Assembly: GCA_045598925.1 (NCBI GenBank)
Contig: JAZRVC010000027.1
Span: 847-64,846 of the forward strand
DNA from: Alphaproteobacteria bacterium
Lineage (GTDB): Bacteria; Pseudomonadota; Alphaproteobacteria; CAAHEQ01; UBA3637
DNA: 64,000 nt
Direction of reading: 5' to 3'
Shown: positions 1 through 64,000 of the stretch, piece after piece
Layout of the letters: each line of letters opens with the position of its first letter
Numbering within the stretch: position 1 is the first letter of the stretch
Program-made: the position numbers and the translations under genes
The notes under the pieces: model-generated
Seen by the model: only the letters and a program-made list of their open reading frames with translations
The model's database searches: none
Told to the model about the DNA's origin: nothing

Positions 1-1105
1 TACTCACCCCCGATGAAGCACTTTCATTCACAGCATAACCAAGCGCTTTTAAACCATCCGAATCCGAGGTATCCGCATCCATTTTAGACATTAATGTATG
101 ACCTTGTGCCAAACACCAGTTATGTGCACTCCACCAGTTCATCCCTTTATTAAGGTATTTTTTACCCACAAAGGCCGATGGTAAAGCGCGACCTGTTAAA
201 TCTTGAGCCGATAAAGTCTTATCCGCCTTAAACTCCCCTTCTATAATTGATTTACATTGACCTTGGGCAGGACCATATGAACACTCAAACTGATAACCAA
301 CATTAGAATATGCACTAAAATAACAAAATTCTCCGCTCTCGCATTCTGCATTCGTGGCACAACCCTTGGTACTGGCTTTAGTGGGTTCATAACATTGTCC
401 TGTGGAAAGACCATCTCCTGTACACGTAGAACCCGCAGCACAACAGACCCCTTTGCATGGGAGTTGTCCATTAGAAGAACATACATATATGCCATTGACA
501 CAAGTTGTTCCTTCGGGTTGAGTTCCCGTACAGGGTTTTCCCACAGGGCCAGGAGTCATCCCCGCCGTTAAATCTGTATTATAGGTAAAAGTGGTACATT
601 CTTCATTGATATACACATTCCCGTTGGTACTAATCGTTCCGTGAATTTGTTCGCACACATCCGAATCAATACCCGATACCGTTAAAGCAAAAGTATTGGT
701 GCCTGCCGTATAAGAAACCGTTGTATCAAAAGTTGCGCCTGCCACTTTATTACCTGTAAATTCCCCTAAATTCGGGGTGGCTTTATTGTTGCGTTGGATT
801 TGGGCCGAAACCGTCATCGCCCGCATGGATGCCCCGTTTAAAATTTCATTGGCGCGGTGTTTATTCATCGCCATTTTATAGCCCGCGATACCACCCACGG
901 ACAGCACCCCGATAATTGCCAAAACGCCCAGCATTCCAACCATAGAGCGACCCGTCTCCCCTGTCATTCTGAAGGCGTTAGCCGAAGGATCCATGGATCC
1001 TTCGCGTCCGCTCAGGATGACTGAGGGTGAGGTATGCCCGCTCAGGATGACGGGGGAAAGGTTTGATTGCCCTTGTTCTTGATTTAAATTTAATTTTTTA
1101 ATCAT
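1..1105 (-). CDS. Secreted cysteine-rich lectin-like protein with a type-IV-prepilin-like leader; the 3' end of the gene lies beyond the window edge
   Basis: I translated the minus strand by hand from the ATG at 1105..1103 (RBS GGAGA 7 nt upstream). It is open for all 368 codons to position 1. The N-terminus reads ...TGETG|RSMVGMLGVLAIIGVLSVGGIAGY, which resembles a prepilin leader plus hydrophobic helix and is very similar to the 63707 gene. This is followed by a Cys-rich region and a C-terminal ...MNWWSAHNWCLAQGHTLMS segment like the start of a C-type lectin domain. The track ORF 241..501(-) is a different frame. Confidence 0.7.
   Translation of the reverse strand, partial: MIKKLNLNQEQGQSNLSPVILSGHTSPSVILSGREGSMDPSANAFRMTGETGRSMVGMLGVLAIIGVLSVGGIAGYKMAMNKHRANEILNGASMRAMTVSAQIQRNNKATPNLGEFTGNKVAGATFDTTVSYTAGTNTFALTVSGIDSDVCEQIHGTISTNGNVYINEECTTFTYNTDLTAGMTPGPVGKPCTGTQPEGTTCVNGIYVCSSNGQLPCKGVCCAAGSTCTGDGLSTGQCYEPTKASTKGCATNAECESGEFCYFSAYSNVGYQFECSYGPAQGQCKSIIEGEFKADKTLSAQDLTGRALPSAFVGKKYLNKGMNWWSAHNWCLAQGHTLMSKMDADTSDSDGLKALGYAVNESASSGVS
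961..1056. mobile_element. RPE-like palindromic element (about 96 bp) inserted in frame in the leader of the 1..1105 gene
   Basis: There is a perfect 22-bp palindrome cgaaggatccatggatccttcg (983..1004). It is flanked by imperfect inverted arms (gtcattctgaaggcgttagccgaagg / ccttcgcgtccgctcaggatgac) and a direct repeat of cgctcaggatgac (1009..1021 and 1040..1052). The element encodes ...PVILSGHTSPSVILSGREGSMDPSANAFRM... without breaking the reading frame. Confidence 0.5.
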
Positions 1106-1439
1106 TTTTTTCTCCTAACATTCGTTATAAAGTTAATAAAAGACCCACCGAAAAGTGGGCGGATGTTAGAAAACCGTAGAATATAAACGGCTCAGCTTAT
1201 TCAGCAGTCGCCTTATTCAGCTGACATCCGCCCCAACGGACGAATGTCAACGTTATTTTAGGAGTCATTGAGAACTCCATATTCTGTGGGTTTTCTACGC
1301 CCATGCTTTCACCATTGAAAGCACCCCCAGTATAAAGAGAATTTCCCAAAAATGTCAAGTGAAAAATCTTTTTTCTTGCTTTTTGTTTTGAAAAGTGTAA
1401 AATAGCCCCTGTTCTATTTTTAAAAAGGAGAAAATAAAA

Positions 1440-1673
1440 ATGGCATCAGTAGTAAATGATTCTTGTGTAAAATGTAAAGCCTGTGTAGAAGTGTGCCCCG
1501 TTGGCGCTTTCCATGAAGGCGAAAAACAAATGGTTATTGACCCAAATGTTTGTATTGATTGCGGTATGTGCGTTGGCGAATGTCCCCAAGGGGCGATTAA
1601 AGGCGCCGATGAAGCCGATGAAAAATGGGCCAAATTTAATGCAGAAAATGCGGCCACTTGGCCTGCTGCTTAA
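1440..1673 (+). CDS. 4Fe-4S ferredoxin (FdxA-like)
   Basis: The 77-aa product has two Cys clusters, CVKCKACVEVCPV and CIDCGMCVGECP. A strong RBS (AAAAGGAG) is present and a hairpin terminator follows. Confidence 0.85.
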   Translation: MASVVNDSCVKCKACVEVCPVGAFHEGEKQMVIDPNVCIDCGMCVGECPQGAIKGADEADEKWAKFNAENAATWPAA

Positions 1674-1693
1674 GTTTTCATAACTTATTCATC

Positions 1694-1733
1694 AAAAGCC
1701 TATCGCTTGGATAGGCTTTCTTTTTCAAATAAA
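1694..1733 (+). terminator. Rho-independent terminator after the ferredoxin gene
   Basis: Hairpin aagcctatc-gcttg-gataggctt followed by a T-rich run (tctttttc). Confidence 0.6.
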
Positions 1734-1742
1734 GGTGCGACA

Positions 1743-2678
1743 ATGATTTTTAAGGCAAACAAACAGAATATCCAAAAGGCCGCCCGCTTGATTCAATCGG
1801 GTGAAGTCGTGGCTTTCCCCACCGAAACCGTCTATGGTTTGGGGGCCAGTGCCTATAATTCCAAGGCTATTGCCAAAATCTTTGCCATTAAAAATCGTCC
1901 CACTTTCAACCCGTTGATTTCCCATATTGCCGACATTGACTTTTTAAAAGAATATGCCGAAACCGATGAACGCGTGTTGGCATTGGCCAAAAAATTTTGG
2001 CCGGGGCCTATGACCTTTATTTTAAACAGAAAAGACAAAAATCCTGCTTTGGATTTGGCCTGTGCAGGTTTGGAAAAAATCAGTGTCCGTATGCCGAATC
2101 ATCCGGTTGCTTTAGACCTGATTAAAGCGGCGGGGCTGCCCATTGTCGCGCCTTCCGCCAACAAATCCCAGACCATTAGCCCCACGACAGCCCAACACGT
2201 TCAAAACAGTTTGGGCGATATCGTCCCGATGATTTTGGATGCGGGGCCTTGTGCCATTGGGGTAGAATCCACCATTTTGGATATGACACACCCCCAAATT
2301 GTCGTCTTGCGCGCGGGGGGATTGGCCGCCGAAAAAATAGAAGACTTCTTGGGCGAAAAGGTCTTGTTTTCTGACGGAAACCCAAATAAGCCCTCTTCCC
2401 CAGGGCAACTGCTGAAACACTATGCACCCAAATACACCACCCAAATCAATGTGGAACAACCCGAATCAGATGAATTTTTTATCGGCTTTGGGGCTTTGGA
2501 TGGGGATTTAAATTTAAGCCCCACAGGAAATTTAGAGGAAGCCGCCGCCAATCTCTTTTTAATGATGCATCAGGCCGAAGAACAATCCCAAAAAACAAAA
2601 ATCGCCATCGCCCCTATCCCGAATATCGGTTTGGGTCGGGCGATAAATGATAGAATTAAACGCGCTTCGTATAAGTAA
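1743..2678 (+). CDS. tsaC: L-threonylcarbamoyladenylate synthase (Sua5/TsaC, long form)
   Basis: The product has a YrdC-type core (VVAFPTETVYGLGA) plus a C-terminal Sua5 domain. The start is set at the ATG at 1743 (RBS AGGTG) rather than the track start 1707, which lies inside the upstream terminator. Confidence 0.85.
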   Translation: MIFKANKQNIQKAARLIQSGEVVAFPTETVYGLGASAYNSKAIAKIFAIKNRPTFNPLISHIADIDFLKEYAETDERVLALAKKFWPGPMTFILNRKDKNPALDLACAGLEKISVRMPNHPVALDLIKAAGLPIVAPSANKSQTISPTTAQHVQNSLGDIVPMILDAGPCAIGVESTILDMTHPQIVVLRAGGLAAEKIEDFLGEKVLFSDGNPNKPSSPGQLLKHYAPKYTTQINVEQPESDEFFIGFGALDGDLNLSPTGNLEEAAANLFLMMHQAEEQSQKTKIAIAPIPNIGLGRAINDRIKRASYK

Positions 2679-2690
2679 AAGACCTTTTTA

Positions 2691-2720
2691 CTTGACTTTT
2701 GTCAATTTTTGTTATATTAT
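2691..2720 (+). promoter_or_regulatory. Sigma70-like promoter with palindromic operator (copy 1)
   Basis: CTTGACTTTTGTCAATTTTT: -35 TTGACT at 2692..2697, 17-nt spacer, -10 TATTAT at 2715..2720. The -35 is part of the perfect inverted repeat TTGAC-tttt-GTCAA (2692..2705). Confidence 0.55.
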
Positions 2721-2750
2721 AGACAAAGCAATTTAAAAAGGAGGTCTTAT

Positions 2751-3134
2751 ATGGATAAATCCAGTTTTATTTGGGGCGCCGTCGTTGGGGGGCTTGCTTT
2801 ATGGTATTTTATTTCAAAAGATAAAACCAACGAAAAAACAAACGTGGAAATTCTTCCCGTTAAAACAGTTCATGTTCATTCAGAACCTGAATACGTTTCA
2901 CGCAAGACTTATACAGTGCCACAAAACATCACTTATGCCCCCAGACCGGTGGTGCAACAACCTGTGATTTTTAATACCTATACACCTGCCCCTGTTATTG
3001 TGCCCCCTTGTGTGCCAGCGCCTTACTATTATGGGCCCAGACATTTTTACAGACATCATTACTATCATCACTGTCGCCCGCATTTCAGACGTTGCCCCCC
3101 CTATCATTTCCGTCATTACAGACATTGTTGGTAA
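2751..3134 (+). CDS. Small membrane-anchored protein with a Pro/Tyr/His/Arg-rich C-terminus
   Basis: RBS GGAGG at 2740..2744 with ATG at 2751. There is an N-terminal TM segment (FIWGAVVGGLALWYFI). The C-terminus is low-complexity (...PYYYGPRHFYRHHYYHHCRPHFRRCPPYHFRHYRHCW). Confidence 0.6.
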   Translation: MDKSSFIWGAVVGGLALWYFISKDKTNEKTNVEILPVKTVHVHSEPEYVSRKTYTVPQNITYAPRPVVQQPVIFNTYTPAPVIVPPCVPAPYYYGPRHFYRHHYYHHCRPHFRRCPPYHFRHYRHCW

Positions 3135-3151
3135 AAAAATTTAAAATACAA

Positions 3152-3181
3152 CTTGACTTTTGTCAATTTTTATGATATACT
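3152..3181 (+). promoter_or_regulatory. Sigma70-like promoter with palindromic operator (copy 2)
   Basis: The same 20-mer CTTGACTTTTGTCAATTTTT occurs here: -35 TTGACT at 3153..3158, 17-nt spacer, -10 TATACT at 3176..3181. Confidence 0.55.
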
Positions 3182-3214
3182 TGACGACATCATCTAAAAA
3201 AGGAGGATGAATAA

Positions 3215-4027
3215 ATGAAAAAAACAAACAAACTTTCTGAAACAAGCAAAAAAGCAATTCGTTATATTGCCTTTGCGACAGGTTTAATGGTTGCGGCTTT
3301 ACCCGGTAAATCCAAGGCCGATTTATTGAACTTTAACGCAGATGTAAACGTTTTAGGTTTAGCAGGCGTCAGTACCGGTGTCAATGTCGGACACGCTATC
3401 AATGCCTATGCCGGTGCCAATGCTTTGGGTATCGGTGGTTCAACAGGCGTCAGCGTTGGTAATGGCAGTTTAGTGGATGTCAATGCCGACGCGAATGTTG
3501 GTCCTTTGGCGGGTGCAAATGCCGGACTCAGTGTTGGCAACGGCGTCAATGCCTATGTAGGCGGTAATGTTATAGGTGTTGCCGGTTCAACAGGCATCAG
3601 CGTTGCTTCCTCAGGTTCAACAGCCGCTTATGCTTACCCAACCACTACAGGTTATTACACAACGATGCCCACACGTCCTGTCAGTTATGCCAGTATGGCC
3701 GTGACACAACCCCGTGTTCAATATGTGCAACCGGCTGTGCGTTATGTGCGTGTGGCGGGGGCGCAACCCGTTCGTTATGTCAGCGCCTCTTCTTACAGAC
3801 CAGCCCCTGTGGCCTATCAAACAGCCCAGGCTCCTGTGACGTCTCAAGGTGGACAACGCGTTGAAGTGCAAACTTATGACAGTTATGCTCATGAAAGCGA
3901 AGATTCTCAACTGACACAAACCGTTCAAAAACGTTATGTGGAAGATCCGGAAAACGGCTATCGTGAACAAGAAGTTCATGCACGTAAAGTGATTATTAAA
4001 CGTCGTGTGTATTACACATATGAATAA
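3215..4027 (+). CDS. Secreted repeat protein with Gly/Ala/Asn-rich and R(Y)V-rich repeats
   Basis: RBS AGGAGG is present. A signal peptide is followed by GVSTGVNVG/GSTGVSVGNG-type repeats and then PVRYV/RVQYVQP repeats. Confidence 0.65.
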   Translation: MKKTNKLSETSKKAIRYIAFATGLMVAALPGKSKADLLNFNADVNVLGLAGVSTGVNVGHAINAYAGANALGIGGSTGVSVGNGSLVDVNADANVGPLAGANAGLSVGNGVNAYVGGNVIGVAGSTGISVASSGSTAAYAYPTTTGYYTTMPTRPVSYASMAVTQPRVQYVQPAVRYVRVAGAQPVRYVSASSYRPAPVAYQTAQAPVTSQGGQRVEVQTYDSYAHESEDSQLTQTVQKRYVEDPENGYREQEVHARKVIIKRRVYYTYE

Positions 4028-4039
4028 GTTTTAAAAACA

Positions 4040-4072
4040 AAAGAAAAGGCCCCTGATTTTAAGGGGTCTTTT
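4040..4072. terminator. Bidirectional rho-independent terminator between convergent genes
   Basis: Hairpin ggcccct-gatttta-aggggtc flanked by T-runs, between the 3215..4027(+) gene and mutL(-). Confidence 0.5.
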
Positions 4073-4073
4073 T

Positions 4074-5831
4074 TTATTTGCGACCGAAAAGTTTTTCTAT
4101 ATCGTCTAGTTTTAAAGTAATATAAGTCGGGCGACCATGAATACATTGACCCGAGGTACCACATTCTTCCATCTGACGCAACAGGGCATTCATTTCATCA
4201 ACCGATAACTCTCGCCCTGCCCTGACCGAACCATGACACGCCATACGGGCACAGATATCTTTCATTTTATCCTTTAACAAAACGGTGTCGTCAAATTCTT
4301 TTAAAGTATCCACCAAATCATGAATAATTTTGGTTAAATCGGTTTTATCCAGCACGGCGGGGATTTCCCGAACCGCAACCGAATCCGTTCCAAAAGGGTC
4401 TATCTGCCACCCCATTTGTTTTAATTCTTCCGCTTTAGAGGTCAATAAAAACACTTCATCCGATTTTAAATCCACAATTTCAGGCACCAGCAACAATTGA
4501 GTTTGTGGATGCTCCCCAAAATTCTTCATCATTTTTTCATAGGTCAAACGTTCATGGGCCGCGTGCTGATCCACAATTAAAACAGCATCCTTGGTTTGGC
4601 TGATAATATAGGTTTTATATAGTTGTGCTTTGGCCAATCCCATCGGGGGAAAATCGGCGGGTTGGACAGGAACGGTTTTCTGTGCAACAGGGGTTGTTTT
4701 TACACTATAACTATCGGACAATTGAAAAGATCTTTGTTCTTGGATAGGTGTATAAGACGGACGAGAAAAATGGGGTGTTTTTTCACTCAAGGAGACAGGG
4801 GTACTCTCTAAAGCACCGATTTTAATCGTGGTGGCTGTTTGATGACCGTGTTCGGCCAACACAGACCGAATCGCCGATACCATTATACCACGAATCCGCC
4901 CAGAATCTGCAAAACGCACTTCTGTTTTCGCGGGCGACACATTCACATCCACTTGATGATTCGGCACACTTAAAAACAATGCCAAGACGGGATAGCCATC
5001 ACTGCCGTGTCCCATCAGACCTTGATAAGCCCCACGAATAGCCCCCAATAAGACCTTATCTTTCACACTGCGCCCGTTCACAAACAGGTATTGATCGGTG
5101 GATGTCGCCCGTGTATAAGTGGGCAAACCCACAAACCCCGATAATTTTATCCCTTCATATTGCGTTTGAATGGGCTAAGCGTTTTCCTGAAATTGATGAC
5201 CGATTACCATAGAAACCCTGTCTATCAAACGATTCGTTATAGGATAGGATAAAAGTTTTTTATGCTCATTTGAAAGCGAAAAGGAAATATCGGGATGACT
5301 CATCGCCAATTTATCCACAATTTCCCTGAGGGCCATTTGCTCACTTTGATCAGATTTTAAAAACTTTAAACGCGCAGGGGTGTTATAAAATAACTCTTTG
5401 ACTTCTACGGTCGTTCCGAAAGGTGCGGAAGCGGGCTGAACGGGACGTTTTTGACCTCCGTCCACACAAATACACCAACCTGAATCTGAATCCTTTTGAC
5501 GTGTGGTAATCGTCATTTTTGAAACAGATGCAATAGACGGCAAGGCTTCCCCGCGAAAACCCAAAAAATTGATATCCAATAAATCATCAGAAGGCAACTT
5601 ACTGGTCGCATGACGTTCCACCGCCAAATTGAGTTCTTCAGGATTCATCCCTTTGCCATTATCCGAAACAGAAAAATAGGCTTTACCGCCTTGTTCCACT
5701 TTAATATCAATACGGGTAGCGCCCGCATCAATGGCGTTTTCAATCAATTCTTTGATGGCACTGGCGGGTCTTTCAACAACCTCGCCCGCCGCAATCTGAT
5801 CAATTAAAATTTGGGGTAAAACACGCAACAT
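4074..5831 (-). pseudogene. mutL: DNA mismatch repair protein MutL interrupted by an in-frame TAG stop
   Basis: The N-terminal ATPase ORF (5175..5831; ...ELIENAIDAGAT...) and the C-terminal ORF (4074..5132) are in the same reading frame. Reading through the TAG at 5175..5177 gives ...VIGHQFQENA*PIQTQYEGIKLSGFVGLPTYTRATSTDQYLFVNGRSV..., which aligns colinearly with the MutL transducer region. Confidence 0.75.
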
Positions 5832-5933
5832 TTGGACACCTTTCTGTTGCTTTAGATTCTACAAAATTTTTATTTAAGAAGCAAGAAAAAATCCCCACTA
5901 AAAAATGGGGATTTAATTTTAACGCTTTAAAAA

Positions 5934-6374
5934 TTAGCCACGTCCTTTACTTAATATTTTATCTATTTGATACAAATCATATCCTTGGCGGACTAATTGA
6001 CGCACTAACCGCACCCTTTCCATACAGGGAAGTTTCAACGCAGTTCTTTTTCTACAACTTTCTGGAGCTTTATGAAATTCTTCCAAAATTACCATTTTTT
6101 CTTTTTTTGTCTTAGCATTTTTTACTGCTTTTACAACCTCATGTCTAGCAAAAGCATCTCTCATTTTCTCCACATCAAATACAATGTTGGACGACCGTTT
6201 ACTATACTCCCTTTTTCTTTTTTCATAGCCACTTTTATCTTTGACACTCCAAGGGAATCCTTGAGAAGTGTTATTTAAGTGAAAATCTACATCTGGCTCA
6301 GAATATCCGAGTTTATTTTCCCCCGAATCAAAAACGGCACCAAAACCGACCAAATGCCCATTAACTGATCTCAT
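5934..6374 (-). CDS. Hypothetical basic protein (146 aa) inserted between uvrB and mutL
   Basis: Complete ORF with an RBS (AAGGA), followed by a hairpin terminator (aaatcccca-ctaaaaaa-tggggattt at about 5885..5915). It is markedly more AT-rich than its neighbours. I could not assign a family. Confidence 0.5.
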   Translation of the reverse strand: MRSVNGHLVGFGAVFDSGENKLGYSEPDVDFHLNNTSQGFPWSVKDKSGYEKRKREYSKRSSNIVFDVEKMRDAFARHEVVKAVKNAKTKKEKMVILEEFHKAPESCRKRTALKLPCMERVRLVRQLVRQGYDLYQIDKILSKGRG

Positions 6375-6469
6375 ATTTATATCCTTTGTTTGTTACAATA
6401 TATTCCATCCACAGGTATATGATACCATAGATTTGTATTTTGTCAACTTATTTTATAAAAAGACAACTT

Positions 6470-8473
6470 TTAATCCCATTCAGCAAGTTCTAAGTCTTGG
6501 AGTTTTTTAATTCTATCGCGAATTTCGGCGGCTTTTTCAAATTCCAAATTTTCGGCCGCTTGAATCATTTTCTTTTTCAATTCTTCAATAGATTCGGGAA
6601 CTTGATCTATTTGTTTAACCGTTGTCCCAGTTAAATCATTAAAGTCTTTAATCAGGTCTGGAATCGCCTTTTGAATGCCTTTTGGGGTAATATGGTTTTC
6701 CAAATTAAAGGCAATTTGCTTTTCACGGCGGCGCGCTGTTTCTGTCAGGGCATAGTTTAATGAGTTTGTCATTTTATCCGCATACAAAATCACACGACCT
6801 TCGGCATTTCTGGCCGCCCGTCCTATTGTTTGAATCAAAGAGGTGGCTGAACGCAAAAAGCCTTCTTTATCGGCGTCCAGTATCGCCACCAAGGATACTT
6901 CAGGAATATCCAATCCTTCCCTGAGCAAGTTGATACCCACCAACACATCAAAGGTTCCCAAGCGTAAATCCCGAATAATTTGAATCCGTTCCAGTGTGTC
7001 AATATCCGAGTGCATATACTTCGCCCTCACCCCGTTTTCATTTAAGTAATCCGTTAAATCTTCCGCCATTTTTTTGGTAAGGGTTGTGACCAAAGTGCGC
7101 TGACCTTTTGCGGCTTGCAGTTGGCATTCGGCGATGAGATCTTCCACTTGGGTTGCCACAGGACGCACCACACATTCGGGGTCTAACAAACCAGTCGGAC
7201 GAATAATTTGCTCACTAAACACCCCCTTTGTTTGTTCCAATTCCCAAGGTCCGGGGGTAGCCGACACAAAAATAGTATCGGGGCGCATTTCGTCCCATTC
7301 TTCAAACTTTAAAGGCCGATTATCCAAGCAACTGGGCAAACGGAATCCATATTCGGCCAAAGTAGATTTTCTGGATCTATCCCCTTTATACATGGCCCCG
7401 ATTTGTGGCACAGTCACGTGGCTTTCATCAATAAAGACCAGCGCATCTTTGGGCAGGTATTCAAACAAAGTCGGGGGGGCTTCCCCTGCTTTTCGTCCTG
7501 TCAAATGACGCGAATAGTTTTCAATCCCTTTGCAAGAACCCGTGGCTTCCATCATTTCCAAATCATAGCGCGTGCGTTGTTCAATGCGTTCGGCTTCCAA
7601 AGGTTGATTGTGTTCCCGATAATAGGCCAATCTGTCTTTCAATTCCGCACGAATTGTTTTAATCGCTTGCGACAATGCGGGACGCGGGGTTACATAGTGG
7701 CTGGCCGGGAAAACGGTGATTTCGGGCAAAGCCATTTTCTTTTTTCCCGTTAAAGGGTCAAATTCTGAAATATCCTCTATCTCATCCCCAAAAAAGGACA
7801 CACGCCATGCCAAATCTTCATAGTGGCTGGGAAATATATCCAACACATCCCCGTTTAAACGAAAACATCCCCGCTGAAAATCAATATCATTTCTTTTGTA
7901 TTGCAATTCGGTCAGGCGATGGGTTAAATCAGCAATATCCACTGAATCGCCTTTTTTAAGGGAAAAGGCCATAGATGAATAACTTTCCGCATCCCCAATA
8001 CCATAAATACAAGACACAGAAGATACCACAATGACATCTCGGCGTTCCAATAAATGACGGGTTGCACTATGGCGCAGGCGGTCAATTTGTTCATTGATAG
8101 CCGAATCTTTTTCAATATAAGTATCTGTCTTGGGAATATAGGCTTCGGGTTGATAGTAATCATAATAAGATACAAAGTATTCCACCGCATTTTCGGGAAA
8201 AAAAGATTTCATTTCGGCATACAGTTGCGCCGCCAAGGTCTTATTGTGGGCTAAAATAAGTGTCGGACGCTTGACCTGTTGAATCACTTGCGCCATTGTA
8301 AAGGTCTTGCCCGAGCCTGTAATACCCAACAGGACTTGATTATGTTGATGGTCTTTCAGGCCTTGAACTAAAGACGCTATCGCTTGCGGTTGGTCCCCAG
8401 CGGGCGCAAAAGAGGACGCCAGTTTAAACTCTGCGTCCCCCTGTAAATTCGGCCGAGTATAAAGCGGAATCAT
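6470..8473 (-). CDS. uvrB: Excinuclease ABC subunit B (UvrB)
   Basis: The product has a Walker A motif ([10 protein letters not shown]), helicase motifs and a C-terminal UVR domain. It is 667 aa. Confidence 0.95.
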
Positions 8474-9585
8474 TTTTTCTTTTTTCCTTTACTCTTTTGT
8501 TTTTTCTTTACCGGAGCCTTTTTCTTTTGGGGTGCTTTTTTAATTTTTTCAACCCCCGTTTGGGCCATTGTTGCTTTGCTTTGGGTATAAACATCTTTTA
8601 TACCTTGTTTTAAATCAGCAAAAATTTCCCTATATCCCGGAATCGGTTTGGAAATATGTGAAAGTTGCAGATAAATATAATACAAAACTAAAGCCGTTGA
8701 ACACACCAAAAATGATCCCGCCCCATTTTTAAAGACCACCACAAAAACGGACAACAGTGCAATCAATAAAACATCCCAAAACAACACTTTGATTGTTTTG
8801 GCGCCCCGTTCTTTATTATTTAAAGATTGAATAAATAAAGGCATTTGCGCTTTTCCATGAAAGGCCGCCCACATCATAATAAGAATTTCAAATAAATAAT
8901 AAGAATATGCACAAATCGCCGTAGAGATATATCCTTTTAAGAAGAAATATCCCCAGAAACCGGCGCACATATACCCCACAAAAGCCGAAGTGGAAACACC
9001 TAAATTCACACAAGAATACTTTAACCGTCTTTTAAAAATAGCAAACACTATCAAACCGACAAAACCGGCCAAAACCATCAACACTTTTGGCAGAACCACA
9101 ATCTGTCCCACAATCAAAAAACTCAACATCCAAAGCACGGTCATCAATAAAGAGATAAATGGAAATTGATCAAAAGACCGAAACACACGCCAAGCGAACA
9201 ACCAAAAGAATGAGGTCAATACAACCATCATCATAGAGTTGCCATTACTCAACACATACGCCCCCGCCAGACACAAAAAATATTCAAACAGATTTTGTGC
9301 GATTTTAGACAGCGGATGACTGACTAAATAAAAAACCGCCAACAACAAACTTAAAAGGGCTAAAAAGAAATAATAGGGAACCAAATCGGGTATCAAAAAT
9401 GCCACCCCCGTCATCCCCAATAAAAGCCAAAAATACATAAAAGCCGAAGAATAAATATCCAAATGATACGTATTGATTCCTTTTTTTTGATTTAAATAGC
9501 ATTTTTCAAAAAAAGGAAATGTTAAAAGAGCACCCAAAAAAACAAACAAATAGAGTAATAATAACATCTGTATCTCCCCCCCCAC
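8470..9585 (-). CDS. Polytopic inner-membrane protein with a poly-lysine C-terminal tail
   Basis: About 10 predicted TM helices. The C-terminus is ...[23 protein letters not shown]. Its stop codon overlaps the uvrB start (ATGA). It lies next to a GT1/GT2 pair and may be a Wzy/ligase-like protein, but this is unproven. Confidence 0.6.
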
Positions 9586-9597
9586 TTTTTTTATTGA

Positions 9598-9819
9598 TTA
9601 AGCCTTATGTCTGAAAGCAATACGCCCTTTGGATAAATCATAAGGGGTCATTTCAATATCCACTTTATCCCCCACCATAACACGAATCCGAAACTTGCGC
9701 ATTTTACCCGAAGTATGTGCCAAAATTTCATGACCATTTTCCAATTGCACCCGAAAGGTTGCGTTTGGTAATGCTTCTGTTACTGTTCCAACGAATTGTA
9801 AGACTTCTTCTTTTGCCAT
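9598..9819 (-). CDS. infA: Translation initiation factor IF-1
   Basis: [47 protein letters not shown]... Start is at MAK with RBS GGGAG. The track start 9831 adds 4 residues that are not supported. Confidence 0.9.
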
Positions 9820-9917
9820 AAAAACTCCCAAAAAATCAGGTTAAACACTCGTCATACCGAGTATATTTAAACGATAACATTTTTTTATTGTAAAGTCAAG
9901 ATTTTTTTGTTCAGCAC

Positions 9918-11024
9918 TTATATGAACAACTTTTCTATTTGGGCTAAAATTTTATCCTCACTGTAATTTTTGATAAAATCCAATGAGTTTTTACCCATCT
10001 TTTCTCTAAGGTCTTTGTCTTCCATTAAGGTCTTTAAGGCTTCGGCAAAACCATGAATATCTTTCACTAAAAAGCCATTTTCACCCTGTTTTATCATTTC
10101 GTTGACGCTTATCGCATCTTTAAAACCAACGCAAGGCAGCCCAGAGGCCATTGCCTCTGACAAAGCCAAAGAAAAGCCCTCAAAAGCACTCGGAAAAGCA
10201 CAAATAGAGGCTTCGGCTAATTTGTTGGGCATATCCTGACTAACCCCCATCAATTTAACTTGCTTTTCTAAATGATATTTTTGAATTAAATGGACACACA
10301 AATTATAGTATTCTTCATCCGATTTTCCCCCATAAAAATGAACTTGCCAATCGGGAAATTGTGGGGCAATTTTCGCAAAGGCTTCAATCAGCAAATGCGG
10401 ACGTTTTTGTTCCAATTCAATACGGCCAGAGTAGATAATTATTTTCTTTTTATCTCGGGTAATTTTATTTTGTTGAACAGGATTACCGATGGCAACCGTT
10501 TTCCCTGTGTAATATGTTTTCAACATCTGTTTAAACGAAGGCATAAGGACTTGAACAACATCTGCCTGTTTTAAGGTCTTTACAAATAATTTTGTTTTCT
10601 TTTTTGTAAAAAACACAGATGGAGGATTATGAAGTTGGACTATTTTTTGACACGGATAAGGAGAGTGATATATAATATCCGCCAAATCCTGAATCCCCAT
10701 AGCAATCATCACATCCGGACGAATTTCATCACAAAATTTCCTGATAATTTTGGCCACATAAAGTTCACGATTAAAATAAGGAATCAGATTACAGGTGATT
10801 TGACCTATGATTCTGCGCAACCGTGAAAATTTTAACCGTAAGTGTTTAAAGGTAATCCCCGCATCCAAAGGATAGAACAGATTTCCCGAATGTTTATCCC
10901 GTGTTAAAACATAGACCCTATACCCTTTTTTATTTAAGGCATTCGCCAACCACGACAACATTTTTTCAATACCACCGGCGGTGTTGAGTAAGTTGGATTT
11001 TTTATAAATTAAAATTGTTTTCAC
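9918..11024 (-). CDS. Glycosyltransferase family 1 (GT4-like)
   Basis: The C-terminal half carries the GT1 signature (...EGFSLALSEAMASGLPCVGF...). The gene is very AT-rich. Confidence 0.8.
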   Translation of the reverse strand: MKTILIYKKSNLLNTAGGIEKMLSWLANALNKKGYRVYVLTRDKHSGNLFYPLDAGITFKHLRLKFSRLRRIIGQITCNLIPYFNRELYVAKIIRKFCDEIRPDVMIAMGIQDLADIIYHSPYPCQKIVQLHNPPSVFFTKKKTKLFVKTLKQADVVQVLMPSFKQMLKTYYTGKTVAIGNPVQQNKITRDKKKIIIYSGRIELEQKRPHLLIEAFAKIAPQFPDWQVHFYGGKSDEEYYNLCVHLIQKYHLEKQVKLMGVSQDMPNKLAEASICAFPSAFEGFSLALSEAMASGLPCVGFKDAISVNEMIKQGENGFLVKDIHGFAEALKTLMEDKDLREKMGKNSLDFIKNYSEDKILAQIEKLFI

Positions 11025-11950
11025 TTTAATCTTATTTCCCGAACAATGGTTTTTAAGGGCAAATCAAACAAGTAAAAGACTTCATCTTTTAATAACTTTT
11101 TCACTTGCGCTTTGGTATAAGATTTTAATTCTGAATCAGATGATTTATAAACCTTATTTATCAGCATTTTCACGGCAATCGCAATTCTTTTTTGGGCCGT
11201 CCTTAACTCTGGTTTATCTTGATAAAAATCATAAACAAAGTGAATCCCTTTCAAATAACTATCCACTTTTTCCTTTGAAAAATCGCTACGCGTAATAGAG
11301 GTTCCTGTTTCCCTGTATATATAACAAGGAATATCCGTCACGGCAAAAGAATCAATTTGATCAATCAGGGTTGTTAAAAAAGGCCAATCTTCAAAATAGA
11401 TTCCTTCAATAAAGCGATGATTTTTTAAAATACTGGCCTTATACATTTTATTCCAAGCACTGGAATGGATTTTATTGTCTTTCACAAAAGCAGACAAAAT
11501 GTTTTGATAAATGACCTTATATCTGAGTGAGGGATGCGATAACCCTTTATCCGTTTTATTGCGAGACATCACCAAAGGCACATGAGTTTGTTTTGCGATA
11601 GAATGAAGAACCTGTAAAGCATAAGGGGGAAGTTGATCATCCGAATCCAAAAAGACAATGTACTTTCCCGTCGCATTATTCAATCCCGTATTTCGGGCCC
11701 CCGAAAGTCCCAAATTATCTTGCGAAATAAACTTTATCCGTTTATCTTTTGAGGCGTACTCTTCTAAAATCTGACTGGAATTATCGGGAGAACCGTCATC
11801 AACGCAAATCATTTCCCAATTAGAAAAAGTTTGATTGAGCACAGAATCTAAACATTCCCTTAAATACTGTTCAACTTTATATACAGGAACAATAATAGAA
11901 ATTTCAGGCATAAAACTCTCCTTAAATTTATCTGAGGGGTATTTTAGCAC
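11021..11950 (-). CDS. Glycosyltransferase family 2
   Basis: ISIIVPVYKVEQYLRECLDSVLNQT...VDDGSPDNS...FLDSDD (DXD motif). It overlaps the GT1 gene by 4 nt and is a paralogue of the 50003..50959 gene. Confidence 0.85.
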   Translation of the reverse strand: MLKYPSDKFKESFMPEISIIVPVYKVEQYLRECLDSVLNQTFSNWEMICVDDGSPDNSSQILEEYASKDKRIKFISQDNLGLSGARNTGLNNATGKYIVFLDSDDQLPPYALQVLHSIAKQTHVPLVMSRNKTDKGLSHPSLRYKVIYQNILSAFVKDNKIHSSAWNKMYKASILKNHRFIEGIYFEDWPFLTTLIDQIDSFAVTDIPCYIYRETGTSITRSDFSKEKVDSYLKGIHFVYDFYQDKPELRTAQKRIAIAVKMLINKVYKSSDSELKSYTKAQVKKLLKDEVFYLFDLPLKTIVREIRLK

Positions 11951-12019
11951 ATCTTAAATTAAAAAACAATAGGGGCCTTAAAGAAAAATTTCCCCCTCAT
12001 CTATAAGGGGGAAATTTAA

Positions 12020-12097
12020 TGGGGCGGAAGATGAGACTCGAACTCACGACATCTGGTACCACAAACCAGCGCTCTAACCAACTGAGCTACATCCGCC
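12020..12097 (-). tRNA. tRNA-His (anticodon GTG) with encoded G-1 and encoded CCA
   Basis: I folded it manually. G-1 plus acceptor GCGGATG/CTTCCGC has one T-T mismatch. D-arm is AGCTCAGTTGGTTAGAGC. Anticodon stem CTGGT/ACCAG has loop TTGTGGT. T-arm is GTGAG-TTCGAGT-CTCAT. Discriminator C is followed by CCA. Confidence 0.85.
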
Positions 12098-12154
12098 ATA
12101 TTCACAATGTGTGTTTAGTATAAACAAAACACCACAAAATGTCAAGAAGATTTT

Positions 12155-13081
12155 TTATATATCCACACGCAAACCAACGGACAATGTATGTGTATGGTAG
12201 TCTTTCAACTTTAATTCTTCTGTGGCAGGCGCGTCCCCAGAAGTCCCATACCAATCCAACACAGCCATTTTGCCATAGTGGGTATAACGATAACCGACAT
12301 CTAAATCCACGCGTTTATTTAAAGCATAACTGAGCCCGGCGCCCAACTGCCAAATAAAGTTCGTTTTATTGCTGGAGTGTGAATCCACATCAACCAGACA
12401 AGTCCCAGGAACAGGATCATCTACGGTCAATTTACTCTTCAACCGACCCATACCGATACCGCCCCCAACATAAGGCTTTAATACAGAAGAAAGCGGCACA
12501 TCATAGTAGGCGTTCAATAAAACCGACATCGCCTGAACTTTATGCTTCATCTTATCTTGATCAACACTTCCCACCATATGGGCGTGCGGATAAGTCGTTT
12601 CGGCATCCGAATGCATGGCACCTTCCACTTCAAAGCGCAGATTATCCACGCGCACACCGAAAGCAATTGCCCCGCCCAAGACAGTATCATCTAAATCCCC
12701 TTTATATTTTGCAGATAAAGGACCAATTGTTTGATTGTGTTCAAAATCAGCCATGGCTTTACTGAGCATAAAACGTCCCGCGAAATAAGGCGCCACATTA
12801 GCCCGATAGGTCTTTCTGACGGGTGAAGAACCTGTATTATAGGCAGACGGATACGCTGTCGCCGCAGGGGCCACATAAGTCGGCGCCACATAAACGGGAG
12901 AACGTGTATCCACATAACCATAGGCATACGGTGAAGCACGCCGCGCTGTGCATGAATTTGTCGCACAATTGCAAATTGTTCCCGAAGAACATTGTCCAGC
13001 GCACCGGCAAGTCGGCACTGTACCCGCTTGCACCTGAACAGCCAATAAAGAAATTGACAATCCCCATAAAATTTTTTTCAT
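12155..13081 (-). CDS. Outer-membrane beta-barrel protein (Omp25/Omp31-like) with a Cys-rich N-terminal segment
   Basis: A signal peptide (MKKILWGLSISLLAVQVQA) is followed by 7 Cys in 25 aa, then a P/Y/V-rich linker and a C-terminal barrel with alternating hydrophobic strands (...LDVGYRYTHY...). Confidence 0.65.
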   Translation of the reverse strand: MKKILWGLSISLLAVQVQAGTVPTCRCAGQCSSGTICNCATNSCTARRASPYAYGYVDTRSPVYVAPTYVAPAATAYPSAYNTGSSPVRKTYRANVAPYFAGRFMLSKAMADFEHNQTIGPLSAKYKGDLDDTVLGGAIAFGVRVDNLRFEVEGAMHSDAETTYPHAHMVGSVDQDKMKHKVQAMSVLLNAYYDVPLSSVLKPYVGGGIGMGRLKSKLTVDDPVPGTCLVDVDSHSSNKTNFIWQLGAGLSYALNKRVDLDVGYRYTHYGKMAVLDWYGTSGDAPATEELKLKDYHTHTLSVGLRVDI

Positions 13082-13234
13082 TTTCAGCCCCCTTTTTTAA
13101 AGACGTTAAAACGAACCGATAGTTTCAGTTTATCTAAAAAAAAGAGAAAAGCAAGTCTTTTTTTTATTTTTTTTTGTTTTATCTAGACTTTCATTTAAAT
13201 TTATGATAAGGTAGAAGAAAAAGGAGTACGAAAT

Positions 13235-14047
13235 ATGGAACCAAATGAGATGAATCCTATGGATATGACTGCAACAAATAATGCGGATCAAGAATATCAA
13301 TTAGACGTTCAACCTGTTGCCCCAAATCCACCATCCGAAAAGAAAAGCGGGTGGAAAGGTATTTTTTGGGCCGTTTTTTTGGCTTTGGCCATCCGTTCCT
13401 GTATTATTGAACCCTATAATATTCCTTCCAGTTCGTTGGTCCCTACTCTGTTGGTGGGTGATTATTTGTTTATTACCAAGTTTGATTATGGCTATTCTCG
13501 GCATTCCTTTCCGTTTTCTATCCCTTTGATTCCCAAAGACCGAATTTTATATAATCCCCCGCAACGGGGCGACATTGTGGTCTTTAAAAAGCCACCCGAA
13601 GATAAAACAGACTATATTAAACGCGTCATCGGGGTACCCGGCGATACCATCCAAATTTCAAATGGTCGCCTTTATATCAATCATATTTTAGTGCCACGTA
13701 CTTTCCAAGGTCGTGAAGCGTGGGAAACAGAAGCCGGTGAGCAAATCTATACCCGCTATACCGAAACCCTGCCCAACGGGGTTGTACATGATATTTATGA
13801 ATTGGGGGATACCTTCCGTTATGACAATACGGATCCGATTACGGTCCCCGACAATTACTTTTTCATGATGGGAGATAATCGTGATAATTCTTCTGACAGC
13901 CGTGTCTTTGGATTGGTACCGGCCGAAAATTTAGAAGGTAAAGCACGTTTTATTTTCTATTCTACCACAGGAAACGGGTGGTTCTTTCAATTTTGGCGTT
14001 GGAACGAATTTATCCGAAAAGAACGTTTATTTAAAGAAATTATTTGA
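13235..14047 (+). CDS. lepB: Signal peptidase I
   Basis: The product has the S26 boxes (...IPSSSLVPTLLVGDYLF..., GDNRDNSSDSRVFGLVP). A strong RBS (AAAAAGGAG) is present. Confidence 0.9.
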   Translation: MEPNEMNPMDMTATNNADQEYQLDVQPVAPNPPSEKKSGWKGIFWAVFLALAIRSCIIEPYNIPSSSLVPTLLVGDYLFITKFDYGYSRHSFPFSIPLIPKDRILYNPPQRGDIVVFKKPPEDKTDYIKRVIGVPGDTIQISNGRLYINHILVPRTFQGREAWETEAGEQIYTRYTETLPNGVVHDIYELGDTFRYDNTDPITVPDNYFFMMGDNRDNSSDSRVFGLVPAENLEGKARFIFYSTTGNGWFFQFWRWNEFIRKERLFKEII

Positions 14048-14058
14048 AAGGAAAACAA

Positions 14059-14973
14059 ATGACAAAAACATCTAAAAAAACACCAGAAAAAACAACCGTT
14101 GAAGCGGTTGCAACCGATACTGCGGCAGAAATCAAAACCGAAACGATTGTTGAGGGCACGACCGAAGAAGTCAAATCTGAAGGTAATGCCACAGAAGCCC
14201 CCAAAAAAGAAGAAAAGAAAAAAGGTAAAAAAGACAAAAAGAACAAAGACCGCTTTAAAAAAGAACAACCCAAAAAAGAAAAAAAGGAGAAAGAAAAGAA
14301 AGAACCCCCCGAAAACAAAATAAGAATGATGTTTAATTCCCCTGTGCTCTATGAAGAAGCCACCAGTTTGGCGGGAGACGGGAAAAAAGCCGGCTATCAA
14401 CGGTTGGAATTTTTGGGCGATCGCGTGGTTGGGTTGGTTGTAGCCGAAATGCTGCATAAAAACTTCCCCAAAGAAAATGAAGGCGAACTGGCCAAACGAT
14501 TCGTGGCCCTGGTCTGTGCCACCACTTTGGCAAAAATTACGACCACTTGGAATTTACCCGAATTTAAAGGTAAAGAACATAAACAAATGCGCCATAATAA
14601 GTCTGTCTTATCCGATATTTGTGAATCTGTTATCGGGGCGCTTTATTTAGACCAAGGATTAAAGGCTGTCCAAGAATTTATGCTTCCTATTTGGACACCG
14701 ATTATGCTGTCCTATCAACACGCGCCACAGGATAGTAAATCGGCCCTACAGGAGTATTCTCAAAAAACGTATGGTGCTTTACCGAAATATACGCTTTTAT
14801 CACAAAAGGGACAATCTCATATGCCTGAATTTACGGTAAAAGTAGAGGTCGGTCCTTATACCCAAGAAGCCAAAGGTCAGGCCATTAAAAAGGCAGAGCA
14901 GGAAGCCGCTTATTTGGTATTGCAACAAATACACGCCGCCCTTGCCGCCCAAGAAGAACAAGAGGAAAAATAA
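14059..14973 (+). CDS. rnc: Ribonuclease III with an ~89-aa Lys/Glu-rich N-terminal extension
   Basis: ATG at 14059 with RBS AAAGGA, 12 nt after the lepB stop. The extension (MTKTSKKTPEKTT...KKEKKEKEKKEPPENKIR) precedes the canonical RNase III start (MMFNSPVLYEE...ERLEFLGD...) and a dsRBD. Confidence 0.9.
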   Translation: MTKTSKKTPEKTTVEAVATDTAAEIKTETIVEGTTEEVKSEGNATEAPKKEEKKKGKKDKKNKDRFKKEQPKKEKKEKEKKEPPENKIRMMFNSPVLYEEATSLAGDGKKAGYQRLEFLGDRVVGLVVAEMLHKNFPKENEGELAKRFVALVCATTLAKITTTWNLPEFKGKEHKQMRHNKSVLSDICESVIGALYLDQGLKAVQEFMLPIWTPIMLSYQHAPQDSKSALQEYSQKTYGALPKYTLLSQKGQSHMPEFTVKVEVGPYTQEAKGQAIKKAEQEAAYLVLQQIHAALAAQEEQEEK

Positions 14974-15855
14974 ATGTCCCAGCACTTTGGATTTATTGCG
15001 ATTTTAGGTCAAACAAACGTTGGAAAATCAACTCTTATCAATCGTCTTATCGGCCAAAAAGTCAGCATTATTTCCCCAAAGGTGCAAACGACGCGGACAC
15101 GGGTGCGGGGTGTTTTAACCGAAGGTGAAACTCAGTTGGTTTTGGTGGATACACCGGGCATTTTTAAACCGAAGCGCCGGCTGGATCGGGCAATGTTGGA
15201 TGTTGCTTGGACGGAATCTGAAGAGGCCGATAAAATTACCTTGGTCATTGACGGGACAAAGGGCCTGACAGAAACGGATTTAAATATTATCACTAAACTG
15301 GGAACAAAAATCACACTGATTATCAACAAAGTGGATTTGGTTAAAAAAGACCAAATGCTTCCTTTATTGGAAAAAATCAATGATTTAAAAGAAGTCAATC
15401 AAGTCTTTTGTGTGTCGGCGCAAACGGGCGAAGGAATTAAAGAATTAAAAGAATACCTGATAAAACTAGCCCCCGAAGCCGATTGGATGTTCCCCGAAGA
15501 CGAATTGACAGATGTACCCGACCGACTTTTTTGTGCCGAAATTACCCGCGAAAAGTTGTTTTTGTATTTGCGTCAAGAACTGCCCTATCAATTGACAGTA
15601 GAACCCGTGTCTTTTAAGGAAACAAACAACTCAATTCGGATTGAACAAAACATTATTGTGGCAAAAGACGCCCATAAATCCATTGTGTTGGGGGCGAAAG
15701 GGTCTATGATTAAAAAAATCGGGGAATCCGCCCGCAAAGAAATAACCAAACAGTTGGGTAAAAAAGTCAATCTGTTCCTGTTTGTCAAAGTCCGTGAAAA
15801 TTGGGGCGAAGACATTAATCAATATAAGACTTGGGGACTCAACTTTAATGCCTGA
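14974..15855 (+). CDS. era: GTPase Era
   Basis: The product has G1 (GQTNVGKSTL), G3 (DTPG), NKVD and a C-terminal KH domain. The start abuts the rnc stop. Confidence 0.95.
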   Translation: MSQHFGFIAILGQTNVGKSTLINRLIGQKVSIISPKVQTTRTRVRGVLTEGETQLVLVDTPGIFKPKRRLDRAMLDVAWTESEEADKITLVIDGTKGLTETDLNIITKLGTKITLIINKVDLVKKDQMLPLLEKINDLKEVNQVFCVSAQTGEGIKELKEYLIKLAPEADWMFPEDELTDVPDRLFCAEITREKLFLYLRQELPYQLTVEPVSFKETNNSIRIEQNIIVAKDAHKSIVLGAKGSMIKKIGESARKEITKQLGKKVNLFLFVKVRENWGEDINQYKTWGLNFNA

Positions 15856-16534
15856 GTTTAAATCAGAAAAAGCCATTGTTTTAGGGGTTAAAAATTTTGG
15901 GGAACGATCCTATGTCGTTTCCCTTTTAACAAAAGAAAACGGACGCTTTTTAGGGGTATTCAAAAGGAAAAATCCCCCACAAATTGCCGATATTGTGTCG
16001 GCCCGTTGGCAAGCACGCCTGAATGAACAACTGGGAACTTTTTATTTAGAGCATCTAAAAACAACCGCCGCTGAATTTTTGGATGATTGGGAAAGATTAT
16101 GCGCTTTAAAGAGTATTTGTGAGACCCTAAACAATTGCCTGCCAGAACGTCAGAATTTTAAAATTATATATGACAATTTATTATTGTTTTTCAAAAATTT
16201 AAATAACGAATTTTATGTAAAAGATTATATTATTTTTGAACTAATTTTACTCAAAGAATTGGGGTTTGGATTGGATTTAACGTCCTGTGCGGGCGGGGGC
16301 GATAAAAATCATCTAATTTACGTTTCCCCAAAAACAGGACACGCGGTCAGTCAAGAAGTCGGCGCCCCCTATCGCGATAAACTTCTACCCCTGCCCGCTT
16401 TCCTGATTAAAAATACAATTCCGTCTTTGGAAGACCTGAAAAACGGTTTAAATTTAACGGGCTATTTTTTAACAAAACACTCCCCAAAAAACTTTTTACC
16501 ACGCGAACGCACCTTTTTAATAAAAAAGAAATAA
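15848..16534 (+). CDS. recO: DNA repair protein RecO
   Basis: I set the start at MPEFKSEKAIVLGVKNFGERSYVVSLLTKENG..., which overlaps the era stop by 8 nt. The track start 15782 lies inside era. Confidence 0.8.
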   Translation: MPEFKSEKAIVLGVKNFGERSYVVSLLTKENGRFLGVFKRKNPPQIADIVSARWQARLNEQLGTFYLEHLKTTAAEFLDDWERLCALKSICETLNNCLPERQNFKIIYDNLLLFFKNLNNEFYVKDYIIFELILLKELGFGLDLTSCAGGGDKNHLIYVSPKTGHAVSQEVGAPYRDKLLPLPAFLIKNTIPSLEDLKNGLNLTGYFLTKHSPKNFLPRERTFLIKKK

Positions 16535-16539
16535 TTTCC

Positions 16540-16569
16540 TTGACGAACAAGGCAAAAATAAACTATACT
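16540..16569 (+). promoter_or_regulatory. Sigma70-like promoter for the 16590 / xseB-ispA-nth transcription unit
   Basis: -35 TTGACG (16540..16545), 18-nt spacer, -10 TATACT (16564..16569). RBS GGAGG lies 5 nt before the ATG at 16590. Confidence 0.5.
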
Positions 16570-16589
16570 ATCTTTGATTGGAGGATCAC

Positions 16590-16985
16590 ATGACCACAGA
16601 AATAGATTTAACAGACCATATACATCAATTAAAACTTCTTTTAAAGACCGCAAAAGACCCTAAACTTTTATGGGAAGAAATGCAAATTTTGGGTAAAAAA
16701 GCCTTTAATTTACAGGAAAAAATAGAAAAAGAGTTAAAAGAGTTAGAACAATCCGCCAAAGAAATTACCGCGGTTCAAATGATTTACGAAACACGGGAAA
16801 GTATGTGGGATATTATGAATCAAATTGCGACCAAAGAATTAGAATTAAAGAATAAACCCCACCCCGCCACCATGCCGGAACATCATTGTTGTTGCCACCA
16901 TCACGGCGAAGGATGTTGCTGTCATGAAGAAAAAAGCCAGAAAAAATGTTGTTGTAAAGGAAAAAAGAAATGTCAAAAGAAATAA
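16590..16985 (+). CDS. Coiled-coil protein with a Cys/His/Lys-rich metal-binding-like tail
   Basis: MTTEIDLTDHIHQLKLL... The C-terminus is ...HHCCCHHHGEGCCCHEEKSQKKCCCKGKKKCQKK. The 3' end overlaps the xseB start by 16 nt. Confidence 0.55.
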   Translation: MTTEIDLTDHIHQLKLLLKTAKDPKLLWEEMQILGKKAFNLQEKIEKELKELEQSAKEITAVQMIYETRESMWDIMNQIATKELELKNKPHPATMPEHHCCCHHHGEGCCCHEEKSQKKCCCKGKKKCQKK

Positions 16986-17215
16986 CAAACCTTTCCTTTG
17001 AGGAGGCTCTTGCCAAACTGGAAACTTTGGTGGGGCAATTAGAATCCGGTCAGATTAAATTAGAAGAAGCCATTAAAGCCTATGAAGAAGGATGTGCTTT
17101 AAAAAAGGTCTGTGAAGATAAACTGAAAGACGCCCAAATGAAAGTGGAAAAATTGGTCTTGGATAAGCAGGGAAATCCCGAAAAAACGGAGCCATTAGAT
17201 GCCGATAAAGAATGA
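16970..17215 (+). CDS. xseB: Exodeoxyribonuclease VII small subunit
   Basis: The 81-aa product reads LSFEEALAKLETLVGQLESGQIKLEEAIKAYEEG... Confidence 0.85.
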   Translation: MSKEITNLSFEEALAKLETLVGQLESGQIKLEEAIKAYEEGCALKKVCEDKLKDAQMKVEKLVLDKQGNPEKTEPLDADKE

Positions 17216-18083
17216 TTTGGCAAAAGCCAGAGAATTATTGGATAAAAATTTTGAAAAATATCTGACGCTTCCCAAAGGAAAAGAAAAACGCCTGACACAA
17301 GCGATGCGGTATTCGGCTATCGGCGGGGGAAAGGCCTTTCGGGCTTTTTTGGTTTTAACCGTTGGAAAAATGTTAGGCCTGAAAAAAAACAATACTTTAC
17401 AAATTGCCACTGCCTTGGAAATGGTTCATACCTATTCACTGATTCACGACGACCTGCCCTGTATGGATAACGACACTTTGCGCCGGGGAAAGCCCACCAA
17501 TCATATTGCTTTTGATGAGGCTACCGCAGTCTTAGCGGGGGATAGTTTGCTGACTTTGGCTTTTGAAGTTTTGGCGGATAAAAAAACACACCCGAATCCG
17601 TGTGTCAGATCTAATTTGATTCAAATACTTGCCCAAAAAGCAGGGAAAAACGGTATGGCGGGCGGGCAAATGATTGATCTTATCGGGGAAAAAGAAAAAC
17701 TTTCCTTAAAAGAAATTGAATACCTGCAATCTTTAAAAACAGGATGTTTGCTCAATTATGCGGTGATGGCACCCGCTGTGGCCGCCAAAGCCAGTAAAAA
17801 ACAAAAAGAAGCCTTAGAAAAATATGCCTATGCCATAGGGCTCATGTTTCAAATTACAGATGATATTTTAGATGTGGAAGGCACCCCGGAAAAGATGGGA
17901 AAAACTTTGGGCAAGGACAAAGCCGAAACAAAATCCACCTTCGTTTCTTTATTGGGATTAGAAAAGGCCCGCCAAAAAGCCACAAAATTAGAAAAAGAAG
18001 CCCTAAAGGCTTTGACAATTTTTGATAAAAAAGCAGACCCTTTACGTGAGGCCGCCCATTTTATTATGATAAGGAAAAACTAA
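17199..18083 (+). CDS. ispA: Farnesyl diphosphate synthase (polyprenyl synthetase)
   Basis: The product has FARM (LIHDDLPCMDND) and SARM (FQITDDILD) motifs. The classic xseB-ispA adjacency is preserved. Confidence 0.9.
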   Translation: MPIKNDLAKARELLDKNFEKYLTLPKGKEKRLTQAMRYSAIGGGKAFRAFLVLTVGKMLGLKKNNTLQIATALEMVHTYSLIHDDLPCMDNDTLRRGKPTNHIAFDEATAVLAGDSLLTLAFEVLADKKTHPNPCVRSNLIQILAQKAGKNGMAGGQMIDLIGEKEKLSLKEIEYLQSLKTGCLLNYAVMAPAVAAKASKKQKEALEKYAYAIGLMFQITDDILDVEGTPEKMGKTLGKDKAETKSTFVSLLGLEKARQKATKLEKEALKALTIFDKKADPLREAAHFIMIRKN

Positions 18084-18722
18084 ATGGCTTTAATGACATC
18101 AGAACAGCGTTTAAAATTTATTGAACATTTACACCAAGTGTATCCGAATCCAAAGTGTGAACTCAATTGGACAACCCCTTGGGAATTGATTATGGCGATT
18201 ATCTTGTCCGCACAATCCACCGATAAAAACGTCAATAAAAATACCCCCGAGTTGTTCAAGGCTGTTCCTACCCCGCAAAAAGCGATTGAATTGGGCATAG
18301 AGGGTATTACCCCCTTGGTAAAATCTATCAACTATTACAACAATAAAACAAAATCTATTGTCAATTTGGCACACGAATTGGTTGAAAAATATCAAGGCGA
18401 ACTGCCCAAAGATTTTAATACTTTAATTCAACTGCCCGGTATTGGAAGAAAAACCGCCAGCGTCTTTTTAAACGTGGCCTATCATGCCCCCTATATCGGC
18501 GTAGATACACATGTGTTTCGTTTGGTGCATCGGTTAAAAATTTGCACAGGAAAAACCCCTCAAGAAGTGCAAGAAAAATTGGAAAAACTGGTGCCCGCTC
18601 CATACAAACCTGACTTTGCTTTGGCGATGGTCTTATTGGGACGATATATCTGCACCGCCCGAAAACCAAAATGTATGGAATGTCCGATGTATAACGTATG
18701 CAACTCAGATGAAAAGGTATAA
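18084..18722 (+). CDS. nth: Endonuclease III
   Basis: The product has an HhH-GPD fold (LIQLPGIGRKTASV) and a C-terminal 4Fe-4S cluster (CTARKPKCMECPMYNVC). Confidence 0.9.
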   Translation: MALMTSEQRLKFIEHLHQVYPNPKCELNWTTPWELIMAIILSAQSTDKNVNKNTPELFKAVPTPQKAIELGIEGITPLVKSINYYNNKTKSIVNLAHELVEKYQGELPKDFNTLIQLPGIGRKTASVFLNVAYHAPYIGVDTHVFRLVHRLKICTGKTPQEVQEKLEKLVPAPYKPDFALAMVLLGRYICTARKPKCMECPMYNVCNSDEKV

Positions 18723-18724
18723 AA

Positions 18725-19975
18725 ATGAATTTAGGGAGACTCTTTTTTGGCTTTGTTTTAATTGCCACACCAACCGTGGCCCAAATCAATATGGAACAAG
18801 TGTTTCAAAAGGATAATCCCAATATTGTCTTACAAAACGAAGCGCACCGTTTTGACGGTTCTCCTTTGGTGTATTTAGAGGGAACTTCAGATAAAATTCA
18901 ACCCAAAACTTGGGAAGATAAATTAAAAATAAAATTATTCGGTTCTATGGAAATTCCCAAAACAACAGGGCCCGAGTTGGATACAACCCCCACTGTTTCC
19001 ATTACACCAAATCAAAATACCGTTCAAATAAAACCCGCTTTCGGCCCAACAAAACAGGTGGCTTTTATCCCCCACACACCCGATTGGCATTTTGTCATTA
19101 CCGCCACCGATACCAACGCTTTTAATATCCACGAAGAACTCACTTTTATTTTAAAAGAGGATACAGAGGAAATTGAAAGAGATTGGCCGATTGAATCAAA
19201 GAATTTTCAACTGACTCAATTACGATTAGATGGGCAAGTTCCCCCCTATCAATTACGAACAGATGAAACAGTTTCTATTGTTTTTTCTGATTTAAAAACA
19301 GGGGTACATAAAATACAACTGGACTATTTAATCATTCCCCCGAATCAAGAATTGATTTTACCCTTTATCGGCAGTAAGTGGCCCTTTATTGCGGATACTT
19401 TTTCGGGCGTGATTTTTCAAAACCAAAACAGTTTAGATCTACAAAACTTTTTAATCGGCACAAACAATCAATCTTTTCCTGAAAATTTTGATGTTTCTAA
19501 AGACAAAAAGGGAAATATTTTCTTTAAAATGAATAAAATTTTACCCCCAAAAACCCAGATTCAATTACAGTTAAAATCCGACCAACCTATTGTTGAAACG
19601 GTCCTGAAAAAATCATTTACGGGGGCTTTTGTGGCAATACTGATGGTTTTGTTATTTGTCTATGTGTTGGCTTCAGCCTTGGAAATCAAATATATGAGTT
19701 TGGAAAAGAAACTGAAAAAATTTGCCCATATCCCCTGCAATTCTTTCGTCGCCTTTTTAAGCAGAAACAAAGAAATCCTGATCGGTTGTCTTTTGTTGAT
19801 TCTGTTGAGTTTTCTGTTTTCTATGCTCTATCAAATACAGGTGCCGTTCTATTTTATTCCCTGTTTTATTGTATTTGCCATCTTGATTATTTTTGGGGCA
19901 GATAGGGTCTTAATTTACCCCAACCAACAAGAAATTATTAAAATCCGCCAACTTCAACAAGAAAGGAACCTATGA
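18725..19975 (+). CDS. Hypothetical envelope protein with a signal peptide and C-terminal TM helices
   Basis: 416 aa. A signal peptide (MNLGRLFFGFVLIATPTVAQ) and about 3 C-terminal TM segments are present. It is translationally coupled to the next ORF. Confidence 0.5.
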   Translation: MNLGRLFFGFVLIATPTVAQINMEQVFQKDNPNIVLQNEAHRFDGSPLVYLEGTSDKIQPKTWEDKLKIKLFGSMEIPKTTGPELDTTPTVSITPNQNTVQIKPAFGPTKQVAFIPHTPDWHFVITATDTNAFNIHEELTFILKEDTEEIERDWPIESKNFQLTQLRLDGQVPPYQLRTDETVSIVFSDLKTGVHKIQLDYLIIPPNQELILPFIGSKWPFIADTFSGVIFQNQNSLDLQNFLIGTNNQSFPENFDVSKDKKGNIFFKMNKILPPKTQIQLQLKSDQPIVETVLKKSFTGAFVAILMVLLFVYVLASALEIKYMSLEKKLKKFAHIPCNSFVAFLSRNKEILIGCLLLILLSFLFSMLYQIQVPFYFIPCFIVFAILIIFGADRVLIYPNQQEIIKIRQLQQERNL

Positions 19976-20760
19976 AAAAGATATTTACCTTTTGTTTGGC
20001 TGTGTGTTTGGGGCTATCGGTTTCGGCCCAAGAACTATCCAAAGGTCAACTTTACCGACAAAAACTGGTGCAACAACAGGATGATTTACTGAATCTTCTT
20101 TTACAAACGCCGTTTGAATTGCGTCAATATATTTTCCCTTTGTTAAATGAAAAGGCTTCCGTTCCCAAAAAAATAAAGACACATCCTGAGGTGATTATTT
20201 GGAAGGGAAAAAAACCCACCAGAGTTGCCAAAAAATTCCAAAATGATGCCGAATTATTGGAATACCTACCCGCCCAATATTATTATTACTTGGCCCCAGA
20301 TATGTGGCCAGATGAAATTGTCGGAAATCAAAATTTTGAAGCCAACCCAAATCGGCTGTTTTTAAATTTTGCAAAATCCTCAGTGGATTCGGATGGTTTT
20401 AATGCGGAAGAATTGATTACTTTTAAAAATGCCATCCGTCTATTAAATCAAAGTTTAACCGAAAACCAAAGAAATGTGTTGGAACAAAAAAATCAACCGA
20501 TTTATTTGGAAACACTTATTGTTTTTCCCAGCGCTGAATTAGAAAAGAAATTACAGCCTATCGGTTATACTTCCATGAAAGAATTGGCAAAAAAAATAGA
20601 TAAAGTCGCCTTGATTTATCGTCAAATTAAAAAAGGACATTTTCCAAAAGATCAAGGAAAAGAAGCCGCCTTTGTGAAGGAATATTTTTCTTTAATTCCG
20701 ATATTATTTAAAAATACTTCCTTTGAAGTTCTTTTAAACGAAAAACTCTATGCGGATTGA
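19972..20760 (+). CDS. Hypothetical periplasmic protein
   Basis: 262 aa with a signal peptide (MKKIFTFCLAVCLGLSVSAQ). No recognisable domain. Confidence 0.5.
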   Translation: MKKIFTFCLAVCLGLSVSAQELSKGQLYRQKLVQQQDDLLNLLLQTPFELRQYIFPLLNEKASVPKKIKTHPEVIIWKGKKPTRVAKKFQNDAELLEYLPAQYYYYLAPDMWPDEIVGNQNFEANPNRLFLNFAKSSVDSDGFNAEELITFKNAIRLLNQSLTENQRNVLEQKNQPIYLETLIVFPSAELEKKLQPIGYTSMKELAKKIDKVALIYRQIKKGHFPKDQGKEAAFVKEYFSLIPILFKNTSFEVLLNEKLYAD

Positions 20761-20805
20761 CAAAGTGTCTGTTTTTCGCTATACTTTTAAAAAAGGAGAA
20801 GAATC

Positions 20806-21192
20806 ATGGTTTGGACAGAAGATAAAATTAAAAAATTAAAGAAAATGTGGCAGGCTGAAAAGCCCACCGCCGAAATTGCCAAAATTTTGGGGATGTCAAA
20901 AAATTCAATTATCGGAAAGGTGCATCGCTTAAATTTAAAGACACGCCCTTCACCCATTAAAACGGACACCCGCAAAAAAGTGGCCGCGCCCGTTAAAAAA
21001 GCGGTGGCGGGAAAGGTTCATCTCATTGACCTGAAACTCAATACGTGCCGTTGGCCGATTGGCGACCCTAAGGACGAAGATTTTTGTTTTTGCGGTCAGC
21101 AAACAGTGGCGGGCAAACCTTATTGTATGAAGCATTGTCAGGAAGCCTATTTAAATATGGTTCCTGCGGCGGCAAAATCAGAGAAAAAATAA
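20806..21192 (+). CDS. gcrA: Cell-cycle regulator GcrA
   Basis: MVWTEDKIKKLKKMWQ...IIGKVHRLNL... and C-terminal ...CRWPIGDP...FCFCG...KPYCMKHCQEAY match the GcrA family, which is specific to alphaproteobacteria. Confidence 0.8.
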   Translation: MVWTEDKIKKLKKMWQAEKPTAEIAKILGMSKNSIIGKVHRLNLKTRPSPIKTDTRKKVAAPVKKAVAGKVHLIDLKLNTCRWPIGDPKDEDFCFCGQQTVAGKPYCMKHCQEAYLNMVPAAAKSEKK

Positions 21193-21194
21193 AC

Positions 21195-23735
21195 ATGACT
21201 CAAAGCCCTTCTTGCCTCTGTTTAATTGACGGGTCGGGATATATCTTTCGGGCGTTTTATGCCCTTCCCCCTATGCACAGAAAAGACGGGACACCCACAA
21301 ATGCGGTCTATGGCTTTACGGCCATGATGTTGAATCTTTTACAGGAAAATACCTGTCAAAATCTGGTGGTGGTCTTTGATGCCAAACGCCAAAATTTCAG
21401 AAACGAAATTTATCCCGCCTATAAGACAAACAGAAAAGAAGTGCCGGCAGAACTGATTCCTCAATTTTCTTTAATCCGCCAGGCCTGTGATGCCCTGAAT
21501 GTGCCTTGGGTTGAAAAAGAAGGCTATGAAGCGGATGATCTGATTGCCAGTTATGCCCAAATTGCCAAAAATCAAGGGATGCGGGCGCGTGTCATTTCGG
21601 CCGATAAAGATTTAATGCAACTCATCAATGACAACACCACGATGTATGACCCGATGAAGAAAAAGGAAATCACCCCGCAAGAAGTGATTCAAAAGTTTGG
21701 GGTGCCCCCGACTCAAGTGGTGGAAGTGCAAGCCTTAATGGGGGATAGCACAGACAACATCCCCGGCGCCACGGGTATAGGCCCCAAAACAGCCACCCAA
21801 TTAATTCAACAATTTCAAACAATTGAAAACCTGTATAACAACCTGCCTCAATTAAAAAAAGGGAAACAACTGGACAACCTGATTCAAAGTAAAGAAAATG
21901 TCTTTATTTCCAAAAAATTGGCCAGCCTTTGCCCTGATGTGCCTTTGGATAATGATTTAGAAAAATTCAAAAGACGTCCTTTGGAATCTGATAAAATTAT
22001 TGCTTTTTTACAAGAAAACGAATTTCCAAGTTTAATGAAACGCTTACCTAATCAAGATAAAAATAGGGCTGAAGTGTCTGTGCAACCACTCAAAACCGCC
22101 GAAGAAATCAAGGAAGTTGTTCAACGTTTAGATTCTTTTGCTTTTGTTTTAAACATAAATAAAACGGGAAACATTACAACCCTTCAAATTTCGGATGATC
22201 AAAAGGTCTATTTAATCGGTGAAGAAAAAGAAGAAATTCAAAATGACTTGTTTGCCCCTGCCACAGAAAGTATTTCCAATGAAATCTGGCAAGTATTAAA
22301 AATGCTCTTTGAATCTGACAAAATGAAAATCGGTGTGGATATTAAACAGCAAAAACACCTGTTAGCCCAAAAAGGTATTCAACTTATCCCTCCCTATGAC
22401 GATTGTTTATTGATGAATTATCTGATCAGCGGGAATAAAGAATTAGAAGATATCCCCCAGATTTCTTTGTTTCAAAAATACCAAGAATTAAAAGAGGTTT
22501 TGCGTCAAGAAAACTTAAGTTCTTTATACGAAAAAATGGATTTACCCTTGATTGATTTGTTGTTTCAGATGGAAGAAAACGGCATTTTCATCAATCGTGA
22601 AAAAATAAAAAAATTAAAAGATGAATTTGAGTTAAAAATCAATAATTTAACAAAAGAAATTCATCTGGAAGCAGAAGAAGAATTTAACATCAATTCCACT
22701 CAACAATTGGGCAAAATTTTATTTGAAAAAAGGAATTTATCGGGTGGAAAGAAAGGTCCTTCCGGTCATTGGGTGACAGATGTAAAAGTTTTGGAAAAAT
22801 TAGCCGAAGAAAATGGGGATAAATTGTCCGAATTGATTTTACAATATCGGGGAATCGCCAAACTGCAATCAACCTATATTGACGACCTGTTGGAACGCAG
22901 CCAAATCAGCCCCCGCATTCACACAACCTTTTCTATGGTTGCGACAAACACGGGACGGTTGGCGTCTTCTAACCCCAACTTGCAAAACATCCCTGTTCGG
23001 TCTGAAGAAGGAAAAGCCATCCGCGAAGCCTTTGTGGCCGAACCAGGCAAGGTCTTAGTTTCGGCGGACTATTCGCAAATTGAATTACGGCTGATTGCCC
23101 ATGTGGCAAAGGTCAAAAAATTACAAGAGTCTTTTATTAAAAATGAAGATATTCACGCCCGCACCGCCAGTCAGATTTTAGGGATTCCTTTGGAACAAGT
23201 GTCCCCCGACCAGCGCAGAAGTGCTAAAGCGGTCAATTTCGGTATTATTTATGGTATTTCAGGCTTTGGGCTGGCCCGCAATTTACATATTGACCGCACG
23301 ACCGCCAATAACTATATTCGGGCCTATTTTGAACAATACCCCGAAATCAAAGAATATATGGACAGAACAGAAAAGTTTGTGGATGAACATGGCTATGTGC
23401 TGACACCTTTCGGGCGGAAGATTTTTATAGAAGGCTTAAGCAATTCGGCGACACGGGCTTTTGCCCATCGGGCGGCCATCAATGCCCCGATTCAAGGGGG
23501 AGCCGCCGATATTATGAAATTGGCGATGAATAAAGTGAATCAAGCCCTTAAAGAATCAGGCTTACACGCCCTACCCCTTTTACAGGTGCATGACGAATTG
23601 ATTTTTGAAGTGTCCGAAAATGAAGCCGAAAGTTTGGCGAAGTTAGTCAAAGAGCAAATGGAAAATGTGGTGCAACTTTCTGTTCCCTTGATTGCCGAAA
23701 CAGGTATCGCCACAAACTGGAAAGACGCACATTAA
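21195..23735 (+). CDS. polA: DNA polymerase I
   Basis: The product has a 5' nuclease domain (MTQSPSCLCLIDGSGYIFRAFYALPP...) and polymerase motifs A (DYSQIELR), B (RRSAKAVNFGIIYG) and C (QVHDEL). Start is at the ATG at 21195, after the gcrA stop. The track start 21084 is rejected. Confidence 0.95.
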   Translation: MTQSPSCLCLIDGSGYIFRAFYALPPMHRKDGTPTNAVYGFTAMMLNLLQENTCQNLVVVFDAKRQNFRNEIYPAYKTNRKEVPAELIPQFSLIRQACDALNVPWVEKEGYEADDLIASYAQIAKNQGMRARVISADKDLMQLINDNTTMYDPMKKKEITPQEVIQKFGVPPTQVVEVQALMGDSTDNIPGATGIGPKTATQLIQQFQTIENLYNNLPQLKKGKQLDNLIQSKENVFISKKLASLCPDVPLDNDLEKFKRRPLESDKIIAFLQENEFPSLMKRLPNQDKNRAEVSVQPLKTAEEIKEVVQRLDSFAFVLNINKTGNITTLQISDDQKVYLIGEEKEEIQNDLFAPATESISNEIWQVLKMLFESDKMKIGVDIKQQKHLLAQKGIQLIPPYDDCLLMNYLISGNKELEDIPQISLFQKYQELKEVLRQENLSSLYEKMDLPLIDLLFQMEENGIFINREKIKKLKDEFELKINNLTKEIHLEAEEEFNINSTQQLGKILFEKRNLSGGKKGPSGHWVTDVKVLEKLAEENGDKLSELILQYRGIAKLQSTYIDDLLERSQISPRIHTTFSMVATNTGRLASSNPNLQNIPVRSEEGKAIREAFVAEPGKVLVSADYSQIELRLIAHVAKVKKLQESFIKNEDIHARTASQILGIPLEQVSPDQRRSAKAVNFGIIYGISGFGLARNLHIDRTTANNYIRAYFEQYPEIKEYMDRTEKFVDEHGYVLTPFGRKIFIEGLSNSATRAFAHRAAINAPIQGGAADIMKLAMNKVNQALKESGLHALPLLQVHDELIFEVSENEAESLAKLVKEQMENVVQLSVPLIAETGIATNWKDAH

Positions 23736-23815
23736 AAACGAGTCAGACTTTCGGGTGCTTTCATCGATTGCTACAACAATCAATGGAAGCCACAAGTTTG
23801 TAAAAAGCAAGGGGA

Positions 23816-26038
23816 CTACTCCCTACACACAGCATGGCCATTATAGTTGTTGCGACCTGCGTTACCCTCATAACCATCGTAGGCCACAAGGCGCGCGTAG
23901 CAGGAAGTATCTCTAAGCGGTGTACTCGTCCAAATATAGTTAGCAACTGCTGCACCAAACATTTTTCGTAAAGTGTTGGCCCGCGTTTTATCTGTGGGAA
24001 TTACACCTGTATATGTTTGAACCGCACTATTTACTTCATCCAATGTAACAAGAGATAAATTCTGAGCTTGACACCAATTATTGGCACTATACCAACTCAT
24101 CATTGTGTTACTATAGGTCCAACCCGTAAATGCAGTGGGATTCTCTTCAACTGTAGAAACAACTCCCCCCATATAATCTGATACTTGCTTACATGTCCCT
24201 ATCGTAGAAACATCACAACCATTAATAACAAGGCGTACACCCGTTGTTAGAAGACAGAACTCTCCCGGATTCGGACAATCCACATTTGTGGCACAACCTT
24301 CTGGTTTATAACATTCCCCCAATGTAGTGCCATCTGCAGAACAAGTATATCCTTTGGCACAACAAACCGCCGTATCACCAATACCACATTTTACCTGACC
24401 ATTAGCACATTCACTGCACTTATAATAAGTTGTCGTGGGTGTCGTACAGGTTGTTTCTTTTCCTTCTGCACATTCTGGTATTGATTCAGTTATTGTCCAA
24501 CTATCATCACAGGTATTAGCAACACATTCGTCCCCTTCTAAATGATACCCTGTATTACATTCACTGCACTTATAATAAGTTGTCGTGGGTGTCGTACAGG
24601 TTGTTTCTTTTCCTTCTGCACATTCTGGTATTGATTCAGTTATTGTCCAACTATCATCACAGGTATTAGCGATACATTTTCCCTCATCATTTTCATAATA
24701 TCCAGAGACACAGTCCCCACACTTTTGAGATATAGAAGGTTTTTGTTTTGGTACCCTATGCGCTTCTTCACAAGAATTAAAACATACACGACTATATTTC
24801 GTATTTGTCGTAGTATCACAATAGGCTTTTTCTTTTTCTGTATATGTACAGGCCGGAACCGGCATAGATGGGAAAACAGCACAAATCCCATCTGCACAAA
24901 TCTTTTGACAATCGTTACCACAATCTGAATTTTTTTCACAAGGAACGACACAATCTTGTATTGATTCATCATAATTTTCTATAGCCTGATTACAGAAGCA
25001 AGAAACCTCTCCTTCTTCTGTCATCATCGTTTTAATAAATCCACCTTTTCCAACAGGAGAACCAAGTGCACACATATTAGAAATACATTTACCTTTATCA
25101 TTTTCATAATATCCAGAGAGACAATCCCCACATTTAGAGGATATATGTGCATCTTTTTCCCGATGCAGTGCGTTACAAGAAGTACAAGCATAATTGTGAT
25201 ACTCATTTAACTCTGTATCACAGTAGGCATTTACACGAATAGTATAATCAGATCCCCCCATACCATTACAAGATGGAATGAGACCAAAATTACGTCGTTC
25301 TTCACAAATTCCCTCACTACACTCTTCTTCGCAATCTGGTTTACAATGAAGATTAGTCATACATTGAACACACTGACTTCCATTCCAATAAGGGGTATCA
25401 CCTGAACACAGGATACAACGTCCCTCTATATCATGATATTCTCCCACACAATCTCCGCATTCGCCATTCGTTCCGTCTTGACGATTTAAAGAGGCGCAAC
25501 TGACACAGCCAGTTTGGGTGTCGTTTAAGGCGGTACCGTCTTCACAAACACAACTTAAATTTTCCCAAGTACTGCCGATATTTTTAAAGCCTTCCTGACA
25601 AGCAAAACTTTCATTAGAGCAATCCGCATGATTTGGACACGCATAGCATTTATCTGTGCCACCAGGGGCAAAAGTACCTTCATCACACGCCACACATTCG
25701 GCCTTGCCCGCCACAGAGTGTGTTCCGGGGCCACACAAGGTACATTCATTTTGGCCATCGCTATAATAGCCCGTGGGACAAGGCTCACAGTTGCCGTCTT
25801 TGGCCACATATCCCAAATCACACAAGCACACACCGAACTCTTTATAGACGTTATCGCCCACGCAGGCACCCTCTTTTAATCTTAACTTCGGGCAATTCCC
25901 AACCCCGCATAATTCCACCGCAATAGACTTCACCCCATTGGGATTTGTGGCTTTTGTTTTACCGCCAAAAAGACCACCGCCCGCCAACACAACCGTGGAT
26001 ACCAAAACCGTACTAAACAATAAAACAACATTTTTCAT
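23816..26038 (-). CDS. Large secreted cysteine-rich protein (GCC2/GCC3- and EGF-like repeats) with a C-type-lectin-like C-terminal domain
   Basis: 740 aa. A Sec signal peptide is followed by CxxCPxGxY...CxxC repeats along most of the length. The C-terminus ...MMSWYSANNWCQAQNLSLVTLDEVN...SCYARLVAYDG...GHAVCRE fits a C-type lectin domain (CTLD). There is an RBS (GAGGAT). It is a paralogue of 32933..34387 and of the partial gene at 1..1105. Confidence 0.7.
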   Translation of the reverse strand: MKNVVLLFSTVLVSTVVLAGGGLFGGKTKATNPNGVKSIAVELCGVGNCPKLRLKEGACVGDNVYKEFGVCLCDLGYVAKDGNCEPCPTGYYSDGQNECTLCGPGTHSVAGKAECVACDEGTFAPGGTDKCYACPNHADCSNESFACQEGFKNIGSTWENLSCVCEDGTALNDTQTGCVSCASLNRQDGTNGECGDCVGEYHDIEGRCILCSGDTPYWNGSQCVQCMTNLHCKPDCEEECSEGICEERRNFGLIPSCNGMGGSDYTIRVNAYCDTELNEYHNYACTSCNALHREKDAHISSKCGDCLSGYYENDKGKCISNMCALGSPVGKGGFIKTMMTEEGEVSCFCNQAIENYDESIQDCVVPCEKNSDCGNDCQKICADGICAVFPSMPVPACTYTEKEKAYCDTTTNTKYSRVCFNSCEEAHRVPKQKPSISQKCGDCVSGYYENDEGKCIANTCDDSWTITESIPECAEGKETTCTTPTTTYYKCSECNTGYHLEGDECVANTCDDSWTITESIPECAEGKETTCTTPTTTYYKCSECANGQVKCGIGDTAVCCAKGYTCSADGTTLGECYKPEGCATNVDCPNPGEFCLLTTGVRLVINGCDVSTIGTCKQVSDYMGGVVSTVEENPTAFTGWTYSNTMMSWYSANNWCQAQNLSLVTLDEVNSAVQTYTGVIPTDKTRANTLRKMFGAAVANYIWTSTPLRDTSCYARLVAYDGYEGNAGRNNYNGHAVCRE
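24407..24670. repeat. Near-perfect intragenic tandem duplication (150-bp period, about 1.75 copies)
   Basis: About 110 nt at 24411..24520 recur at 24561..24670. The duplication encodes two copies of CANTCDDSWTITESIPECAEGKETTCTTPTTTYYKCSEC in the 23816..26038 protein. Confidence 0.8.
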
Positions 26039-26118
26039 TTTTTTATCCTCACTTTAACAAATACAACAACACCGATATTCCCATGAATATCGGTTGATAA
26101 AATAATCTGACAATACTA

Positions 26119-26152
<34 letters not shown>

Positions 26153-26302
26153 ACTTTTTTCACACGAATTGCAAGCCTTTTTAACACATTTTTTCATATT
26201 TTTTATCCTTTTTTTACACTTTACCCACCCTTAAAAAAATAGTCAAGAAAAAAGTGGTATTTTTTATTAAAATCTGATACTGGTAAATTAAAAGGAGTTA
26301 AA

Positions 26303-26836
26303 ATGGCACATCAACTGATTACAATTTCCGGAGAATTAGGCAGTGGAAAATCAACCGTAGCAACTATGTTGGCCGAAAAATTGGGCTATGCGTATTATTC
26401 CACAGGGATGGCGCAACGTCATATTGCCGATTTAAAAGGTCTTTCCACCTTACAATTGAACGAACTTTCACAAACCGACCCTTCCATTGATAAAGAAATT
26501 GATGGCATTTACAAAAAAAAGCCTTGGGGAAAAAAGCCTTGTGTGGTGGATAGTCGGCTGGCTTTTCATTTTCTGCCCGATTCATTTAAAATCAAATTAA
26601 AAGTCAATTTAAAGGTCGCAGCCAAACGGGTCTTTGATGAAAAAAGACCTCATGAAAAATATCAGACCTTAAAACAAGCGCAAGAGTTTTTACAAAAGCG
26701 CGCCGAACTGGAAAAAGAAAGATTTATTACGACTTATCAAATAGATATTTCAGACGATTCTTTATTTGATTTAGTGATAGATACCAGCGCGCTGTCCCCC
26801 GAAGAGGTCTGTCAAAAAATCATTCAAGCACTTTAA
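26303..26836 (+). CDS. Cytidylate-kinase-family (short archaeal-type, family 2) P-loop kinase
   Basis: MAHQLITISGELGSGKSTVATMLAEKLGYAYYSTG... 177 aa. RBS AAAGGAG. Confidence 0.6.
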   Translation: MAHQLITISGELGSGKSTVATMLAEKLGYAYYSTGMAQRHIADLKGLSTLQLNELSQTDPSIDKEIDGIYKKKPWGKKPCVVDSRLAFHFLPDSFKIKLKVNLKVAAKRVFDEKRPHEKYQTLKQAQEFLQKRAELEKERFITTYQIDISDDSLFDLVIDTSALSPEEVCQKIIQAL

Positions 26837-26837
26837 C

Positions 26838-27578
26838 TTATTCCCGCGTATTTTGTTTTTTCTTGGCTATTTGGGCCTTGGCCAAATCGTGCATCATGTG
26901 GTGCAGACTGACAACCCGAACAGATTCCGCTTCCCGTTGCCGATCAAAATCATATAACAGCGCACGAAAATTTTTAAGCATACTCTGATTTTGGGGAATC
27001 TTGGACAATTGTTTTAAAAAGGATTTCAAACGATTCGGACTTTGCATAATCGCCAACAACATCCCCTTTTCCGAAGCGTCAATCACTTGAAACAGATTCG
27101 CCAACAAAGACGAGGTCTTTCCTTCAATCGGAGTCCCCGCCTCACCAATCCATTTCAACAGTTTTAAAAACTCTTGTCGTTCTTGGGATTTTTCATATTT
27201 CACCGATTTAAGCATTTGTTGGCGCACAACCGAACTTAACCATACGGGCGTGATGGAACGCGGGGCATCAAAGGAAAATTTAATCCCCGTGCGCGACAAC
27301 AAATCTACCACTTTTTTTTGATCCGAGGGCAACATCTTTAAAAAAGCCTGTTTTAACTCGGAAGAACGAGGTTGGGTATCCAATAAAGACAGCGCATAGG
27401 GAATCAATTCAGGTTGTTTTCCAACACACAAAGGGCATTTTTGGACCTTTTGCGCAACAGACACCCCCAAAAATTTTTCATACTTGACACAATAATAGGG
27501 CATCATATTCGGCAAAAACGACCGAAGTGCCAAAAAAGGGCAATTGATAGAACACTGATTTTTTTCTTCTTTTTGCAT
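26838..27578 (-). CDS. Hypothetical protein with an N-terminal Cys4 motif
   Basis: 246 aa. The N-terminus has CSINCP...CVKY...CPLC. No family assigned. Confidence 0.45.
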   Translation of the reverse strand: MQKEEKNQCSINCPFLALRSFLPNMMPYYCVKYEKFLGVSVAQKVQKCPLCVGKQPELIPYALSLLDTQPRSSELKQAFLKMLPSDQKKVVDLLSRTGIKFSFDAPRSITPVWLSSVVRQQMLKSVKYEKSQERQEFLKLLKWIGEAGTPIEGKTSSLLANLFQVIDASEKGMLLAIMQSPNRLKSFLKQLSKIPQNQSMLKNFRALLYDFDRQREAESVRVVSLHHMMHDLAKAQIAKKKQNTRE

Positions 27579-27712
27579 ATTTATACTGTGCCACAGGAAA
27601 AAATAAATTGCAAGATTTAATTTTTTTTCAAAAAAATGAAAATTTTTGTTGCTTTTTCAAAAAAATACGCTTATAACACAGATTGTAGGGGTATCTTAAA
27701 CAAGGAGAAAAA

Positions 27713-28375
27713 ATGAAAAAATCAGTTGCACTTTTATTGGGTTGTGTCTTTTTAAGCGCCTGTGTCGCGCATGAGACAAACCTGCAAACCCGTCAAGAAG
27801 AACGTGACGCCGCTCTTTATCAAAAAAGAGCCCAAGAAGGTTGTAATTTTGTCAAAGATCAAGCCGCTTATCGTGAATGTTTGTTGAATACTTATTATTC
27901 CAAACATCCGACAACTTATGAAACAGCGGAATTGATCAACGGTAAATCTATCGCTATTGTCAAAGCCGGTTCAAGTTTTGAAGACAGCGTGGTAACACAA
28001 GTGGCACCGCTTCCTTCTTCTCAACCGGAAATCTATTCTTATAAACAAACAGAAACAACAACAATGGATACAGGGTATGTCCAACAACGTCCTGCACAAA
28101 GTTTTGTGATGGCTCAAGAAGAAGTCTATACAAAACAAGAAGTGGAACAACCAACCGTCTCCTATGAACGTGTTATCCCTGTTTCCGCGCCCGTGGTGGA
28201 AGTCAAAAATAAGACCATCACCCCCGTGGCCGTTGTCCCCGCTCCTGTCGTTCAACAACCGACTCAGGAACCGACATGGTGGGAAGCCTATCAATCCGGA
28301 AAACCAGCCTCGCAAGAACCAACTTGCCCCTGTGCTGATCCGAATGATCCATGCCCACAATGTTATGAAAAATAA
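27713..28375 (+). CDS. Lipoprotein with a Val/Pro-rich repeat region and a C-terminal Cys cluster
   Basis: Lipobox LSAC, RBS AAGGAG. The sequence includes ...PVSAPVVEVKNKTITPVAVVPAPVVQQP... and ends ...CPCADPNDPCPQCYEK. Confidence 0.55.
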   Translation: MKKSVALLLGCVFLSACVAHETNLQTRQEERDAALYQKRAQEGCNFVKDQAAYRECLLNTYYSKHPTTYETAELINGKSIAIVKAGSSFEDSVVTQVAPLPSSQPEIYSYKQTETTTMDTGYVQQRPAQSFVMAQEEVYTKQEVEQPTVSYERVIPVSAPVVEVKNKTITPVAVVPAPVVQQPTQEPTWWEAYQSGKPASQEPTCPCADPNDPCPQCYEK

Positions 28376-28450
28376 GGAGACAAATATGGATAAAAAAATT
28401 TAACCTAGAAAAAAACTAATAATAAACAAAAAAGAGAAAGGAAAAATAAA

Positions 28451-28942
28451 ATGAAAAAAACATTATTAGCAACAACTTGTGCTTTACTGTTGGCCGGATG
28501 TTCATCTGTTCAAACAGGCTCTGACCTTTATGGTAATGGCAACGGCGGATGGGACGAAACAGTCAATATCGCCGATTTAAACGCCACAGAATATACGGCA
28601 CAATTTAACAACGACACACAAGAAGTTGTGTATTTTGAACTCAACAGCGCCACTTTGGACGATATCGCCAGAGATGATTTAAAGGCTCAAATTGATTGGT
28701 TAAACGCCAATCCAAAGGCTTTGGCTGTCATTGAAGGCCGTTGCGATGAACGCGGAACACGGGAGTACAACTTGGCTTTGGGCGACAGACGTGCCAACAT
28801 TGTGCGCAGTTATTTGATTGCCAACGGTATTCAAGAAGACAGAATCCGCACAATTTCTTATGGTAAAGATAAACCGGTTGATGACGGACACGATGAAGAG
28901 GCTTGGGCCAAAAATCGTTCTGCAACAACTGTTGCTTACTAA
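28451..28942 (+). CDS. pal: Peptidoglycan-associated lipoprotein Pal
   Basis: Lipobox LAGC. The OmpA-like C-terminal domain is present (...IEGRCDERGTREYNLALGDRRANIVRSYL...). Confidence 0.85.
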   Translation: MKKTLLATTCALLLAGCSSVQTGSDLYGNGNGGWDETVNIADLNATEYTAQFNNDTQEVVYFELNSATLDDIARDDLKAQIDWLNANPKALAVIEGRCDERGTREYNLALGDRRANIVRSYLIANGIQEDRIRTISYGKDKPVDDGHDEEAWAKNRSATTVAY

Positions 28943-28954
28943 GAAAAACGCTTG

Positions 28955-28995
28955 ACTTTAATCCCCTTTTGGATATGATATCTAAAAGGGGATTT
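28955..28995 (+). terminator. Hairpin (terminator or attenuator) between pal and cpoB
   Basis: aatcccctttt-ggatatgatatct-aaaaggggatt followed by a T-run. Confidence 0.45.
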
Positions 28996-29011
28996 TTTAA
29001 AAGGAGAGAAG

Positions 29012-29779
29012 ATGCATTTAAAAGGATTGTTATTGGGAATCGCTTTGATTTCTGGTTCTGCTTTGGCGGATACGCAAACGGAAATTTTATCAGATAAATT
29101 GGATAGATTAGAGGCTGAAATGGCCCTGATTCAAAAAAAGGTCTATCAAGCACCGGTGGTTGCCGAAGCACCTGTAAGCAAAGTCCCAAATAATATTGAT
29201 GAATTTTATGCCACTTTAGATGCACAAAATCAAACACTGCAAGAATTGACACAAAAAAATGAACAAATGTCCCACGAACTGAGTGAATTAAAGGGACAAC
29301 TCAGCCGTATGAACGAAGATATCAACTTCAGATTCAACGAATTAAAACAAGCGCCCGCAAGCGATTCCGTCCAAAAAGTCCCCCCAGATGTTTTATCAGA
29401 AGAAGAAAATTATAATCGGGCCTATTCTTTATTGAAAAACGGGGAATACGAAAAAGCGGAACAACACTTTTTAGCCTTTATGGAAAAATATCCCGATGGA
29501 AAGTTGGTTTCCAATGCCAATTATTGGTTAGCGGAAAGTTATTATGCGCGTCAAAAACTGCCCGAAGCGGCGGGATTGTTTGCAGACGGATTTACGAAAT
29601 ATAAAGGCAGTGCGAAAGCATTGGATTCTATGTTTAAATTAGGTCTGACAATGAAGCAATTGGATAAAACAAAAGAAGCCTGCACCGCTTTCAAAAAGTT
29701 ATTAAAAGAAGATAAAAAACTCACCAAACAACTAAAAGAACGCACAGAAAAAGAAGTAAAGGAGATGAAATGTCCATAA
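29012..29779 (+). CDS. cpoB: Tol-Pal system protein CpoB/YbgF
   Basis: A signal peptide is followed by a coiled-coil and C-terminal TPR repeats (...YWLAESYYARQKLPEAAGLF...). The product is encoded immediately after pal. Confidence 0.8.
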   Translation: MHLKGLLLGIALISGSALADTQTEILSDKLDRLEAEMALIQKKVYQAPVVAEAPVSKVPNNIDEFYATLDAQNQTLQELTQKNEQMSHELSELKGQLSRMNEDINFRFNELKQAPASDSVQKVPPDVLSEEENYNRAYSLLKNGEYEKAEQHFLAFMEKYPDGKLVSNANYWLAESYYARQKLPEAAGLFADGFTKYKGSAKALDSMFKLGLTMKQLDKTKEACTAFKKLLKEDKKLTKQLKERTEKEVKEMKCP

Positions 29780-31056
29780 CATTAGAAAATAAAATTGATA
29801 CTTGGATGGAAGACTATCTTCCTGTCGGAACAAAAAAGATTGCTGTGGCTGTTTCGGGGGGCGCGGATAGTTTATGTTTGACGCTTCTGCTTAATCAATG
29901 GGCCAAAAAACACCATGTCGCCCTATATGCCTATACGGTCAATCACGGTTTAAGAAAAGAAGCCGCCAAAGAAGCCTTAGCGGTTCATAAACTTTTAACC
30001 CAAAAGGGAATTAAACACAAAACATTGTTATGGGTGGGCGCAAAACCCAAAACCGCGGTGGAAGAAAAAGCCCGTATTGCCCGATACGACCTTTTAACAG
30101 AGGCCTGTCAAAAAGAAAAAATCAATTTCTTATTCTTGGCCCATCATTTAGAAGATCAAGTGGAAACTTTTTGGGCCCGTTTAGCGCATAAAAGCGGTTT
30201 AGACGGTCTGTGCGGTATGAACGAAATCGGCTATATTAAAAATCTGTTATTGATGCGCCCTCTTTTAAGCGAAAAAAAATCAGATTTGATTGCTTATTTA
30301 AAAAAGCATCATTGTCGGTGGTTTGAAGATGAGATGAATCAAGACATCCAATATGAACGCGTCCGTTGGCGTAAAAACCAAACTTTTTTGGATAAAATTG
30401 GACTCACCACTGATTTGATTTCACAACTGACCATGCGTTTAACCCGCGAAAAAGAAGCCATTGATTTTTATGTGGATGCTTTTATTAAAAACAGCGTCCT
30501 GTTAAATCCGGCGGGGTATATTTTTATCAGTCGGATTGCTTGGGAAATGATTCCGATGGCGGTGCGCATTAAAGCCTTAATCAGATTATTACCCAAGGTA
30601 TGTCCCAGCGATAAACCGATCTCGCTGGAATCTGTGGAAGATATCATTCTGAAAAATAAGAAAAGTGCCACGTTGGCCGGATGTCAAATTTTGATACACA
30701 AAAAGGGTATTTTTATTTCAAAAGAATTAAGAGCCCCTGAAAAGAAAAAGGTCTTTAAAGCGGGTGAATCAGGTTTTTGGGATCGTTTTTGGATTGCGAC
30801 CCCCGTAAAGATGACCTGCGATTACGGGGCCCCTTCTCCACGGTTAAAGGATATTCCTTATTTGGTTCAAAAAACTTTTCCGCCAATGGGCTATAAAAAG
30901 ATTCATTTTTCCATTGAAACAGGGGCTTTTTGCGGTATTTATTTTCCGAAAATGCCCGTTTGCACACAAAAAGAACTTGAAAAAAAAGTGCGTTTGTCCT
31001 ATAAAAAAGGAGAAAAGACACTTTATATTCACTTTAATCCAAGGAAAATTAAATGA
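29770..31056 (+). CDS. tilS: tRNA(Ile)-lysidine synthetase
   Basis: PP-loop motif ([14 protein letters not shown]) and a ybgF-tilS-ftsH arrangement typical of alphaproteobacteria. Confidence 0.85.
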
Positions 31057-32924
31057 GAAAAAAAATACTTTTCGGCAAAAGTTTATTGATTTGGCTCGCC
31101 CTGTTTGTCGGGGTGGCTGTTGTTTCTAATTATACCTATACAGAAGCAAAAAAAGCCCCCGCACAAGAACTCAATTATTCTGATTTTGTGGGACAAGTGG
31201 AACAAGGAAATGTTGTTTCTGTCACCATTCAAGGACAAAATATCACCGGTAAATTAAAGGATGATAAAGAATTTAAAACCTATATTCCTGAAGAAGCGGG
31301 CATTGTTTCTTTATTAAACAAAAACAAAGTCCAACTGACCGCCGAACCTGTACCAGAAAAATCGGCGTCTTGGGGTGAAATGCTACTGTCTTGGTTGCCC
31401 ATGATTTTCTTTTTGGGCTTTTGGCTATTGATGATGCGTCAAATGGCCGCCAGCAATGGGAAGGCCCTCAGTTTTGGTAAATCCAAGGCTCGCCTTTTAA
31501 CAGGGAAAGATTCTGTGACTTTTAAGGATGTGGCGGGCATTGAAGAAGCCAAACAAGAACTGCAAGAAATTGTAGAATTTTTAAAGTCCCCCGCCAAATT
31601 CCAACGGTTGGGGGGTAAGATTCCCAAAGGTGTGTTACTGGTCGGCCCTCCGGGAACAGGGAAAACACTGCTTGCCAAAGCCATTGCGGGCGAAGCAGGT
31701 GTGCCTTTTTATTCTATCTCGGGTTCTGACTTTGTGGAAATGTTTGTCGGTGTGGGGGCCAGCCGTGTGCGTGATATGTTTGAACAGGCCAAAAAGACCA
31801 GCCCTTGCATTGTGTTTATGGATGAAATTGATGCGGTTGGTCGTCATCGCGGGGCGGGACTCGGCGGTGGCAATGACGAACGCGAACAGACCCTTAACCA
31901 ACTGTTGGTGGAAATGGACGGATTTGAAACAAACTGCGGGATTATTTTAATTGCCGCCACCAACAGACCTGATGTCTTAGACCCTGCTCTGTTGCGTCCC
32001 GGTCGTTTTGATCGGCAAGTTGTTGTCAATAATCCCGACATAAAAGGACGTGAAGAAATCTTAAAAGTTCATGTGCGTAAAGTCCCCTTGGCCCCCAATG
32101 TCAAGTTGGATATTTTGGCGCGGGGCACTCCCGGATTTTCGGGGGCTGATTTAGCCAATCTGGTCAATGAGGCGGCTTTGATGGCTGCCCGCCGCAATAA
32201 GACGATGGTCACGATGGCGGACTTTGAAGATGCCAAAGATAAGGTGATGATGGGAACCGAACGGCGCAGTCTGATTATGGATGACAAAGAAAAGCGTATG
32301 ACCGCCTATCATGAAGCGGGACACGCGATTGTGTCTTTGCACTTACCCGAATCAGATCCGCTGCATAAGGTCACAATTATCCCGCGCGGACGGGCTTTGG
32401 GGGTGACCATGCAACTGCCCGAAAAAGATAAGTATTCACAAAGTATGACTTATTTGAAATCTCGCTTGAGTATCTTATTTGCGGGACGCGTTGCCGAAGA
32501 AATGATTTTAGGAAAAGACAAAGTTTCCACGGGTGCCAGCAACGATATTCAAGTGGCCACCACGATTGCGCGTAAGATGGTTTCTGAATGGGGGATGAGT
32601 CCTTTGGGGCCTATTGCCTTTGAAGAACCCGAAAGTGATGTCTTTTTGGGCTATTCTATCGCCAAGCGTAAGAATATGGCGGATCAAACAGCCCTGCAAG
32701 TGGATAAGGCTATTTCTGATTTGATTGAAACAGCCTATAAAAAGACACAAACAATCTTAAAAAGCTACAAAAAAGAATTGGATATTTTGGCTAAAGGGTT
32801 GATTGAATATGAAACTCTGTCAGGCGAAGAAATCCAACAACTTTTAAAAGGAAAGAAAATCCGTGCGGAACGGGTAGAAAAAAAGCAAATTAAAACCCGC
32901 GCTACCCTGCCAAACGTGAAATAA
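31053..32924 (+). CDS. ftsH: ATP-dependent zinc metalloprotease FtsH
   Basis: The product has two TM segments, Walker A (GPPGTGKT), the SRH region and the HEAGH zinc motif. Confidence 0.95.
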
Positions 32925-32932
32925 GAAAGTGT

Positions 32933-34387
32933 TTATTCACACATGACATAGGTGCCGTTCATAGCACGAGTACCATAATCTACCCATTCACTATTATATT
33001 GCATTCCAAGGTTCCATGCATAAGTTGTTGTGTGATTACTGGTGGTCGTAATAGTTCCATCTTCACCATAACGTGTCCAAAATGCACCCGTTGTACCAAC
33101 CGCCTTATATAACTTATTATACCCTCTTCCACTAAAAACAGCATTTAAGGGAAGACCTGCCAAAGGACTAATAATTAAACCAGAAGTACCTTTTCCCACA
33201 CACATGGAATTTGCGGCGAACCAATTCATCATAGTTTTATAATAAGGATGTCCTCCTTCCAATGTTGTTCCCCAACCAGAGGTCGGAACTGATTGACATG
33301 TTCCTTCACCACCACACATCCCGGGTTCCTCACAAAAACAAGCAACACATGTCGGTCTGCAATAATAGCCCAACCCACATTGATTTGTTATATAATCATC
33401 ACAAGAACTCGGTTGCGGCTGACAGCCTGAGGCTGTATAAACATCCCCCGATGTGTTGCATTTACAAATGACTGTATCAGGTGCCACTCCAACACTTCCC
33501 GCATAACCGCCGGCCCCATCAATACTTGTTCCTTCTGGACATAGAATGACACAAGTATCCTCTTCCCTTTTAAATCCGCTATCACACACAATTTCCCCTG
33601 TTGTACAGGTGGCGTGTTCAGGACAGATGGCGCAAGCACCAGAAGTATTACAGTAAGCATTTTCCCCTTCACAGGTAATGGGTGTTGTCGTAATACACCC
33701 TGTATCGGGGTCTATCGCGTTTTCGGTAATGGCACAACTTTCTGAAGGTTCGACACACGCTTGACAGACACCTTCGGATTCGTAATAATTATCTATACAC
33801 CCATCGCAATTGCCGTTTGTACCGTCCAAACGCTTGAGAGAGGCACAACTGACACAACCGTCTTGTGTTTCATTTAAGGTGGTACCGTCTTCACAAACAC
33901 AACTTAAATTTTCCCAAGTACTGCCGATATTTTTAAACCCTTCCTGACAAGCAAAACTTTCATTAGAGCAATCCGCATGATTTGGACACGCATAGCATTT
34001 ATCTGTGCCACCCGGGGCAAAAGTACCTGCATCACACGCCACACATTCGGCCTTGCCCGCCACAGAGTGAGTGCCTGGGCCACACAAGGTACATTCGTTT
34101 TGGCCATCACTATAATAGCCCGTGGGACAAGGCTCACAGTTGCCGTCTTTGGCCACATATCCCAAATCACACAAGCACACACCGAACTTTTTATAGACGT
34201 TATCGCCCACACAGGCACCCTCTTTTAATCTTAACTTCGGGCAATTCCCAACCCCGCATAATTCAACCGCAATAGACTTCACCCCGTTGGGATTTGTGGC
34301 TTTTATTTTACCCCCAAACAGAGCGCCGCCCGCCAACACAGCGGTAGAAACTAAAACAGTAGTGGCTAATAAAATAATACGTTGCAT
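32933..34387 (-). CDS. Secreted cysteine-rich protein with a C-type-lectin-like C-terminus (paralogue of 23816..26038)
   Basis: The N-terminal ~170 aa are nearly identical to the 23816 gene product, and the nucleotide sequence is also near-identical (compare 33904..34330 with 25555..25980). The C-terminus reads ...MMNWFAANSMCVGKGTSGLIIS...YVMCE. The gene starts 18 nt downstream of mlaC with RBS AAGGA. Confidence 0.7.
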   Translation of the reverse strand: MQRIILLATTVLVSTAVLAGGALFGGKIKATNPNGVKSIAVELCGVGNCPKLRLKEGACVGDNVYKKFGVCLCDLGYVAKDGNCEPCPTGYYSDGQNECTLCGPGTHSVAGKAECVACDAGTFAPGGTDKCYACPNHADCSNESFACQEGFKNIGSTWENLSCVCEDGTTLNETQDGCVSCASLKRLDGTNGNCDGCIDNYYESEGVCQACVEPSESCAITENAIDPDTGCITTTPITCEGENAYCNTSGACAICPEHATCTTGEIVCDSGFKREEDTCVILCPEGTSIDGAGGYAGSVGVAPDTVICKCNTSGDVYTASGCQPQPSSCDDYITNQCGLGYYCRPTCVACFCEEPGMCGGEGTCQSVPTSGWGTTLEGGHPYYKTMMNWFAANSMCVGKGTSGLIISPLAGLPLNAVFSGRGYNKLYKAVGTTGAFWTRYGEDGTITTTSNHTTTYAWNLGMQYNSEWVDYGTRAMNGTYVMCE

Positions 34388-34405
34388 TAGGAATCCTTTG
34401 TTTAG

Positions 34406-35005
34406 TTATTTTTTACTGCTATATTTAAAGTTTTTCACTTTCTTATTCAACTCATCCGTTAAATCAGATAAGCGACCTTGATGTTGTTGTAAGAAACTGG
34501 TGTATTCGCTGCGATAACTGACCGCCATACTCACCCCTTCTACTGTAATATCTATAATTAAAAAGGTGTTATCCTTGGAACGAATCCGCCACAGTAAAGC
34601 CACAGGTGTTTTATCCTGAATTTCACTGTCCACATAGAACTGATTCTTTTGTTGCGCAGGACGGGATGAAATAAACTTCACCGTTTGACCATCATAAAGA
34701 CCGAATCGGTCTGTCCAGGTCTTAGTTAAAAGTTCCGTAAAGGCAGATAAGAACTCTTTCTTTTCCTGATCCGTTGCCTTTTTCCAATAGGTGCCCAAGA
34801 CAAACTGACCGATACTTTTTAAATCTAAATTTGATGTAAAACGCTGACGCATAAAAGATTCCCGCGCCTGCAATGTGGGACTGCCCTTGATACCGTTTTC
34901 AATAATGTCTGTCGTTAAAGACTGCAAAAAATCAATTTGAGCATCAGACGCCAATGTGGGAATGGCCCAAAACATCATCATTAAAGTTAAAAATAGTTTT
35001 TTCAT
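34406..35005 (-). CDS. mlaC: Phospholipid-binding protein MlaC (Ttg2D family)
   Basis: 199 aa with a signal peptide. The product has Tol_Tol_Ttg2-like content (...QFVLGTYWKKATDQEKKEFLSAFTELLTKTW...). Confidence 0.75.
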   Translation of the reverse strand: MKKLFLTLMMMFWAIPTLASDAQIDFLQSLTTDIIENGIKGSPTLQARESFMRQRFTSNLDLKSIGQFVLGTYWKKATDQEKKEFLSAFTELLTKTWTDRFGLYDGQTVKFISSRPAQQKNQFYVDSEIQDKTPVALLWRIRSKDNTFLIIDITVEGVSMAVSYRSEYTSFLQQHQGRLSDLTDELNKKVKNFKYSSKK

Positions 35006-35019
35006 TTTTTATTTTCCTT

Positions 35020-35784
35020 TCATTCTTCTATTTCAAAATCAAAATCTTCGGTGGTGATAGCGGGGTCGTCAAATTTACCGACATTGATTTTCTTTCGGCG
35101 GTTTTGTTGATACATCGTGCGCAAAGTCGCATAGTAATCTGTGGACGAATTTTGAACATTATCCAACAATTCCAATCCTTTTTCACGCTTACTTAAACCA
35201 TTGACGACCACAGCCCCCGCAATGACACCGTATTCACCCCTTAAACGCCATTGGGCAATATCCGTCAAGGCATCCACCCCTAAACCGATAGCATCTCGGG
35301 GATTTGAAGGCCCCAATACGGGCAACATTAAATAAGGGCCTCCCTCTGTCCAACCCCACTTCGCCATTGTCTGACCAAAATCATTATCCGGGGCAGGAAT
35401 ATCCATATCTGTGGCCACATCAAACAGACCAAAAAAACCAAACGTTAAATTGATTGAAGTACGCACCAGCACCCATCCTGCGCTTTTAAATTCCCCTTGT
35501 AAAAGAGAATTCATCAGATAGGCCGGTTGCTTTAAAGTGGAAAAAACATTACTAATCATCTCACGGAAAAAGGAAGGAACCCCCAAACGATAGCCCTTGG
35601 CCACGGGCTTAAATACCGTCCTATCCATCACTTCATTAAAGGAAAACACAGCCCGATTCATAGGCTCAAACGGGTCGTTATTAAAATCAGGTTCATCCGA
35701 AGAAACACACCGACATCCCGTCAATAAAGCCAAGGATAAAAAAGCAACGAATAAAAAATTTACTTTCTTTTTTATTTTTCGCAT
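35020..35784 (-). CDS. mlaA: Outer-membrane lipoprotein MlaA/VacJ
   Basis: Lipobox LTGC. The product reads ...DPFEPMNRAVFSFNEVMDRTVFKPVAKGY.... Confidence 0.8.
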   Translation of the reverse strand: MRKIKKKVNFLFVAFLSLALLTGCRCVSSDEPDFNNDPFEPMNRAVFSFNEVMDRTVFKPVAKGYRLGVPSFFREMISNVFSTLKQPAYLMNSLLQGEFKSAGWVLVRTSINLTFGFFGLFDVATDMDIPAPDNDFGQTMAKWGWTEGGPYLMLPVLGPSNPRDAIGLGVDALTDIAQWRLRGEYGVIAGAVVVNGLSKREKGLELLDNVQNSSTDYYATLRTMYQQNRRKKINVGKFDDPAITTEDFDFEIEE

Positions 35785-35873
35785 TTTTTTCTTGATTTTC
35801 CTTTAAAATTATTTAAGACTATTACCATATAGGGTTAGACTAACAAATTACAAATTAAAGGTCAAGGGAAAAG

Positions 35874-36935
35874 ATGGTAAATTTTTTCAAAAAAATTTTA
35901 ATATCAGGGATGTTTTTCTATCCCCAATTGACTTTGGCCCAAGATGTAGATATTCCCGAATTTATGGACGAAGATGAACCCGAAATATATGAGGAAGAAG
36001 CGGCACCGCAACAAAGCGTTCCGACACAAACAACCTCGGCCACTACTTTCACCGTCGGGCAAGCCACAATCACACAAAAACCCCAAGAAAAAAATCCGAA
36101 TTTAGGCCGCAACGAAACACCGTTGGAACGGTTGGTCTATTCGCATTCTCCACTGCCAGAACTGAGTATTGATTTAACAAAAAAAGAACCCGAATCCGTC
36201 CCGCAAGTCAAACAATGGGATCCTATTTCTTTGACACCGACTTTGGAACAAGAAATGCCCGCTTTGACAGACATGGTGGACGAAACCGTATTGATTAAAG
36301 GGACGACAAATTCTTTGGATGCACGGGATTATGAGTTGGAAGGTTTTGCCTTGGGTATGACACCTTTGGATGTCGGAAAAATTGCCCTGAAAAATGGGTA
36401 TAAAATTACAAAATCGCAAAAAGAATTCCCCTTGTTTCTTACCACACGTTATGAACAAGAATGTCGTTTAGAGGGGCTGTATTTACCGGCAGATATTCGT
36501 GCCTGTATTCGTCAAAAAGGAAAAGAAAACGATACGATTTTCTTAAAAACAATGACCATTACGAAACCCGGGAATAAAGAATCCTATGTGTTTGAATTTA
36601 CTTCGCCTGCCACAGAAAATCGGGCGTGGCGCATTACCTATTCTAACAAAGGGGATAACTCTTTAAATTTCACGCAAATCAATACCTCAAAAAAACTCAG
36701 TCGCCGTGATCAATTTTTCCAAGCCGTTTTTAATAAATTCGGATACCCCAGCGACAGCACCAACTTTATCTGGGGGGCAAAAGATGACGCTTTTATGCAA
36801 GTTTCTATGTATGGCAGTAATTATGATGCGAAAATTACTTTGACAGACACCCTGCTGTCTGATGAAGATTATTTTGCCGCCAAAGAATGGATAGACGAGC
36901 AACCCTCTTTAGAAAAATTTGATTTTGGAGAATAA
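35874..36935 (+). CDS. Hypothetical secreted protein
   Basis: 353 aa with a signal peptide (MFFYPQLTLAQ). No family assigned. Confidence 0.5.
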   Translation: MVNFFKKILISGMFFYPQLTLAQDVDIPEFMDEDEPEIYEEEAAPQQSVPTQTTSATTFTVGQATITQKPQEKNPNLGRNETPLERLVYSHSPLPELSIDLTKKEPESVPQVKQWDPISLTPTLEQEMPALTDMVDETVLIKGTTNSLDARDYELEGFALGMTPLDVGKIALKNGYKITKSQKEFPLFLTTRYEQECRLEGLYLPADIRACIRQKGKENDTIFLKTMTITKPGNKESYVFEFTSPATENRAWRITYSNKGDNSLNFTQINTSKKLSRRDQFFQAVFNKFGYPSDSTNFIWGAKDDAFMQVSMYGSNYDAKITLTDTLLSDEDYFAAKEWIDEQPSLEKFDFGE

Positions 36936-38834
36936 ATGGAACAGGATTTAAATTCTTTTTTAATCAACTATACGTCTTTAGCCAAAGAAGGCAAACTAAC
37001 CAACCTGATCGGGCGGGAAAAAGAATTAGAGCGTCTGATTCATATCCTGCTCAGAAACACAAAAAACAATCCTGTGATTGTCGGGCCCAGCGGTATTGGA
37101 AAAACGGCCTTGATGGAAGGGTTGATTGCCTTTATGTGCAGCGAAAGCGCCCCCGAATATATGCAAACCCGTGAAGTGGTGGGATTGGATGTGGCCAAAA
37201 TTATGTTGGCCAGTAAAAGTGATGCCGAATATGAAGAACTGACCAAAAATGTGTTGCAATTAGTGGTAGATTCCAATCATCAAAAACTGCTCTATTTAAA
37301 AGATATCAGTTTTTTGGTACCGATGGAAACAAACCCCGAAAATCGTGAGCCGGCTAAATTTTTAAAACTCTGTCTGTTGGCAGGACAAGTCAATTGTCTT
37401 ATTGAAACAGATACCTTAAATTTCGTGGGACATTTGGAAAAAGACACAGCCGTTATGGGATGTTTACAATCTTTATTATTGGAAGAACCCACATTAGAAG
37501 AAAGCATTCAAATTTGCACCGCCCGAAAGGGGGCCTTGGAAGAACACTATGCCATTCAAATTCCGGATGAAACCGTGAAGGTTGCTTGTCAATTGACGGG
37601 ACGCTATATCAAACAGCGGGCGTTTCCAGAAAAAGCCTTAGACTTATTGGATGATTCGGCGAGCCTTCTGATGATGGACATTGCCCGTGGGGATGTCGCC
37701 GGTGAATCCAACACCCTAACCCAAGATTTTTGTTTCAGAACGATTGCCGATTGGACAGGGATTCCCGTGGAAAAAGTAGATGCGGAAGACAGGGAACGTT
37801 TGGCCAAAGCAGAAGACCTTTTACGCCAACGGGTCGTGGGGCAAGATAATGCCGTGAAAGTGGTAGCGGATGCTTTACGTCGTTCTCGGTCGGGATTACA
37901 AGACCCGAATCGTCCGATTGGATCCTTTTTGTTTGTTGGTACAACCGGTGTCGGTAAGACGGAATTGGCCAAATCTTTGGCGGACTTTATGTTTAATGAT
38001 GAAACCGCCCTACTTCGTATTGATATGTCCGAATATATGGAAAGGTCTTCGGTGACACGTTTGATTGGCCCCCCTCCTGGTTCACCGGGATTTGAACACG
38101 GCGGTCTGTTGACCGAAGCGGTTCGTTTAAAGCCTTTCCAAGTGGTGTTATTTGACGAAATTGAAAAAGCGCATTTGGATATTCTAAACTTGATGTTGCA
38201 ACTGTTGGATGAAGGACGACTCACCGACAGTAAAGGCGTGACAGTGGATTTCAGAAATACGATTATTATTTTGACCTCTAACGTGGGGGCGACATTGCCC
38301 AGTTATCAGCGGGTGGCAAAACTGACCGAATACTTCAGACCCGAATTTTTAAACCGTTTGGACGATATTGTATCCTTCCACCAACTCAAACCCGAACACT
38401 TGCGTCAAATTGTGGAAATTCATTTGAATAAGTTATTAAAACGCGCCAAGGCTTTAAACTATCTGGTCACCGTGGATGAAAAAGCAAAAGATTGGTTTGT
38501 GGATGAAGTCTTTACCTCTAAATTCGGGGTGCGTGCCTTAAAGCGTTTAATCCAAGAACAGGTGGAAACACCGCTCTCTTTATTGATTATGCAGGATAGA
38601 ATCCACCCGGGTCAACCTGTGTTTTTAAATGTGGATGAATCGGGCAGAAAATTACGCATCTATGCCAAACCGGCCACAGCAAATGCGCCCGCTATGGAAA
38701 TTAAAACACCCGAAAAGACCGCCGAACCGGATGAGGAAGACCCTATTGAAGAGGCAGAATCTCCCTCCGACCCCGAAGAAATTATAGAAGATAATTCAAA
38801 TGAGCAAAACGAACCTGACCACCCAACTGCTTGA
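36936..38834 (+). CDS. Divergent ClpA/ClpB-family AAA+ ATPase with degenerate NBD1, no N-domain and no long M-domain
   Basis: NBD1 keeps Walker A (GPSGIGKTA), but its Walker B is degenerate (LYLKDI instead of ILFIDE). NBD2 is intact (VVGQDNAV..., GTTGVGKTELAK, VVLFDEIEKAH, SNVGA). The C-terminal tail is acidic. Confidence 0.7.
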   Translation: MEQDLNSFLINYTSLAKEGKLTNLIGREKELERLIHILLRNTKNNPVIVGPSGIGKTALMEGLIAFMCSESAPEYMQTREVVGLDVAKIMLASKSDAEYEELTKNVLQLVVDSNHQKLLYLKDISFLVPMETNPENREPAKFLKLCLLAGQVNCLIETDTLNFVGHLEKDTAVMGCLQSLLLEEPTLEESIQICTARKGALEEHYAIQIPDETVKVACQLTGRYIKQRAFPEKALDLLDDSASLLMMDIARGDVAGESNTLTQDFCFRTIADWTGIPVEKVDAEDRERLAKAEDLLRQRVVGQDNAVKVVADALRRSRSGLQDPNRPIGSFLFVGTTGVGKTELAKSLADFMFNDETALLRIDMSEYMERSSVTRLIGPPPGSPGFEHGGLLTEAVRLKPFQVVLFDEIEKAHLDILNLMLQLLDEGRLTDSKGVTVDFRNTIIILTSNVGATLPSYQRVAKLTEYFRPEFLNRLDDIVSFHQLKPEHLRQIVEIHLNKLLKRAKALNYLVTVDEKAKDWFVDEVFTSKFGVRALKRLIQEQVETPLSLLIMQDRIHPGQPVFLNVDESGRKLRIYAKPATANAPAMEIKTPEKTAEPDEEDPIEEAESPSDPEEIIEDNSNEQNEPDHPTA

Positions 38835-39795
38835 TTGGTATAAAATCAATGGAAGGGAACTGCCTTGGCGTCAAAAAGGCGGTGCCCATGAAAATGCCTA
38901 TGCCGTGTGGATCAGTGAAATTATGTTGCAACAAACGACAGTGGCCACTGTCATTGATTACTTTTTAAAGTGGATGAAAAAATTCCCCACGATTGAATCT
39001 TTGGCCAAAGCCGATGAACAGGAAGTATTATTGGCTTGGCAAGGAATGGGATATTACACGCGCGCCCGTAAAATTCACGAATGCGCCAAAGTTTTAATGA
39101 AAGAATATAATGGTCAAATTCCTGATGAGCGAGAAAAATTGTTGCACTTACCCGGAATCGGGCCTTATTCGGCCAGCAGTATTTGTTGTTTTGCCTTTAA
39201 TCAGCCCGAAACGGTTGTGGATGGAAACGTGATTCGGGTAATTGCCAGATTAAAAGGAATGACCGAACAAGTGGATGCGAAAACCATTTATCCGATTGCC
39301 CAAAAACTGACCAGTCCTACACACGGGGCCGATTATGCCAGCGCAATTATGGATTTAGGGGCCACCGTTTGTACCCCGACGAATCCGAAGTGTATTCTCT
39401 GCCCTTGGCGGGAAAGTTGTATTGCCCGCAAAAAAGGAATTCAAGAACAAATCCCCGTCATTAAAAAACTCGCAAAAAAAGAAGTAGTGGGGCAAGTCTT
39501 TCTGATACAAAATCAAAAAGGCGAATATTTGATTCGCAAAAGAGTAGAAAAAGGACTTTTACACGGTCTGTGGGAATTTCCCTGGGTAAAAGAAGCGGGG
39601 ACAAAAACGGGTCCGACTGTTTCCCACACCTTTACACATTTTAAATTGATTTTAGAAGTCGTTAAATCAAACAAAAACAATAATTTATTTAAACAAGTTA
39701 AAGAAAATTTTCCCAATGTTATTTGGGTCAAAAAAGAAGATTTTTACACCTACCCCTTTTCCACTTTAATGCAAAAAGTCATTAAGAAAATATAA
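38800..39795 (+). CDS. mutY: A/G-specific adenine DNA glycosylase MutY
   Basis: ...LLDWYKINGRELPWRQ..., HhH-GPD motif (LLHLPGIGPYSASSI), 4Fe-4S Cys cluster (CTPTNPKCILCPWRESC) and a C-terminal NUDIX-like domain. The exact start is uncertain. Confidence 0.85.
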   Translation: MSKTNLTTQLLDWYKINGRELPWRQKGGAHENAYAVWISEIMLQQTTVATVIDYFLKWMKKFPTIESLAKADEQEVLLAWQGMGYYTRARKIHECAKVLMKEYNGQIPDEREKLLHLPGIGPYSASSICCFAFNQPETVVDGNVIRVIARLKGMTEQVDAKTIYPIAQKLTSPTHGADYASAIMDLGATVCTPTNPKCILCPWRESCIARKKGIQEQIPVIKKLAKKEVVGQVFLIQNQKGEYLIRKRVEKGLLHGLWEFPWVKEAGTKTGPTVSHTFTHFKLILEVVKSNKNNNLFKQVKENFPNVIWVKKEDFYTYPFSTLMQKVIKKI

Positions 39796-39807
39796 TAAAT
39801 AAGAAAT

Positions 39808-39845
39808 AAAAAAATCTCCCCGTTTTAAGGGGAGATTTATATTGA
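39808..39845. terminator. Bidirectional rho-independent terminator
   Basis: Hairpin atctcccc-gtttta-aggggagat (39814..39837) flanked by A/T runs. It lies between mutY(+) and the 39846(-) gene. Confidence 0.6.
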
Positions 39846-41603
39846 TTATGAAATTGTACAAGCATGTGTTGTAGAATCCCAATTTTTGCCACCCAACTTT
39901 TTACATTCTTCCGACGAATTTGTCGTTGGGAATTCAGTTCTGGTTGCGGTTGAAGGCAGGAACAAAGTATTTCCTGAATCATCTTTAAAGTTATCTTTAT
40001 CAAACACACAGTAGGTTTGAACGACCGCTTTTGCCGAAGAATCAGGAGTACATGATCCACCGTTATTCTTACCCAAAGTGACAGACCATAAACCAGTGCT
40101 ATTATGTGCGACGGTATCCATTGAGTGAGCCGAACCTGCAATCTGCACACAAAGTCCCGTATCATTTTTAACGGAAACATTTGGATATGAGAAAGTTGTT
40201 CCTGAAACTTTTAATTGAGGAATCGTTATCTCATTATTAGTGTTAGCATCATCTAGATCAATCTCTTTTGACTCTGTTTTTACTCGATCATCTGATAAAT
40301 CATTATCATTTAATGTCAAAGCAGGAATATCAACAGTTAATTCTCGTTTATCCCAAGTGGTTGGTAAAACCACCAAGGCTTTTTTATAACCTGTCGGGCA
40401 ATCTGGTTTTTCAACCGCCCCCCCCCCTGATGCAATTTCCTTCTGCGTTTTTAAAATATAGTTCGGTAAAATTTCAGACAGGCTGGCCCCACCCCGAGAT
40501 GTCAATTTAACATCATTCAGAATTGAGGTATAGGCCGGATCCAAAAGATAACGTCTTTCTTGACCATTATCTTGAGCATCTGGACCGCTGTCTGCAAAGA
40601 AAATAGCCCCTTCTTTAGTTAAACGAATAGCGGCAGGTGAATTGGCCGGGTCATCTTGATCATAGCCCACATTCAAATCATTGCGCGTATAAACCGAACC
40701 ATTTTCATCGGCTTCCACCCAGAAAGTCGGCAAACAAGTGGGAGGCACATGCACCTCATCAGGATTCACAATAGAAACACCATTTGAATCAACCTCTGCG
40801 GTATTGTGATTAATGTATGACTCAGAATAACATCCCGTGGCATTCCCCACAGAAAAGTGGCCATAAGCATTTAATTTACGAACCTGTAAATCCAAATCTT
40901 TCGACAATGTCACTTTGGCTTGTTGTTTTTCATATTCGGGGGTAAAGACATCAAATCCCGTTGTGGCCGCATAAACCGCCCCGTGATAGTCGGCATCTTC
41001 CATACCGTCTATTTTATCCAAATGCCATGTTCCCAAAGAACCCGCTATTTCATCGTTGGTCGGTTCCCCATAAACGCCACCGTCTGCCCCAATCAATAGG
41101 GCAACGCGTGCCGCCCGCTTAAAGTTCCAACCTGTGGCGGGAATAGTTGCTGTTGTCGGGAAAACGACTCCGTAAATTTTAACCGCGGCCGTATCGTCAT
41201 TTTGACGATAAATCCATAAAGAAGGATTGTAATATTCGCCCAATCCCCCATCTGAAAACCACCCGTCCGGTAAATATTCGGAAATATTATCAGATAAACC
41301 ACCGATAGCACATTGATTCACATTATTGCAAGGATCACTTGGCGTACCAGTAGAACAAACAGGGGGAATTTGCTCCGCACACGTTGTTTGAATTTCGGCA
41401 GAATGGGCCTGAATATAGGCCGCGAAAGCCTCCTTAACTGTCCGAATTTCTGATGCCATTTGAATATTGTGTAATTCTTGGTTTCTTTGATAGATTTGAC
41501 GAAACAGCATTGCCCCCATCACGCCCATCAATGCCAACACAGCAATGACTTCCAACATAATAGAACCTTGTTGTGTCTTTCTTTTTTCAACTGTTAAAAC
41601 CAT
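39846..41603 (-). CDS. Very large type-IV-prepilin-like (pseudopilin-like) protein
   Basis: 585 aa. The N-terminus MVLTVEKRKTQQG|SIMLEVIAVLALMGVMGAM has a basic N-region, Gly at -1, Glu at +5 and a hydrophobic helix, i.e. a class III signal. The large C-terminal domain contains paired Cys and has no assigned family. Confidence 0.6.
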   Translation of the reverse strand: MVLTVEKRKTQQGSIMLEVIAVLALMGVMGAMLFRQIYQRNQELHNIQMASEIRTVKEAFAAYIQAHSAEIQTTCAEQIPPVCSTGTPSDPCNNVNQCAIGGLSDNISEYLPDGWFSDGGLGEYYNPSLWIYRQNDDTAAVKIYGVVFPTTATIPATGWNFKRAARVALLIGADGGVYGEPTNDEIAGSLGTWHLDKIDGMEDADYHGAVYAATTGFDVFTPEYEKQQAKVTLSKDLDLQVRKLNAYGHFSVGNATGCYSESYINHNTAEVDSNGVSIVNPDEVHVPPTCLPTFWVEADENGSVYTRNDLNVGYDQDDPANSPAAIRLTKEGAIFFADSGPDAQDNGQERRYLLDPAYTSILNDVKLTSRGGASLSEILPNYILKTQKEIASGGGAVEKPDCPTGYKKALVVLPTTWDKRELTVDIPALTLNDNDLSDDRVKTESKEIDLDDANTNNEITIPQLKVSGTTFSYPNVSVKNDTGLCVQIAGSAHSMDTVAHNSTGLWSVTLGKNNGGSCTPDSSAKAVVQTYCVFDKDNFKDDSGNTLFLPSTATRTEFPTTNSSEECKKLGGKNWDSTTHACTIS

Positions 41604-41627
41604 CTGTCTGCTTCCTTTCTTTATTTT

Positions 41628-43205
41628 TTAAGATACATCTTCAGAATTTACCCCTTTATAGTATATGGGAAAACGCCCTCTATCTTCTTTATACATATCG
41701 TGAATTTCATCCTGTGTCAAGGCTCGGTCAAAAAAGCGCACACCATAGATCTGAGTGCGTTGTTCTGGCGTCGCGGTTCCCAAGTGTTTTATTTCCATTT
41801 TATTTGTCCCCAAAGTAAATGAATTAAGATTAGCCAGTTCATCAGGATATTCGTTCAAATCTATACTCATTTCAGGTTCTTTTAAATCATCCGTAAAAAG
41901 ATAGATGTGATTGCCTTGACGTTGCAAAGTCAGTGAATGGATTAAACGTCTTTTGATATCAAAATCCAAAACAGGAATTTTCCCCGAAGCCCCATTACCC
42001 AATACATTTAATTCCAATACGGTAGGCTTGGTCAAATCGGCCTCATCTGCATTGGATGTATCTATGGGACGCGCTGTCAAGGTTAAAAACCCGCCTGTTC
42101 CACTTTCAAAACGGATTAAATCCACAGCAGGATTTATATCATGAACAGCACCGACACTGGAAGCCGTTTGCGGGTCAAATCCCACCAATAAGGTCAAGGT
42201 AAAATCATGGGTTAAAACACCCGAATTGATATCAAAATCGACGGCTGTATTTGGTCCTTCTAATGTAATGGCGGGACGTTTAACACTATCCGGTCCAAAA
42301 TAGGCCCCATTTAAATCACTAAAGACTTTGGTAGATGTATCATACTTCCCCGCTACAGTCGTGGAGACCAAATCCAACCACTTACCGGTTGTACCTTCTA
42401 AACGGGATTTAGACGAACTATTCGGGGCGTGTTTGGCTTGGTTATCCAAGCCATCCCAAAAATGCACCAAATTGGCAGGATAATAGGCAAAGGGGCCTTG
42501 TTTAACCTTGGACATACAAAGAAACATATCTGATGTCGGTCCCGAAGGAAACAACACTGCAACCAACCCCGCGGGAATCGGCTTAGCACAGACACCATTT
42601 TTAATGGCCCTGACACCATTATCTAAACAAAAGTTCCCCGTGCTGGTCGGGTCATCAAAAATTGTTCCACAGGTTTGAGAACCTGATGTGCGGGTAGCAA
42701 AGGAACGGCGCCAACGTTCATTACGACGGGCGCGAGAAGTACTTTCTTGTGGCCACCAAGCGGGACGTTCATATTCGTTTTTTGCCGCATCATAATACAG
42801 CCCACCATAGGTCACCACATAGATATTGTCCGAATCTTTACAGGCCTGAGCGGCTGTACCGGCCGTATTTAAACAAGCGATACGCGACACAAAGCAAGGG
42901 GCATCATCTGCCGCCAAAGGATCCAAAGCAGCATTATTATAACACATTTCCGAACCCAAATGGATATCCATATATTCCAAAAATTCGGGTTGAAGATTAA
43001 AAACAGTCCTGTCATCTGCGGGGTCGGGTTTTTGTATCCCGTACCAACGACGCAAATAATCTTTTGCGGCTTGATGTTGGCTTAAAAAAGATTGGATAAA
43101 GGGTTCACCCTGAAAGACCTCTATATTCAAGCGGTCTTCACGTGGGGAAAGCGTGTAAAACAAAATCCCCGCCAAGAATGTCAAAACAGCCATTAAATAG
43201 AGCAT
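41628..43205 (-). CDS. Membrane-anchored protein with a C-terminal LamG/concanavalin-A-like lectin-fold domain
   Basis: 525 aa. A single N-terminal TM (MLYLMAVLTFLAGILFYTL) is present, with a strong RBS (AGGGGGA) and an in-frame TAA immediately upstream. The C-terminus ...HIYLFTDD...SFTLGT...YGVRFFDRALTQDEIHDMY matches the Laminin_G_3 pattern. It sits directly upstream of the prepilin-like gene. Confidence 0.55.
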   Translation of the reverse strand: MLYLMAVLTFLAGILFYTLSPREDRLNIEVFQGEPFIQSFLSQHQAAKDYLRRWYGIQKPDPADDRTVFNLQPEFLEYMDIHLGSEMCYNNAALDPLAADDAPCFVSRIACLNTAGTAAQACKDSDNIYVVTYGGLYYDAAKNEYERPAWWPQESTSRARRNERWRRSFATRTSGSQTCGTIFDDPTSTGNFCLDNGVRAIKNGVCAKPIPAGLVAVLFPSGPTSDMFLCMSKVKQGPFAYYPANLVHFWDGLDNQAKHAPNSSSKSRLEGTTGKWLDLVSTTVAGKYDTSTKVFSDLNGAYFGPDSVKRPAITLEGPNTAVDFDINSGVLTHDFTLTLLVGFDPQTASSVGAVHDINPAVDLIRFESGTGGFLTLTARPIDTSNADEADLTKPTVLELNVLGNGASGKIPVLDFDIKRRLIHSLTLQRQGNHIYLFTDDLKEPEMSIDLNEYPDELANLNSFTLGTNKMEIKHLGTATPEQRTQIYGVRFFDRALTQDEIHDMYKEDRGRFPIYYKGVNSEDVS

Positions 43206-43263
43206 TTAATCCCCCTTTAAACTCACTTTAATCTCTTTTTTTTAAAATGGCAAGACTTTTTTA

Positions 43264-43737
43264 TCACGAACGCAAAGTTTTCCCTACTTTATCCAAAATC
43301 GCATTGACTATTTTAATTTGGGGCCCTTCATAAAAAGAACGAGCGATATCCGTATATTCATTGATAATAATGGGCGTATCCAGCGCGGGACTGACAAAAA
43401 ATTCCGCAATTCCTGTCATTAAAATCGCCCGCAAAGTCGTATCTACTTTATCCCGTTGAATCTTATCAGAAAAGGCATCTTCCACCATCTGATTCAAGGT
43501 CTTTTCATTTTCACGCACATATTGAACCAAATGGGTAAAAAGCGTTTCGTCCATTGGGGCCAAAGGAACATACTTTTCGTGTCCCGCTTCTTCTTGAATT
43601 GTCTCAGATCCCAATTCTTGAAGAAGGAATTGGCTCATCACCTTTTCCCAACTTTCCGTGCCACAAGTTTTCGCATACAAGGCTTGGACAGCCGCCAAAC
43701 GCGCATTTGAAAAGGGTTGTTTTGAATTGTTCGTCAT
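43264..43737 (-). CDS. nusB: Transcription antitermination factor NusB
   Basis: 157-aa NusB fold sequence (...RLAAVQALYA...). Confidence 0.85.
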   Translation of the reverse strand: MTNNSKQPFSNARLAAVQALYAKTCGTESWEKVMSQFLLQELGSETIQEEAGHEKYVPLAPMDETLFTHLVQYVRENEKTLNQMVEDAFSDKIQRDKVDTTLRAILMTGIAEFFVSPALDTPIIINEYTDIARSFYEGPQIKIVNAILDKVGKTLRS

Positions 43738-44198
43738 TATTTTTTCCTTTTTCCTGTTAAATTTTTCACAAAATCTTCAAAATCGCTGGTCGTGGTAAAG
43801 TTTTTATAAACCGAAGCATAACGAATATAGGCAACCTTATCCAAAGCCAACAAGGCCTGCATCACATGGCGACCGATTTCTGAGGAAGGAATTTCCGTAT
43901 CGCCCGATTGTTCCAAAGAACTGACAATCCGATTGATCAGTAAATCAACCTTTTCCAAATCTATATCACGCTTACGGATAGCCAAAATAATAGAACGGGC
44001 CAATTTATCCCGATTGAAAGGCATCCTGGTTCCGTTCTTTTTAATCACAATCAAATCACGCAGTTGAACGGTTTCGGTCGTGGTGAATCGCGCATGGCAC
44101 TTAGGGCATTCCCGCCGCCGCCGAATCATAGTATTATCTTCGTTTGGCCGAGAATCTTTGACTTGGGTATCTAAAAATCCGCAAAAAGGACACTTCAT
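43737..44198 (-). CDS. nrdR: Transcriptional repressor NrdR
   Basis: MKCPFCG...ECPKCHARFTT zinc ribbon plus an ATP-cone domain. Its stop overlaps the nusB start. Confidence 0.9.
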   Translation of the reverse strand: MKCPFCGFLDTQVKDSRPNEDNTMIRRRRECPKCHARFTTTETVQLRDLIVIKKNGTRMPFNRDKLARSIILAIRKRDIDLEKVDLLINRIVSSLEQSGDTEIPSSEIGRHVMQALLALDKVAYIRYASVYKNFTTTSDFEDFVKNLTGKRKK

Positions 44199-44650
44199 AC
44201 TTTTTCCCCCATCTTTGATAATTTACAAACACGGTGTTTGTGTCGCCCCCCTTCAAAAGAGGTCTTTAAGAAAATCTCCAAACACTTTTTGGCCCGCCGC
44301 ACCGAGATATATTTTGCCCCGAAAATCAACACATTTGCATCATTATGTCCGCGACACATGGCCGCCATATCTTCATTTAAAACCAACGCCCCACGGATAA
44401 AAGGATAGCGATTGGCCGCGATACTCATCCCGATACCGGAAGTACAAATCAGCACGCCGCGGGCTGTTTTTTCTTTTTGCATCGCTTGAATCAATTCTAA
44501 TGCTTTATCAGGATAATCAACAGGCGTTTTTTCATCTTTCGGCCCAAAATCTTGAACGGTATAGCCCTGCTTTTTCAAAAACACGACCAGCGCATTTTTT
44601 AATTGAGCCCCCCCATGATCCGCTGCCAAAAATATCTTTTTCCCTTGCAT
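44195..44650 (-). CDS. rpiB: Ribose-5-phosphate isomerase B
   Basis: MQGKKIFLAADHGGAQLKNALVVFLKKQGYTVQDFG... Start at 44650 with RBS GGAAGG. The track start 44785 is unsupported. Confidence 0.85.
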   Translation of the reverse strand: MQGKKIFLAADHGGAQLKNALVVFLKKQGYTVQDFGPKDEKTPVDYPDKALELIQAMQKEKTARGVLICTSGIGMSIAANRYPFIRGALVLNEDMAAMCRGHNDANVLIFGAKYISVRRAKKCLEIFLKTSFEGGRHKHRVCKLSKMGEKV

Positions 44651-44691
44651 TTTAAATTCCTTCCTGATATATTTTGTATTGTAGGCAAAAA

Positions 44692-45111
44692 ATGGATAAA
44701 TTACAAGAAAAAACTTTTTTAGGAATTGATTATGGCCAAAAACGAATCGGTTTAGCCATTGGCTCGGCCAGTGATAAAATCGCAAATAAATTTAAAATCA
44801 TTCACAATATCAACGAGTTAAACGATATAGTTCCATCAAAACAAATAGACGCTTTTGTCATTGGTTGGCCTTTACAACCCGATGGGACAGAAGGCGCCAC
44901 CTGCGATATGGTTCGTTCTTTTTGCGGGGCTTTACAAAAAAAATTTAGGCTTCCTATTTACTATGTGGATGAAAGACTCACCAGTCAAAAAGCCGAAAAC
45001 TATTTACGGGATACCCTGTGTATGCGTCCCGAAAACAGAAAAAAAGTGTTGGATGCCGAAAGTGCTCGGCTGATTTTACAACTGTTTTTTAATCAGGGTC
45101 CCCTGCTATGA
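44692..45111 (+). CDS. ruvX: Putative pre-16S rRNA nuclease / Holliday-junction resolvase-like YqgF (RuvX)
   Basis: MDKLQEKTFLGIDYGQKRIGLAIG... RNase H-like fold. Start chosen at MDKL. Confidence 0.8.
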   Translation: MDKLQEKTFLGIDYGQKRIGLAIGSASDKIANKFKIIHNINELNDIVPSKQIDAFVIGWPLQPDGTEGATCDMVRSFCGALQKKFRLPIYYVDERLTSQKAENYLRDTLCMRPENRKKVLDAESARLILQLFFNQGPLL

Positions 45112-46409
45112 AAAAGTTGATTTTGCTTTGGGGACTTTTTTGCCTATATGTTTGTCCTTCTTATGCCTTAAATGTCATTCGTGATACAGAGATAGAAGAA
45201 ATCTTAACCGGTTATGTCCAACAAATTTTTAAAGCCGCAAAGTTGCCCAAAGAAAATGCGGAAGTCATCCTCATCAATGATAACTCTATCAACGCTTTTG
45301 TGGCGGGCGGTCAGACCATTTTTGTGCATACAGGTCTGATTACACACGCCAAAAACATTGATGATATTATGTTCGTTTTATCCCACGAAACAGGGCATAT
45401 TACCGGGGGACATATCACCCGCGGCATCACTGCCTATCAAAAAGCACAAAAAACAGCACTTGTTTCCACGATTTTGGGGGGAATTTTGGCCGTTGTCAGC
45501 GGACGCCCCGATGCCGGTATTGCCGTGATGATGGGCAGTCAAACCAGCGCCATGGGCACCTTTACAGGCTATCGTCAAGTAGAAGAAAGTTCTGCCGACA
45601 GAACCGCGGTAGATATTATGAAAAAGTTAAATTATTCTATGCAAGGATTCACCCATATCATGAATCAGATTCAAGCAGAAGAAAGGCTCAATACCAATGA
45701 AAAATCTTTGAATTACTTACGCACGCATCCCCTCACCTCAGACAGAAAACAAAATATCCAACGCTTTATTCAAGGGGCGGCCTTACCCAAGGAAGATAAA
45801 AAATTCAACCGCATTAAAGCCAAGTTGGTGGCCTTTACCATAGACCCTGTGCAAGCCAAAGGCATCTATAAAAATTCGGGTTTAAACGATCTGTATGCGC
45901 AGGCGATTATTGATTATCGCGAACACCAATTAGAAAAGGCTTTATCCAAGTTAGATACCCTTTTAGAATACGAACCCCACAACCCTTATTTATATGAATT
46001 AAAAGGTCAATTTGAATTTGAAAGCGGGCAATTAGATTCAGCCATTCAAGACTATACCACCGCTGTTCACATCAATCCGGCGCCTTTGATTCAAATTTCT
46101 TTGGCACAAGCATTCGTGGAACGGGGAACGAAACAAGATGCGCAACGAGCTTTAGACCTGCTGAATCAAGCCGTTTTAAAAGAAGGACAGACGGCTCTGC
46201 CTTGGCGATTGATGGCCTCAGCGTATGATAAATTAGGGCAAAACGACATGGCGCAATATGCAATGGCTGAATATTATTTAGCCAACAATCAAACAGAGCA
46301 AGCCCGCAAAGTCGCCCAAAAAGTCATTAAAAATATGGATAAAAAGTTGCCCCAATATCAAAAACTAAAAGATATTGCAGAAAGAGCAAAAAAAGAAAAA
46401 GAGGATTAA
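45108..46409 (+). CDS. M48-family metalloprotease with TPR repeats (BepA-like)
   Basis: Signal peptide, HETGHITGGH (HExxH) and C-terminal TPR-like helices. Confidence 0.8.
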   Translation: MKKLILLWGLFCLYVCPSYALNVIRDTEIEEILTGYVQQIFKAAKLPKENAEVILINDNSINAFVAGGQTIFVHTGLITHAKNIDDIMFVLSHETGHITGGHITRGITAYQKAQKTALVSTILGGILAVVSGRPDAGIAVMMGSQTSAMGTFTGYRQVEESSADRTAVDIMKKLNYSMQGFTHIMNQIQAEERLNTNEKSLNYLRTHPLTSDRKQNIQRFIQGAALPKEDKKFNRIKAKLVAFTIDPVQAKGIYKNSGLNDLYAQAIIDYREHQLEKALSKLDTLLEYEPHNPYLYELKGQFEFESGQLDSAIQDYTTAVHINPAPLIQISLAQAFVERGTKQDAQRALDLLNQAVLKEGQTALPWRLMASAYDKLGQNDMAQYAMAEYYLANNQTEQARKVAQKVIKNMDKKLPQYQKLKDIAERAKKEKED

Positions 46410-46744
46410 TTCTTTTTCGTTAAGTTTTTATGATAACAATGGATATCCCCACGTGCCACAGCAATCACAGCGTCATAGCAATCATTCAGACACACTTTAT
46501 TGCGCCTTTCAAAACCGCATTTTTCACATTTGTGAACAATATATTCTTTGCCGTTTTTACGTTCAATCGCCACAGGCATCATCAACCCGTGACAATCAGA
46601 AGCCCTGTCCCCGGGATTGATATCTAGGTGTTTAGACACCAAACATTCGGGACAATGATTTGTATAACCATTTCCGGTCACTTCTGTACCGCAAAAATCG
46701 CAGGTAAAGTTTTCTATTTTTCGGGTAAATTGTGCATTTGTCAT
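46406..46744 (-). CDS. RNHCP-domain-like zinc-ribbon protein
   Basis: 112 aa. CDFCG...TNHCPECL...HKCEKCGF. Confidence 0.55.
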   Translation of the reverse strand: MTNAQFTRKIENFTCDFCGTEVTGNGYTNHCPECLVSKHLDINPGDRASDCHGLMMPVAIERKNGKEYIVHKCEKCGFERRNKVCLNDCYDAVIAVARGDIHCYHKNLTKKN

Positions 46745-46840
46745 GACCCTATTATATCACACTTCTTGATTTTGGCAAGTATTTATTGACAAAAAGGGTA
46801 TTATCGCTTAAAATAAAGGGCATATTTAAAAGGATAAAAA

Positions 46841-48079
46841 ATGATAAAAAAGCCCGAACTTCTTTTACCCGCCGGCACATTGGAAAGATTAAAGACCGCT
46901 TTTATGTATGGGGCGGACGCTGTCTATGCAGGCGTGCCGACTGTCAGTTTGCGCAATAAGACCTCTATCACAATTGACGAGATGAAAACGGGGATTGAAT
47001 ATGCGCATCATTTGGGCAAAAAAGTCTATCTGACCATCAACCTTTTTACCCACAATGCCGATATTCCAAAATTGCAAGAGTTTGTGGCGACATTGAATAC
47101 ATTAAATCCGGACGGGGTGATTATTGCCGACCCCGGGGTGTTTGATTATGTAAAAGAACATTGTCCCCAAATTCCGCGCCACATTTCAACACAGGCCAAC
47201 GTATGTTCTGCCTTGACCGTCAATTATTGGAAAAAACAAGGGGCCAGTTTGGTGGTATTGGGGCGTGAAACTCCGCTTAAAGAAATTAAAGAAATCCGCA
47301 ACCAATGCCCCGATATTCGCTTGGAAATGTTTGTGCATGGGGCTTTATGTATCAGTTATTCGGGGCGGTGTCTGCTGTCCAACTTTTTAACAGGACGCAG
47401 TGCCAACAAAGGCAATTGCGCCCACACCTGTCGATGGAAATACAAAGTCTATTTGGAAGAAGAAAATCGCCCAAATGAATTGATGGAAATCAGTGAAGAT
47501 AGCCATGGCACCTATATTATGAATTCAAAAGATTTATGTTTGTTGGATAGGCTGGATGATATTCTGCCCATTGGCATTGATTCTTTTAAAATTGAAGGAC
47601 GCAATAAGTCGGAATACTATGTGGCCGTGGCTGCCCGTGCCTATCGCGCCGCCATTGATGCTTGGTTTGAAAACCCAAAAAAATGGAAGGCGGATGAGTT
47701 TAAACAAGAACTACTCACTTTACAATGTCGGGGCTATACCACGGGCTTTTTGGATGGTAATGCGGGGCCCGAAGCCCATAACTATACAGTGTCGGGGTCC
47801 AGCGGTCTTTGGCGCTATGCGGGACAGGTATTGGAACAAACGGGCAATCGTCTGACTTTGCTCGTCAAAGACAAAATCACAATCGGAACCAAGTTGGATA
47901 TCCTGTTGCCAAATCAATGGGCGCCTTATTCTTTTGTGGTAAAAGAAATGTATCATCCCCACACAGACACGTTCGTGGAACAAATTTCCCCAGGGAAAGT
48001 GGATCAAAAAATTGATGTGGTCTTACCCCAAGAAATTCCGGTTCCCCCTCTTTCAGTCATCAGAACAAAAATCGGATAG
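46841..48079 (+). CDS. Peptidase U32 family protein
   Basis: MIKKPELLLPAGTLERLKTAFMYGADAVYAG... and a conserved Cys cluster (CISYSGRC). 412 aa. Confidence 0.85.
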   Translation: MIKKPELLLPAGTLERLKTAFMYGADAVYAGVPTVSLRNKTSITIDEMKTGIEYAHHLGKKVYLTINLFTHNADIPKLQEFVATLNTLNPDGVIIADPGVFDYVKEHCPQIPRHISTQANVCSALTVNYWKKQGASLVVLGRETPLKEIKEIRNQCPDIRLEMFVHGALCISYSGRCLLSNFLTGRSANKGNCAHTCRWKYKVYLEEENRPNELMEISEDSHGTYIMNSKDLCLLDRLDDILPIGIDSFKIEGRNKSEYYVAVAARAYRAAIDAWFENPKKWKADEFKQELLTLQCRGYTTGFLDGNAGPEAHNYTVSGSSGLWRYAGQVLEQTGNRLTLLVKDKITIGTKLDILLPNQWAPYSFVVKEMYHPHTDTFVEQISPGKVDQKIDVVLPQEIPVPPLSVIRTKIG

Positions 48080-48082
48080 AAA

Positions 48083-48868
48083 ATGAAAAAAGTATTCAAC
48101 GGATTTTTATATCTTCTTTTATTGTTTGTTATTTATTTAACGACCCTGTTTTGTATTCAAGACCAACTGATTTTTCATCCCGATACACATTATAAAAATT
48201 CTGAAGTTTTTTCGGAACAATTCATTAAAGTATCCGATAATCAAGAAATTATGCTCTGGTTAAAAACGGGACGTCCAAAAAAACCTCTTTTATTATTCTT
48301 GCATGGAAACACGGGGCAAAATCATATGTTCGTTAAATATATGTTGCCTTTTATTAAAGAAGGCTATCCTGTCGCTTTAATGGAATACCGTGGGTTTGGT
48401 TCAACAAAAGGCCACATACAACAAGACCGATTTTATCAAGATGCTCAAGAAATTTATGATTGGTTGCAACATCAAGGATACGCCCAAATCATCCCCTATG
48501 GTTATTCATTTGGGACAACCGTTGCCACTTGTTTAGCCTCCACACGTGATGTTTATGGCGTCATACTGACGGCCCCGTTTTCATCCCTGAAGGCATTGGT
48601 CAAAGAAAAGCCTGTGCCTTTTGCTTCGTGGATTTTAAAGGCCCCGTATGCGTCAGATGTGTGTGCAAAAAAGGTCAAAGCCCCTGTTTTAATCATCCAC
48701 GGGATAGAGGATCCTTTGATTCCCTTTCATCATGCACAAGATTTATATAAGGCCTTTTCATCCACACAAAAAGAATTGATTTTATTAGAAAACGAAACAC
48801 ACCGTTCCGTCTTTTTTGACAGCAAAAATATACCTTTGATTTTAAAGTGGCTGAATCAATTAAAATAA
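48083..48868 (+). CDS. Alpha/beta-fold hydrolase
   Basis: An N-terminal TM is followed by the nucleophile elbow GYSFG and His/Asp later in the sequence. Confidence 0.7.
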   Translation: MKKVFNGFLYLLLLFVIYLTTLFCIQDQLIFHPDTHYKNSEVFSEQFIKVSDNQEIMLWLKTGRPKKPLLLFLHGNTGQNHMFVKYMLPFIKEGYPVALMEYRGFGSTKGHIQQDRFYQDAQEIYDWLQHQGYAQIIPYGYSFGTTVATCLASTRDVYGVILTAPFSSLKALVKEKPVPFASWILKAPYASDVCAKKVKAPVLIIHGIEDPLIPFHHAQDLYKAFSSTQKELILLENETHRSVFFDSKNIPLILKWLNQLK

Positions 48869-49678
48869 ATCTTCGGGATTCAAGCGCACGCCATACCAAC
48901 TGAGCCCGAAATGCAAGTGAGGTCCTGTGGCCCGACCACTCATCCCGACTTTGCCCAAAGGCTCACCCATTTTTAATACTTGTCCCACTTTGACATCAAT
49001 TTCAGACAAATGGGCATAACTGGTATAAACACCATATCCATGATCCACTAAAACAGTCGCCCCCGAATAAAACATATCGGGATGCGTTAAAACAACCTTT
49101 CCATCGGCGGCTACCACAACGGGTGTCCCTTCCACTGCCGCGTAATCCGTGCCACTATGGCCTTGGGTCAACAAACCGTTCATAATACGGCGGGAACCGA
49201 AATGGCTGGAAATCCGTTTATAGTCCGCCAAAGGCAATTGCCATTTTTGGGGGAAATTCGGATATTCGGAAAGTTTTCTTTTTTCACGCATTTGCGCAAA
49301 TTCGGATTGAATACGCGCTTGTTCTTCTTTTGGAGGCGACACCTTTTTTGGGGGTAAGCCGTTCACATATTCTTCTTGCCATTTTCTGTGCGGAATTGAG
49401 ATAACCTCTTCTTTTTCTATCCCCTTTGTTTTTAGGGTCAATTTTAACTCTTGAGCATCTTGCGGAACACCCACGATAAAATGTCCGTTTCGGGTTAAAA
49501 TTTCACTCATCCCCTGCTCTTTTAAATTCTTTTCGGAACTTTGGATAAAAATGCGTGTGTCGGGAGCAACCTGACCATAGAGGAGTTTGCCGTCCTCTAA
49601 CGGGGTTTGCCACACAATATCAGAAGCCGAAGAACAAGCAGAAACAAATAAAATAGTCGTTAGAAATAATTTTTTCAT
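48860..49678 (-). CDS. M23 family (LytM-domain) peptidase lipoprotein
   Basis: Lipobox VSAC. The product has HSGTDYAA...HLHFG motifs. Confidence 0.8.
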   Translation of the reverse strand: MKKLFLTTILFVSACSSASDIVWQTPLEDGKLLYGQVAPDTRIFIQSSEKNLKEQGMSEILTRNGHFIVGVPQDAQELKLTLKTKGIEKEEVISIPHRKWQEEYVNGLPPKKVSPPKEEQARIQSEFAQMREKRKLSEYPNFPQKWQLPLADYKRISSHFGSRRIMNGLLTQGHSGTDYAAVEGTPVVVAADGKVVLTHPDMFYSGATVLVDHGYGVYTSYAHLSEIDVKVGQVLKMGEPLGKVGMSGRATGPHLHFGLSWYGVRLNPEDLF

Positions 49679-49779
49679 ATGCGTTTTTCCAAAATTTTAA
49701 TACTCCGTTTTACCTGAATCTATCATAACGAAATTTCACAAATTCTGCAAGACTATAATTTGTTTGACTTTTAAAACTA

Positions 49780-49990
49780 AAGTATGTTATTCTGATTGCG
49801 TGGCAGGGTGGTGTCTGCCATGAGGATTTAGACCCTCTAATAGTTGCTGAAATTATAATTCAGCGTAAAATATCCTTCTGGTCTGTTGGACTGGAAGGTG
49901 GTAAAATAGCCATTTGGTCAATATACCGCACTATTTCTATTAATAGGTCTAAACTTCCAGTCGCCTGGTTCACCTCAGGCTTTTCTTTAA
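49780..49990 (+). other. Structured ~210-nt leader / candidate cis-regulatory RNA upstream of the glycosyltransferase cluster
   Basis: Nested stems are present: tggcag-N8-ctgcca (49801..49820); ccttc...gaagg; gactggaag...cttccagtc enclosing about 50 nt. No match to any RNA family I can recognise. Confidence 0.25.
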
Positions 49991-50002
49991 GGGAGAAGTT
50001 GG

Positions 50003-50959
50003 ATGAATAGAAGGGCCGAAGTTTCTATTATCGTTCCTGTTTATAATGTAGAAAAATATTTACCCGAGTGTCTGGAATCTGTTTTATCGCAAACTTTTAC
50101 AAATTTTGAAGTCATTTGTATCAATGACGGCAGTCCGGATAAGTGTGGGAACACTTTAGAAAAATACGCCCGAAAAGATAAAAGAATTAAACTCATTACA
50201 CAAGAAAATCAAGGCCTTTCTATGGCCAGAAACAAGGGCTTAGAGATAGCCACAGGAAAATACATTTTATTTTTGGATTCTGATGATGTTATACATCCGC
50301 AATTATTAGAAATTTGTCATAGTTTAGCAGAACAAACAAACGCCACGATGGTCAGTTTTTCCTTTCATAAATTTATAGATCATCTTCCCCATTTTATTCC
50401 CAAATATCACATCCATCAAATACCTTATAAAATCACCACGACACCCCTTTATTATCAAACGAAACGCCATAAATGGAAAATCCATGTCAATACTTGGGCG
50501 AAACTATATAGAAAAGATTTTATTCAACAATTCCGTTTTATTCCCCACATCACCATGGAAGATTATCCGCATACTTATGAGGTTTTAAATAAAAATCCAC
50601 AGACCGTTATACTCGCCCTGCCCCTCTATTTTTATCGGCGTCATCCCACTTCAATTACAAACGCAAACCTCAGTATTCAAAAAATTCAAGATTATCATGT
50701 GGGATTAGAATATATTCGTCAAATTTATCAACATCAAAAACCGAAAGAGTGGAAATTCATCCGATATCATCTGTTTCCCAACATCTTAAAACAGCAACTG
50801 AATAAAATTAAAAAAGCCCCGATTGAAAAGCAAGCAGACCTATTGTCTGCGTTCGCCATTGAATTAGATGATTTAGATAAAAAGGGTTGTTTGAAATTAA
50901 GGGGGAATAAACTCACACGTTGGTTATTTTATAAACACTTGATTCAGAGGAAGAAATGA
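50003..50959 (+). CDS. Glycosyltransferase family 2
   Basis: VSIIVPVYNVEKYLPECLESVLSQT...NDGSPD...FLDSDD. Paralogue of 11021..11950. RBS GGGAGAAG. Confidence 0.85.
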   Translation: MNRRAEVSIIVPVYNVEKYLPECLESVLSQTFTNFEVICINDGSPDKCGNTLEKYARKDKRIKLITQENQGLSMARNKGLEIATGKYILFLDSDDVIHPQLLEICHSLAEQTNATMVSFSFHKFIDHLPHFIPKYHIHQIPYKITTTPLYYQTKRHKWKIHVNTWAKLYRKDFIQQFRFIPHITMEDYPHTYEVLNKNPQTVILALPLYFYRRHPTSITNANLSIQKIQDYHVGLEYIRQIYQHQKPKEWKFIRYHLFPNILKQQLNKIKKAPIEKQADLLSAFAIELDDLDKKGCLKLRGNKLTRWLFYKHLIQRKK

Positions 50960-52875
50960 CAAATATAAACATTGCTTTTTGTATCAATGATTGTTATTGG
51001 GATAAAGTGGCTGTTGTGATGACCTCTCTTTTAAAAAACCACCCCAAAAAGCAATTTGATTTTTATATTTTTTCCAGTGATTTATCCAAAATACATCTAC
51101 AAAAACTCAATAAGTTGCACTTGAAATATAAAGATTTTAAAATTCACCCCATTTATATGGATAAAGAAATTTTTTCAAAATTGAAATTGACCATTGATTA
51201 CATCTCAATAGAAACATACTATCGCTATCTGATTGCCGATTTATTACCGAGTATTGATAAAATCCTGTATTTAGATGCGGATACGATTATCAACGATTCT
51301 CTAGAAAATCTATACGAAACAGATTTAAAACAAAATTATGTGGCCGGTGTCCCTGATTTATGGATTTTAAAAAGCGATTATCAAAAGAAACTGGGGCTTT
51401 CCCATTACATCAATGCGGGTGTATTGTTGATGAATTTAAAGCAAATGCGCAAAGACCATATCGGCCAAAAGTTATTGGACACGACCTTAAAAATGAAAGA
51501 CCGGATTCAATATCAAGACCAAGATATTATCAATATCGTTTGTCATAAAAAGATTAAAATGCTTGATAGTATCTATAACTTTGCGATAGAAAATATCAAA
51601 TCCGAAAAGAGCAAAAGAAAGCAAGCCTGTATTATTCATTACACGGGTGCAAATAAACCGTGGGGAACACACAAGTGTCGTATGGCAACCTTATGGAAGC
51701 GCTATCATACTTTCAATCAAAAAGTGCTCAATCGCAAAATCAAGGTCGGGCTATTGATTGATGAATTTTTTGGTGGCGCAGGAACGGCCTATGGTGGCTA
51801 TGGATTTTTGGCCAGAAAATATATCGCGAAATATATTCCCGATGAAGATATTCAATTAGACGTCCTCTTGGGCCGCGGCAAAAAGAATCTGCGTGCCACC
51901 AAATTTCACGAAGATAATGTCCTTTTATACAAACTCCCCAAGTGGCATTTTGCCAGTCGTTGTTGGCTGAAAAAACAAAACTATGATGTATATTTAAGTA
52001 TTGAACTGACAACAGATTGGGTCTTACGGCACGAACCAAATCCAAACAAAAAGTTGATTTTATGGATTCAAGATCCCCGCCCGAAATCCGCTTGGGAAAA
52101 TATCATCGGAACAATGAAGTCTATTCAAGACCCTTGTTTTTATAATCAAGCCATTTATGATACGGTGCACTCTCTGAATACTCAAAAACGTGTCAGATTT
52201 ATTTCACAAGGCAACACCTTAAATCCATTAGCAAAAGAATTATATCATCTATCCAACGATACCAATATTCAATACTTGCCTAATCCGATTGAAATCAATT
52301 TTAATTTTCAATTTGATTTATCCAAAAAGAAAAAACAAATCATTTTCTTGGGACGATTAGAAGCACAAAAAAGAGCATGGTTATTTTGCGAAATTGCCAA
52401 ACAAATGCCCGAATATGAATTTTATGTGTTGGGTCAATTTTTTAGGTATCAAGAAGAAAACAAGAAAATGTTGGCTCCCTATATGAATGGAGATATTCCA
52501 AATTTGCATTTTGTGGGTCATGTAGATGGGAACAAGAAAAAACAACTGATTCAAGAATCACGTTTGTTGGTCAGTACTTCAATTTGGGAAGGTATTCCTA
52601 TTTCTTGGCTGGAAGCCCTCTCCTATGGCACACTTTTGGTTTCGGATTTGGAACGCGAAGATTTAGTCCGCCGCTTTGGCCGTTTTGTTGGAACGGTCAG
52701 TGGTGATGGCTTTCAAGGTGTCGGAAAATTTATTCCCGCCATCAAGGAATTGATGGAAAATGATGAGCTTTACACCCAAAAGGCAATCAAAGCCATTGAA
52801 TATGTGCGTCAAACACACAACATCCAACGCTTTATAACAGATTTAAAACAAATTATTTTAGAGGAGTTAAAATGA
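50956..52875 (+). CDS. Two-domain glycosyltransferase (N-terminal GT8 LPS-glycosyltransferase-like domain plus C-terminal GT1/GT4-like domain)
   Basis: The N-terminal domain has GT8 hallmarks (YLDADTIIND DXD; ...HYTGANKPW). The C-terminal ~350 aa have a GT1-like Rossmann fold with the EGIPISWLEALSYG motif. Confidence 0.75.
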   Translation: MTNINIAFCINDCYWDKVAVVMTSLLKNHPKKQFDFYIFSSDLSKIHLQKLNKLHLKYKDFKIHPIYMDKEIFSKLKLTIDYISIETYYRYLIADLLPSIDKILYLDADTIINDSLENLYETDLKQNYVAGVPDLWILKSDYQKKLGLSHYINAGVLLMNLKQMRKDHIGQKLLDTTLKMKDRIQYQDQDIINIVCHKKIKMLDSIYNFAIENIKSEKSKRKQACIIHYTGANKPWGTHKCRMATLWKRYHTFNQKVLNRKIKVGLLIDEFFGGAGTAYGGYGFLARKYIAKYIPDEDIQLDVLLGRGKKNLRATKFHEDNVLLYKLPKWHFASRCWLKKQNYDVYLSIELTTDWVLRHEPNPNKKLILWIQDPRPKSAWENIIGTMKSIQDPCFYNQAIYDTVHSLNTQKRVRFISQGNTLNPLAKELYHLSNDTNIQYLPNPIEINFNFQFDLSKKKKQIIFLGRLEAQKRAWLFCEIAKQMPEYEFYVLGQFFRYQEENKKMLAPYMNGDIPNLHFVGHVDGNKKKQLIQESRLLVSTSIWEGIPISWLEALSYGTLLVSDLEREDLVRRFGRFVGTVSGDGFQGVGKFIPAIKELMENDELYTQKAIKAIEYVRQTHNIQRFITDLKQIILEELK

Positions 52876-53795
52876 AAATTGATTTATTATTTGCCGCTAC
52901 ATCAGATTATCTACCTTATGCTTTGGTGAGTTGCTTAAGTGCGATAGAAAAATCGCCAAACAACAGTTTTGAAATTCATTTTTTGTATGCGGATATTGTG
53001 AATGAGATTTCATTCAATCAACGGCAAGACACCTTTGATTTGGTCAAAAATGTATTAGAATCCCGCAAGGTTAAAATTCATTTTTATGATGTTTCTAAAT
53101 ATATGAATTTATTTAAAGGTCAAAATATCGGGATGTGGGGTGAAGCGGTTTCTTACACCCATTATATGTATTTATTGGCGTCCAAAGTTTTACAATTAGA
53201 TAAGGTCATTTATTTAGATACAGATATCGTTGTCAATACTGATTTAGCGGATGTGTGGAATAAAAAGATGAACAAATATGCTTTGGCCCTGGCCACACCC
53301 AGCGGTTTAGAAAAAGTCGCCGATCAATCCAACAGTGGTTTTATGATCCTCAATTTAAAGAAATGGCGAGAGTTGAATCTTTTCACAGACCTACTGCAGT
53401 TTGGTAAGACTCTCAACAGATGTGCTTTATGTGATCAAAACCTGATTTATCATTATTTTACAAAAAAGCACGCAAATTTGGTTTTCTATTTAGATAAAAA
53501 CTATAATACCTTTGCCCATTTGGTCAAAACACCTTTATCAAAAATCAAAATTTTACACTTCGCGATGGCAACTTTTAAGCCGTGGTCGGACCACCATTAT
53601 TCAATGCGGGGAAATGAACTGTGGTGGTATTATGCACGCATGACGCCTTTTTATGAAAAATTTCAATTACAAATCAACAAAAGACTCTTTATAAACAAAA
53701 AGAATAAATTCAAAAAATTCAAGTGTCAGTTGATGGCGCGTTTTTCTTTTGGCTCATCAAAACAAAAGTATCTTCAAAAATTAAAAAATCTGTAA
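52872..53795 (+). CDS. Glycosyltransferase family 8
   Basis: YLDTDIVVNTD (DXD) and ...ILHFAMATFKPW (GT8 C-terminal motif). Confidence 0.75.
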   Translation: MKIDLLFAATSDYLPYALVSCLSAIEKSPNNSFEIHFLYADIVNEISFNQRQDTFDLVKNVLESRKVKIHFYDVSKYMNLFKGQNIGMWGEAVSYTHYMYLLASKVLQLDKVIYLDTDIVVNTDLADVWNKKMNKYALALATPSGLEKVADQSNSGFMILNLKKWRELNLFTDLLQFGKTLNRCALCDQNLIYHYFTKKHANLVFYLDKNYNTFAHLVKTPLSKIKILHFAMATFKPWSDHHYSMRGNELWWYYARMTPFYEKFQLQINKRLFINKKNKFKKFKCQLMARFSFGSSKQKYLQKLKNL

Positions 53796-53838
53796 AAAAA
53801 GGCACTCCCCCGATTGCTTTGGGAGAGTGCTTTATCTT

Positions 53839-54132
53839 TTATTCTTTCGGATATTTAGATTTAATTTCGGCTATTTTATTTTGCCATAAAGTCGTCCCAT
53901 TGACTTTATCCCAATAAATCATATCCAACTGTTCGGGAATCGTGGGATATTCGGCTTGACGTTTTTCAATATAGGTTTCTTCGGGTTTTTGCGGGGCATA
54001 TCCCACCAAATACCAAGACCCGTCATAGGCCTGTTCCACATCCATTTCAATAAAATCATCAGGGTGTTTTATCCCCAAAGCCACATCACACGATTTTGTT
54101 TCTGAATTATTTATTTTTGCGTATTTTTTCAT
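53839..54132 (-). CDS. Small hypothetical protein downstream of the tail-fibre-like gene (possible fibre chaperone)
   Basis: 97 aa, translationally adjacent to the 54135..55199 gene (3-nt gap). A hairpin terminator lies at about 53800..53835. Confidence 0.45.
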   Translation of the reverse strand: MKKYAKINNSETKSCDVALGIKHPDDFIEMDVEQAYDGSWYLVGYAPQKPEETYIEKRQAEYPTIPEQLDMIYWDKVNGTTLWQNKIAEIKSKYPKE

Positions 54133-54134
54133 AT

Positions 54135-55199
54135 TTATGCTCCTTTAAAAGGGAAAATAACTTGTTCCACAATGTTTCCGTTACGTTTGTGATAAATCAC
54201 ATCACCTTTATGTACGACAGCGTGAACGGAATCTTGTCCACCCAAACTGGTGTCGTTTCTGAAAGAATCAATCCAATGTCCTGTGGCTGAACCTTTTCTT
54301 AAATAACACCAACTGTTATTCGCGCTAAAAGTAATCGTCATAATGCCATCATATTGAACGGTATAAAGTTGTTCACTGGCAGGCAAAGTAATGGATATCG
54401 GATTGTCATAATCCGGTGAAACAACGGAAATAATTTTCTTTTTTCCGTCAGCAGTTAAATTATTCAAACTGGTATTTGCTTTTGTGGAAAGCGCCGAAGC
54501 AACTTCTTGCGCTTTTTGGGTCGCGATACCGGCTTGAGTCGTGGCAACGCCCGCTTGAGTTGTAGAAATACCGGCTTGAGTCGTTGCATTTTGCGCTTGG
54601 GTTGCCGCGGCCTGAACCTGTGCGGCGGCTTCACCGGCTTGGATTGTGGCGGTTGTCGCCGCAGCCTCCGCCGATTCCTTATAGCCCCTAATCGTGCTTT
54701 CCAAAGCATTGACTTCTACAGTGGAATTTTCCAAGTTCGTCCCTTGGGCGTTCCAGACAATCGCTTTGCCCGCACTGGGCATCGGTAAAGTCAGTTTGAT
54801 ATCACTATCCACGGCATAAGGGGGCAACACCATAGACCGATTCAAGTTGTCCGCAATTTGTTGTTGACAGGCAATTTGATAATCCAATTCGTTGTTTAAA
54901 GTATTCGCCCGCAAAACACCCCCTTCTTGAAAGTCAGATGTTCTTTCAACAGGCAGGTCGCGCATTAAAGTAATAATCACACCACTTTCGGGAACGTTGG
55001 AAAGCGTAATACTCCCGCCTTCGCTGGCCCCCGCACCAGACACGGTATAAGTGGTAGCGTCTTGTAATTCAGACCCAAAATAAACTTTTAAATCCGAATT
55101 TTTAAAAATCGCAAATGGAAAACTGTAAGTGGCCAGCACTCCATTGGATACATACCTGATTCTGGGAACGGTACTGGTAATAATAATATGATTTGTCAA
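54135..55199 (-). CDS. Phage T7-type tail-fibre-like protein
   Basis: The N-terminus ...IRYVSNGVLATYSFPFAIFKNSDLKVYF...VIITLMRDLPVERTSDFQEGGVLRANTLNNELDYQIACQQQ... fits the T7 tail-fibre N-terminal domain pattern. The central shaft has heptad repeats TTQAG(I/V)(A/S) encoded by nucleotide tandem repeats at about 54520..54600. Confidence 0.6.
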   Translation of the reverse strand: MTNHIIITSTVPRIRYVSNGVLATYSFPFAIFKNSDLKVYFGSELQDATTYTVSGAGASEGGSITLSNVPESGVIITLMRDLPVERTSDFQEGGVLRANTLNNELDYQIACQQQIADNLNRSMVLPPYAVDSDIKLTLPMPSAGKAIVWNAQGTNLENSTVEVNALESTIRGYKESAEAAATTATIQAGEAAAQVQAAATQAQNATTQAGISTTQAGVATTQAGIATQKAQEVASALSTKANTSLNNLTADGKKKIISVVSPDYDNPISITLPASEQLYTVQYDGIMTITFSANNSWCYLRKGSATGHWIDSFRNDTSLGGQDSVHAVVHKGDVIYHKRNGNIVEQVIFPFKGA

Positions 55200-55392
55200 A
55201 GTATTCTCCTTTTTATTATAATAAAAAAAGCCCTGACATCATGTCAGAGCCGGATATGTTAAAAGGCACGATGTAATAGATACAATCGTGCCTGATAACT
55301 GTTGAGGAGTATAGCATATTTTATCAAAAAAGTCAAGGAAAATTTTCCTAAAATATAACCTCTTTTTTGGAAATTACTTATCTTAAGAATTA

Positions 55393-55420
55393 AAAAAGCC
55401 CTTGGTTGACAAGGGCTTTT
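55393..55420. terminator. Bidirectional hairpin terminator
   Basis: aaaaaagcccttg-gttgac-aagggctttt. It lies between the tail-fibre-like gene and tRNA-Glu. Confidence 0.6.
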
Positions 55421-55423
55421 AAA

Positions 55424-55499
55424 TGGCGACCCCAATGAGATTCGAACTCATGTTACCGCCGTGAAAGGGCGATGTCCTAGGCCTCTAGACGATGGGGTC
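55424..55499 (-). tRNA. tRNA-Glu (anticodon TTC), CCA encoded
   Basis: I folded it manually. Acceptor GACCCCA/TGGGGTC. Anticodon stem TCGCC/GGCGG has loop CTTTCAC. T-arm is ATGAG-TTCGAAT-CTCAT. Discriminator G is followed by CCA. It is 76 nt long. Confidence 0.9.
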
Positions 55500-55565
55500 A
55501 TCGGGCCGAATAAATAGAATTATATCTTAAAAAAAAAAATTTTGCAACAAAATTTTATGCTTTTT

Positions 55566-57605
55566 TTATTTTTTTTCATCAAAGACCAAAACCGACCACG
55601 CGGGAACTTGGACCTTTTGGCCGTCAAAGGCCAACTCTTCGCCCGAAGTATTTAAGGCTAACTCCCAATGGGCTTTTTTGCCTGTTGCGGGTAGATTCCA
55701 TATAATTTGTTGATTAAACGCATTAAAAATAAAGAATAAGTCCCCTTGTTTAGAACGCACACGATAAGACAGACTGCGCGCAAAAGGAAGCCAATCAGCC
55801 GGTTGCATCAATTGTCCATCGGGACGGAACCAATCAAATTCGGCCGAGGAAAAGAAATCACCGGCACACATCACATCATGGTTGCGGCGAAAAGCCATCA
55901 ATTGTTGCACCAATTGAAGCATCCGCTGGCCTTGCGGTGAAATTTTAGACCAATCCGTCCAAGAAAGTGCATTGTCTTGCGCATAAAGGTTATTGTTGCC
56001 TTGATGAGATTGCAACACTTCGTCCCCCGACAAAATCATCGGTGTTCCGAAGGACAACAATAAAGACGCCATCATCCCCCGTGCCCGCAGTTCCCGATTC
56101 TTTAAAATATCAAGATTTTGGGTGTCGCCCTCTTCCCCACCGTTCCAAGAATTGTTATTATCTGTGCCATCACGATTTTCTTCTTGATTCGCCAGATTAT
56201 GTTTATGGTTATAGGACACCAAATCATTTAAAGAAAAGCCATCATGAGCCGTCATAAAATTAACCGATTCCCAAGGTTTGCGCCCGTCTTTTTGATACAC
56301 ATCAGATGAACCTGTCATCCGTTTGGCAAAATCCGAAATTTGTCCTTCATCCCCTTTCCACAAGCGCCGAACGGTATCACGGAACTTATCGTTCCATTCG
56401 GCCCAACCGGGACGGAAAGCCCCCACTTGATAGCCACCGTTGCCCAAATCCCAAGGTTCCGCAATCAATTTTAAACGTTGCAAAATAGGGTCTTGTTGCA
56501 CCACGCCCAAAAAGTCGCTGTTGCGCGTAAAGGTGTTATCATCATCACGAGCCAAAGTAGTGGCTAAATCAAAGCGAAAACCGTCAATTTGCATAGAATC
56601 CGCCCAATAACGCAGCGAATCCATCACCAGTTGCAAGACTCTGGGATGGCCTAAATTAAAACTGGCGCCACAACCCGTGGTGTCTTCATAATAACGCGGA
56701 TTTTCAGAATAGGTTCTGTAATAAACGGTATTATCTATCCCCCGATAACACAAGGTCGGGCCCAGTTGATTGCCTTCCGCTGTATGATTAAAGACCACAT
56801 CCAAGATGACTTCAATCCCCGCTTCGTGCAACAGTTTTACTGCCTTTTTCAGTTCCGAGGTGCTCCCGTTAGACAAATAAGGTGCATAAGGGCACATAAA
56901 CAACACAGGGTCGTATCCCCAATAGTTGGTGAGTCCTTTTTGCGCCAAATGTCCCGGCGTCATAAAGGTCGCCACAGGCAACAATTCCACCGCCGAAATC
57001 TGCAAAGACTTTAAATACTGAATCACTTTTGCCGAAGACAGCCCGCGAAACGTCCCGCGGAAAGCCTTATCCACCTCAGGATTTAAGGCGGTAAAACCCT
57101 TTAAATGGGTTTCATAAATCACCTCATTTGCCCAATCGGTACGGGGTTTTTGGACATTTTCCCAATCAAAATACTTTTCATCAATCACAATGCATTTCGG
57201 CATAGACTTGGCATCATCTAACTTGGAAAAAGACAAGTCTGCTTTCGGGGATTTTAAGTTATACCCCAATTGAGAATTATGGGCGGTAATCGGACCGGTC
57301 AATTTTTTGGCATAAGGGTCTAATAACAACTTATTCGGGTTAAAGCGCAGGCCTTTTTCCGGTTCATAGGGGCCATAGACCCGATAAGCATACCTTTGTC
57401 CCCACTTTAATCCTTGAATATAACCATGCCAAACTTCATCTGTATATCGGGGTAAATCAATGCGCTTTTCATTTTTTCCGTCCGCATCAAACAGACAAAG
57501 TTGCACACGGGTAGCGTTTTTGGAAAACAGGGCAAAATTCACGCCCTTGCCATCAAAATTCGCCCCCAACGGATAAGGCAATCCCGGAAAAATCTTTAAA
57601 GTCAT
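55566..57605 (-). CDS. glgX: Glycogen debranching enzyme GlgX (isoamylase type)
   Basis: GH13 motifs GFRFDLA and EPWD, with an N-terminal CBM48 domain. Confidence 0.9.
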   Translation of the reverse strand: MTLKIFPGLPYPLGANFDGKGVNFALFSKNATRVQLCLFDADGKNEKRIDLPRYTDEVWHGYIQGLKWGQRYAYRVYGPYEPEKGLRFNPNKLLLDPYAKKLTGPITAHNSQLGYNLKSPKADLSFSKLDDAKSMPKCIVIDEKYFDWENVQKPRTDWANEVIYETHLKGFTALNPEVDKAFRGTFRGLSSAKVIQYLKSLQISAVELLPVATFMTPGHLAQKGLTNYWGYDPVLFMCPYAPYLSNGSTSELKKAVKLLHEAGIEVILDVVFNHTAEGNQLGPTLCYRGIDNTVYYRTYSENPRYYEDTTGCGASFNLGHPRVLQLVMDSLRYWADSMQIDGFRFDLATTLARDDDNTFTRNSDFLGVVQQDPILQRLKLIAEPWDLGNGGYQVGAFRPGWAEWNDKFRDTVRRLWKGDEGQISDFAKRMTGSSDVYQKDGRKPWESVNFMTAHDGFSLNDLVSYNHKHNLANQEENRDGTDNNNSWNGGEEGDTQNLDILKNRELRARGMMASLLLSFGTPMILSGDEVLQSHQGNNNLYAQDNALSWTDWSKISPQGQRMLQLVQQLMAFRRNHDVMCAGDFFSSAEFDWFRPDGQLMQPADWLPFARSLSYRVRSKQGDLFFIFNAFNQQIIWNLPATGKKAHWELALNTSGEELAFDGQKVQVPAWSVLVFDEKK

Positions 57606-57655
57606 TTTCTCCCCTTTTTCTTTAATATAATCTGTTTTTTTAAAAAAGGCAAAGA

Positions 57656-59857
57656 TTATTTTTTAAGTTGAAAACAGACCATACTTAAAGGCGGTAATAC
57701 CACTTGAATCTTATAGGGTTTAAAGTCCCAACCGGGTTCTTGTGTGCGGATGAGCGAATTGTTTTTAACACCACTGCCCCCATAGATATCCAGGTCTGTA
57801 TTAAAAACTTCCGTATAAGCACCCGCTTGATTCACCCCGATTTGATAATCATAACGGGGGACAGGTGTTAAATTCAGTGCCACCACCAAAGCGTTTCCCT
57901 GTTTATCTTTTCGCATAAAAGTCAAGCAAGAACGATTGGTATCCGAACCGTTGATCCATTCAAAGCCCCCTTCTTCACAATCCAGTTCATAAAGTTCAGG
58001 GTGCGCCTGATAAAACAGATTCAAATCACGCACCAGCCTTTGGGCGCCTTTGTGTAAAGGATATTGCAACAAATCCCATTGTAAAGAATCAGCATAATTC
58101 CACTCTTTTGTGGAACCCCACTCTTGCCCCATAAACAAAAGTTTTTTGCCCGGGTGCATAAACAGATAGCCATAATACGCCCTTAAGTTCGCAAATCTTT
58201 GCCACTCATCCCCCGGCATACGACCCAAGATGGTGCCTTTACCATGCACCACTTCATCATGCGAAAGCGGCAACATAAAATTTTCCGTAAAGGCATACAA
58301 AAAACTGAAAGTGAGTTCATTTTGGTGAAATTTACGATACACAGGATTTTCCGACATATATTTTAAAGTATCGTGCATCCACCCCATATTCCATTTAAAG
58401 CCGAAGCCCAAGCCCCCGTTATACACAGGGCACGACACCATCGGCCAAGCGGTGGATTCTTCCGCAATGGTCATCACCCCCGAATTTTCGCCATAAACCA
58501 ATTCATTAAACTTTTTCAAAAAAGCAATCGCCTCTAGATTCTCACGTCCCCCGAATTGATTGGGAAGCCACTCACCCGCTTTTCGGGAATAGTCCAAATA
58601 GAGCATACTGGCCACCGCATCCACACGAATCCCGTCAATATGATATTGGCGCACCCAAAACAAGGCGTTTGCCAATAAAAAGTTGGCCACTTCATTGCGT
58701 CCGTAATTATAAATTTTTGTGCCCCAATCTTTATGTTCGCCTTTGCGGGGATCTGCATGTTCATAAAGGGCTGTTCCGTCAAAATTATTAAGGCCAAAAG
58801 CATCCTTTGGGAAATGCCCGGGCACCCAATCCATAATGACCCCTATTCCTGCTTGGTGCAGGCAATCTATCAAATACTTAAAATCCCCAGGGGTTCCATA
58901 GCGGCTGCTGGGCGCATACATCCCCACAACCTGATAGCCCCAACTGCCATCATAGGGAAATTCTGAAATCGGCAAAAACTCCACATACGTAAAGCCTTGT
59001 TCTTTGACATATCGGGGGAGTTCCCGGGCCATTTCCAAATAAGAATACCACCGATTGCCTTCTTCCTTATTGCGCCGCCAAGACCCCATGTGGACTTCAT
59101 AAACGGACACAGGTCTTTGACGCATATCTTGATTTTGCGCCCGTGCCCGCATCCAATCCCCGTCTTGCCACAGATAAGTGGAATTATCATAAATCAAACT
59201 GCCACTTTTGGGGCGCACTTCACTGACAAAAGCAAACGGATCAGACTTTAACGGCAACAGGCGTCCGTCTTTATCCAACAACTCATACTTATAAATATCC
59301 CATTCGTGAAGGCCGGGGATAAAAATTTCCCAAACACCGCTGTTGCCTCGGGGACGCATTAAATGACGGCGTCCGTCCCAATCATTAAAACTACCCACCA
59401 CACTGACGCGCGTGGCGTTGGGCGCCCACAGGGCAAACACGACACCCGCTACCCCTTGATGTGTGATGAAATGTGCCCCCAGTTTTTCATAAATCTGCCA
59501 ATGTTCACCTTTGCCATACAGGTATAAATCCAAGTCCGACAAAACGGGCCAAAAGCGATAGACATCTTCTGTTTCATAGGTTTTATCATTATACAGGGTG
59601 ATTTTTAATTTATAGGGGAAAAAGTCCTTTTTTTTGGGAAAATGCGCCTGAAATACCCCCTGTCCGATGGCCGACATATCCGCCAAAACTTTCCCTTTTT
59701 CATCCACAACCGACACCGCTTTGGCCTGAGGTTGAACCGTGCGAATCACCAGACCTTTTTTATCACTGGCTTCGTGCATACCCAAAACGGAAAAAGGATC
59801 GCCTTTCAGTTGTCCCCGTTCCAAAACACCAATAATTTCACCGGAAAGTTGTTGCAT
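57656..59857 (-). CDS. glgB: 1,4-alpha-glucan branching enzyme GlgB
   Basis: 733 aa. GH13 motifs are present (...GIRVDAVASMLY..., ...EESTAWP...). Confidence 0.95.
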   Translation of the reverse strand: MQQLSGEIIGVLERGQLKGDPFSVLGMHEASDKKGLVIRTVQPQAKAVSVVDEKGKVLADMSAIGQGVFQAHFPKKKDFFPYKLKITLYNDKTYETEDVYRFWPVLSDLDLYLYGKGEHWQIYEKLGAHFITHQGVAGVVFALWAPNATRVSVVGSFNDWDGRRHLMRPRGNSGVWEIFIPGLHEWDIYKYELLDKDGRLLPLKSDPFAFVSEVRPKSGSLIYDNSTYLWQDGDWMRARAQNQDMRQRPVSVYEVHMGSWRRNKEEGNRWYSYLEMARELPRYVKEQGFTYVEFLPISEFPYDGSWGYQVVGMYAPSSRYGTPGDFKYLIDCLHQAGIGVIMDWVPGHFPKDAFGLNNFDGTALYEHADPRKGEHKDWGTKIYNYGRNEVANFLLANALFWVRQYHIDGIRVDAVASMLYLDYSRKAGEWLPNQFGGRENLEAIAFLKKFNELVYGENSGVMTIAEESTAWPMVSCPVYNGGLGFGFKWNMGWMHDTLKYMSENPVYRKFHQNELTFSFLYAFTENFMLPLSHDEVVHGKGTILGRMPGDEWQRFANLRAYYGYLFMHPGKKLLFMGQEWGSTKEWNYADSLQWDLLQYPLHKGAQRLVRDLNLFYQAHPELYELDCEEGGFEWINGSDTNRSCLTFMRKDKQGNALVVALNLTPVPRYDYQIGVNQAGAYTEVFNTDLDIYGGSGVKNNSLIRTQEPGWDFKPYKIQVVLPPLSMVCFQLKK

Positions 59858-59980
59858 TTTTTCCCCTTATTTTAGTGTTTAAATAACATATCTTTTGTAA
59901 AAAATCAAGAAAAATAAAAAAGACTTGCTTTTCGCATTATTTTTGTTTAGACTAACCCTAAAATTAGAAAGGATATCAAA

Positions 59981-61447
59981 ATGATTGCGTTTTTTAATAA
60001 GTTAGGGAATAGCTGGGTAGCAAAAATTATCTGTGCCGCTTTGGGTATCAGTATGCTCGCCTTTTGGGGATTGGGGGGTATTTCCCTGTCCGCCGGATCA
60101 GATAACACCGCCATTCGTGTCGGGGCCCAAAAAATGTCCATTCAACAACTCAATCAAGCCTTTGAAGTCAAAAAGAATCAACTGTCGCAACTGACAGGGA
60201 CTTATATTTCCCCCAAACAAGCCATTGATAACGGTCTGTTGGATCAAGTGATTCAAGAACAAACAAGTGCAATGATTCAATCTCAATTACAGGAAAAAAT
60301 CGGTTTAACAGCCTCAGATGAAGCCGTTCGTAAATATGTGGAAAACAATCCTGTTTTCAAAGATAACTTGGGTCATTTTGATGCCAACCTGTTCTATGCC
60401 TATTTGGGACAAATGAAAATGAATCAAGAACAATTGGCGGATAAGTTAAAAGATGAGTTGGCTCTACAACATTTAACCAACGCTTTAATGAAATCAGCCC
60501 CGCGGGAAAAGCGTTTGATGACGGCCGCGGCGCAAGCGCAAAAAGAAAAAAGACAAGTGTCTTATTATTTCTTAAAGCAAACAGAAATTCCTGTGGCCAG
60601 CCCCAGCGAAACAGACCTGAAAGACTACTATGAAGCCTATCAGGAACAATTTACTTCCCCTGAATACAGAAAGATTCATTTAGTATTTATCAAACCCGAA
60701 AATTTCCAGGGCGACTATGATAAAATGTATCAAGCCGTCCGTGATTTGGAAGATTTATTAGGGGGCGGTGTTGCGCTGGTTGACGCCAGTAAAAAATTGG
60801 CTTTATCTTACCCAACTGAATTGGTGGTGGATTTTAACGGTAATAACAAGCAAGGTGTCTTGGCCGATAAGCGTTTAAAGGAAAATACCCTGTTGCAGGA
60901 AGTCTTTGTTTTAGATGAAAATGAAGCAACCTCAATCATTGAATATGCCAACGGATTTTTGGTGGCGGAAGTCAAAGAAATTATCCCCAGCACTTATATT
61001 CCTTTCAATCAAGTCAAGGATAAGGTTGTGGCTTTATATAAACAAGAACAACAAAAAGAAAAATTACCCGCCCTTCAACAAGAAATAACGGATAATTTGG
61101 TTCAAAAAAAGACTTGGGGAAAACATACACCTAAAACAGAAGTTGTGTCCAGAACGCAAGCCTCTAACAACATCAAAAAATATCTGCCCGACATTTTTGC
61201 CCAAAAAACGGGTTTTGCCTCTGCAACAGCCTTACCCACACCCAACGGGTATTTCATCTTTGTGGTCAATCAAGTGATTGCGGACAAACAAGTACCGTCT
61301 AAAGCAGAACAAGAAGCGGCTATTCACGTTTGGGCGCAAGACCTGATTCAAGCAGTGCAACAAAACTATACAAAAGATTTGAAAGTCAATGTCCATCAGG
61401 ATACTATTAAAAAAGCATTTGCCACTTATCTAAAAGAAGAAGAATAA
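59981..61447 (+). CDS. Membrane-anchored periplasmic chaperone/peptidyl-prolyl isomerase (PpiD/SurA-N family)
   Basis: An N-terminal TM is followed by a SurA_N-like region and a parvulin-like segment. A candidate promoter is TTGCTT-17-TAGACT at about 59926..59954. Confidence 0.7.
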   Translation: MIAFFNKLGNSWVAKIICAALGISMLAFWGLGGISLSAGSDNTAIRVGAQKMSIQQLNQAFEVKKNQLSQLTGTYISPKQAIDNGLLDQVIQEQTSAMIQSQLQEKIGLTASDEAVRKYVENNPVFKDNLGHFDANLFYAYLGQMKMNQEQLADKLKDELALQHLTNALMKSAPREKRLMTAAAQAQKEKRQVSYYFLKQTEIPVASPSETDLKDYYEAYQEQFTSPEYRKIHLVFIKPENFQGDYDKMYQAVRDLEDLLGGGVALVDASKKLALSYPTELVVDFNGNNKQGVLADKRLKENTLLQEVFVLDENEATSIIEYANGFLVAEVKEIIPSTYIPFNQVKDKVVALYKQEQQKEKLPALQQEITDNLVQKKTWGKHTPKTEVVSRTQASNNIKKYLPDIFAQKTGFASATALPTPNGYFIFVVNQVIADKQVPSKAEQEAAIHVWAQDLIQAVQQNYTKDLKVNVHQDTIKKAFATYLKEEE

Positions 61448-61466
61448 AAACAAAAGAGGGGGAAAT

Positions 61467-62516
61467 ATGACAGAAGAAAAAAAAGGATTTTCGGTTTTTA
61501 AGTTATTGGTCATTTTGTGTATCTTGGCGGGCATTGGGGGAACGATTCTTTTATGCATCCAAAAAGACAGCAAAACAGATTGGCTGACCTATTTAAAAAA
61601 TTCAACCTATCCTGTTATTCAAAAAATCACAGGAACTGTGCATCAGAAAAAACATCTGACACCGGCCCAAGAAAGACGCGTAATTGTTTCGGATGCCGCG
61701 GGAGAACAACAAAAAATAGAGATATCTGAAAAACTTTTTGACGCAACAGAAGCGGTTGCGGAAACACAGGAACTTCCCGCCGTCATTATCAATGAAACAG
61801 AAGAAGTCCCCACAACTGAAATGGATGCGACACCTGACACGGCCCCGCAAGACACCGAGGAAGCGTTAGATTCCATTGTACAAATCATAGAGGCCGAACC
61901 TGTGGAAGAAATAGAATCTGTTCCTGAAGAAGTTCAACCAATGATAGAAGAAGGAACAGACCCTGTTATCAATTTAACAGACGCCCCACCCCCAGAAATA
62001 AGAAAACAGGTTCAGTTAAAATCTGAACCCCATCAAAAAGTTGCGACCTCATACACATGGAAAGATTTTCAAGCAGGTCTTCCCTGTCAGGCTTCGGACA
62101 TTTTAGATGAAAATAATAAGGAAATCAGCAACCTGATTTATTCTTATTGTAAGTTGCCGGAAATGGATGCTTGGCAAAAATGGCAAGACTCTTTCCGTGA
62201 AGGAAAACGCACTTATTTAATCCAACAAAGATTAAAAGAAAAAACAAAGTATATCAAGTATTTAAAAGTATTACCTCATCTTTTATTTGATGTCTATAAA
62301 ACAAACGCAACGGGCAGTTCTTTGGCCGAACAATTAGACCAAATTGAAACTTTAATTGCCAAACGTCAAACACATAAAGCGGTGGAAATGTTGAAAAATA
62401 TCACAGATGATCAGGCGCGGTTGGCTTTGAATCCGGCGCTGACCGAAGGAACTCATCTGATTGAGATTCAAAACTTTTTAAATGCTCGTGCATCTGAAGG
62501 AGGAGAAAATGATTAA
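61467..62516 (+). CDS. Hypothetical membrane protein with an acidic region (HemX-like position upstream of the hemY-like gene)
   Basis: 349 aa. It has an N-terminal TM (VFKLLVILCILAGIGGTILLCI) and a central Glu-rich stretch. Confidence 0.45.
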   Translation: MTEEKKGFSVFKLLVILCILAGIGGTILLCIQKDSKTDWLTYLKNSTYPVIQKITGTVHQKKHLTPAQERRVIVSDAAGEQQKIEISEKLFDATEAVAETQELPAVIINETEEVPTTEMDATPDTAPQDTEEALDSIVQIIEAEPVEEIESVPEEVQPMIEEGTDPVINLTDAPPPEIRKQVQLKSEPHQKVATSYTWKDFQAGLPCQASDILDENNKEISNLIYSYCKLPEMDAWQKWQDSFREGKRTYLIQQRLKEKTKYIKYLKVLPHLLFDVYKTNATGSSLAEQLDQIETLIAKRQTHKAVEMLKNITDDQARLALNPALTEGTHLIEIQNFLNARASEGGEND

Positions 62517-63681
62517 ACTCATCTTGGGGATTTTAATTTTTGCAATAGCGGGTCTGACCATCCAACAATCAGATACCTTTATGAGTATAGATTTTGCGGG
62601 CTATCATATCTACGCGTCTGTTTTCACATGGATTGCGACTTTGCTGGCCTTATTTTTGTGTATCAGGATTATCCTGTTGCCGTTTCGCTGTTTTTCCTTT
62701 TTTGCAAAAAAGTATCAACAACATCAAGAAATCAAGCGCCGCAGTTTTATTGAAATCGTTTTACAGGCCCTTATCAACCAAAATATAGAAAACTTTGAAC
62801 GCTTATCTAAAGAGACCAAAAAGTTTTTTACACCAGAAGAGCCGATTTATTGGGAAATTCAAACCCTGTTATTCCCCACCAAAGAAAATTATCAAAACTT
62901 GACCCGTTTTCCGCAAACAGTGATGGGGGGAATCCGTGGGTTGTTCAGATATGCTGATTCCGATGGCGATTATGAAAAAATGCATCAATTGATAGACAGC
63001 CTGCCCCAAAAGCAGTTATCAACGCCTTGGGCTTTACAGGCTCTATTCCAAATGTCAGCACAGGAAAGCGATTGGGAAAAGGCAATGGAGAATTTGAAAA
63101 AACTAAAATCCCTCTTACCCAAAGCGGAATATAAAGCCAGACGCGCCTGTCTGCTTCTTTTAACGGGAAAAGTCAAAGAAGCCTACAGTTTAGACGCGAC
63201 TCAGCCCGCGATTGCAATTGCTTGGGCGAAACTCAATCCTAAAAAGGCTGTGAAAATTTTACGACCTGTATGGAATGATTTTCAAAACTGGGAAATTTAT
63301 TTGACCTTAAAGCAAATCTGCGCCTCTTTGCCCGCCAAACAACAATGTAAGCAAGTCAAAGAGTTGGTCAAAGACACAAAGCATCAACCATTGGCTTTAT
63401 TGGCGATGGCGGATATTTACCTGACAATTCAAGAACCCGTCAAAGCCAAAGGCGAACTGGACGAGTATTTAAAAGCGCATACCCTCACCCATCAAGTGGC
63501 GCACATGATGGCGCAAGTAGAACGCGATGCTTGGCACCACGAAGATCAGGCTAAGGAATGGGAAGAAAAAGGTAATAAAATTCAAGCTGAAAATGTGTGG
63601 ACTTGCACCAGTTGCGGGTATAAGTCGGCCACATGGCAAGGCTGTTGCCCCACCTGTCATACATTTAACAGTTTAAGATAA
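62509..63681 (+). CDS. HemY-like TPR membrane protein with a C-terminal Cys4 zinc-ribbon
   Basis: MIKLILGILIFAIAGL... (HemY_N-like with 2 TM segments), TPR-like helices and a C-terminal CTSCGYKSATWQGCCPTCH. Start chosen at MIK (62509) rather than the track start 62482. Confidence 0.7.
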   Translation: MIKLILGILIFAIAGLTIQQSDTFMSIDFAGYHIYASVFTWIATLLALFLCIRIILLPFRCFSFFAKKYQQHQEIKRRSFIEIVLQALINQNIENFERLSKETKKFFTPEEPIYWEIQTLLFPTKENYQNLTRFPQTVMGGIRGLFRYADSDGDYEKMHQLIDSLPQKQLSTPWALQALFQMSAQESDWEKAMENLKKLKSLLPKAEYKARRACLLLLTGKVKEAYSLDATQPAIAIAWAKLNPKKAVKILRPVWNDFQNWEIYLTLKQICASLPAKQQCKQVKELVKDTKHQPLALLAMADIYLTIQEPVKAKGELDEYLKAHTLTHQVAHMMAQVERDAWHHEDQAKEWEEKGNKIQAENVWTCTSCGYKSATWQGCCPTCHTFNSLR

Positions 63682-63706
63682 AAGACATTGTACCAAAGGA
63701 GACAGT

Positions 63707-64000
63707 ATGAAACAAAAAAAACGTGAATCCGGCCGCAGTTTATTGGAAATGTTGGCTGTTATTGCTTTAATTGGCATCCTGACAATCGGGGGAATTAAAG
63801 GGTATAGAGCGTTAGCAACACGTTTTGAAGTTCGGGCGGTTGCCGAAGCAATGACACGTTATGTGGTCAAACGTCGGCATGAAGCCATGACCAAAAAAGG
63901 CCGAGAAGAACATGAGCAAACGGTGACAAGCCCAGAAATTCCCCATGGCGTTTCCTTTAAAATTTCAAACGATGTGGTTAATCATTTAATTGTGATTAAA
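63707..64000 (+). CDS. Type-IV-prepilin-like (pseudopilin-like) protein, 5' portion (runs off the window edge)
   Basis: MKQKKRESG|RSLLEMLAVIALIGILTIGGIKGY... is a class III leader with Gly at -1 and Glu at +5. RBS AAGGAGA. It is very similar to the N-terminus of the 1..1105 gene. Confidence 0.65.
   Translation, partial: MKQKKRESGRSLLEMLAVIALIGILTIGGIKGYRALATRFEVRAVAEAMTRYVVKRRHEAMTKKGREEHEQTVTSPEIPHGVSFKISNDVVNHLIVIK

Follow-up and report, generated by a model that had tools for sequence, protein, structure and literature searches.

The window, i.e. the whole stretch of 64,000 nucleotides that was analysed, carries at positions 39812-43253 a self-contained unit of two genes, in which the gene of a 525-aa partner protein is followed by that of a 585-aa modular pilin-like protein. 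Two related open reading frames are located at the edges of the window. The four ORFs of the original prediction were all confirmed at the positions listed here, and the N-termini that it quoted are correct. The features are as follows:

43225..43253, minus strand: promoter-like site TTGCCA-17-TAAAGT (9/12 matches), located in the 58 nt that separate nusB from the partner gene
41628..43205, minus strand: 525-aa partner ORF, with a leaderless N-terminal helix, a Cys-rich alpha/beta region and a ConA-like module
43047..43205, minus strand: partner residues 1-53, MLYLMAVLTFLAGILFYTLSP..., in the model two helices (2-19 and 23-53) interrupted at Pro21
41673..42338, minus strand: ConA/LamG-like beta-sandwich (lectin fold), partner residues ~290-511
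39846..41603, minus strand: 585-aa ORF, modular type IV pilin-like protein resembling TcpB/CofB
41502..41603, minus strand: class III-type signal, with leader 1-13 ending at Gly13, SIMLE (Glu18 = +5) and a 21-residue hydrophobic tract
40959..41564, minus strand: pilin-like module, residues 14-215, with a helix to residue 66 and an alpha/beta head
40449..40550, minus strand: conserved central motif, residues 352-385 (YLLDPAYTSILNDVKLTSRGGASLSEILPNYILK), column conservation 0.80 for 361-380
39849..40343, minus strand: hypervariable C-terminal beta-rich region, residues 421-585
39812..39838, both strands: bidirectional intrinsic terminator, 10-bp stem with 5 GC pairs, then TTTTTATTT when read on the minus strand
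1..1105, minus strand: window-start member of the GRSMVEML family, full length 406 aa (P0136), with Cys-rich modules and Glu5 replaced by Gly
63707..64000, plus strand: window-end ORF of the same superfamily, ESG|RSLLEMLAVIALIGIL with Glu+5, cut at 98 aa

The two ORFs of the unit are separated by 24 nt and each is preceded by a ribosome binding site, GGGGG in the case of the 525-aa gene. Promoter-like sites are no commoner here than in shuffled sequences, and the one at 43225..43253 is weak evidence. The terminator that closes the unit is common to the convergent mutY gene. The partner is found directly upstream of the pilin-like gene, in the order partner>pilin, in 31 of 36 loci; the 585-aa-type gene stands without it in the other five. 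The pilin-like gene occurs in single copy per locus and the pair in at least six different arrangements of housekeeping genes, and no pilus operon with a major pilin and machinery surrounds it. On the basis of their N-terminal sequences, the recurrent neighbours (clusters c8, c9, c10 and others) are presumably RecJ, GlgA and similar housekeeping proteins.

The 585-aa protein starts with MVLTVEKRKTQQG|SIMLEVIAVLALMGVMGAMLF, which combines Gly at -1, Glu at +5 and 21 uncharged residues, this Glu being the sole charge in SIMLEVIAVLALMGVMGAMLF. A six-frame scan of the window for Gly-x4-Glu with an uncharged tract gave two cases, the 585-aa and window-end ORFs, for 0.14 expected from residue shuffles. 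A stronger argument against a chance origin of the signal is provided by its conservation. Gly13 and Glu18 are invariant in an alignment of 46 family members, which all possess the hydrophobic tract behind basic leaders of variable length (8-90 aa). In eight loci, 46-48 of the 48 residues counted from Gly13 are identical to those of the window protein through 16-28 synonymous codon changes, for an overall identity to these relatives (e.g. L003-L007) of 42-51%. This pattern suggests that the alpha-1 helix is under purifying selection. Gene conversion or shared cassettes were rejected as the source of the identical N-termini, because the 5' DNA is just 73-90% identical over stretches that encode the same amino acids. 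The class III-type N-termini proposed earlier for this protein and the two edge proteins are therefore upheld by the family-wide Gly-1 and Glu+5 and by the conserved alpha-1 helix. The profile searches suggested with them gave no match to Laminin_G or Lectin_C and none above threshold to N_methyl in Pfam or NCBIfam. N_methyl (PF07963) reached 12 bits on the 585-aa protein (E 0.16) for a cut-off of 21.2, it was detected at E<=1 in just 8 of the 46 family members (best E 0.1), and TIGR02532 of NCBIfam did not match the 585-aa protein.

In the AlphaFold model of the 585-aa protein, a helix spanning residues 4-66 is followed by a beta-sheet head, with a pLDDT of 84-96 over residues 21-200. Column conservation in the family is 0.82-0.86 for residues 21-60 and 0.77 for residues 161-180. 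The central motif contains the invariant residues S360, D364, G371, G372, S376 and P380 in a region where the AlphaFold confidence falls below 50. Two programs identified the large type IVb minor pilins TcpB and CofB as the closest structures, and the similarity comprises a pilin domain and C-terminal beta-domains; a PDB sequence search with the family profile returned nothing meaningful. The original prediction described a prepilin leader followed by non-pilin sequence. The second half of this description has to be amended since residues ~14-215 model as a pilin-like module, but grafted modules do follow. The proteins appear to be modular pilins, made of a pilin module and grafted modules, and not a bare leader on a foreign domain.

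The partner has neither Gly-1 nor Glu5: it starts with MLYLMAVL, with Met at position 5, and a TAA stop codon immediately before its ATG leaves no room for a class III leader. M1, L2, Y3, L4, L8, T9, F10, L11, F16, Y17, P21 and QHQAAKDY (43-50) are invariant across 15 partner sequences, and 15 homologues of the partner were retrieved from the database. It would be a bitopic protein with an unprocessed N-terminal helix which, in the model, seems to recall a pilin alpha-1 in its length and proline kink. Profile comparison with both pilin families detected no similarity; the partner is not called a pilin here. Its AlphaFold model (pLDDT 73.6, pTM 0.75) combines a disulfide-rich domain with a beta-sandwich whose two sheets form the jelly roll typical of the ConA-like superfamily. 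This sandwich is most similar to the lectin module of the Streptococcus sanguinis minor pilin PilC (11% identity). The LamG/ConA-like character attributed to this protein thus holds for the modelled fold but not for profiles, no Pfam or NCBIfam entry, LamG and lectin families included, being matched at E<=1. The lectin fold is not fused to a prepilin leader as had been proposed; it belongs to the leaderless partner. Both the partner and the 585-aa families have invariant cysteines, which argues for an extracytoplasmic location of the two proteins.

The edge proteins belong to a much larger group, the GRSMVEML family, with more than 4000 matches, some of them named 'type II secretion system protein', FimT/FimU or PulG in their source. 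Thousands of these paralogues retain a common alpha-1; the +1 residue of the family is Arg, which to our knowledge is unusual for prepilins. Small GRSMVEML pilins (115-150 aa) are numerous in these genomes; N_methyl matches 12 of 40 of them, and Bundlin (E 8.8e-6) and PilS are also matched. The paralogues form tandem arrays, including pilin-sized members, and dozens of variable ones carry adhesin-like modules. The alpha-1 of the 585-aa family aligns with that of the GRSMVEML family over 56 columns (hhalign 86%, E 5e-6). The two families share just the end of the leader and alpha-1, so the three leader genes do not constitute the single family first envisaged. The window-end ORF matches N_methyl at E 1e-3 (19.0 bits, cut-off 21.2) and PRK10506 of NCBIfam at E 3e-6, and its nearest cluster representatives are 386-535 aa long. 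The window-start ORF reads G|RSMVGMLGVL, with Gly (codon GGA) instead of Glu at +5, and its close relatives have GRSMVEML. The similarity between this protein and its relatives stops after residue 340, and its full-length form P0136 matches no Pfam family at E<=0.1. The C-type-lectin and EGF modules previously read into it find counterparts solely in sub-threshold profile matches of relatives of the edge proteins, which point to lectin-like, Cys-rich and HINT domains. In P0137, P0138 and P0153, Lcl_C is matched at E 0.011-0.016 and FGE-sulfatase at E 0.038, whereas the EB matches lie at about the threshold (24.0 and 26.2 bits for 24.3).

Neither the window nor 1.26 Mb of related loci yielded a prepilin peptidase, a T2SSE-type pilus ATPase, a platform protein or a secretin; for the window, the original prediction had already reported the absence of a peptidase, secretin and assembly ATPase. 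In the window, the search used Pfam on about 40 ORFs and motif and phmmer scans on the remainder; scans for Walker A and A24 motifs gave no machinery candidates. The sole T2SSE-family gene seen is the VirB11 of a type IV secretion system, and a phmmer search with this protein against all ORFs of the 1.26 Mb matched itself alone. The contexts of four GRSMVEML members contain only housekeeping, prophage or T4SS genes, the latter encoding VirB9, a 2147-aa VirB10-like protein and VirB11 in L116/L117 and VirB4 in L121. The guess that GspE/PilT/GspF are encoded by the 488-, 349- and 399-aa genes at 59981-63681, which precede the window-end pilin, was rejected: by Pfam, the 488-aa ORF is a SurA-like chaperone, the 399-aa ORF a LapB zinc ribbon, and the 349-aa ORF has no match. 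The presence of MlaA/C, SurA, LapB and OMP genes in the window shows that the host is a diderm. A literature search under the lineage terms RF32/CAG-239, a guessed placement of these MAGs, returned nothing about pili.

Large, modular pilins are not a new concept: examples of this architecture come from cholera, ETEC and streptococcal pili, and some published modular pilins carry lectin modules (PMC8179133, PMC9934059). The 585-aa protein shares several properties with TcpB of the Vibrio cholerae TCP (423 aa when mature) and with CofB and LngB of ETEC CFA/III and Longus: a class III signal with Glu5, beta-rich domains behind a pilin-like module at the N-terminus, and one copy in each locus. Its alpha-1 is related to that of the small GRSMVEML pilins, which may parallel the resemblance of alpha-1N reported between TcpB and the major pilin TcpA (PMC5207764). 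In contrast, it is larger, comes from uncultured gut Alphaproteobacteria, has no detectable sequence similarity to them, lies outside any pilus operon with major pilin and machinery, and is preceded in 31/36 loci by a leaderless lectin-fold partner. Like this partner, PilC of the S. sanguinis tip complex, which also contains PilA and PilB, shares its operon with a second large minor pilin of modular design. PilC differs by its canonical class III signal and Glu5, both absent from the partner, by an identity of 11%, and by its host, which is a diderm here. One S. sanguinis subunit has no Glu5, and the bulky, Glu5-less 'K' subunit (GspK/PilX) is considered to cap the filament and to start its formation (PMC9934059). 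A comparable role is proposed for the partner, but K subunits of HIJK complexes possess a cleavable leader and an alpha-domain inserted in the pilin fold, and the present pair has no accompanying H, I and J genes.

Raynaud et al. (2021) catalogued proteins combining IPR012902 with an extra domain, over 1,200 of them in 264 architectures, and predicted hidden modular pilins (PMC8179133). The 585-aa and GRSMVEML families share the same design, a pilin module carrying grafted adhesive modules, and are invisible to this catalogue because neither IPR012902-type nor domain profiles reach threshold on them. Another parallel can be drawn with variable pilins. In the PilV shufflon of the R64 thin type IVb pilus, a constant pilin N-terminus is joined to alternative C-terminal adhesin segments, and a few GRSMVEML members weakly match PilS, the R64-type major pilin. 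PilV varies by DNA inversion, whereas the variation seen here comes from many separate paralogous genes, whose 5' ends are not shared cassettes since they differ at synonymous sites.

The most likely reading of the two-gene unit, held slightly more firmly than it is doubted, is a sugar-binding adhesin of a pilus tip, whose two proteins nucleate and tip a type IV filament. Both proteins would be inserted in the inner membrane, from which their large domains would reach into the periplasm. The 585-aa protein, composed of the class III signal, the pilin module (~14-215), the conserved middle region and the hypervariable beta-rich C-terminus, would be processed behind Gly13 by a prepilin peptidase whose gene would lie in another part of the genome. 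The two proteins would then nucleate the filament and come to occupy the tip, with a shaft built from small (115-150 aa) GRSMVEML pilins, and the lectin module and the variable C-terminus may bind glycans or other ligands in the gut. This reading is supported by the relationship between the alpha-1 of the 585-aa protein and that of the small GRSMVEML pilins, which mirrors TcpB and TcpA, by the partner>pilin order in 31/36 loci with the 24-nt gap, two ribosome binding sites and terminator, and by the published tip complexes with lectin modules and a Glu5-less cap. It is weakened by the lack of machinery in 1.26 Mb, the sub-threshold profiles, the absence of a pilus operon and the 5/36 loci without partner.

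The same proteins could be large pseudopilin-like tip subunits of a T2SS-like pseudopilus, situated in the periplasm or at a secretin, with a lectin fold recognising a glycosylated exoprotein or an envelope glycan rather than a host surface. The source names of some GRSMVEML relatives ('type II secretion system protein' or PulG), the weak matches of the window-end fragment to the GspH/XpsH and PRK10506 models, the diderm host and the bulky Glu5-less GspK of T2SS tip complexes (PMC8179133, PMC9934059) all fit this scheme. It is nevertheless unlikely: neither the window nor the 1.26 Mb contains gspD/E/F or any other T2SS gene, the pseudopilin profiles match at 12-27 bits for cut-offs of 80-160, structure and profile affinities favour the type IVb pilins TcpB, CofB, Bundlin and PilS, and tandem arrays with dozens of variable adhesin-module paralogues are atypical of pseudopilins.

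Two other explanations are less likely still. Plain signal anchors of ordinary periplasmic proteins, with a convergent or vestigial likeness to pilins and no filament, would account for the missing machinery in 1.26 Mb, the failure of curated class III profiles on the 585-aa family, the entirely leaderless partner and the scattering of the genes among housekeeping genes. This is decidedly unlikely, as it leaves unexplained the invariant Gly-1 and membrane-embedded Glu+5, the 48-residue identity through 16-28 synonymous changes and the recovery of TcpB/CofB as best structural matches by two programs, and must also face the conservation of one alpha-1 in thousands of paralogues, including tandem pilin-sized ones. 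The proteins may also carry class III signals handled by a machine other than T4P or T2SS, and be displayed or released with the help of, for example, the scattered VirB-type T4SS, or by an undescribed route. The T4SS is the sole envelope-spanning machinery seen near GRSMVEML genes, and the Arg at +1 points in the same direction. This proposal is very improbable: we know of no T4SS that uses class III signals, the T4SS genes also lie dispersed between housekeeping genes so that the proximity may be a coincidence, every signal in sequence and fold fits type IV pilins, and what was examined of any one genome is a small and biased portion.

Type IV filaments play a major part in colonisation, but the way in which they acquire their binding specificity has been worked out for just a few cultured pathogens. 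The present locus directs attention to an uncultured gut and rumen lineage of Alphaproteobacteria investing heavily in modular pilins unseen by current domain databases, and the strictly conserved pair of minor pilin and lectin-fold partner would be an obvious experimental handle. The 585-aa and partner families merit profile models of their own, which would end their annotation as 'hypothetical protein'. Within the favoured pilus-tip reading, a more speculative and rather doubtful version can be proposed, in which the partner is a leaderless, Glu5-less, pilin-like lectin subunit of a new kind. It would do without a prepilin peptidase and would cap a type IVb-like filament that it nucleates together with the 585-aa pilin. 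The Glu5-free rule for first subunits would then extend to a subunit without any processing. The pair would represent the conserved core of a combinatorial display, in which dozens of dispersed GRSMVEML genes present interchangeable Cys-rich, lectin-like and HINT modules that are also carried by Sec-exported proteins. In a still bolder and less probable version, the lineage would be devoid of canonical T4P/T2SS machinery and would treat class III-signal proteins in some other way. Residues 207-340 of the window-start protein are 36% identical (E 4e-17) to a protein with a Sec signal encoded at 23816-26038.

The best-supported reading of two adjacent minus-strand genes in the window is a modular minor pilin of the TcpB/CofB kind together with a lectin-fold partner. 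The four ORFs on which the original prediction was built lie exactly where it placed them and are listed here with the main signals of the pair:

1-1105, minus strand: window-start ORF, an edge gene
39812-39838: strong bidirectional terminator after the 585-aa gene
39846-41603, minus strand: ORF of the pilin-like 585-aa protein, with its own ribosome-binding site
40449-40550, minus strand: conserved motif LDPAYTS..ND..L.SRGGA.LSEILPNYILK, residues 352-385 of the 585-aa protein
41628-43205, minus strand: ORF of the 525-aa partner, with its own ribosome-binding site
63707-64000, plus strand: window-end ORF, an edge gene

A 24-nt gap divides the two genes of the pair; upstream of the partner gene stands a promoter-like site. 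A TAA stop stands directly 5' of the partner ATG, so that the partner cannot carry a leader. In 31 of 36 loci the partner gene immediately precedes the pilin-like gene, and the 15 database homologues of the partner share contigs with the pilin homologues. The flanks of the pair show at least six different housekeeping arrangements; the conserved unit is the pair, not the neighbourhood. Five distant loci (L028, L030, L031, L032 and L034) lack the upstream partner, and their pilin-like gene is longer (ORFs of 683-762 aa). By sequence this position appears to be taken there by ParC-, Mfd- and EF-P-like genes, and the partner gene may lie elsewhere or may have been lost or replaced.

The 585-aa protein starts with MVLTVEKRKTQQG/SIMLEVIAVLALMGVMGAMLF (the slash marks the leader end). 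In a six-frame scan of the window, Gly-x4-Glu followed by an uncharged tract gave just the two cases with Glu at +5, against 0.14 expected by residue shuffles. A database search returned 139 homologues without Pfam domains, the few named ones being 'hypothetical protein' in Alphaproteobacteria MAGs. A scan of species-representative genomes gave 33 loci with this family; all come from MAGs of uncultured Alphaproteobacteria of gut, faeces or rumen, and one of the records bears the label Lactobacillales. In this record (L018, CAYPVK010000006.1, 'uncultured Lactobacillales bacterium'), both the partner-pilin pair and its neighbours match those of the Alphaproteobacteria MAGs, and the taxonomic label is therefore probably wrong.

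The family has a textbook pilin N-terminus: in the alignment, the leaders are basic and variable in length, Gly13 and Glu18 are invariant and the next ~45 residues (VIAVLALMGVMGAMLFRQIYQRNQELHNIQMASEIRTVKEAF) nearly so. Eight loci share 46-48 of 48 residues with the window protein despite synonymous differences in 16-28 of those codons. Alpha-1 is thus under strong purifying selection, which would be expected if the helix were packed into the core of a filament and docked onto the machine that assembles it. Whole-protein identity to those relatives (e.g. L003-L007) is just 42-51%. Column conservation amounts to 0.82-0.86 at residues 21-60, 0.77 at 161-180 and 0.80 at 361-380, and falls to 0.10-0.30 over 421-585. 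The motif at residues 352-385 is as conserved as alpha-1, yet AlphaFold gives it a pLDDT of under 50. This segment may serve an interaction, perhaps one with the partner.

The AlphaFold model of the 585-aa protein (46-sequence alignment, mean pLDDT 72) is confident over residues 1-215, which form a long helix (4-66) and an alpha/beta head; the model is poor over 215-380, beyond which come beta-rich segments. Among 350,542 chains, Foldseek ranked at the top TcpB of the Vibrio cholerae TCP (E 1.3e-4) and CofB of ETEC CFA/III (E 5.1e-4). These scores are weak, but the agreement between independent searches deserves note. In type IVb pili, TcpB and CofB are the single large minor pilins, and each combines a pilin domain with beta-domains; their alpha-1N resembles that of their own major pilin, and action at the tip to initiate assembly has been proposed for them (PMC5207764, PMC8179133).

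The partner family is invariant in its N-terminus MLYLMxVLTFLAGILFYxLSP, in the following QHQAAKDY and in six cysteines. The AlphaFold model of the partner (pLDDT 73.6, pTM 0.75) comprises helices at 2-19 and 23-53 with a break at Pro21 between them, then an alpha/beta region, then a beta-sandwich spanning ~290-500, so that the LamG/concanavalin A assignment made from the sequence was correct at the fold level. [quoted passage not shown] No similarity to either pilin family was detected by hhalign, and the possible pilin-likeness of the partner rests on a modelled N-terminal helix of ~52 residues with a proline kink, followed by beta-strands.

The original prediction treated the three leader-bearing genes as one family, whereas the two edge proteins are members of another, very large one, the GRSMVEML family, named after its conserved N-terminus (GRSMVEMLGVLAI-G-L--GG---Y, invariant). 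Of the three N-termini for which it proposed class III leaders, those of the 585-aa protein and of the window-end fragment (MKQKKRESG/RSLLEMLAVIALIGIL) have Glu at +5; the window-start protein (...MTGETG/RSMVGMLGVLAIIGVL) has Gly instead (GGA, 938-940, minus strand) of the invariant Glu. The full-length form of the latter, P0136, has 406 aa and returns 4088 matches; the window-end fragment falls within the same superfamily, its nearest cluster representatives having 386-535 aa. Similarity of P0136 to its relatives ends after residue 340 (341-406 are unlike), and this loss, with the Glu5-to-Gly change, suggests that it may be a decaying or non-assembling copy. Within its annotated 52-aa leader (878-1105, minus strand), GTCATCCTGAGCGG is duplicated and an imperfect inverted repeat of ~30 nt surrounds GAAGGATCCATGGATCCTTC. 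The translated string SPSVILSGREGSMD...FRMT recurs in the leaders of P0137 and P0138, with similar strings in P0025-P0027 of the 585-aa family. This region is probably an untranslated palindromic element, the true start being Met47 (MTGETG/RS...).

A metagenome scan gave 115 class III-like ORFs in 78 loci, with mature lengths of ~110 to 580 aa. Three loci contain three to five pilin-sized GRSMVEML genes in tandem (115-150 aa; mature length 115-146 aa):

L065, 63-2325
L077, 80-1862
L089, 3-1424

The N-termini of the array genes are identical, and the remainder is 19-40% identical in the two arrays compared (L065 and L077); these are candidate shaft pilins or a candidate variation repertoire. 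Gene conversion as the cause of the shared N-termini was rejected in favour of selection, the paralogues having identical N-terminal amino acids at just 73-90% DNA identity. In a sample of 40 members, 12 match N_methyl (best E 3e-4), one Bundlin (E 8.8e-6) and one PilS, and other members match PilS and TcpA weakly. Bundlin, PilS and TcpA are all type IVb pilins. Between the 585-aa and GRSMVEML families, similarity is limited to the leader end and alpha-1 (hhalign 86%, E 5e-6, 56 columns), a pattern to be expected for a minor pilin and candidate shaft pilins.

Recognition by profile searches failed. N_methyl was matched only below threshold in Pfam and NCBIfam (585-aa protein, E 0.16; window-end fragment, E 1e-3), the partner and the window-start protein had no match in these databases, and neither Laminin_G nor Lectin_C matched the window proteins. 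By the original prediction's own standard this counts against the idea, and N_methyl is touched by just eight of 46 members of the 585-aa family (best E 0.1). The remaining evidence shows that the profiles are blind to these families and, with the near-invariant alpha-1 in view, plain membrane anchors are quite unlikely. A T2SS-like pseudopilus role is unlikely. A few P0136 matches are source-named 'type II secretion system protein', FimT/FimU or PulG. No type IV pilus or T2SS machine was found within the window and the 121 related loci, which are parts of genomes. As originally stated, the window shows no prepilin peptidase, secretin or assembly ATPase: Pfam on ~40 ORFs identified Sua5, MutL, glycosyltransferases, signal peptidase I, RNase III, Era, RecO, PolA, MlaA/C, SurA-like, LapB and GlgB/X, and none of the unmatched ORFs resembles these three components. 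Motif scans and phmmer over 1.26 Mb (window plus 121 loci) detected no PilB/GspE-type ATPase or A24 motif. The sole T2SSE-family gene there is VirB11, adjoining VirB10- and VirB9-like genes. Type IV secretion genes stand amid housekeeping genes and near GRSMVEML genes in three loci:

L116, 12250-21044
L117, 10775-13390
L121, 6936-9377

They encode a VirB11-like ATPase with a degenerate Walker A (SGATATGKTT), a 2147-aa TrbI/VirB10-like giant, CagX/VirB9 and VirB4, the last close to another family member in L121. The type IV secretion system of the lineage is therefore a scattered one. Handling of the pair by another machine is very improbable.

On the minor pilin reading, which goes beyond the ORFs, motifs, selection, synteny and folds shown here, the 585-aa protein, once processed, would assemble with its partner at the tip of a type IV filament, or as its initiation complex, with small GRSMVEML pilins making up the shaft; the pair may bind glycans there. 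The partner would occupy the first or capping position, which fits its absence of Glu5; the same logic applies to GspK, S. sanguinis PilA and TcpB-E5V (PMC9934059, PMC5207764). Neither modular pilins that carry lectin modules nor large minor pilins of the type IVb kind are new. A published catalogue holds over 1,200 modular pilins of 264 architectures and explicitly predicts that many others are hidden from domain databases (PMC8179133); the present locus is one of these hidden cases. New are two unannotated lineage-specific families, a leaderless lectin partner in strict pairing, the +1 Arg of the large GRSMVEML family and the genome-wide dispersal of these genes away from any machinery within the loci examined.

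The C-type-lectin and EGF modules originally proposed for the window-start protein were not confirmed: P0136 itself has no Pfam match, and its relatives show Cys-rich EB/EGF-like stretches at about threshold and sub-threshold Lcl_C (DUF1566) and FGE-sulfatase-type matches, both types being C-type-lectin-like folds. Similar cargo occurs in two paralogous Sec-signal proteins whose first ~190 aa are nearly identical:

23816-26038, minus strand: 740-aa Sec-signal protein
32933-34387, minus strand: 484-aa Sec-signal protein

Both are rich in EGF/TNFR/ephrin-receptor-like Cys repeats (Pfam TNFR_ELAPOR1_6th, E 1e-7 and 4e-8, about threshold) and end in the same Cys-rich, lectin-like module that proteins of the P0136/P0137 family carry (MMSWYSANNWCQAQ...AVCRE). 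Residues 207-340 of P0136 are 36% identical to the 740-aa protein (E 4e-17). The same cargo thus stands on Sec and class III N-termini, and modules therefore move between export routes. The relatives P0218 and P0248 combine a pilin-type N-terminus with a HINT domain of the pretoxin kind (PF07591, E 1.9e-6), which is above threshold; a HINT on a pilin carrier, as a self-cleaving or toxin-delivery module, would be of separate interest.

Elsewhere in the window, mutL is split into two ORFs (4074-5132 and 5175-5831, minus strand), one with the N-terminal HATPase part and the other with DNA_mis_repair and MutL_C, which could reflect a frameshift, a pseudogene or an assembly error. A 354-aa ORF (54135-55199, minus strand) has no Pfam match and contains Ala/Thr/Gln repeats resembling a phage tail fibre. 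In locus L118 (4267-11277), a podovirus-like prophage (head-tail connector, capsid, nozzle) adjoins the pilin-like gene P0217.

Follow-up and report, generated by a model that had tools for sequence, protein, structure and literature searches.

A conserved gene pair encoding a membrane-anchored LamG-like protein and a large prepilin-like protein in uncultured gut Alphaproteobacteria, a candidate adhesive module

The minus strand of the analysed stretch of DNA, which extends over 64,000 nucleotides and is referred to as the window, carries two adjacent genes, termed X and Y, whose organization is defined by the following features:

43210..43218, minus strand: ribosome-binding site of X, AAAGGGGGA, with its AGGGGGA core at 43216-43210
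41628..43205, minus strand: ORF X, 525 residues, with N-terminal anchor, Cys-rich N-domain and C-terminal LamG/ConA-like domain
43047..43205, minus strand: residues 1-53 of X, a hydrophobic segment (1-21) followed by an amphipathic helix with a QHQAAKDY motif
42366..43046, minus strand: residues 54-280 of X, a predicted mixed alpha/beta domain with invariant cysteines and a WWP motif
41658..42353, minus strand: residues ~285-516 of X, a putative divergent LamG or concanavalin-A-like beta-sandwich
41604..41627, minus strand: spacer of 24 nt between X and Y, with the ribosome-binding site of Y (AAGGAAG, 41611-41617) and no terminator-like site
39846..41603, minus strand: ORF Y, 585 residues, with leader, helix alpha1, head domain and variable C-terminal modules
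39812..39838, no strand assigned: hairpin with T-runs on both strands and a 10-bp GC-rich stem, 8 nt past the stop codon of Y

The coding region of X begins with an ATG at 43205 and ends with a stop codon at 41630-41628. The sequence 5' of the start reads ...AAAGGGGGATTAA-ATG and contains both elements on which the preliminary description had based its view of a firm start, the AGGGGGA ribosome-binding site and an in-frame TAA, which at 43208-43206 directly abuts the ATG and thus rules out an upstream leader peptide and, with it, an alternative upstream start. Two family members (P0156 and P0157) carry N-terminal extensions of seven residues, which look like the result of a miscalled start codon given that P0163 and P0164, both closely related to them, begin with MVYL. 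Fifteen relatives of X were found among 5.8 billion clustered proteins, and an exhaustive HMMER scan of cluster representatives at 50% identity returned 90 matches at E ≤ 0.001, of which 87 belong to the X family and three (P0199, P0209 and P0216) match its C-terminal LamG-like stretch only. In an alignment of 74 family members, Met 1 is invariant and positions 2-4 are strongly conserved (L/F/V, Y/F, L/W). The presence of these relatives and the conservation of the N-terminus argue against a chance ORF and, as judged from sequence, X is a real gene. X by itself matched nothing in Pfam, NCBIfam, PHROGs or PADLOC, upon which a phage or defence origin was dropped, and X together with its 14 closest relatives gave zero Pfam or NCBIfam matches even at E ≤ 10. 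The local GC content of 0.41-0.46 is similar to that of the flanks. Sequence identity declines along X from 75% in the helix to 41% in the N-domain and 24% in the LamG-like domain, and the same gradient is found in Y.

The proposal of a single N-terminal transmembrane anchor in this 525-residue protein is borne out by its hydropathy, as Kyte-Doolittle values exceed 1.6 in the first three 19-residue windows only, thus defining one N-terminal hydrophobic segment. In the AlphaFold2 model, a helix comprising residues 2-19 continues as a helix of residues 23-53, with a kink at Pro 21, a residue that ends the hydrophobic segment and that is kept in 72 of the 74 family sequences. Residues 1-53 constitute the most conserved part of the protein, with a mean identity of 75% among the 14 nearest relatives, and they share with type IV pilins an N-terminal helix that is about 53 residues long and hydrophobic over its first ~20 positions. 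Helix 2-53 of X and alpha1 of Y have the same overall length. A Gly-1-type leader is not found in X, with all full-length family members starting with M-[LFV]-[YF]-[LW] and running from there into the hydrophobic stretch, and Glu 5 is absent in all 74 sequences, where position 5 is occupied by V, L, M, A or T and never by E. Interpretation of the N-terminus as a cleavable Sec signal peptide or as that of a lipoprotein was rejected, as it contains neither a basic n-region nor a lipobox, and such a reading is also contradicted by the conservation along the entire hydrophobic segment.

The following domain (residues 54-280) contains six cysteines that are kept without exception in the 15 closest family members and that fit an extracytoplasmic location, four of which (Cys 111, Cys 122, Cys 179 and Cys 230) are at least 90% conserved across 74 members. 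It has no sequence relative in Pfam, NCBIfam or the PDB, including none among solved pilins, and is thus, at the level of sequence, a novel Cys-rich domain. In the AlphaFold2 model, strands at residues 105-146 and 179-251 succeed the N-terminal helix. No match to a pilin-head fold could be isolated for this region from whole-chain Foldseek lists, since these are dominated by the ConA module, and it is solely the order of secondary-structure elements in the predicted model that suggests a pilin-like nature of the domain.

For the C-terminal part, the preliminary description had noted a match to Laminin_G_3/ConA-like proteins over about 150 residues. In its most direct form this claim did not hold, as the proposed HMM search with Laminin_G_3 (PF13385) gave no match to X itself at E ≤ 10, leaving it below the Pfam gathering threshold of 27.6 bits. 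The assignment is upheld by fold, profile and transitive matches, and the domain is larger than assumed, encompassing about residues 285-516. Among family members with listed bit scores, P0158 passes the threshold with 38.6 bits, and 18 of the 74 members match PF13385 at E ≤ 0.01, the best at 1.2e-15. The best-supported LamG stretch of X comprises residues 412-516 (41658-41972) and ends in IYGVRFFDRALTQDEIHDMYKEDRGRF. In a phmmer search with X alone, residues 412-515 reach the outside proteins P0199, P0209 and P0216, whose aligned regions are genuine PF13385 domains above the gathering score, and an hhalign comparison of the X-family C-terminus with these LamG_3 domains yielded a probability of 97% (E = 8e-11, X residues ~415-516), which places the homology to genuine Laminin_G_3 members at the profile level. 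When searched against the PDB, the X-family profile matched tetanus toxin Hc (E = 7e-8, ~165 positions) and also the S-layer protein 4qvs, an arabinanase and, in sialidases, modules of lectin or carbohydrate-binding type; this search required the 74-sequence profile, a shallow profile of 15 sequences having returned chance matches only. The AlphaFold2 model of X (pLDDT 73.6, pTM 0.75, with low-confidence loops inside the ConA-like domain) displays the jelly-roll beta-sandwich fold, and Foldseek related it at about 1e-7 to lectin-like subdomains of botulinum and tetanus toxin Hc and to the lectin domains of trans-sialidases. Another PDB match (E = 4.8e-7, 343 columns) concerns entry 7oa7, which represents the Ig-plus-ConA lectin part of the modular minor pilin PilC of Streptococcus sanguinis, with the pilin moiety absent (PMC9934059). 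In the BFVD, LamG/ConA proteins are found at the top with target TM-scores of up to 0.70, phage LamG proteins among them. Collectively, the profile comparisons and the predicted fold support the C-terminal domain as divergent LamG/ConA-like, and it is on this end of the protein that the sole meaningful profile-library matches of X relatives fall.

The product of Y carries the N-terminal hallmarks of a type IV pilin, with a leader of 13 residues (41565-41603) that ends in Gly-1, a glutamate at position +5 and a hydrophobic alpha1N. Gly 13 (Gly-1) and Glu 18 (Glu+5), which form part of a class III signal, are invariant in all 41 sequences of the family, whereas the basic leader is variable, with a mean identity of 34% compared to 85% for alpha1, an almost invariant helix of 53 residues. 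The model of Y is mediocre overall (pLDDT 68.9, pTM 0.39); it contains a helix of residues 5-66 and a head domain that is confidently modelled to residue ~215 and followed by variable C-terminal modules. Sub-threshold matches were obtained to the GspG N-terminus (TIGR01710) in 22 and to Pfam N_methyl in 11 of the 41 members. At E ≤ 1e-3, Foldseek matched Y in the PDB to TcpB (5.9e-5) and CofB (1.8e-4) only, with TM-scores of 0.12-0.17. No profile similarity between X and Y was detected by hhalign (0.1% probability), and their relationship as paralogues was rejected on this basis. The first 72 residues of Y were also used to look for a small major pilin that begins in the same way, with an uninformative outcome of six short fragments only.

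The two genes are separated by exactly the 24 nt that had been reported, from the stop codon of X to the ATG of Y at 41603, and the suggestion that they form a two-gene module finds its counterpart in the conservation of their pairing: 21 distinct loci, which come from gut and rumen Alphaproteobacteria, show X and then Y as neighbours on one strand. Across these loci the gap ranges from -8 to 68 nt, with stop and start codons overlapping in some cases. The gene upstream of the pair varies between nusB, mutY and a SpoU methylase, and in every case the pair is flanked by housekeeping genes. As exceptions, three loci contain X with no adjacent Y and one contains Y without X. The hairpin at 39812..39838, which is common to Y and a convergent mutY gene, likely marks the end of the X-Y transcript. 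The short or overlapping gaps, the lack of a terminator between the genes and the strong hairpin with its T-run after Y are consistent with co-transcription, and we thus regard X and Y as a putative, conserved and previously unannotated two-gene operon of uncultured gut Alphaproteobacteria.

A motif scan of loci extending 10 kb to either side of X-Y, amounting to 535 kb from about 26 genomes, revealed neither the motifs of a GspE/PilB/TadA-type ATPase or an A24 peptidase nor a Flp-like pilin, and no filament machinery was found among the ORFs of the window scanned against Pfam. A search of the literature on pili in RF32-type gut Alphaproteobacteria gave nothing useful. With no pilus machinery near the pair, its mechanism is one that we infer. 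Most likely, the two proteins form an adhesive pair through which a pilus-type filament binds sugars. In a more specific proposal, which we favour tentatively, both proteins would work together as subunits of a surface structure that resembles a type IV filament, that is capped by X and primed by Y and that carries the LamG module at its tip. X would insert with its N-terminus inside and its C-terminus outside as an uncleaved pilin-like subunit and, in light of the absent Glu 5 and the bulky distal lectin module, would occupy the position of the first, capping subunit. Its conserved alpha1 may dock on the priming pilin Y, which resembles TcpB and CofB, and the pair would thereby present the LamG-like module at the filament tip for binding of gut glycans or another ligand, with the fast-evolving module offering the putative ligand-binding face. 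Genes for the filament machinery, and for a major pilin if there is one, would have to lie elsewhere in the genome. A farther-reaching version appears improbable, in which X is a leaderless pilin that enters membrane and filament without processing by a prepilin peptidase and caps a fibre primed by or even built from Y, the two forming a minimal adhesive system of two pilins, unlinked, confined to uncultured gut Alphaproteobacteria and endowed with a Cys-rich head domain not described before. Several observations speak against the favoured proposal: X fails two defining features of pilins, the Gly-1 leader and Glu 5, its N-domain appears pilin-like only by the order of predicted secondary-structure elements, it shares no profile similarity with Y, the 535 kb scanned around the pair yielded no machinery motifs, the model of Y is mediocre and its matches to TcpB and CofB are weak, some loci contain X or Y unpaired, and ConA-like domains are not always lectins.

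The lack of a prepilin cleavage site and of Glu 5 in X, its lack of homology to Y and the lack of a detectable relative of its N-domain among solved pilins would be accommodated if X were a bitopic inner-membrane accessory protein rather than a filament subunit, whose helix and N-domain bind Y and stabilise, chaperone or anchor it and whose LamG-like domain touches peptidoglycan or another glycan of the periplasm, perhaps by analogy to PilN/PilO-type alignment proteins or to the uncleaved archaellin-like FlaF/FlaG. The tight and sometimes overlapping coupling of the genes would fit a stoichiometric partner, and the stabilisation of PilC by PilA in S. sanguinis provides a precedent for such an interaction (PMC9934059). 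We nevertheless consider this role somewhat unlikely, as the steep drop in conservation from the helix (75%) to the LamG-like domain (24%) looks more like that of an exposed ligand-facing domain than of a housekeeping periplasmic anchor, and as the LamG-like matches of X and its relatives include filament or surface proteins, namely PilC, TafC and fusions of pilins with LamG_3.

In another scenario, X and Y would form a surface or envelope complex that is independent of a type IV filament machine and acts as a membrane-tethered adhesin or receptor, with the N-terminus of Y being a mere anchor or relic. It is in line with the absence of machinery genes beside the pair in about 26 genomes and with its housekeeping flanks and, weakly, with the failure to retrieve a small major pilin with the N-terminus of Y. 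However, pilin genes are commonly unlinked from type IV pilus machinery, and the invariance of Gly-1 and Glu+5 beside a leader that varies freely is the mark of continued processing by a prepilin peptidase and of packing into a filament rather than of a relic, which makes this scenario unlikely. Doubts of a different kind concern the ConA-like domain, whose superfamily includes glucanases and whose best PDB matches are toxin HCN subdomains of unclear ligand role. A catalytic function of glucanase type or a purely structural one, as a spacer resembling the HCN subdomain of botulinum toxin, appears very unlikely in X, since its relatives at the sequence level are of the LamG_3 type instead of glycoside hydrolase families, the other PDB profile matches fall on modules of lectin or carbohydrate-binding type in sialidases and an arabinanase, and no conserved acidic catalytic pair is prominent among the invariant columns of the X family.

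To our knowledge, this lineage of gut and rumen Alphaproteobacteria is represented by metagenome-assembled genomes only. The conserved, fast-evolving lectin-plus-pilin pair described here offers a concrete candidate for their adhesion apparatus, and it introduces two protein families that lie beyond curated profile libraries, where Y and its relatives find only sub-threshold matches to pilin N-termini. If X indeed joined a filament without a cleavable leader, the definition of a pilin-like subunit would have to be widened. If it did not, the pair would still be a clear case of an adhesive module joined to a membrane-helix scaffold beside a modular pilin, and the theme of modular pilins, known from streptococci and Tad pili, would thereby reach a new lineage.

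Several known systems resemble the pair in part, and PilC, CpaL/TadG, TafC and the pilin-type proteins P0209 and P0216 provide precedents for its architecture. TadG/CpaL of Tad pili, which occurs in Alphaproteobacteria, combines a pilin-like N-terminal module with an adhesive domain, and CpaL was modelled as first subunit at the tip because a register-setting residue is absent (PMC11870444). Like X, these proteins fuse a large N-terminal module to a distal domain. Unlike X, with which they share no sequence similarity, they contain a vWA domain with a MIDAS motif, which is found neither in X nor in any of its 74 relatives, and CpaL has a proposed CpaA cleavage site. In haloarchaeal Tat-fimbriae, the minor subunit TafC bears a C-terminal laminin-G-like domain and was modelled at the filament end (PMC11821415). 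Two members of the X family weakly match the TafC model of NCBIfam (E = 4.4e-4). However, TafC is exported by the Tat pathway and assembles by donor-strand exchange, an entirely different principle from that proposed for X and Y. Capping pseudopilins of the GspK type lack Glu 5 and carry a bulky extra domain, and GspK can thus only be the first subunit. They differ from X by their cleaved leader and by an alpha-helical insert in place of the ConA-like domain, and no fold or sequence match of X to GspK was seen. TcpB of Vibrio cholerae and CofB of ETEC CFA/III, which initiate the assembly of the pilus and are located at its tip, resemble Y as large multi-domain type IVb minor pilins with a class III signal. 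Y is larger and adjoins neither a major pilin gene nor a type IVb operon, with X holding the upstream position that is taken by the major pilin gene in the operons of TcpB and CofB, and its fold match to both is weak (TM-score 0.12-0.17). A combination of pilin and LamG_3 features is found in P0209 and P0216, where a pilin-type N-terminus (KG|ITLVA... hydrophobic stretch) is joined to LamG_3 repeats, and where a C-terminal strand and helix (VYSVRIYNRxLxxEEIxxNYxxDKxRF) align with residues 412-515 of X. In contrast to X, both start with a short basic leader that ends in Gly and contain tandem above-threshold LamG_3 domains, and they lack the N-domain of X. Finally, PilC of S. sanguinis acts at the pilus tip with partner minor pilins, with its lectin binding host glycans (PMC9934059). 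PilC carries a signal peptide of canonical class III type and is encoded inside the pil locus of a monoderm host, whereas X contains no leader, Gly-1 or Glu 5, has an unrelated Cys-rich N-domain and is encoded among housekeeping genes; what PilC shares with the role proposed for X is its large size, its association with a filament and a lectin module of ConA-like type that forms the C-terminal end.

The 525-residue protein X, proposed in a preliminary description to be a membrane-anchored LamG-like protein that forms a two-gene module with the large prepilin-like protein Y, is encoded by a real gene. The features that define the locus in the window are:

43218-43210, minus strand, Shine-Dalgarno motif of X, graded strong
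43208-43206, minus strand, in-frame TAA touching the start codon of X
41628-43205, minus strand, X, 525 residues
39846-41603, minus strand, Y, 585 residues
39812-39838, perfect 10-bp GC-rich hairpin with T-runs on both strands, 8 nt past the stop codon of Y, between the convergent Y and mutY

ORF calling and hydropathy analysis reproduced a reading frame of this length with a single hydrophobic segment, located at the extreme N-terminus. Its start is firm, as illustrated by the strong Shine-Dalgarno motif and the stop codon in the preceding sequence (AAAGGGGGATTAA-ATG), and since this TAA abuts the ATG, a leader peptide upstream of X is impossible. The start residue is common to nearly all members of the family, of which 15 relatives were found among 5.8 billion clustered proteins, while 1.84 billion cluster representatives, scanned exhaustively with HMMER, gave 90 matches at E ≤ 0.001, with 87 belonging to the family and three aligning only with the C-terminal LamG-like stretch.

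The claim that this C-terminus resembles Laminin_G_3 and ConA-like domains found no support in plain Pfam and NCBIfam scans, where neither X nor any of the 14 relatives closest to it gave a match even at E ≤ 10, but it holds when judged by remote homology and by fold, with four independent lines behind it. A phmmer search with X alone as query detected three non-family proteins, P0199, P0209 and P0216 (library-wide E = 3e-7 to 3e-4), through residues 412-515 of X; the parts of these proteins that align with it score above the Pfam threshold and are genuine domains of the Laminin_G_3 type. When scanned singly, 18 of 74 family members match PF13385 at E ≤ 0.01 (best 1.2e-15), among them P0158 with 38.6 bits (threshold 27.6). 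The profile of the 74 sequences matches the lectin-like subdomain of tetanus toxin Hc over about 165 positions (E = 7e-8), and further an S-layer protein, an arabinanase C-terminal domain and sialidase lectin modules, and hhalign aligns the C-terminal part with LamG_3 domains at 97% probability. Finally, the AlphaFold2 model of X (pLDDT 73.6, pTM 0.75) retrieves from the PDB, with E close to 1e-7, the ConA-like domains of botulinum and tetanus toxin Hc, of trans-sialidase and of 7oa7, and from BFVD phage 'ConA-like/LamG' proteins with target TM-scores up to 0.70. Within the superfamily the domain is divergent and stays below the threshold for Laminin_G_3; it spans residues roughly 285-516, thus exceeding the approximately 150 residues initially ascribed to it.

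The spacing of 24 nt between the stop codon of X and the ATG of Y on the same strand proved exact, and the spacer carries the ribosome-binding site AAGGAAG. The suspected pairing is conserved in 21 distinct loci of uncultured Alphaproteobacteria from human, ruminant and rabbit guts, where Y follows X on the same strand at a distance of -8 to 68 nt. Since different genes lie upstream of it (nusB, mutY or SpoU methylase), the pair travels as a unit, with exceptions in three loci that contain X alone and one that contains Y alone. In one lineage, the genes that come after a solitary X are corC-ybeY-phoH, oriented oppositely (L016, 10001-13420), and the same block precedes the solitary Y (L028, 7791-12151); a rearrangement around this block may have separated X from Y. 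No terminator-like site was found between nusB, X and Y in the window, and the hairpin with its T-run after Y is likely a bidirectional terminator, which makes co-transcription of X and Y likely. A promoter-like site at 43253-43225 scores no better than chance.

The N-terminus of Y shows a classical class III signal pattern, consisting of a basic leader of 13 residues followed by G|SIMLEV, with Gly13 and Glu18 invariant among 41 orthologues, whose mean identity is 34% in the leader and 85% in the next 53 residues. Matches of the family to curated models all remain below threshold (GspG N-terminus in 22 and N_methyl in 11 of the 41). The structural model is mediocre overall (pLDDT 68.9, pTM 0.39), its confident parts being a helix at 5-66 and a head domain extending to about residue 215. 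At E ≤ 1e-3, the fold search of the PDB returned nothing but TcpB and CofB, both large type IVb minor pilins, and their TM-scores are low (0.12-0.17). Homology between X and Y was rejected.

In the model of X, helices at 2-19 and 23-53 are separated by a kink at Pro21, a residue found in 72 of 74 relatives, and lead into a loop region and then, as far as residue ~251, a series of strands and helices. Within this stretch lie a WWP motif and six cysteines (111, 122, 179, 193, 206, 230) that are invariant among the 15 closest relatives, four of them with a conservation of 90% or more in the set of 74. Pfam, NCBIfam and PDB sequences contain no relative of residues 1-280. Mean identity decreases from 75% in residues 1-53 to 41% in the N-domain and 24% in the LamG-like module. 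The highest conservation would not be expected in a helix that served only as a membrane anchor, so specific contacts of this helix are probable. In its length, hydrophobic first third and proline kink it recalls α1 of type IV pilins. Unlike these, X contains neither a leader nor Gly-1 and never carries Glu at position 5; it therefore falls outside the definition of a type IV pilin, an assignment that we rejected. X goes beyond a plain anchored lectin, given that its conserved helix of 53 residues and its novel Cys-rich domain are suggestive of a scaffold like that of pilins. The preliminary observation is thus confirmed and its interpretation supported with two corrections, concerning the level of the LamG assignment and this additional architecture.

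Other genes in the window include:

12155-13081, minus strand, outer-membrane beta-barrel protein, 308 residues (OMP_b-brl, E = 1e-16)
23816-26038, minus strand, secreted Cys-rich protein, 740 residues
32933-34387, minus strand, its secreted Cys-rich paralogue, 484 residues
35874-36935, plus strand, protein of 353 residues with no Pfam match, abutting the AAA+ gene
36936-38834, plus strand, ClpB-like AAA+ protein, 632 residues

The beta-barrel protein has an unusual Cys-rich N-terminal extension straight after its signal peptide. The paralogues share 87% identity over their first 211 residues, diverge beyond, and match eukaryote-type TNFR/ELAPOR1-like and ephrin-receptor-like Cys-rich repeat models (31.8 and 33.4 bits, threshold 33.2). 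At loci L001 and L027, the AAA+ gene is adjoined by Pfam-less proteins similar in size to the 353-residue protein.

We tentatively favour a mechanism where Y would act as a priming pilin resembling TcpB and CofB, capped by X as an uncleaved, pilin-like subunit devoid of Glu5, which would display a predicted, fast-evolving LamG-type binding module. The main alternative, that X remains an inner-membrane protein which stabilises or anchors Y, appears less probable. The pair is flanked by housekeeping genes at every locus, and neither the 535 kb around it nor a Pfam scan of the window ORFs revealed a GspE/PilB/TadA ATPase motif, an A24 peptidase motif or a Flp-like pilin; that both proteins function without any filament machine ranks second and is unlikely. 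A non-lectin role of the ConA-like domain is a minor and very improbable option. As the mechanism is one that we infer, the interest of the pair is moderate.

In the favoured capping mechanism, X would be a modular adhesive pilin-type protein, a kind already known; its family lacks annotation and is confined to a single lineage. Filament subunits that bear an adhesive module at the tip have precedents in PilC of S. sanguinis, whose module at the filament tip is a ConA-like lectin (PMC9934059), in CpaL/TadG, whose module is a vWA domain and which, being devoid of the register-setting residue, was modelled as first subunit (PMC11870444), and in haloarchaeal TafC, with a LamG-like domain on a filament subunit (PMC11821415). 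They also include P0209 and P0216, which among proteins outside the family are closest to the C-terminus of X; these are pilin-LamG_3 fusions of about 600 residues where a pilin-type N-terminus (KG|ITLVA), with Ala instead of Glu at position 5, precedes two Laminin_G_3 domains.

Follow-up and report, generated by a model that had tools for sequence, protein, structure and literature searches.

The fibre gene and the 97-aa gene directly 3' of it, found in a 64-kb stretch of alphaproteobacterial DNA (the window, analysed at its full length), probably make up a functional receptor-binding module, derived from a podovirus and relocated from its particle cluster. The explanation favoured here, with moderate confidence, is that a domesticated, GTA-like podovirus particle has its receptor-binding module encoded in trans, in linkage with a glycan locus that differs between strains. 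The particle is known in relatives from its genes alone, and “GTA-like” refers to its gene content. If this explanation is true, a fibre gene is maintained next to those that make the sugar it probably binds. The features of the locus are listed in Table 1, and for all six features from GT2 to tRNA-Glu the coordinates and strands of the preliminary description agreed on recheck.

Table 1. Features of the fibre and glycosyltransferase locus (window positions).
Feature	Position	Strand	Basis
Region upstream of GT operon	49679..50002	+	consensus scan only
GT2 glycosyltransferase, 318 aa	50003..50959	+	Pfam Glycos_transf_2 3e-40
GT8 + GT1 (GT4-type) fusion glycosyltransferase, 639 aa	50956..52875	+	Pfam
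GT8 glycosyltransferase, 307 aa	52872..53795	+	Pfam Glyco_transf_8 2.4e-20
Convergent intergenic region, 43 nt	53796..53838	.	read directly from sequence
Fibre-accessory protein, 97 aa, putative chaperone or tip partner	53839..54132	-	PHROG 9114
Fibre gene, 354 aa, TTG start, AAGGAG Shine-Dalgarno upstream	54135..55199	-	
Fibre joint and hypervariable C-terminal tip, aa 246-354	54135..54464	-	
Fibre shaft, aa 161-245	54465..54719	-	repeat family, model helix, heptad indels
Fibre N-terminal domain, aa 1-160, podovirus tail-docking domain	54720..55199	-	PHROG, PDB profile, Foldseek
Structured 5' leader of fibre gene	55200..55303	-	MFE, terminator scan
Fibre promoter	55308..55350	-	promoter scan
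tRNA-Glu, anticodon UUC	55424..55499	-	ARAGORN; Rfam tRNA 58 bits

The T7-type tail-fibre assignment made in the preliminary description was borne out, since both profile and structure searches with the encoded protein matched the N-terminal domains of podovirus fibres. The Pfam Phage_T7_tail match was sub-threshold (0.027); PHROG tail families matched residues 9-119 at 3e-24, and a PDB profile search with the N-domain retrieved the Carin-1 spike (1.7e-16) and LME-1 orf22 (3e-9). By Foldseek, the AlphaFold model of this domain matched the solved fibre N-domains of LME-1 (7e-7), Carin-1 (2e-6) and T7 gp17 (9e-4), the structures matched being ones bound in tail complexes. Podovirus fibres or spikes were matched by tblastn in 65 phage records, with the similarity confined to the N-terminal ~150 aa. 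This domain has many invariant columns across 40 homologues and a dN/dS of 0.04-0.15. The heptad shaft described earlier also held up. It is a coiled coil built of Ala/Thr/Gln heptads, whose coding sequence has three tandem copies of a 21-nt unit (54526-54604); AlphaFold models it as a long helix over residues 163-240, and its length differs between homologues in 7-residue steps, seen as heptad indels in the alignment. The tip, a putative receptor-binding knob, is modelled as a compact beta-sandwich (pLDDT >90 for ~265-350) and ends in a conserved FPFKG; its fold matches were weak and fell on CBM6 modules and TNF/C1q-like lectins (E 3e-3 to 3e-2). Among loci, mean identity is 26% for the tip vs 69% for the N-domain. 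T7 gp17, Carin-1 Dpo31 and LME-1 orf22 likewise consist of an N-terminal docking domain, a coiled-coil shaft and a receptor-binding C-terminal domain that varies. However, the gene of T7-type fibres follows the nozzle gene, whereas here a solitary gene in a bacterial chromosome has glycan genes for neighbours, and its product, at 354 aa, is short, ending in a knob of ~90 aa and lacking a depolymerase domain.

The neighbouring small gene had been described as fibre-associated, and it lies directly 3' of the fibre gene in 32 of 41 loci. Its product matches PHROG 9114 (function unknown) at 1.6e-13, and a homologue, gp18, sits in the tail-fibre module of podophage MEP301. The model of the protein (pLDDT 94) matched no known fold. 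Its C-half is conserved, and its N-half falls, in the alignment, into classes co-varying with the tip, as illustrated by a Spearman correlation of 0.39 (p = 1e-9) between tip and N-half similarity; the protein is a putative chaperone or tip partner.

Full-length homologues of the fibre (320-360 aa) number 813, and the one-genome-per-species data hold 48 fibre loci, nearly all in MAGs of gut or rumen Alphaproteobacteria. In about 46 such species, the fibre gene, the small gene and a convergent glycan cluster form an intact module. The order of fibre gene, small gene and then convergent glycan genes was found in at least 33 of the 41 loci with enough sequence, the unlabelled neighbours in the convergent runs being likewise glycan enzymes, and the housekeeping genes on the other side of the module vary by locus. 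MAGs are the source of all the data, and misbinning is therefore possible; L018, for one, carries the label Christensenella.

Related gut or rumen Alphaproteobacteria carry a ~10-kb chromosomal podovirus-type cluster encoding an S24/CI-like repressor, portal, scaffold, capsid, tail adaptor (tubular A), nozzle (tubular B), large terminase and lysin. No fibre, integrase or replication gene was found in this cluster, and its gene order is identical in L104 and L110/L111, where the fibre is absent and the flanks differ. In marine and high-GC relatives (L058, L063 and L108), the fibre is kept between nozzle and terminase. A nozzle profile search retrieved P0287 (J6Y03_05000) from the same MAG as fibre P0020 (J6Y03_02350), and in L035 and L024 the distance between the fibre and particle-cluster genes is no more than ~7-10 kb; same-genome co-occurrence of fibre and cluster comprises only these three genomes. 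The 64 kb examined of the window's own genome holds no particle-gene homologues. Because a fibre-less particle cluster with the same control region exists in relatives, the fibre of the window is probably a detached receptor-binding part. A tailocin, proposed earlier, does not suit a partner cluster containing capsid, portal and terminase genes. Internal core proteins were not recognisable in the cluster, where only a sub-threshold gp14-like match was obtained, and the particle may therefore not deliver DNA. The repressor and the lysis genes give the cluster a prophage-style layout and IMG/VR lists its relatives as viral contigs, which, together with the differing flanks of L104 and L110, would suit a selfish defective prophage or helper-dependent satellite-like element whose displaced fibre serves the element's own spread. 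This is unlikely: the 10 kb on each side of the cluster in L104 and L110 contain no integrase gene and none for replication or excision, a fibre encoded elsewhere could not be packaged with ~10 kb of structural genes in a single genome, the clusters keep their gene order while sharing 50-73% protein identity, and the marine relative carries a Pfam GTA_holin_3TM gene.

The control region links the two loci. A perfect palindrome, TAGGAAAATTTTCC, directly adjoins the -35 box TTGACT of the fibre promoter, which is followed by a 17-nt spacer and an extended -10 (TG-n-TATACT) and scores 10/12 with the TG in the promoter scan. The window contains this 18-mer once as an exact match, and 26 loci have exactly one copy each, always ~150-170 nt 5' of the fibre start. 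A partial match lies at 16527 of the window, at an unrelated strong promoter; instead of an operator, the palindrome may be part of the promoter resembling a UP element. Downstream, the leader folds with an MFE of -36.6 kcal/mol (z = -7.4 vs shuffles) and contains hairpin 1 (55258-55299), with a conserved GGCAC..GTGTATC..GTG core and, in the window, a short U-tail, and the terminator-like hairpin 2 (55229-55251), with a GC stem and U7; the AT palindrome TTATTATAATAA (55213-55224) and the Shine-Dalgarno sequence (55206-55211) follow. The leader is conserved in ~35 loci, with compensatory changes in 4 of 7 pairs of hairpin 1 and at least one terminator-like hairpin in 34 of 35 leaders (two in 22 of 35); an Rfam search matched no family. 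A profile built from fibre leaders alone matched the portal-operon leader in L104, L110 and L111 (E 1e-10 to 1e-8), as the sole significant match in each. The palindrome, the -35, the extended -10 and then terminator-type hairpins are common to the fibre and portal operons.

Since promoter and leader are common to both operons, the fibre operon would be switched on together with particle production, probably through a factor that binds the palindrome and/or permits read-through of the terminators. Judged from its architecture, the leader may act by activation, antitermination or attenuation. A strong promoter followed by close intrinsic terminator(s) ahead of structural genes, with the same element preceding two structural operons, recalls lambda pR'-tR' with Q, with the difference that no Q-like protein was identified here. 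The fibre N-domain would then dock onto the adaptor/nozzle of the cluster particle, as homology suggests; tubeA is the attachment point of fibres, whose N-domains are conserved for that reason (PMC10386132). The hypervariable beta-sandwich tip, aided by the small protein, would bind a surface glycan, presumably the one built by the neighbouring enzymes. Through such linkage, receptor and anti-receptor would stay paired, and particles would thus bind cells of the same glycan type.

The family assignments of these enzymes given earlier (GT2, GT8 + GT1 and GT8) were upheld by Pfam, with scores of all three well over the gathering scores, the fusion enzyme matching Glyco_transf_8 at 2.4e-49 and Glycos_transf_1 at 2.2e-13. 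The N-terminal part of the latter resembles an LPS 3-alpha-galactosyltransferase (NCBIfam PRK15171, 2.9e-28, below the equivalog cutoff), and the GT2 enzyme matches NCBIfam PRK10073 at 2.3e-42, below the cutoff. Because only GT2/GT8/GT1 enzymes are present, with no flippase or polymerase gene in the glycan cluster of the window, the glycan made is probably a lipo-oligosaccharide/LPS outer-core extension. The AT-rich island reported in the preliminary description was recovered, with a GC content in 500-nt windows of 31-39% within 50.0-53.8 kb vs 40-47% in the flanks (by gene, 33-35% for the glycosyltransferases and 45% for glgX/glgB). This dip is ~2 sd deep in the 1-kb distribution of the window and is not unique, 9-11 kb being equally low. 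By gene and domain, the low-GC block begins inside the fibre gene: GC3 is 0.30 in the tip, 0.35 in the 97-aa gene and 0.32-0.37 in the glycosyltransferases vs a host-like 0.44 in the fibre N-domain.

Similar exchanges are illustrated in relatives. In one MAG with two modules, the N-domains are 94% identical and the tips and glycan genes unrelated. Among three members of a single lineage, identity is 93-95% in the N-domain and 22-24% in the tip, and most of the glycosyltransferases differ. L024 and L030 have tips 87% identical vs N-domains 66%, with unrelated flanks. The tip, the N-half of the small protein and the adjacent glycosyltransferase genes form one low-GC cassette swapped as a unit, with the shaft as the likely recombination junction. 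Three of the four most tip-similar pairs rank among the five most glycan-cluster-similar of 300 pairs, a matching based on a few pairs; overall, the rank correlation between tip and glycan-cluster similarity is weak (rho 0.09, p = 0.11), and L019 has glycan genes in common with L021 and L048 and a tip only 23-29% identical to theirs. With the variable flanks, the nearby tRNAs and the occasional integrases or recombinases, this leaves a small probability that the fibre serves the particle and that its adjacency to glycan genes is meaningless, both being rapidly evolving, horizontally transferred cargo that accumulates in one tRNA-associated recombination hot spot and the receptor being another one. 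The convergent layout recurring at unrelated genomic positions, the most similar tips accompanying the most similar clusters, and a compositional block covering tip, small gene and glycosyltransferases together in the window argue against it, as does the functional precedent of RcGTA.

Indeed, ghsA/ghsB (rcc01079/rcc01080) of RcGTA adjoin the capsule cluster rcc01081-01086 in Rhodobacter capsulatus, and the spike genes are co-regulated with the adjacent strain-variable polysaccharide genes making the receptor (PMC10218006). On the explanation favoured here, both would be alphaproteobacterial phage-derived particles with receptor-binding genes outside the main cluster, beside receptor polysaccharide genes. 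However, RcGTA is siphovirus-like and the present system podovirus/T7-type; the spike and fibre proteins of RcGTA show no sequence relationship to the fibre of the window, and no RcGTA chain was matched in the PDB profile search with it. The present locus also differs in its exchangeable tip cassette, its small protein dedicated to the fibre and its leader with terminators. FpGTA of the gut bacterium Faecalibacterium prausnitzii, likened here by description, is podovirus-like and split in two, one locus being a head/packaging operon of ~10 kb and the other carrying the tail fibre/RBP (PMC12946183). It belongs to a Firmicutes, its second locus holds baseplate and lysis genes too, and linkage to glycan genes is not reported (PMC12946183). 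Its packaging of host DNA was shown experimentally (PMC12946183), whereas the present system, in this comparison as in that with RcGTA, is read from genes.

The preliminary description had also proposed a decayed, serotype-converting prophage at tRNA-Glu. On that reading, the fibre would be a remnant of the structural genes, and the glycosyltransferases would be lysogenic-conversion morons. P22-, Sf6- and SfV-type prophages carry gtr genes beside the tailspike gene, with int and att at a tRNA, and the locus resembles them in having a receptor-binding gene beside glycan-modifying transferases, near a tRNA. The 3' end of tRNA-Glu, whose terminator hairpin lies at 55394-55420 (terminator scan), faces the fibre gene, and in 10 further loci, vs 0.55 expected (p = 4e-10), the fibre is immediately preceded by a same-orientation tRNA, the tRNA species differing. 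The tRNA association is therefore real across the family, but integration at tRNA-Glu found no support: the window contains neither a copy of the tRNA-Glu 3' end, as attL/attR would require, nor a bounding direct repeat, and no integrase or recombinase was detectable in its 64 kb with those of L072 and L073 as seeds. Tyrosine integrases do bracket the module in L073, and a serine recombinase lies at its far end in L016, L072 and L073. Despite these elements, the phage origin of fibre and small gene and the low GC of the glycosyltransferase block, a prophage remnant is very improbable. No other phage gene accompanies the fibre module in about 50 loci. Homologues are intact in 800+ cases for the fibre and 300+ for the small gene, promoter and leader are conserved, the N-domain is under strong purifying selection, and both genes are intact and selectively maintained in these ~46 species, the opposite of decay. 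The locus lacks a GtrA flippase and a GtrC-type enzyme, the GT2 enzyme matching GtrB-like PHROGs via the generic GT2 domain only, and in contrast to the Gtr systems it encodes cytoplasmic GT2/GT8/GT1 synthesis enzymes in a layout conserved across species. The other idea put forward with it, a domesticated fibre coupled to surface glycan, is the one supported here.

Least probable of all is a fibre acting without a particle, either as a surface adhesin (also suggested earlier) or glycoprotein modified by the neighbouring glycosyltransferases, given that the Thr-rich shaft would permit O-glycosylation and that GT8/GT2 sets glycosylate fibrillar adhesins in Firmicutes, or as an anti-phage decoy poisoning podophage fibres, since competition for podophage tails by its N-domain is conceivable; the fibre lacks a signal peptide, the locus has no secretion genes, the Thr-rich shaft is not conserved (Lys/Asp/Ala in most homologues), no PADLOC defence family was matched, and the control region is common with the portal operon of a podovirus-type particle lacking exactly this gene.

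Finally, the consensus scan placed a promoter-like site (49764-49793) upstream of GT2 and a hairpin with a T-run (49963-49980) immediately before its start. Between the convergent operons, where the terminator scan gave no call, a GC-rich inverted repeat, AAAGGCACTCCC...GGGAGAGTGCCTTT, probably serves both as a shared bidirectional terminator.

The fibre gene of the window and its small neighbour probably constitute the trans-encoded receptor-binding part of a particle of podovirus type with chromosomal genes, and are linked to a cassette of convergent glycosyltransferase (GT) genes. The six features of the preliminary description sit at the positions and on the strands that it gave them (see the table), and its call of a T7-type fibre was borne out by PHROG, PDB-profile and fold searches, all of which found a podovirus N-domain. 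PHROG tail families matched the N-domain at 3e-24, tblastn retrieved 65 phage records through residues ~3-170 only (27-32% identity), and remote homology, searched for with PDB-sequence profiles, led to podovirus spike and fibre proteins (Carin-1 spike, 1.7e-16; LME-1 orf22, 3e-9). Pfam PF03906 was sub-threshold on the window protein (0.027) and is precomputed for most of its homologues. In the AlphaFold model, the N-domain resembles those of fibres bound in podovirus tail complexes of solved structure, T7 gp17 included (Foldseek). The heptad shaft was also found, as a 21-nt tandem repeat in the gene and a 78-residue helix in the monomer model, where the tip forms a compact beta-sandwich (pLDDT above 90) whose fold weakly resembles CBM6 modules and lectins of the TNF/C1q type. 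The gene starts at TTG with AAGGAG upstream, and an exact-sequence look-up of the protein returned no record. The idea of a glycoprotein was rejected, the Thr-rich shaft not being kept among homologues.

Coordinates of the features discussed (window coordinates unless a relative's locus is named) and elements of the fibre leader
Feature	Position	Strand	Remarks
Region with a partial palindrome/-35 copy (strong promoter) and the ORF behind it	16527-16990		AGAAATAATTTCCTTGAC
ORF of ~137 aa behind this promoter	about 16571-16984		Cys/His-rich C-terminus CCCHHHGEGCCCHEE...CCCKGKKKCQ; followed by an xseB-like gene
Upstream region of GT operon	49679-50002		long
Promoter-like site	49764-49793		
Hairpin and T-run	49963-49980		22 nt ahead of GT2 start codon
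Low-GC block	50003-54464		break inside fibre gene
GT2	50003-50959	+	
GT8+GT1 fusion	50956-52875	+	
GT8	52872-53795	+	
Small gene	53839-54132	-	97 aa
Fibre gene	54135-55199	-	354 aa: N-domain aa 1-160, shaft aa 161-245, joint and tip aa 246-354
Perfect AT palindrome	55213-55224		TTATTATAATAA, directly upstream of Shine-Dalgarno
tRNA-Glu(ttc)	55424-55499	-	224 nt upstream of fibre gene
HTH/recombinase site, L016	13.6-15.2 kb		
HTH/recombinase site, L072	17.0-20.1 kb		
HTH/recombinase site, L073	15.0-18.1 kb		
HTH/recombinase site, L022	7.4-8.3 kb		
Leader element 1			palindrome TAGGAAAATTTTCC abutting TTGAC -35 box
Leader element 2			extended -10
Leader element 3			hairpin 1, conserved GGCAC..GTGTATC..GTG core and U-run
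Leader element 4			second GC hairpin and U-run
Leader element 5			TTATTATAATAAAAGGAG, then start codon

The module is conserved. A search of 5.8 billion proteins gave 813 fibre homologues, nearly all full length at 320-360 aa; the few with a named source all come from Alphaproteobacteria MAGs, and many lie on contigs of 100-490 kb. One-genome-per-species data contained 48 fibre loci, almost all from gut or rumen Alphaproteobacteria MAGs, with two copies in three genomes. As read from the gene tables of five homologues and the ORF maps of all loci, the recurring layout is the fibre gene, a gene of ~95-101 aa in the same orientation and then a convergent run of glycan-synthesis genes (GT2, GT8, GT1, rml genes, DegT, GLF, CMP-sugar synthetase, GT29). 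It fits 33 of the 41 loci with at least 3 kb downstream, 32 of the 41 have the small gene, and the 123 convergent ORFs left unlabelled by our seeds were mostly further glycan enzymes (GT1, RgpF, hexapeptide transferases, cytidylyltransferases, pyruvyl transferase, LicD, FucT). On the other side, the flanks are housekeeping genes that differ by lineage. Across the ~50 loci mapped, no other phage gene accompanied the fibre, which lies inside a structural cluster only in the distant relatives L058, L063 and L108. The window fibre is likewise a lone gene amid housekeeping and glycan genes, not placed after a nozzle gene in a phage structural module; in its flanks, Pfam identified an M23 peptidase and an alpha/beta hydrolase, and glgX/glgB-like and PpiD-like genes were recognised from their sequences.

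Aligned over 40 homologues, the fibre is near-invariant in its first ~180 residues, differs in the shaft by 7-residue indels, keeps the joint 'KANKDMDNL' and is hypervariable in the last ~90 residues except for a terminal 'FYPxKG'. Averaged over pairs of loci, N-domains are 69% identical and tips 26%. For 148 codons of the N-domain core, which lack gaps in 37 of 38 sequences, dN/dS was 0.04-0.15 in pairs with dS below 1. The small protein, whose family has 309 members in the same bacteria, is divided in a similar way, with a highly conserved C-terminal half and an N-terminal half that falls into discrete classes; identity of the latter follows tip identity (Spearman 0.39, p = 1e-9), not N-domain identity. 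Homologues of the C-terminal half occur in marine podo- and myophages (45-59% identical), and in podophage MEP301 the homologue gp18 lies within the tail-fibre module of a phage that also has a homologous fibre N-domain. The modelled fold, a four-stranded sheet with a three-helix bundle (pLDDT 94), had no relative among solved structures by sequence or by fold, and BFVD gave only weak matches to uncharacterised phage proteins. The small protein would be a fibre chaperone or a partner of the tip.

The GT assignments were upheld by Pfam, all above the gathering threshold (GT2, 3e-40; GT8+GT1, 2.4e-49 and 2.2e-13; GT8, 2.4e-20). The NCBIfam equivalog scores are LPS-core-like and all far below the cutoffs, so that acceptor and sugar specificities could not be assigned. 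Because GT2, GT8+GT1 and GT8 occur with no flippase or polymerase in the window set and with LPS-core-like NCBIfam similarities, they suggest extension of the LOS/LPS outer core. The compositional island was confirmed too: the GT genes have 33-35% GC against 44-46% in flanking genes, a dip of about two standard deviations that is not unique in the window. GC and codon profiling places the edge of the low-GC block within the fibre gene, with a GC3 of 0.44 in the N-domain, 0.30 in the tip, 0.35 in the small gene and 0.32-0.37 in the GTs.

The tip, the partner protein and the glycan genes are exchanged together as a cassette. Among 300 locus pairs, three of the four most similar in the tip were among the five most similar in the glycan cluster; overall, the correlation was not significant (rho 0.09), the signal residing in the top pairs only. 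Loci L024 and L030 have tips 87% identical and N-domains only 66% identical, and share glycan genes at 75-89% identity between unrelated upstream flanks. In three members of one lineage, the N-domains agree at 93-95% of positions and the tips at 22-24%, and the GT sets are for the most part different; a single MAG carries two modules with N-domains 94% identical and nothing else in common. Locus L019 is a counter-example, sharing glycan genes with L021 and L048 and having a different tip. The tip would bind the glycan encoded by its neighbours, and small beta-sandwich tips paired with defined GT sets could be mined as glycan-binding modules. Regarding control of the glycan genes, the hairpin ahead of GT2 may mean that this operon is attenuated as well. 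In some glycan clusters, a serine recombinase (resolvase/invertase) lies at the promoter-proximal end together with two HTH proteins, a multi-HTH one of ~340 aa and a small HTH_3 one, a combination that may point to phase-variable or invertible operon control.

The initial proposal of a prophage-derived island at the tRNA gene was retained in part. The tRNA adjacency, the deviant GC and the variable glycan content between close relatives are those of a genomic island at a tRNA gene; neither an integrase nor attachment sites were found in the window. The bias towards tRNA genes is general: a tRNA in the same orientation lies within 1.3 kb upstream of the fibre at 10 other loci against 0.55 expected (p = 4e-10), the species varying between Gly, Glu, Gln, Pro, Val and Thr, and several glycan clusters also end at a tRNA. 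However, the 24-nt 3' end of tRNA-Glu, allowing up to three mismatches, matched only the tRNA itself, no direct repeat across 48.8-55.7 kb bounds the island, Rfam found only the tRNA in 49-56 kb, and the integrases and recombinases of L072 and L073, used as seeds, had no homologue in the window. Among relatives, tyrosine integrases are present in L073 only, where they bracket the module, and HTH regulators with a serine recombinase occupy the far end in L016, L072 and L073. Given the tRNA bias and these occasional integrases and recombinases, the module reads as a tRNA-associated island whose integrase is usually lost, or which is moved by homologous exchange. A decayed prophage at tRNA-Glu would account for a phage-type fibre beside GT genes and a tRNA; with no attachment site, bounding repeat or integrase, and with housekeeping flanks, this explanation was abandoned. 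The serotype-conversion component fared no better: a Gtr-type module (GtrA flippase, GtrB, GtrC) or O-acetylase is absent from the locus, which has GT2, GT8 and GT1 domains only, and GtrB-like PHROG matches are confined to the generic GT2 domain. PADLOC returned no defence family. A tailocin of R or F type is at odds with the partner cluster of relatives, which has portal, capsid and terminase besides podovirus tail proteins.

In relatives, a fibre-less particle cluster exists. Among viral sequences, those nearest to the N-domain (45-47% identical) come from 12-14-kb contigs of 72% GC encoding portal, scaffold, capsid, tubular proteins, a 763-aa fibre, a small phrog_31793 protein and the large terminase. 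A nozzle-profile search of the protein collection found chromosomal homologues in Acetobacteraceae and Thalassospira, as well as P0287 (J6Y03_05000), which comes from the same MAG as fibre P0020 (J6Y03_02350), the fibre locus and the particle cluster being on different contigs. At locus L104, on a 310-kb contig, the cluster is set between housekeeping genes in the order S24/CI-like repressor, three small ORFs, portal, Bbp19, scaffold, capsid, tubular A, nozzle, a 110-aa ORF, the phrog_31793 protein, large terminase, lysin, small ORFs and an HTH protein; genes for a fibre, an integrase or replication are absent. This order recurs in a second species (L110/L111), with other flanks and 50-73% protein identity; chromosomal structural and packaging clusters devoid of replication and integration genes, a trait of GTAs, are seen in L104 and L110/L111. 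The fibre HMM had no match in these three loci and found the in-cluster fibres of L058, L063 and the marine relative L108/L109, which carries a Pfam GTA_holin_3TM gene. In L035 and L024, the start of a particle cluster lies 7-10 kb from the fibre; fibre and particle genes co-occur in three genomes. No homologue of the particle genes was found in the 64 kb of the window, and Pfam detected no regulator, small terminase or antiterminator among the function-unassigned small ORFs of the cluster. Structural-only podovirus-type clusters of 12-15 kb also occur in chromosomes of high-GC Alphaproteobacteria (Roseomonas, Falsiroseomonas, Elioraea, Caldovatus, Thalassospira; one complete 5.3-Mb genome included) and in the marine relative (L058-L065 from IMG/VR, P0247-P0276, L108). 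They encode a repressor, portal, capsid, tubular proteins, fibre and terminase besides lysis functions, with no gene for replication or integration seen, and may represent a wider, undescribed GTA-like family.

Fibre and particle cluster share a control region. About 35 fibre genes, including that of the window, are preceded by the same five leader elements, for which Rfam has no family. Hairpin 1 is maintained by compensatory changes in 4 of 7 pairs, the window leader folds with a z of -7.4, and at least one terminator-like hairpin is present in 34 of 35 leaders and two in 22 of 35; in the window leader, strict terminator criteria hold for hairpin 2 only. A nucleotide profile built solely from fibre leaders had a single significant match in each of L104, L110 and L111, directly ahead of the portal operon (E 1e-10 to 1e-8). 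The divergent promoter beside the repressor gene has the palindrome as well, between its -35 and -10 boxes. Particle genes dispersed over several loci under common regulation, as in GTAs, are indicated by fibre and cluster on separate contigs of one MAG with promoter and leader in common, and we infer that the palindrome and terminators couple their expression. The 19-mer of palindrome and -35 box revealed no new regulon members: its three matches in the viral collection all fall in one unrelated coding sequence, and of 26 in the metagenome collection six are further fibre leaders and the rest unrelated. Since a partial copy occurs at an unrelated promoter of the window, strong promoters of the organism may have the TTTCCTTGAC part as a general feature. 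The AT palindrome TTATTATAATAA, kept in many fibre leaders, could base-pair with the U-run of the terminator or serve as an additional site of protein binding.

According to the scenario that we propose, the fibre operon would have left the particle cluster in this clade, taking along its control region of late type, and been joined to a glycan locus that varies. The N-domain would dock on tubular A and the nozzle, consistent with PMC10386132. The evidence comes from MAGs throughout, and the particle cluster from the genomes of relatives. That the particle functions as a GTA is possible, with the balance leaning against it. More speculative still, and rather unlikely as a whole, is that gut and rumen Alphaproteobacteria carry an undescribed podovirus-type GTA whose fibre gene has moved to a strain-specific glycan locus, so that tip, partner protein and GTs form a swappable 'receptor plus anti-receptor' cassette that travels between genomes, often at tRNA genes; exchange would be limited to same-glycan cells, and one recombination in the shaft would change both serotype and exchange group. 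If true, Alphaproteobacteria in general, and those of the gut, would gain their first described GTA-like element of podovirus type, and a clear genetic mechanism would join serotype to particle-mediated exchange. Inheritance of the tip and the receptor-building enzymes as one cassette, with a fixed docking domain, would explain how a domesticated particle matches rapid surface-glycan turnover, and serotype-delimited gene-flow groups would be predicted in an uncultured, widespread gut lineage. The nearest system-level precedent is RcGTA, whose head-spike genes lie beside, and are co-regulated with, strain-variable capsule receptor genes (PMC10218006); however, its particle is siphovirus-like and its proteins are unrelated to the window fibre. 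A split-locus podovirus-like GTA was described in 2026 in gut Faecalibacterium and reported as the first of that morphology (PMC12946183). In the open-access papers searched, neither a podovirus-type element nor fibre/glycan cassettes turned up for gut Alphaproteobacteria, nor did orphan or lone tail fibres. Besides, the analysis yields a conserved promoter/leader common to two operons and a new ~100-aa family of fibre partners, and indicates that a lone 'phage tail fiber' annotated beside LPS genes need not be prophage debris.

Several loci depart from the usual layout. Longer distant fibres of 479-756 aa occur in L051 (9.9-12.9 kb), L053 and L054, followed by a DUF4376 (tail-fibre-assembly-like) protein that replaces the ~100-aa protein; hhalign between the small protein and the DUF4376 protein gave a probability of 7%. 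Three conserved function-unassigned proteins (about 210, 235 and 208 aa) precede the fibre in L051 and L054, and a tRNA-Ser lies near it in L051 and L053. A prophage origin of the L051 and L054 fibres was rejected, their neighbours being housekeeping genes (Dus, TrkA, HflX, MFS transporter). The 4.4-kb contig L018 (CASFFJ010000121.1), binned as 'uncultured Christensenella sp.', has a typical fibre, small gene and GT2, and its label is most likely a binning error rather than a transfer to Firmicutes. Finally, two complete fibre and glycan modules per genome are found in L045/L046 (on one 183-kb contig), L016/L034 and L022/L027, which suggests either one particle armed with two alternative fibres or two surface glycans each paired with a fibre.
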